A DNA stretch of 10,004 nucleotides from Mariprofundus sp. Lineage in GTDB: Bacteria; Pseudomonadota; Zetaproteobacteria; Mariprofundales; Mariprofundaceae. The notes under the pieces are model-generated. The model was not told the origin of the DNA. It worked only from the letters and a program-made list of their open reading frames with translations, and did no database searches. The first letter of the stretch is position 1. Every line of letters starts with the position of its first letter. Location: positions 1 to 10,004 of the forward strand of contig JAUZRH010000017.1 in assembly GCA_030950555.1 (NCBI GenBank), written 5' to 3'. Both the position numbers and the translations under genes were made by a program. Of the stretch, positions 1-10,004 are shown piece after piece.

Positions 1-1
1 G

Positions 2-487
2 TTCACTGTATGGATGAACAGGGTGTTGCTACCGGCGCACTTGCCTGATCAGGAAGTGCCAGAAGTGCGAGATTTAATGGAGGTTGAAGCCATGCTAGCA
101 GAGCGTGTAAAAGAGTGGACCGTTGAATGGAAAGAGTCTGGCCTTCAGGAGGGCCTTCAAGAGGGCCTTCAAAAGGGCCTTCAAAAGGGCCTTCAAAAGG
201 GCCTTCAAGAGGGCCTTAAGGAAGGCATGCAGAAAGGCGTACAGAAAGGTAGGCAAGAAGGTCTACAGGAAGGCATACAGAAAGGTAGGCAGAAAGGTAG
301 GCAAGAAGGTCTACAGGAAGGTAGGAAAAAAGGTGAAACATTTTTACTTCTTAGGCAGTTGCAGTTGAAGTTCGGAAGATTAGATCAGGGTGTGATAGAT
401 AGAGTTGAATCGGCGGATGCTGATCTTTTACTAAAGTGGTCGGAAAGGATATTGACAGGCGCGAGCATTGAAGATGTGCTAAAGTAA
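2..487 (+). CDS. 5'-truncated Rpn/YhgA-like protein (recombination-promoting PD-(D/E)XK nuclease, 'transposase_31' family), C-terminal DUF4351-like tail; gene start lies upstream of the window
   Basis: The reading frame is open from position 2; the first in-frame ATG at 14 is not the real start. The C-terminal block 'ETFLLLRQLQLKFGRLDQGVIDRVESADADLLLKWSERILTGASIEDVL' matches the DUF4351 tail typical of Rpn/YhgA-like proteins. It is preceded by the (GxQE/K)n low-complexity linker this family often carries (EGRQEG-type repeats). Stop TAA at 485–487. Confidence 0.6.
   Translation, partial: FTVWMNRVLLPAHLPDQEVPEVRDLMEVEAMLAERVKEWTVEWKESGLQEGLQEGLQKGLQKGLQKGLQEGLKEGMQKGVQKGRQEGLQEGIQKGRQKGRQEGLQEGRKKGETFLLLRQLQLKFGRLDQGVIDRVESADADLLLKWSERILTGASIEDVLK
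140..331 (+). repeat. In-frame tandem array of 16 x 12-nt units (consensus ggccttcaaRag, degenerating to ggYRKRcaRRaa) encoding (Gly-x-Gln-Glu/Lys)16
   Basis: Directly visible. Units 1–6 are near-perfect (ggccttcaggag, ggccttcaagag, ggccttcaaaag x3, ggccttcaagag); units 7–16 are diverged. A 26-nt higher-order repeat 'ggtaggcaagaaggtctacaggaagg' occurs at 248–273 and 296–321. The repeat phase matches the ORF frame, giving GLQE/GLQK/GRQE/GIQK. Confidence 0.9.
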
Positions 488-647
488 TAAGCTTAGACTT
501 ATCGTTCGCTCATTTGATTATGAGGTTTGGATATTCTAAAACAAGACTATGTGATGGAAAGTTCAAAGATATTGGGACCTCTGATATTTTTAGAGCGTCA
601 GATTGCTGAGTTTTGTATTTAACAGAGAAAACATTAGCCACTGATAC

Positions 648-816
648 CCTAGGAGCCAATTGCAAAACTCTGGGTGGATGAGCGGCAATCCCACTTTGAG
701 TCCATTTTTGAGGTGGAATGAGGTGTATGGTGGTTCCATGGAGCGAACACCAGCGCGGGTTGGGCCAAAGTGGGGCCGCCGATCGCCGCTCACGAGTTTT
801 GCAATTGGCTCCTAGG
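648..816. mobile_element. MITE-like small non-coding repeat element (~169 bp) bounded by perfect 23-bp terminal inverted repeats
   Basis: The left terminus 'cctaggagccaattgcaaaactc' (648–670) is the exact reverse complement of the right terminus 'gagttttgcaattggctcctagg' (794–816). The interior (653–793) recurs at 9866–10004 with ~3 mismatches. It has no convincing coding capacity; the overlapping ORFs 510..884(-), 590..793(-) and 718..900(+) are short, lack an RBS and look like artefacts. Confidence 0.7.
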
Positions 817-899
817 TCACCTTCTTTGCCGCAAGCGGCATTCACCTTGTTCCACAACAACCACGAATTAACGGCATCCTTCACTAGCTATAAAAAATA

Positions 900-928
900 G
901 TTGACGCTTTACGTTGCCTCAGCTGAAA
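900..928 (+). promoter_or_regulatory. Candidate sigma70-like promoter (-35 TTGACG 900–905, 17-bp spacer, -10 TGAAAT 923–928)
   Basis: Hexamer spacing is read from the sequence. No obvious downstream gene, apart from a weak 65-aa ORF at 1098, so the call is speculative. Confidence 0.2.
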
Positions 929-981
929 TATTTCTCATTATCTTCCGTAAGCCTAATGAATCACGGGCGTTTTTTGTTTAT

Positions 982-1026
982 CCCTCACCCCAACCCTCTC
1001 CCTCCGGGAGAGGGTTGGGGTGAGGG
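982..1026. repeat. Perfect GC-rich palindrome forming a 21-bp-stem hairpin with a 3-nt loop (ccctcaccccaaccctctccc-tcc-gggagagggttggggtgaggg); REP-like element or transcription terminator/insulator
   Basis: The exact reverse-complement arms are visible. A T-run (gggcgttttttgttt, 965–978) lies upstream and AT-rich sequence downstream. It sits between the rpn-like gene/MITE and the operon. Confidence 0.6.
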
Positions 1027-1498
1027 AATTAACTATTTGGCGAAGCATTTTTCATGCTTTTGTGGAAAGCCTTCATGTGGAAACTAGTAAATGAAGAATG
1101 CCGGATATTAATCTTCTGAACTACACTAAAAATGAGCGAACGATGCGCTTAGATCTTGCAAAACAGTCAATGCCAAGTAGTCGAATTCATTCCGTAAAGG
1201 GTGTTTTGCATGATCTGGCAGACACTCTGTACCAATTTCTTGCTGTACGGTTGCTATCACTCATGTTGTTGCGTTTAGGGCCGACGAAAAAATAAATCAT
1301 CCACGTGCTGGTATATAAGCGTTGCCACAGAGTTGCTACTAAAGGCAGTAGGCTATCGCGCCCATTCTTAGGCGCTTGATTTGGCGCCTTGAATCCAACA
1401 ACTATCCGGAGCATAACCTGGATACTTTATTCTTTCTGTGGCCCTAAGCAAAAGCTTGCATGCTGCCCAAAGGATGTGCATGATGTGGTTTATGCATA

Positions 1499-1533
1499 TT
1501 GATATTCGTTGATGTGTGCATTTGTTATACGCT
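1499..1533 (+). promoter_or_regulatory. Candidate promoter and operator region for the NfeD–flotillin–AAA+ operon (-35-like TTGATA 1499–1504; weak -10 candidates TTGTTA/TACGCT 1522–1533)
   Basis: An AT-rich segment 40–75 nt upstream of the 1573 start. The -10 match is poor and the assignment tentative. Neighbouring 'GATGTGCA/TGCAT' motifs repeat at 1473, 1482, 1494 and 1511. Confidence 0.25.
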
Positions 1534-1572
1534 ATCACGCCAGTGAAGATTTTCATCTCAAGGAAATAAGTC

Positions 1573-2229
1573 ATGGATGATTTTTTGGTCAATATAAGCA
1601 GTTTTCCAACGGTTATTTATACCACATCTTTGGTGGTTGTAATCGGCTATTGGCTATTGGCTATCACGGGCACGTTTGACCTTGATTCTTTCGATGTGGG
1701 CGTAGATATAGACGTGGATACTGACGTAAACAGCTTAGGCGGCATGGCGGGCTTACTCACCACCTTAGGTTTAACGGGTGTTCCGATCACCATCGTCATC
1801 AGCCTCTTATTGCTTAATGCTTGGATTAGCTGTTATTTTCTTAGCCTATTTGTCCCTACCTTTCCTCAGTTTATCTTATTCATACAGATTACCATTCATA
1901 TTGTCATAGCTATTGTCAGCTTTATCGTTTCGATACTATGCACCGCAACCATGCTTCGGCCACTAAGAGGCTTGTTCCGAAAAGTACATCAGCTACCAAA
2001 GTCGGTGTCTTTGCTAGGAGCGACCTGTCGCATCAGAAGTAGTCGCGTGGATGATCTGTTTGGTGAAGCAGAGTGTCAGTATGAAGGAGCGAGTCTCATT
2101 ATAAAAGTACGGACAACGGGCAATGACACGTTCAGTGCTGGGGATCGCGTGGTGTTGATTGAGCATGATGAAGGGAATGATTTTTTTAAGGTGATTAGTG
2201 AAGAAGCCTTTAAAAAGCATTTAATATAG
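1573..2229 (+). CDS. YqiJ/NfeD-like inner-membrane protein (DUF1449-type: N-terminal TM helices, acidic D-x-D cluster, C-terminal NfeD-like OB-fold β-barrel); usual partner of SPFH/flotillin proteins
   Basis: Strong SD: AGGAAA at 1561–1566, 7–8 nt before ATG 1573. Three long hydrophobic segments (aa ~12–32, ~58–95, ~100–125). Acidic motif 'FDLDSFDVGVDIDVDTDV'. C-terminal 'GATCRIRSSRVDDLFGEAECQYEGASLIIKVRTTGNDTFSAGDRVVLIEHDEGNDFFKV' fits an NfeD C-terminal β-barrel. Immediately followed by, and apparently translationally coupled to, a flotillin gene, as in the E. coli yqiJ–yqiK arrangement. Confidence 0.75.
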   Translation: MDDFLVNISSFPTVIYTTSLVVVIGYWLLAITGTFDLDSFDVGVDIDVDTDVNSLGGMAGLLTTLGLTGVPITIVISLLLLNAWISCYFLSLFVPTFPQFILFIQITIHIVIAIVSFIVSILCTATMLRPLRGLFRKVHQLPKSVSLLGATCRIRSSRVDDLFGEAECQYEGASLIIKVRTTGNDTFSAGDRVVLIEHDEGNDFFKVISEEAFKKHLI

Positions 2230-2240
2230 GAGTATAAGTG

Positions 2241-4328
2241 ATGGAATTATTATTACCAATTTTAACGTATGGTGGCATTATCTTGGGCTTAATTATTGCT
2301 CCTTTGATGGTCTTTAGCGCGTTTTATAAAAAAGTACCCCAAGGCTATGCACTCATCGTGAACGATATGTCATCTAAACCCAGGGTACACTTTACTGGTG
2401 GGCTGGTGTTGCCCGTTATTCATAAAATGGAAGTGATGCAGATTTCATTGATTACCCTAGAAATTGACCGTAAATCCAATGATGGATTGATTTGTAAGGA
2501 CAATCTGCGGGCCGATATTACCGTGGCATTTTACCTCAGGGTGAACGAAACCCGGGATGACGTACTTCGAGTAGCTAAGTCGATTGGTGTCGATCGAGCT
2601 TCGGATAAAGATGCGGTGGATGAATTATTTAGTGCCAAGTTCTCCGAGGCATTAAAAACGGTGGGTAAGAATATGATGTTTCTTGACCTATTTGAAAACA
2701 GACTTCTTTTTAGAGAAAAAATTATTGAGGTCATAGGCAATGATTTGAATGGTTATGTGCTAGAAGATGTCGCCATTGATTATCTGGAACAAACGCCCAA
2801 ATCCAAACTCGACCCGAATAATATTCTTGATTCAGAAGGCATCAAAAAAATCACTGAAATCACGGCTATTCAGAATATTCAGACCAATCGTCTGGAGAAG
2901 GATGAGCAGTTAGCCATTACCAAAAAGAATGTTGAAACTCGTGAAGCTATGTTGGCTTTAGAGCGGCAGCAAATTGATGCGGAATCGAAACAAAAGCGTG
3001 AAATAAAAACGGTTCAGGCGCGGGAAGAGGCGGAGACCAAAAAGGTTCAAGAAGAGGAGCGGCTTAAAGCGCAGCAGGCCGAGATTGAAACGGATGAACA
3101 ACTTGAAATCCGTAGTCAGGTTAAACTGCGGCAGGTGGAAATAGCAGAACAAAACCGTAAACGCGCTATCGTGATCGAAAAAGAAAAGGTTATTCGGGCG
3201 CAGAAGATGGAAGAAGTCAATCGCCATCGCGAAGTGGAATTAGCGGTGATCGAAAAAGATAAAGCACTCGAAGAAGAAAAGAAAATCATCGCCCAGATTA
3301 TCAGCGAACGCATTGCGGTGGATAAGAAGGTCACTGAAGAGGAAGAGCGAATCAAAGAGGTGAAAGAGGTCTCCGAAGCCGATCGCCTGAAACAGGTACT
3401 GATTTTAGGGGCCGAGGGCGCAGCTCAGGAAGAGCTGGTGCGTGCTGTTGTGCGTGCTGAGGCCGATGAAAAGAAGGCCATCCATAAAGCCCGTGAAATT
3501 AACGTCATGGCACAAGCTGAATTAGAGGCCGCATCGAAAAAAGCAGAGTCCGCCAAAAAATTAGCCGAGGGTTCACAGGCAACCGCTGCTGCTCCGGGTT
3601 TGGCTGAGGCACGGGTCATGGAAGCAAGAGCGGATGCCAAAGAGAAAGAGGGGCTTGTTGAAGCGCGCGTACAAGAAGTGAAAGCCGATGCCAAAGAGAA
3701 GGAAGGTGTTGCCGAGGCACACATTCTAGAAGCCAAAGCAGATGCCAAAGAGAAAGAGGGTGTCGCGGAGGCAAATATTCAGCAAGCCAAAGCTATCTCC
3801 GCTGAAAAAGAAGGCTTAGCACAAGCGAGGGTACTCGAAGAGAAGCTATCCGCCGAAGCGCGTGGTAATGAGGAACTGGGCAAGGCTCAAGCTGTGATCG
3901 AAAAAGAAATAGGCATCAATAAGGCCGAAGTTCTGCGTGAAAAAGGCAAGGCTGAAGCGGATGCCTTGGTTGAGAAGTTTGCCGCTATGAACAATATGAA
4001 TAAAGAGTCCCGCGCGTTCGAAGAGTTCCGCTTGAATTTGGAAGCGCATTTGCAGGAAATTATGGCATCCATTGCGGCTAATAAAGACATTTCAAGCGAT
4101 CAAGCCAGTGTCTTAGCTGCCGCGCTTCAACAAGCGAATATCGATATCGTCGGTGGTCAGGGCGACTATTTCGACAAACTCGCTAAAGGCATGGGGGCAG
4201 GCAATGCGGTCAACGGTTTCATTGAGAAAAGTCCCATTGTTCAAGCCCTGATGGAAAAGCTGCTGGGTGGTAGTAGCACGATGCCGACCAGCCTTTCTAA
4301 ATCAGATCATCATGATGTAACGGGGTAA
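2241..4328 (+). CDS. Flotillin-like SPFH/band-7 family protein (YqiK/FloT-like), 695 aa from ATG 2241; N-terminal TM anchor, SPFH domain, extended coiled-coil 'EA-repeat' flotillin region
   Basis: RBS AGGAG at 2228–2232, 8 nt before ATG 2241 (the in-frame GTG at 2238 is too close to it). N-terminal 'LLLPILTYGGIILGLIIAPLMVF' is a TM helix. The SPFH-domain block YKKVPQGYALIVN…VIHKMEVMQISLITLEI…LRADITVAFYLRV is characteristic. The C-terminal part is rich in E/A/K heptads with four tandem 18-aa repeats (xAKADAKEKEGVAEA), typical of flotillins. Stop TAA 4326–4328. Confidence 0.9.
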   Translation: MELLLPILTYGGIILGLIIAPLMVFSAFYKKVPQGYALIVNDMSSKPRVHFTGGLVLPVIHKMEVMQISLITLEIDRKSNDGLICKDNLRADITVAFYLRVNETRDDVLRVAKSIGVDRASDKDAVDELFSAKFSEALKTVGKNMMFLDLFENRLLFREKIIEVIGNDLNGYVLEDVAIDYLEQTPKSKLDPNNILDSEGIKKITEITAIQNIQTNRLEKDEQLAITKKNVETREAMLALERQQIDAESKQKREIKTVQAREEAETKKVQEEERLKAQQAEIETDEQLEIRSQVKLRQVEIAEQNRKRAIVIEKEKVIRAQKMEEVNRHREVELAVIEKDKALEEEKKIIAQIISERIAVDKKVTEEEERIKEVKEVSEADRLKQVLILGAEGAAQEELVRAVVRAEADEKKAIHKAREINVMAQAELEAASKKAESAKKLAEGSQATAAAPGLAEARVMEARADAKEKEGLVEARVQEVKADAKEKEGVAEAHILEAKADAKEKEGVAEANIQQAKAISAEKEGLAQARVLEEKLSAEARGNEELGKAQAVIEKEIGINKAEVLREKGKAEADALVEKFAAMNNMNKESRAFEEFRLNLEAHLQEIMASIAANKDISSDQASVLAAALQQANIDIVGGQGDYFDKLAKGMGAGNAVNGFIEKSPIVQALMEKLLGGSSTMPTSLSKSDHHDVTG
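3606..3821 (+). repeat. Four tandem 54-nt (18-aa) in-frame repeats inside the flotillin coiled-coil region
   Basis: Units 3606–3659, 3660–3713, 3714–3767 and 3768–3821 share 'ga(g/a)gc…gatgccaaagagaa(a/g)ga(g/a)gg…' and encode EARVMEARADAKEKEGLV / EARVQEVKADAKEKEGVA / EAHILEAKADAKEKEGVA / EANIQQAKAISAEKEGLA. Confidence 0.85.
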
Positions 4329-4348
4329 TGAGCAGGTAAAGCTATAAT
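4315..4348 (+). promoter_or_regulatory. Possible internal promoter in the flotillin–AAA+ intergenic gap (perfect -10 TATAAT at 4343–4348; poor -35)
   Basis: The hexamer 'gctataatc' is visible. No good TTGACA-like box 17 bp upstream, so this may be a chance match. Confidence 0.2.
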
Positions 4349-4414
4349 CGAGAAGCGTAGGCGGTGGATGCAACACCCTACGTTTGAAAGCGAACTTCAT
4401 GGCAGGGGCTAGAC

Positions 4415-7400
4415 GTGACCGATCAAATTGAACATACAACGATAGCCGAACAGGCCGTTGCTGAGGGTGGTGCGTATGAGCTGATACGTCAGCGTTTAGT
4501 GGCGCAACAGCAGGCATTGGAAAGCCTCATTGGCGACATCAACCACCAGCGTCAGGATGAGTTTGGTAGTACCGAGATGAAAGTGCTCGGGCGCATGCGT
4601 TTGAGAACTGAAAACAACTGTCAGGCGCAAGATTTGGTGCTAGTCGGTGAATATGTGCTGTTTGCTTACAACGTGCATATAGGACTGAGAAAAGAGACGC
4701 GCATTGAAGATGTGCTGGCTCTTTACACGCTGGTAGAACAAGTGGATTCATACGATTTACGCTCCATTGACATTAAAGACTCTTTTTTGGCTGACCCGCG
4801 CTTCCAAAGCGATTTTCAGGAACTCTATGCCTATTACAAGGATACATCGTTATCCCAGTTGGTTTTTAAACATAACAAGTTAATGGCATCCTTCCAGATT
4901 GGTGAAAAATTAACAGATGTTCGTGTCTTTCGCTGGGAAGTCTCCGATGATGGTCAACGTGTTGATTATATCGACAACCGTGGCGAACGCGATCTCCGCT
5001 TGCCAGCCAGTCACGACTTTACATGGGTGCAATGCCAGCGCGACGATGTGGTGGATGGGCGTAATCCGCACATTAATATTTTGGACACCCTGTTTGTGGA
5101 TTCATCGCGTGGTGATATTACGATCAAGGTGGAAGATAATACCCACGTTGGACTCGGGATTTATTCTGAACCCGTGCAAGAAAAAAATCAGGCACTGGAT
5201 GATGCTGAATTTTATTACGCTGACTTAAATCAGCTTATTCTATTAAAAATAAAACCCTATCAAGAAGAAAACTACCGCTACCTGTTGTTTAATCGGTATA
5301 ACCAGCAGGTACAACGTATCGATGCCATCGGTGATTCCTGTGTTCAACTGCCCGAAGGTCACGGCATTATTTTTCCTGGTGGCTATTATTTAACCACGGG
5401 TGAAATGAAAACGTTCGAGGGTCAGCTCGATCACTTGCTTTATAAATGTTCCATGCGTGCGCCTAATGGTGAGGATGTGCTGTATGTTTTTTACCATCCT
5501 GAATCGAATATTATCGTCATGTATGGCTATAATATTATTGAAAAATCATTGCAAAATCCCATCATTGGTCATGGCTATGGCTTTTATAACGATGGGCGCA
5601 TGATTATTTTTTATGCCGATGATGAACCCAAACGAGTGCATCCCTTGCAGATTTGGCAAACACCCTATTGCAACGAAATGCATGCTAACGCACAAGCTAT
5701 ATCGCATAGCTTTTATGGCAAAATTGGCAATGCCGAGCTGGTTCGAGGTATCTCCGAGCTGTATAGCATAAGTAGAAGCATGCGCTTAGCGCATGTGTCA
5801 TCAAGCCACTATCACCAGCTTAGCCAAGCTTGTAGCAAGATATTTGATACTTATTACTGGTTAGATTCACCTGAGCTACAGTCTATTGGTAAGCTACTGC
5901 GTGAGGTGGCTAGTACCGCCGAGCTGGTGATTGATGAGTATGAAAAGGTTGAAAGTATCCGTGCTCAATCGACTCAAGCATTGATCGATGCTGAGGCGAA
6001 ACAACTAGAAATCATGCGTCAAATAAGACCCGATAGTTGGCACGACCCTCAGACCTTTGTTGATGGACTATTCAGCATAAGACAACATCGCGGTCACCTG
6101 ATGAGCATCCAATCGTATCGCTATATCGATACCGATAAGATAGCCCAGCTTGAGGCGGACATCACAGACCTAGAATTGGATTTAAATCAGCAAACGGTAC
6201 GCTTTTTATCTTCTGAAGGAGCCCTTAGCAGCTATGATAAAGTACTGGATCGCGTTGCCACTGAACGCCTGAAATGCACATCTAAGGCTGAACTTACTCC
6301 GCATCTGGAAGCACTTCAGCAGTTAGCAGCATCGCTAGATTTGATTGCCGAAATGATGGCTACCCTCAAGGTGGAAGATGCGACCGTACAAACGCGCATT
6401 GTTGATGCCGTTTCCGAACTTTATGGTCGCCTGAATCAACAAAAAGCTGAATTAGAACACCAACGTAAAACGGTCGGCAGTGTCGAAGCTAAGGCGCAAT
6501 TTTCGGCGCGACTCAAGCTGCTTAACCAAAGTATTCACAACGCACTCGCCATGTCGAGCACGCCAGCTAAAAGTGATGAACAGTTTTCCAGACTGTTGGT
6601 GCAGATGGAAGAACTTGAAGGTGAGTTTGGTGACTACGAAGACTTCATTGCTGATGTGATGAAAAAACGTGAAGAGCTATTTGATACCTTTGAAGCACAT
6701 AAACAGCGTTTAATGGATGCGCAGCAACGCAAGGCACAATCACTCGCCAGTGCAGGCGAACGCATCTTGCAAAGTGTGCAACGGCGGGTGAAACGTTTTT
6801 CCAGCCAAGATGAATTAAACACCTTTTACAGTGCCGACAGTCTGGTCAGGAAGATCAACGAGATTATCGAAAAGTTAAGGGCGTTAGATGATAGTGTCCA
6901 AGCTGAAGACCTTGATGCACAATTAAAATCCATCAAGGAACAGTCCATTCGATCCTTGCGCGATAAAAGTGATCTGTATGAAGCGGGTGGTCAGGTCATC
7001 AAACTCGGCCCACGGCACAAGTTTTCGGTCAATACCCAAGCGTTGGATTTAACCATTTTAGCGAAGGATGGTGAACTGTTTATCCGCCTGACAGGCACCG
7101 ATTATTTTGAAGCCCTCCATAACGAGGCTCTTGATACCATGCGTGCCTATTGGTCGATGGAAATACCTTCGGAAAGCGATCAGCTTTACCGTGGCGAATA
7201 TCTTGCCTATAGCATCTTAAAAGCCGCAGAAAATAATCAAGATACGCTCAACTGGGAAGCGTTAAGCAGTGCTACGGCAGATCTAAACATCATGCTTAAA
7301 CTGGTCGCAGGCTTTGCTTCGCCGCGTTATAAAGAAGGCTACGAAAAAGGTATTCACGATCATGATGCCAGTTTAATTTTGCAAAAAATAGTACCCGTTT

Positions 7401-9685
7401 ACGAAACAGCAGGCAGCTTCAAGTACTCACCTGCGGCGCGTGGATTGGCGGCAATCTACTGGGCAAACACGCAAAATGAAGCGCTACAAAAGCTATGGCC
7501 GCAACGTGCCAGAAATGCAGACCAAATGGCCACAGTATTGGCTGATCGTAAGGCAAAACAGATCCTGAGCCATGAAATAGCCAGTGATATGACAGCATTT
7601 ATGACCCATCACCAACTGCCCGAAGATAAACGCCTGCTCATGAACGCCAGTGAGTATTTAACCGATGAGTTGGCGCAAGAGCGCGTTAGGTTTGCCACCA
7701 CCAAATATGCGCGCTATCTATGCGATGCATTCATCACCCATCTGAAGACGCATAATATCTGGCGTGACTACCAAAAATCATTGGATGACATGAAGGGGCT
7801 GGTGGGCAAACGCTGGGCGCTGGCAGAAAGCTGGTTGACGGCCTTTATTCGGTCACAGAAAAAAGGGGAATATACAAGTTTTGTCGCTGAAGCCATTGGT
7901 ATTTTAAATGCAGAACAACGCATCGACCGCTTGGATCGCGAGAGCGACGTACAACTCACCCTTGAAGGCTTGATGGGTACGCACGATAAGATTGAACATC
8001 GCCAACTGACCCTTCAACTCGACCAGTTCCTGGATAACAACAGAACCCACCATGAGCAGGTGATCCCCGCTTACGAACATTATGTGCAAACGCGCCGTCA
8101 GATGATGCATGAAAAGCGCCAAGCTTTGCGGCTTGAGACATTCAAAGCCAAACCCCTCGCATCATTTGTCCGCAACAGGCTCATCAATGAAGTTTATCTA
8201 CCACTGATTGGTGATAACCTAGCCAAGCAGATCGGCACCGTTGGCGACAAAAAACGTTCGGACTTAATGGGCTTGCTGCTCATGATTTCACCACCAGGTT
8301 ACGGTAAAACCACTTTAATGGAATACGTAGCCGACCGACTGGGGCTGATTTTCATGAAGATCAACTGCCCCGTCATTGGTCACGCCGTCACCTCGGTGGA
8401 TCCACTGCAGGCCGATAATAGTGCTTCCAAACAGGAGCTGGAGAAACTGAATCTAGCACTGGAAATGGGCAACAATGTAATGTTGTACCTTGATGATATT
8501 CAACACACCAACAGCGAATTCCTGCAAAAATTCATCTCCTTATCGGATGGCACACGGCGTATCGAAGGGGTGTGGAAACAACGCCCTAAAACCTACGATA
8601 TGCGAGGTAAAAAATTCTGCGTCGTGATGGCAGGCAACCCCTATACCGAATCAGGCGAAGCCTTCCAGATCCCCGATATGCTGGCGAACCGTGCCGACAT
8701 CTACAATCTGGGCGATGTATTAAGCGGCAAAGAGGCGGTGTTTGAGCTGAGTTATATCGAAAATGCCTTAACCTCTAATCCCGTGCTGGCACCGTTGGCG
8801 ACACGCGACATGGCTGATGTCTATAAATTTCTCGACATGACCGAGGGTGTCACCGTAGCAAGCACTGATCTATCGCACCCCTACAGTTCCGCCGAGATCA
8901 AAGAAATTGTCGATGTGTTACACAAAATGAAGGCCATTCAGCGCGTGATATGGAAGGTCAATAAGGCCTACATTGCCGCCAGCGCACAGGATGATAAATA
9001 TCGAACCGAACCCATTTTCAAGCTACAGGGATCGTATCGGAATATGAATAAAATGGCAGAAAAAATATCGGCAATCATGACCAAACAGGAGTTAATTCAG
9101 CTAGTGGATGACCACTATCAGGGCGAATCGCAATTACTCACCACAGGCACCGAAGCGAATCTACTTAAACTGGCTGAAATCCGGGGCTGCATGCATGAAC
9201 AACAGCAGCAACGCTGGACGCAAATCAAAGCGGACTTCATGCGTAACAAAGCCATGGGTGGTGACGATGCCGATACAGGCGCCAAAATCGTGGTGCAACT
9301 CAATGATCTGGTGACCAGTATCAAAGGCTGGCGTGGGAGCATTGAAGCAACGCGCATGGAAGAGCATGAACCGATCCACCAAGAGTCGATAACGAGCAGA
9401 AATTACAACGATAAGGTATTGACCCATATTGCCAAAGCGATTGATCAACTGGTCGATCATCTCAATACAACCGCCGAGAAAGAATGTTCACTACATGCGG
9501 ACAAGCTGTCACCGGATAAACTGGTCGATTTACTGGACAATACGCTGCAACCGTTGGTAAAAATTATGAACGGAAAGCTGGATTTAGACTTAGGTACGCA
9601 CAGAAACATGTCAGACATCAACCGTAAACTGGATGCCATTAGCAAGTTAGTAAAAGTAGAAATACCAAGGAATAAACCGAGGTAG
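4415..9685 (+). CDS. Giant (1756-aa) multidomain protein: N-terminal β-rich domain of unknown family (~aa 1–430), long α-helical/coiled-coil central region (~aa 450–1250), C-terminal MoxR/AAA_5-like AAA+ ATPase domain (~aa 1270–1480) plus a ~280-aa C-terminal extension; no TM segments
   Basis: A single uninterrupted 5.27-kb ORF. GTG 4415 is the first start codon after the in-frame stop TGA at 4385, with an AGGGG SD-like box at 4403–4407. AAA+ motifs: Walker A 'ISPPGYGKTT' (nt 8291–8314), Walker B 'VMLYLDDIQH' (nt 8480–8500, DD rather than DE), sensor-1 and MoxR-like 'CVVMAGNPYTESGEAFQIPDMLANRADIY' (nt ~8620–8703). Stop TAG 9683–9685. Confidence 0.85.
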   Translation: MTDQIEHTTIAEQAVAEGGAYELIRQRLVAQQQALESLIGDINHQRQDEFGSTEMKVLGRMRLRTENNCQAQDLVLVGEYVLFAYNVHIGLRKETRIEDVLALYTLVEQVDSYDLRSIDIKDSFLADPRFQSDFQELYAYYKDTSLSQLVFKHNKLMASFQIGEKLTDVRVFRWEVSDDGQRVDYIDNRGERDLRLPASHDFTWVQCQRDDVVDGRNPHINILDTLFVDSSRGDITIKVEDNTHVGLGIYSEPVQEKNQALDDAEFYYADLNQLILLKIKPYQEENYRYLLFNRYNQQVQRIDAIGDSCVQLPEGHGIIFPGGYYLTTGEMKTFEGQLDHLLYKCSMRAPNGEDVLYVFYHPESNIIVMYGYNIIEKSLQNPIIGHGYGFYNDGRMIIFYADDEPKRVHPLQIWQTPYCNEMHANAQAISHSFYGKIGNAELVRGISELYSISRSMRLAHVSSSHYHQLSQACSKIFDTYYWLDSPELQSIGKLLREVASTAELVIDEYEKVESIRAQSTQALIDAEAKQLEIMRQIRPDSWHDPQTFVDGLFSIRQHRGHLMSIQSYRYIDTDKIAQLEADITDLELDLNQQTVRFLSSEGALSSYDKVLDRVATERLKCTSKAELTPHLEALQQLAASLDLIAEMMATLKVEDATVQTRIVDAVSELYGRLNQQKAELEHQRKTVGSVEAKAQFSARLKLLNQSIHNALAMSSTPAKSDEQFSRLLVQMEELEGEFGDYEDFIADVMKKREELFDTFEAHKQRLMDAQQRKAQSLASAGERILQSVQRRVKRFSSQDELNTFYSADSLVRKINEIIEKLRALDDSVQAEDLDAQLKSIKEQSIRSLRDKSDLYEAGGQVIKLGPRHKFSVNTQALDLTILAKDGELFIRLTGTDYFEALHNEALDTMRAYWSMEIPSESDQLYRGEYLAYSILKAAENNQDTLNWEALSSATADLNIMLKLVAGFASPRYKEGYEKGIHDHDASLILQKIVPVYETAGSFKYSPAARGLAAIYWANTQNEALQKLWPQRARNADQMATVLADRKAKQILSHEIASDMTAFMTHHQLPEDKRLLMNASEYLTDELAQERVRFATTKYARYLCDAFITHLKTHNIWRDYQKSLDDMKGLVGKRWALAESWLTAFIRSQKKGEYTSFVAEAIGILNAEQRIDRLDRESDVQLTLEGLMGTHDKIEHRQLTLQLDQFLDNNRTHHEQVIPAYEHYVQTRRQMMHEKRQALRLETFKAKPLASFVRNRLINEVYLPLIGDNLAKQIGTVGDKKRSDLMGLLLMISPPGYGKTTLMEYVADRLGLIFMKINCPVIGHAVTSVDPLQADNSASKQELEKLNLALEMGNNVMLYLDDIQHTNSEFLQKFISLSDGTRRIEGVWKQRPKTYDMRGKKFCVVMAGNPYTESGEAFQIPDMLANRADIYNLGDVLSGKEAVFELSYIENALTSNPVLAPLATRDMADVYKFLDMTEGVTVASTDLSHPYSSAEIKEIVDVLHKMKAIQRVIWKVNKAYIAASAQDDKYRTEPIFKLQGSYRNMNKMAEKISAIMTKQELIQLVDDHYQGESQLLTTGTEANLLKLAEIRGCMHEQQQQRWTQIKADFMRNKAMGGDDADTGAKIVVQLNDLVTSIKGWRGSIEATRMEEHEPIHQESITSRNYNDKVLTHIAKAIDQLVDHLNTTAEKECSLHADKLSPDKLVDLLDNTLQPLVKIMNGKLDLDLGTHRNMSDINRKLDAISKLVKVEIPRNKPR
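8230..8900 (+). other. AAA+ (MoxR/AAA_5-type) ATPase domain inside the giant CDS
   Basis: Motif order and spacing follow a MoxR-type P-loop domain: Walker A PPGYGKTT, Walker B hhhhDD about 60 aa downstream, then 'AGNP…E…G…P..L.NR' about 45 aa after that. Sequence reading only; no profile search was possible. Confidence 0.6.
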
Positions 9686-9705
9686 ACAAAATAATTCGGT
9701 GGGGT

Positions 9706-9737
9706 ACGCTTGCGCAGCGTTTGGCGTTTCGTTTTTG
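9706..9737 (+). terminator. Weak candidate rho-independent terminator after the giant gene (5-bp stem acgct/agcgt, loop tgcgc, followed by T-rich 'ttggcgtttcgtttttg')
   Basis: Inverted repeat at 9706–9720 and U-rich tail at 9721–9737, about 20 nt after the stop codon. The stem is short, so confidence is low. Confidence 0.3.
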
Positions 9738-9865
9738 ATGCTTGATTGCTGATGATGAATGGTTTGGGATAATTCATACGTCTATTGTTGTGCGCTGTTA
9801 AAAAAAACATCAATATTCCTATTGTTTACGTTTTTTTCCCGCAATCAGGTATTCCCGAAGACTCA

Positions 9866-10004
9866 GAGCCAATTGCAAAACTCTGGGTGGATGAGCGGCA
9901 ATCCCACTTTGAGTCCATTTTTGAGGTGGAATGAGGTGCATGGTGGTTCCATGGAGCAAACAACAGCGCGGGTTGGGCCAAAGTGGGGCCGCCGATCGCC
10001 GCTC
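9866..10004. mobile_element. Second copy (truncated by the window end) of the MITE-like element seen at 648–816, same orientation
   Basis: 9866–10004 aligns with 653–793 with about 3 mismatches (t>c at 'gaggtgYatgg'; 'gagcgaacacc' vs 'gagcaaacaac'). The outer 5 nt of the left TIR differ: 'actca' versus 'cctag'. Confidence 0.7.

Follow-up and report, generated by a model that had tools for sequence, protein, structure and literature searches.

A YqiJ-like protein, a flotillin and a giant AAA+ ATPase in Mariprofundus: a probable abbreviated copy of a conserved membrane-stress operon

We analyzed a window of 10,004 nt of Mariprofundus sp. DNA (contig JAUZRH010000017.1) in which three co-directional genes encode a YqiJ/NfeD-like membrane protein, a flotillin and a giant AAA+ ATPase. 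The balance of evidence leans modestly toward reading this locus as a shortened ("abbreviated") version of a membrane-stress operon that is already known and widely conserved, in which the giant ATPase remodels the flotillin scaffold and PspA polymers. The identities of the three genes, their conserved order, their usual PspA/YjfI neighborhood, and the co-transcription and co-regulation of the Pseudomonas aeruginosa orthologues are demonstrated. The system is not undescribed, as the initial annotation had proposed, having counterparts in the comparative genomics of Ravi et al. (2024) and in P. aeruginosa bacCDE. The features of the window are as follows.

1449..1501, + strand: conserved block of 53 nt located 5' of gene 1, a candidate promoter/operator of the module (cross-locus identity)
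1573..2229, + strand: gene 1, YqiJ/NfeD-like protein of the inner membrane (218 aa), three TM segments followed by a soluble, beta-rich C-terminal domain (hydropathy, hhalign)
2238..4328, + strand: gene 2, flotillin/YqiK-type SPFH protein, 696 aa (hhalign against YqiK, hydropathy)
4415..9685, + strand: gene 3, giant soluble AAA+ protein, 1756 aa, GTG start, DUF3686 family, orthologue of P. aeruginosa BacE/PA3728 (Pfam, homology)
4580..5659, + strand: giant protein aa 56-415, predicted beta-propeller, core of DUF3686 (AlphaFold2, Foldseek)
5711..7912, + strand: giant protein aa 433-1166, helical/coiled-coil middle (AlphaFold2, Pfam)
8162..8854, + strand: giant protein aa ~1250-1480, AAA+ ATPase core (Pfam AAA_5/AAA, model, Foldseek)
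8288-8314, + strand: Walker A, SPPGYGKTT, aa 1292-1300
8477-8497, + strand: Walker B, VMLYLDD, aa 1355-1361, with D-D replacing D-E
9551..9619, + strand: giant protein aa ~1713-1735, conserved C-terminal tail motif PLVKIMNGKLDLDLGTH, past a variable linker (alignment)

The ORF calls reproduced the compact arrangement first annotated, with 86 nt between genes 2 and 3 and either 8 nt (GTG start at 2238) or the originally reported 11 nt (ATG at 2241) between genes 1 and 2. The ATG, which would give a protein of 695 aa and lies 7 nt after an AGGAG, is the probable start of gene 2. A consensus scan of the two intergenic gaps revealed neither terminator-like nor sigma-70-like sites.

Identification of the first two genes as a YqiJ/NfeD-like and flotillin pair was borne out by profile alignment. 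The match of gene 2 to Escherichia coli YqiK was clear (hhalign probability 99.9%, E 1.3e-34, aa 16-469), while that of the gene 1 family profile to E. coli YqiJ was weaker (88.6%, E 2.6e-6) and covered the TM and OB regions. Hydropathy placed the TM segments of gene 1 at ~aa 13-35, 72-90, and 101-119, and the single TM of gene 2 at aa 8-26. Behind the latter come the SPFH domain and a long coiled coil rich in A, E, and K, and the C-terminal region is conserved; the gene also carries an in-frame 3 x 54-nt repeat (3596-3757). Pfam and NCBIfam searches returned no match for either protein. Both miss the Pfam Band_7, Flot, and YqiJ models because they are too divergent; the E. coli proteins match these. 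The Band_7 threshold was reached by only 2 of 25 family members and is cleared by an "SPFH domain-containing protein" of plasmid pQBR103, which is 46% identical to gene 2 over its full length. A membrane protein of the NfeD/YqiJ type preceding a flotillin is also the order of E. coli yqiJ-yqiK and Bacillus subtilis yuaF-floT. Unlike the window, E. coli has no giant ATPase gene after yqiK.

The giant protein had seemed unplaceable in any family. Its sequence instead assigns it to one that is named but uncharacterized, combining Pfam DUF3686 (E 2.5e-183), DUF7902 (E 1.7e-21), and AAA_5/AAA (E 2.8e-7 / 3.4e-5). More than 4793 homologues were detected at E <= 1e-5, and those with names are mostly called "DNA repair ATPase" by NCBI. 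The annotated layout, in which a long helical region separates an N-terminal domain from a C-terminal AAA+ domain, agreed with the AlphaFold2 model and Pfam, and hydropathy confirmed a soluble protein with no TM segment. In the model, a long N-terminal helix (aa 20-50) leads into a propeller of about 28 strands, which may form about seven blades. Model confidence in this domain was mostly 70-90 (pLDDT), falling below 50 in several stretches of aa 190-261. Foldseek matches in the PDB included Sec12, Vps18, the clathrin terminal domain, prolyl oligopeptidase, and WD40 proteins (E 3e-5 to 3e-3), and a beta-propeller is consistent with Ravi et al. 2024 (PMC11237479). The middle region is predicted to open with long helices and coiled coils (aa 433-852, with DUF7902 at aa 603-685) and to continue through a small beta unit at aa 879-901 to a helical domain at aa 926-1166. 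At the C-terminus, the tail motif PLVKIMNGKLDLDLGTH is a candidate docking peptide. It is kept in gammaproteobacterial long forms, including that of P. aeruginosa (PLIKVMDRKIDVDLRTH), and is missing from the shorter Hymenobacter and Streptomyces forms.

The Walker motifs of the AAA+ core are identical in Pseudomonas, Hymenobacter, and Deinococcus, with the Streptomyces Walker A reading GKTP. All members examined carry D-D, never D-E, in Walker B, which may indicate slow, switch-like hydrolysis and not a processive motor. A beta-hairpin precedes the sensor-1 strand, and Asn1408 is the probable sensor-1 residue. Classification of this core as MoxR-type was not established. The model, of mediocre confidence (mean pLDDT 64, P-loop region below 50), matched RuvB, Skd3/ClpB, MCM, ClpA/X, and NorQ/CbbQ equally (E ~1e-4). 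Likeness to the MoxR family (RavA, CbbQ, NorQ) consists of AAA_5 as the best Pfam ATPase model, NorQ/CbbQ among the Foldseek matches, and a JGI label of "MoxR-like ATPase" on some family members. In contrast to MoxR proteins, which are one-fifth its size, the giant protein carries D-D in Walker B and lacks a VWA partner gene, and RuvB, Skd3, and MCM score level with NorQ against it. No VWA partner occurred among the recurrent neighbor families of trio loci.

The three genes behave as one conserved unit, as initially suspected. Among 69 related loci with at least 3 kb of upstream DNA, a flotillin-like gene lay directly 5' of the giant gene in 64, was separated by 1-2 genes in 4, and was missing in 1. 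Linkage of the two genes is thus near-constant and far above chance. The flotillin pair was not upstream in Methyloprofundus locus L021, which has ample upstream DNA; no flotillin match was found in the 1.2 kb available upstream in L028, and the upstream DNA of L026 was too short for a call. A gene 1 homologue occupied the same position in 71 of 80 loci. Synteny of the trio extended over more than 70 gammaproteobacterial loci and into Bacteroidota, Actinomycetota, and Deinococcota, with examples in Hymenobacter (with a Tir-chaperone gene and PspA), Streptomyces, and Deinococcus. The same-position gene of Hymenobacter (NCBI: DUF1449 family protein) matched gene 1 weakly, at 21.5% identity. Further copies were found in Vibrio (with PLD) and on pQBR103 (with PspA and yjfKLMC-like genes). 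PspA_IM30 was present in 45 of 80 loci and DUF2170 in 44, mostly as a pair directly 5' of gene 1, and rhomboid, TFIIB-type Zn-ribbon, and PLD genes recurred in the flanks.

Primer mapping identified the trio as bacC, bacD, and bacE of the P. aeruginosa bacABCDEF operon (PA3732-PA3727; PMC2587700, PMC10948618). On a P. aeruginosa-like contig (L085), the published RT-PCR primers fall in the regions encoding the C-termini of the flotillin and of the giant protein, and in the gene that follows. Because these primers fall in the giant ORF, BacE is a DUF3686 protein; that ORF (1746 aa) shares 52% identity with gene 3 along its entire length, and its Pfam domains are arranged in the same way. BacC (23 kDa, TM), BacD (76 kDa), and BacE correspond to genes 1-3 by sequence, size, and gene order; the bac papers (Mace 2008, PMC2587700; Wallart 2024, PMC10948618) did not assign domains to BacC-F. 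RT-PCR joins bacD-bacE-bacF in one P. aeruginosa transcript (Wallart 2024, PMC10948618), which supports the predicted co-transcription for these orthologues. BacB-F rise 6-13-fold in a bacA mutant, and PA3731 is induced by osmotic shock (PMC2587700, PMC10948618). The published mutant phenotypes, which are defects in biofilm, swarming, rhamnolipid, and virulence, concern bacA and bacB and not bacC-E (PMC2587700, PMC10948618). The bac operon differs from the window in having bacA (DUF2170/YjfI), bacB (PspA), and bacF (PLD-like), and in its proposed sigma-54 site; a search upstream in the window found no sigma-54 consensus.

The architectures of the three proteins also match an operon described by Ravi et al. 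(mSystems 2024, PMC11237479), composed of CesT/Tir-PspA, a band-7/flotillin, YqiJ/YuaF, and a novel AAA+ ATPase, for which ATP-dependent membrane remodeling was proposed. Abbreviated operons in that study consist of flotillin and YqiJ/YuaF with or without the ATPase, PLD being optional, and our neighborhood analysis reproduced the operon and these forms. The published description is brief and purely computational, without Pfam names, motif analysis, or a link to bac.

Anti-phage defense or abortive infection on a variable island, raised initially from context, is an improbable role for the trio. The bracketing repeats behind this idea were confirmed: the copies at 653-791 and 9866-10004 share 98% identity, and inverted arms of 51 nt (648-698/766-816) are present in the left one. 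The ORF before the module, which runs off the window start, matched only a C-terminal DUF4351, and may encode an Rpn-type protein. Homology to the nearest relative (L114/L115) ends at the module edges, the flanks being otherwise unrelated except for the 53-nt block, which is ~85% identical to one 5' of gene 1 there and is also common to L001. These MITE-like, variable surroundings would suit a defense island, as would the PLD/HKD gene (a fold also found in nucleases) often 3' of the giant gene. However, a weak PADLOC match of the giant protein to IetA (E 4e-4) is confined to generic AAA+ residues, and the proteins of genes 1 and 2 had no PADLOC match. The conserved neighbors are envelope-stress genes (PspA, YjfI, rhomboid, Zn-ribbon protein, PLD), and the module lies between mutS-glnD and radC-PBP in the nearest relative and adjoins yaeQ and recJ on L085. 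Only 13 of 72,556 plasmid records carry it, most of them chromids or megaplasmids judging from their sizes, and the very high conservation of the ATPase across phyla appears atypical of fast-evolving defense genes. Highly improbable, too, is a DNA repair ATPase whose adjacency to flotillin has no functional meaning. The Pfam DUF3686 description and NCBI product name state such a role, but our literature search found no papers on DUF3686 (PF12458) or on a "DNA repair ATPase" with flotillin. RuvB matches are weak and at P-loop level (17.6 bits against a family cut-off of 282), and Clp, MCM, and NorQ match likewise. No DNA-binding or nuclease domain was detected in the giant protein, and its linkage to membrane-protein genes is kept across phyla.

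A further reading, unlikely though distinctly less so than either of these, is that the giant ATPase acts solely on the flotillin/YqiJ scaffold. It would then load, size, or take apart the SPFH cage or handle an enclosed client, with PspA an optional add-on. HflK/C-FtsH, in which an SPFH cage encloses an AAA+ machine at the membrane, is a precedent. No PspA gene accompanies the trio in cis in the window, its nearest relatives (L114/L115, L001, L003), Streptomyces, and Deinococcus, and flotillin-giant adjacency (64/69) is commoner than PspA (45/80 loci). Yet PspA-YjfI lies directly upstream in most loci, even in distant phyla (Hymenobacter), and P. aeruginosa co-regulates all six members of the Bac set (PMC10948618).

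Of the roles first suggested for a flotillin-anchored, ATP-driven machine, the evidence favors envelope stress; PspA/YjfI neighbors and bac phenotypes support that part, and PADLOC results and neighbors leave the defense part without support. Under the envelope-stress reading, the 3-TM YqiJ-like protein and single-TM flotillin would together make up an SPFH scaffold at the cytoplasmic side of the inner membrane. The giant protein, which is soluble and presumably oligomerizes through its AAA+ domain like its structural neighbors, would be recruited to it by its beta-propeller, coiled-coil arms, or conserved C-terminal tail. As the window has no PspA, YjfI (DUF2170, CesT-like), Zn-ribbon, or PLD (bacF-like) gene, the PspA link is assumed at this locus, and PspA in Mariprofundus would need to be encoded outside the window. 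Vps4 is an AAA+ ATPase that remodels membranes with ESCRT-III, the protein type to which PspA belongs. The giant protein differs from FtsH and Vps4 in having no protease domain, TM anchor, or detected MIT domain, and its AAA+ domain ranks outside their classical clade by Foldseek. By analogy, its action may nonetheless be comparable to that of FtsH within HflK/C cages or Vps4 on ESCRT-III. ATP binding and hydrolysis would then drive assembly, remodeling, or recycling of the flotillin scaffold and PspA (ESCRT-III-type) polymers under envelope stress, and the giant protein is most likely an ATP-driven remodeler of flotillin/PspA membrane-repair assemblies.

The window contains three co-directional genes, and ORF calls confirmed the gaps of 11 nt and 86 nt reported in the initial annotation (the first counted from an ATG at 2241; 8 nt if counted from the GTG start).

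1573-2229, forward strand: gene 1, YqiJ/NfeD-like, ORF of 218 aa
2238-4328, forward strand: gene 2, flotillin/YqiK-type, ORF of 696 aa from GTG, with an alternative ATG at 2241 located 7 nt 3' of AGGAG
4415-9685, forward strand: gene 3, giant AAA+ protein, ORF of 1756 aa with a GTG start

Hydropathy analysis predicted three transmembrane segments in protein 1, one in protein 2 (N-terminal), and none in protein 3. A consensus scan of both gaps within the trio revealed no sigma-70-like or terminator-like site. The sigma-54 consensus search gave 4 matches against 6.7 expected by chance, none of which lay upstream of gene 1, and an Rfam search returned no matches. As the DNA downstream of the giant gene folded no better than shuffled sequence (z = 0.55), no terminator is claimed there. 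Upstream of gene 1, one short segment was conserved.

1449-1501: 53-nt block, ~85% kept in the nearest relatives (loci L114/L115 and L001), with the surrounding flank unrelated

This block holds repeated TGTGCAT/ATGCAT motifs and a weak promoter-like TTGCAT-N17-CATGAT arrangement.

The giant protein had initially been regarded as unplaceable in any family. Pfam searches overturned this view, assigning three domains.

aa 36-481: DUF3686 (PF12458; Pfam text "ATPase involved in DNA repair"), profile positions 3-448 of 448, E 2.5e-183
aa 603-685: DUF7902 (PF25472), E 1.7e-21
aa 1288-1411: AAA_5/AAA, with AAA_5 (E 2.8e-7) as the best Pfam ATPase model

With a full-length N-terminal DUF3686, a DUF7902 helical segment, a C-terminal AAA+ domain, and a length within ~1600-1900 aa, the protein belongs to the DUF3686/DUF7902 family, which is named but biochemically uncharacterised. 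More than 4793 homologues were detected at E <= 1e-5. The best 120 all share its architecture. Where a record of these carries a name, it is usually "DNA repair ATPase", "AAA family ATPase", or "MoxR-like ATPase". Searching residues 1-500 against 1.84 billion cluster representatives returned 692 clusters at E <= 1e-3 (229 at E <= 1e-30), with full-length representatives mostly of 1600-1930 aa and the domain N-terminal. A phmmer search of the PDB gave only P-loop-level matches to RuvB/Rix7. Our literature search found no paper that mentions DUF3686 or PF12458, and no study in which the giant AAA+ protein was purified or singly deleted.

AlphaFold2 models were generated for residues 1-1200 (mean pLDDT 75) and 1181-1756 (mean pLDDT 64, with the P-loop region below 50). 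The first of these predicted the following elements.

aa 20-50: long N-terminal helix
aa 56-415: ~28 beta-strands, with several stretches of aa 190-261 at pLDDT <50
aa 433-852: very long helices
aa 879-901: small beta unit
aa 926-1166: helical domain

Foldseek matched the 1200-residue model to beta-propellers in the PDB, including Sec12, Vps18, the clathrin terminal domain, prolyl oligopeptidase, and WD40 proteins (E 3e-5 to 3e-3). Dynein heavy chains, the two top matches, had a TM-score of ~0.1 and were disregarded as long-helix matches. For the C-terminal model, the AAA+ modules of RuvB, Skd3/ClpB, MCM, ClpA/X, and NorQ/CbbQ scored about level (E ~1e-4), and no VWA protein was present among the recurrent neighbour families scanned around the giant gene. 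The proposed MoxR-type motor was therefore not upheld. At low confidence, this model places a hairpin before the sensor-1 strand and shows no clear helix-2 insert. We thus describe the fold as AAA+ with a modelled pre-sensor-1 hairpin, for which a MoxR type is not established, and leave the AAA+ clade unassigned because the model is modest (pLDDT 64).

The ATPase core was nearly unchanged across phyla, with the conserved stretches ISPPGYGKTT (GKTP in Streptomyces), Y(L/V)DDIQH, and MAGNPYTE(S/T)G...IPDMLANRAD(I/V)(Y/W)NLGD. All members examined, from four phyla, carried a D-D rather than D-E Walker B (Y-L/V-DDIQH; window 8477-8497, aa 1355-1361; also in related loci L085 and L109-L112). This motif resembles the LIDDIQ of DnaA and hints at slow, switch-like hydrolysis. 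Following a variable linker, a C-terminal tail, PLVKIMNGKLDLDLGTH, was conserved in the long gammaproteobacterial giant proteins; the shorter forms from Hymenobacter and Streptomyces lack it.

The two smaller proteins were more difficult to assign. Direct scans of proteins 1 and 2 against Pfam, NCBIfam, and PADLOC gave no match even at E <= 10, protein 1 was also without a PDB-profile match, and HMMER profiles of both families against the PDB yielded nothing useful. Their homology surfaced solely through profile comparison with E. coli YqiK and YqiJ. As controls, YqiK itself matched Band_7 and Flot, and YqiJ itself matched YqiJ_N and YqiJ_OB. By hhalign, the protein 2 family aligned to YqiK over aa 16-469, spanning the SPFH region (probability 99.9%, E 1.3e-34). 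The pQBR103 orthologue, 46% identical to protein 2, exceeded the Band_7 threshold. Together, the YqiK comparison and this Band_7-positive orthologue identify gene 2 as an SPFH (Band_7) gene. Since just 2 of 25 family members reached Band_7, protein 2 appears from its sequence to be part of a divergent flotillin subfamily. The YqiK alignment stops at aa 469, ahead of the YqiK Flot region (PF15975). Flot itself was matched by one family member (1 of 25; E 0.0015), and A/E-rich repeats are visible in the protein 2 sequence. At the DNA level, gene 2 contains an in-frame tandem array.

3596-3757: three 54-nt tandem repeats in gene 2, encoding 18-aa A/E/K-rich units (…AEARVxEAKADAKEKEG…)

These units suggest that the length of the gene 2 coiled coil may vary with repeat number. 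The protein 1 family aligned to YqiJ over the transmembrane and OB regions (hhalign, 88.6%, E 2.6e-6), and the Hymenobacter gene in the corresponding position is named a DUF1449 family protein by NCBI. Gene 1 also lies directly 5' of, and co-directional with, the SPFH gene (gap of 8-11 nt).

To assess neighbourhood conservation, we scanned one genome per species, which gave 80 giant-gene loci with 46-81% identity (80 + 27 + 5 loci were sampled in all). A flotillin-like gene was immediately 5' of the giant gene in 64 of the 69 loci with >= 3 kb of upstream DNA. One or two genes were inserted between them in four others, and the flotillin-like gene was missing upstream in the last, L021 (Methyloprofundus). 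Median trio gaps across loci were 43 nt and 89.5 nt. Among the few relatives with inserted genes (L001, L042, L050, and L076), L001 carries two ORFs of ~310 aa each at 8036-9936. The flotillin gene was split or duplicated in L033 and L076. Two Methylococcales loci, L021 (10 kb of upstream DNA) and L028 (1.2 kb), had no flotillin/YqiJ match upstream of the giant gene, while a third, L026, was uninformative because just 255 nt of upstream DNA was available. L021 is the sole clear synteny exception among the sampled loci.

Recurrent neighbours were found by clustering flanking ORFs and identifying the clusters by Pfam. Among the 80 loci, PspA_IM30 occurred in 45 and DUF2170/YjfI in 44, mostly paired directly 5' of gene 1. 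Other recurrent neighbours included a TFIIB-type Zn-ribbon (31 loci), rhomboid (22), PLD-like (10), and PHA_gran_rgn (9) proteins. The trio was also present in annotated records from distant phyla, with the following gene orders.

Hymenobacter: "molecular chaperone Tir", PspA, DUF1449 protein, flotillin-like protein, giant protein
Streptomyces: small protein, "flotillin family protein", "DNA repair ATPase"
Deinococcus: 198-aa, 652-aa, and 1736-aa proteins
Vibrio campbellii: flotillin, giant protein, PLD
pQBR103: PspA, rhomboid, yjfKLMC-like genes, NfeD-like protein, SPFH protein, giant protein

On the Pseudomonas megaplasmid pQBR103, at positions 85-98 kb (L111), a complete yjf-type cluster is joined to the trio and consists of PspA, rhomboid, DUF2491, DUF350, DUF1190, and a glutathionylspermidine synthase-like gene. 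This locus thereby combines the two PspA-CesT operon classes that were kept separate by Ravi et al.

The system had been proposed as undescribed. However, Ravi et al. (mSystems 2024, PMC11237479; preprint DOI 10.1101/2020.09.24.301986) describe the trio operon computationally, sometimes with a PLD gene, and the same three genes are bacCDE of the P. aeruginosa bac operon. The bac cluster PA3732-PA3729 was reported to encode a 16-kDa protein, a PspA-like protein, a 23-kDa transmembrane protein, and a 76-kDa protein (Mace 2008, PMC2587700). Wallart et al. (2024, PMC10948618) extended it to bacABCDEF, with RT-PCR products across every junction, a proposed sigma-54 site, and 6-13-fold increases of BacB-F in a bacA mutant. 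To establish bac identity, we took the RT-PCR primers from the Wallart supplement and searched the bacD/E forward primer against metagenome contigs, where it mapped to the C-terminus of flotillin-like genes. The bacE/F primers also mapped on L085, a P. aeruginosa-like contig of 66% GC. Here, bacE is a 1746-aa ORF with DUF3686, DUF7902, and AAA that is 52% identical to the window giant protein, and bacF encodes a PLD-like protein and is followed by yaeQ and recJ. This mapping identifies window genes 1-3 as the counterparts of bacC, bacD, and bacE. The idea of one conserved, co-transcribed unit thus holds for gene order in its own right, and for co-transcription through the P. aeruginosa junctions.

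The window carries the trio core of both operons. When the window was searched by tblastn for the recurrent neighbours (PspA, DUF2170, Zn-ribbon, rhomboid, and PLD families), nothing was found. Without the PspA/DUF2170 dyad, the locus corresponds to the "abbreviated" form, also described by Ravi et al. (2024). The window is a PspA-less copy of a known, computationally described operon and by itself adds little that is new.

A defence or abortive-infection role had been proposed from the flanks, which contain the following features.

2-487: left-edge ORF, open to the window start, with a C-terminal DUF4351 as its sole domain
648-816: MITE-like element of ~170 nt with 51-nt terminal inverted repeats (arms 648-698 and 766-816, 78% complementary)
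9866-10004: second MITE-like copy, 98% identical to 653-791 over 139 nt, running off the window end

The locus is indeed bracketed by repeats, and the DUF4351 C-terminus would fit an Rpn-type protein. A search of the related loci L001-L107, L114, and L115 yielded no copy of the MITE-like element. In the C-terminal part of the left-edge ORF, a tandem repeat with a 12-nt unit (GGCCTTCAAGAG-like, >=9 copies, 128-283) encodes a (GLQE/GLQK)n tract that yields spurious FliH and Yae1_N matches. A perfect 22-nt inverted repeat with a 3-nt loop (TCCCTCACCCCAACCCTCTCCC / GGGAGAGGGTTGGGGTGAGGGA, 981-1027) lies in non-coding DNA upstream of the operon and could be a REP-like hairpin or the terminator of an upstream unit. 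Compared with the nearest relative (giant protein 87% identical), DNA homology covered 1558-9693 at 81.4% plus the 53-nt upstream block, with other flanks unrelated. In that relative, the module sits in a core context, with mutS-glnD on one side and an IS, radC, and a PBP gene on the other. PADLOC-DB 2.0 gave no significant match for the components; for the giant protein, the IetA model scored weakly, at E 4.4e-4 and 17.8 bits, through generic AAA+ similarity. The giant gene was on only 13 of 72,556 plasmid records. Based on the weak match, core context, and plasmid scarcity, the defence reading is unsupported, and the mobile-element debris in the window looks incidental.

The alternative initial suggestion, an envelope-stress module, agrees better with these data, and a conserved envelope module is supported. 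Most likely, the trio assembles a platform on the inner membrane that is based on flotillin. The soluble giant AAA+ protein would be recruited to this platform and, under envelope stress, would remodel or recycle assemblies of flotillin, PspA, or both. Precedents include FtsH inside HflK/C cages for an SPFH and AAA+ pairing, and Vps4 for an AAA+ protein acting with ESCRT-III. A more specific model, which we consider possible but rather unlikely, is that the giant DUF3686 protein is the missing bacterial ATP-driven partner of PspA/ESCRT-III and flotillin membrane repair. It would act as an AAA+ oligomer docked on flotillin, with coiled-coil arms, tipped by the propellers, that capture PspA polymers or scaffold subunits and recycle them, an independently evolved analogue of Vps4 or HflK/C-FtsH made slow and switch-like by its D-D Walker B.

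Beyond the literature, our analysis explicitly links the bac operon, the operon of Ravi et al., and Pfam DUF3686. It also adds two sequence features of the giant proteins, namely the D-D Walker B shared by all members examined and the conserved motif in the C-terminal tail. According to Ravi et al. (2024, PMC11237479), how PspA homologues without an associated AAA+ ATPase regulate assembly is unknown. The giant AAA+ protein is an obvious candidate for the assembly or recycling of PspA/ESCRT-III polymers and flotillin scaffolds, and the operon that contains its P. aeruginosa orthologue has been linked to biofilm, swarming, rhamnolipid production, and virulence.
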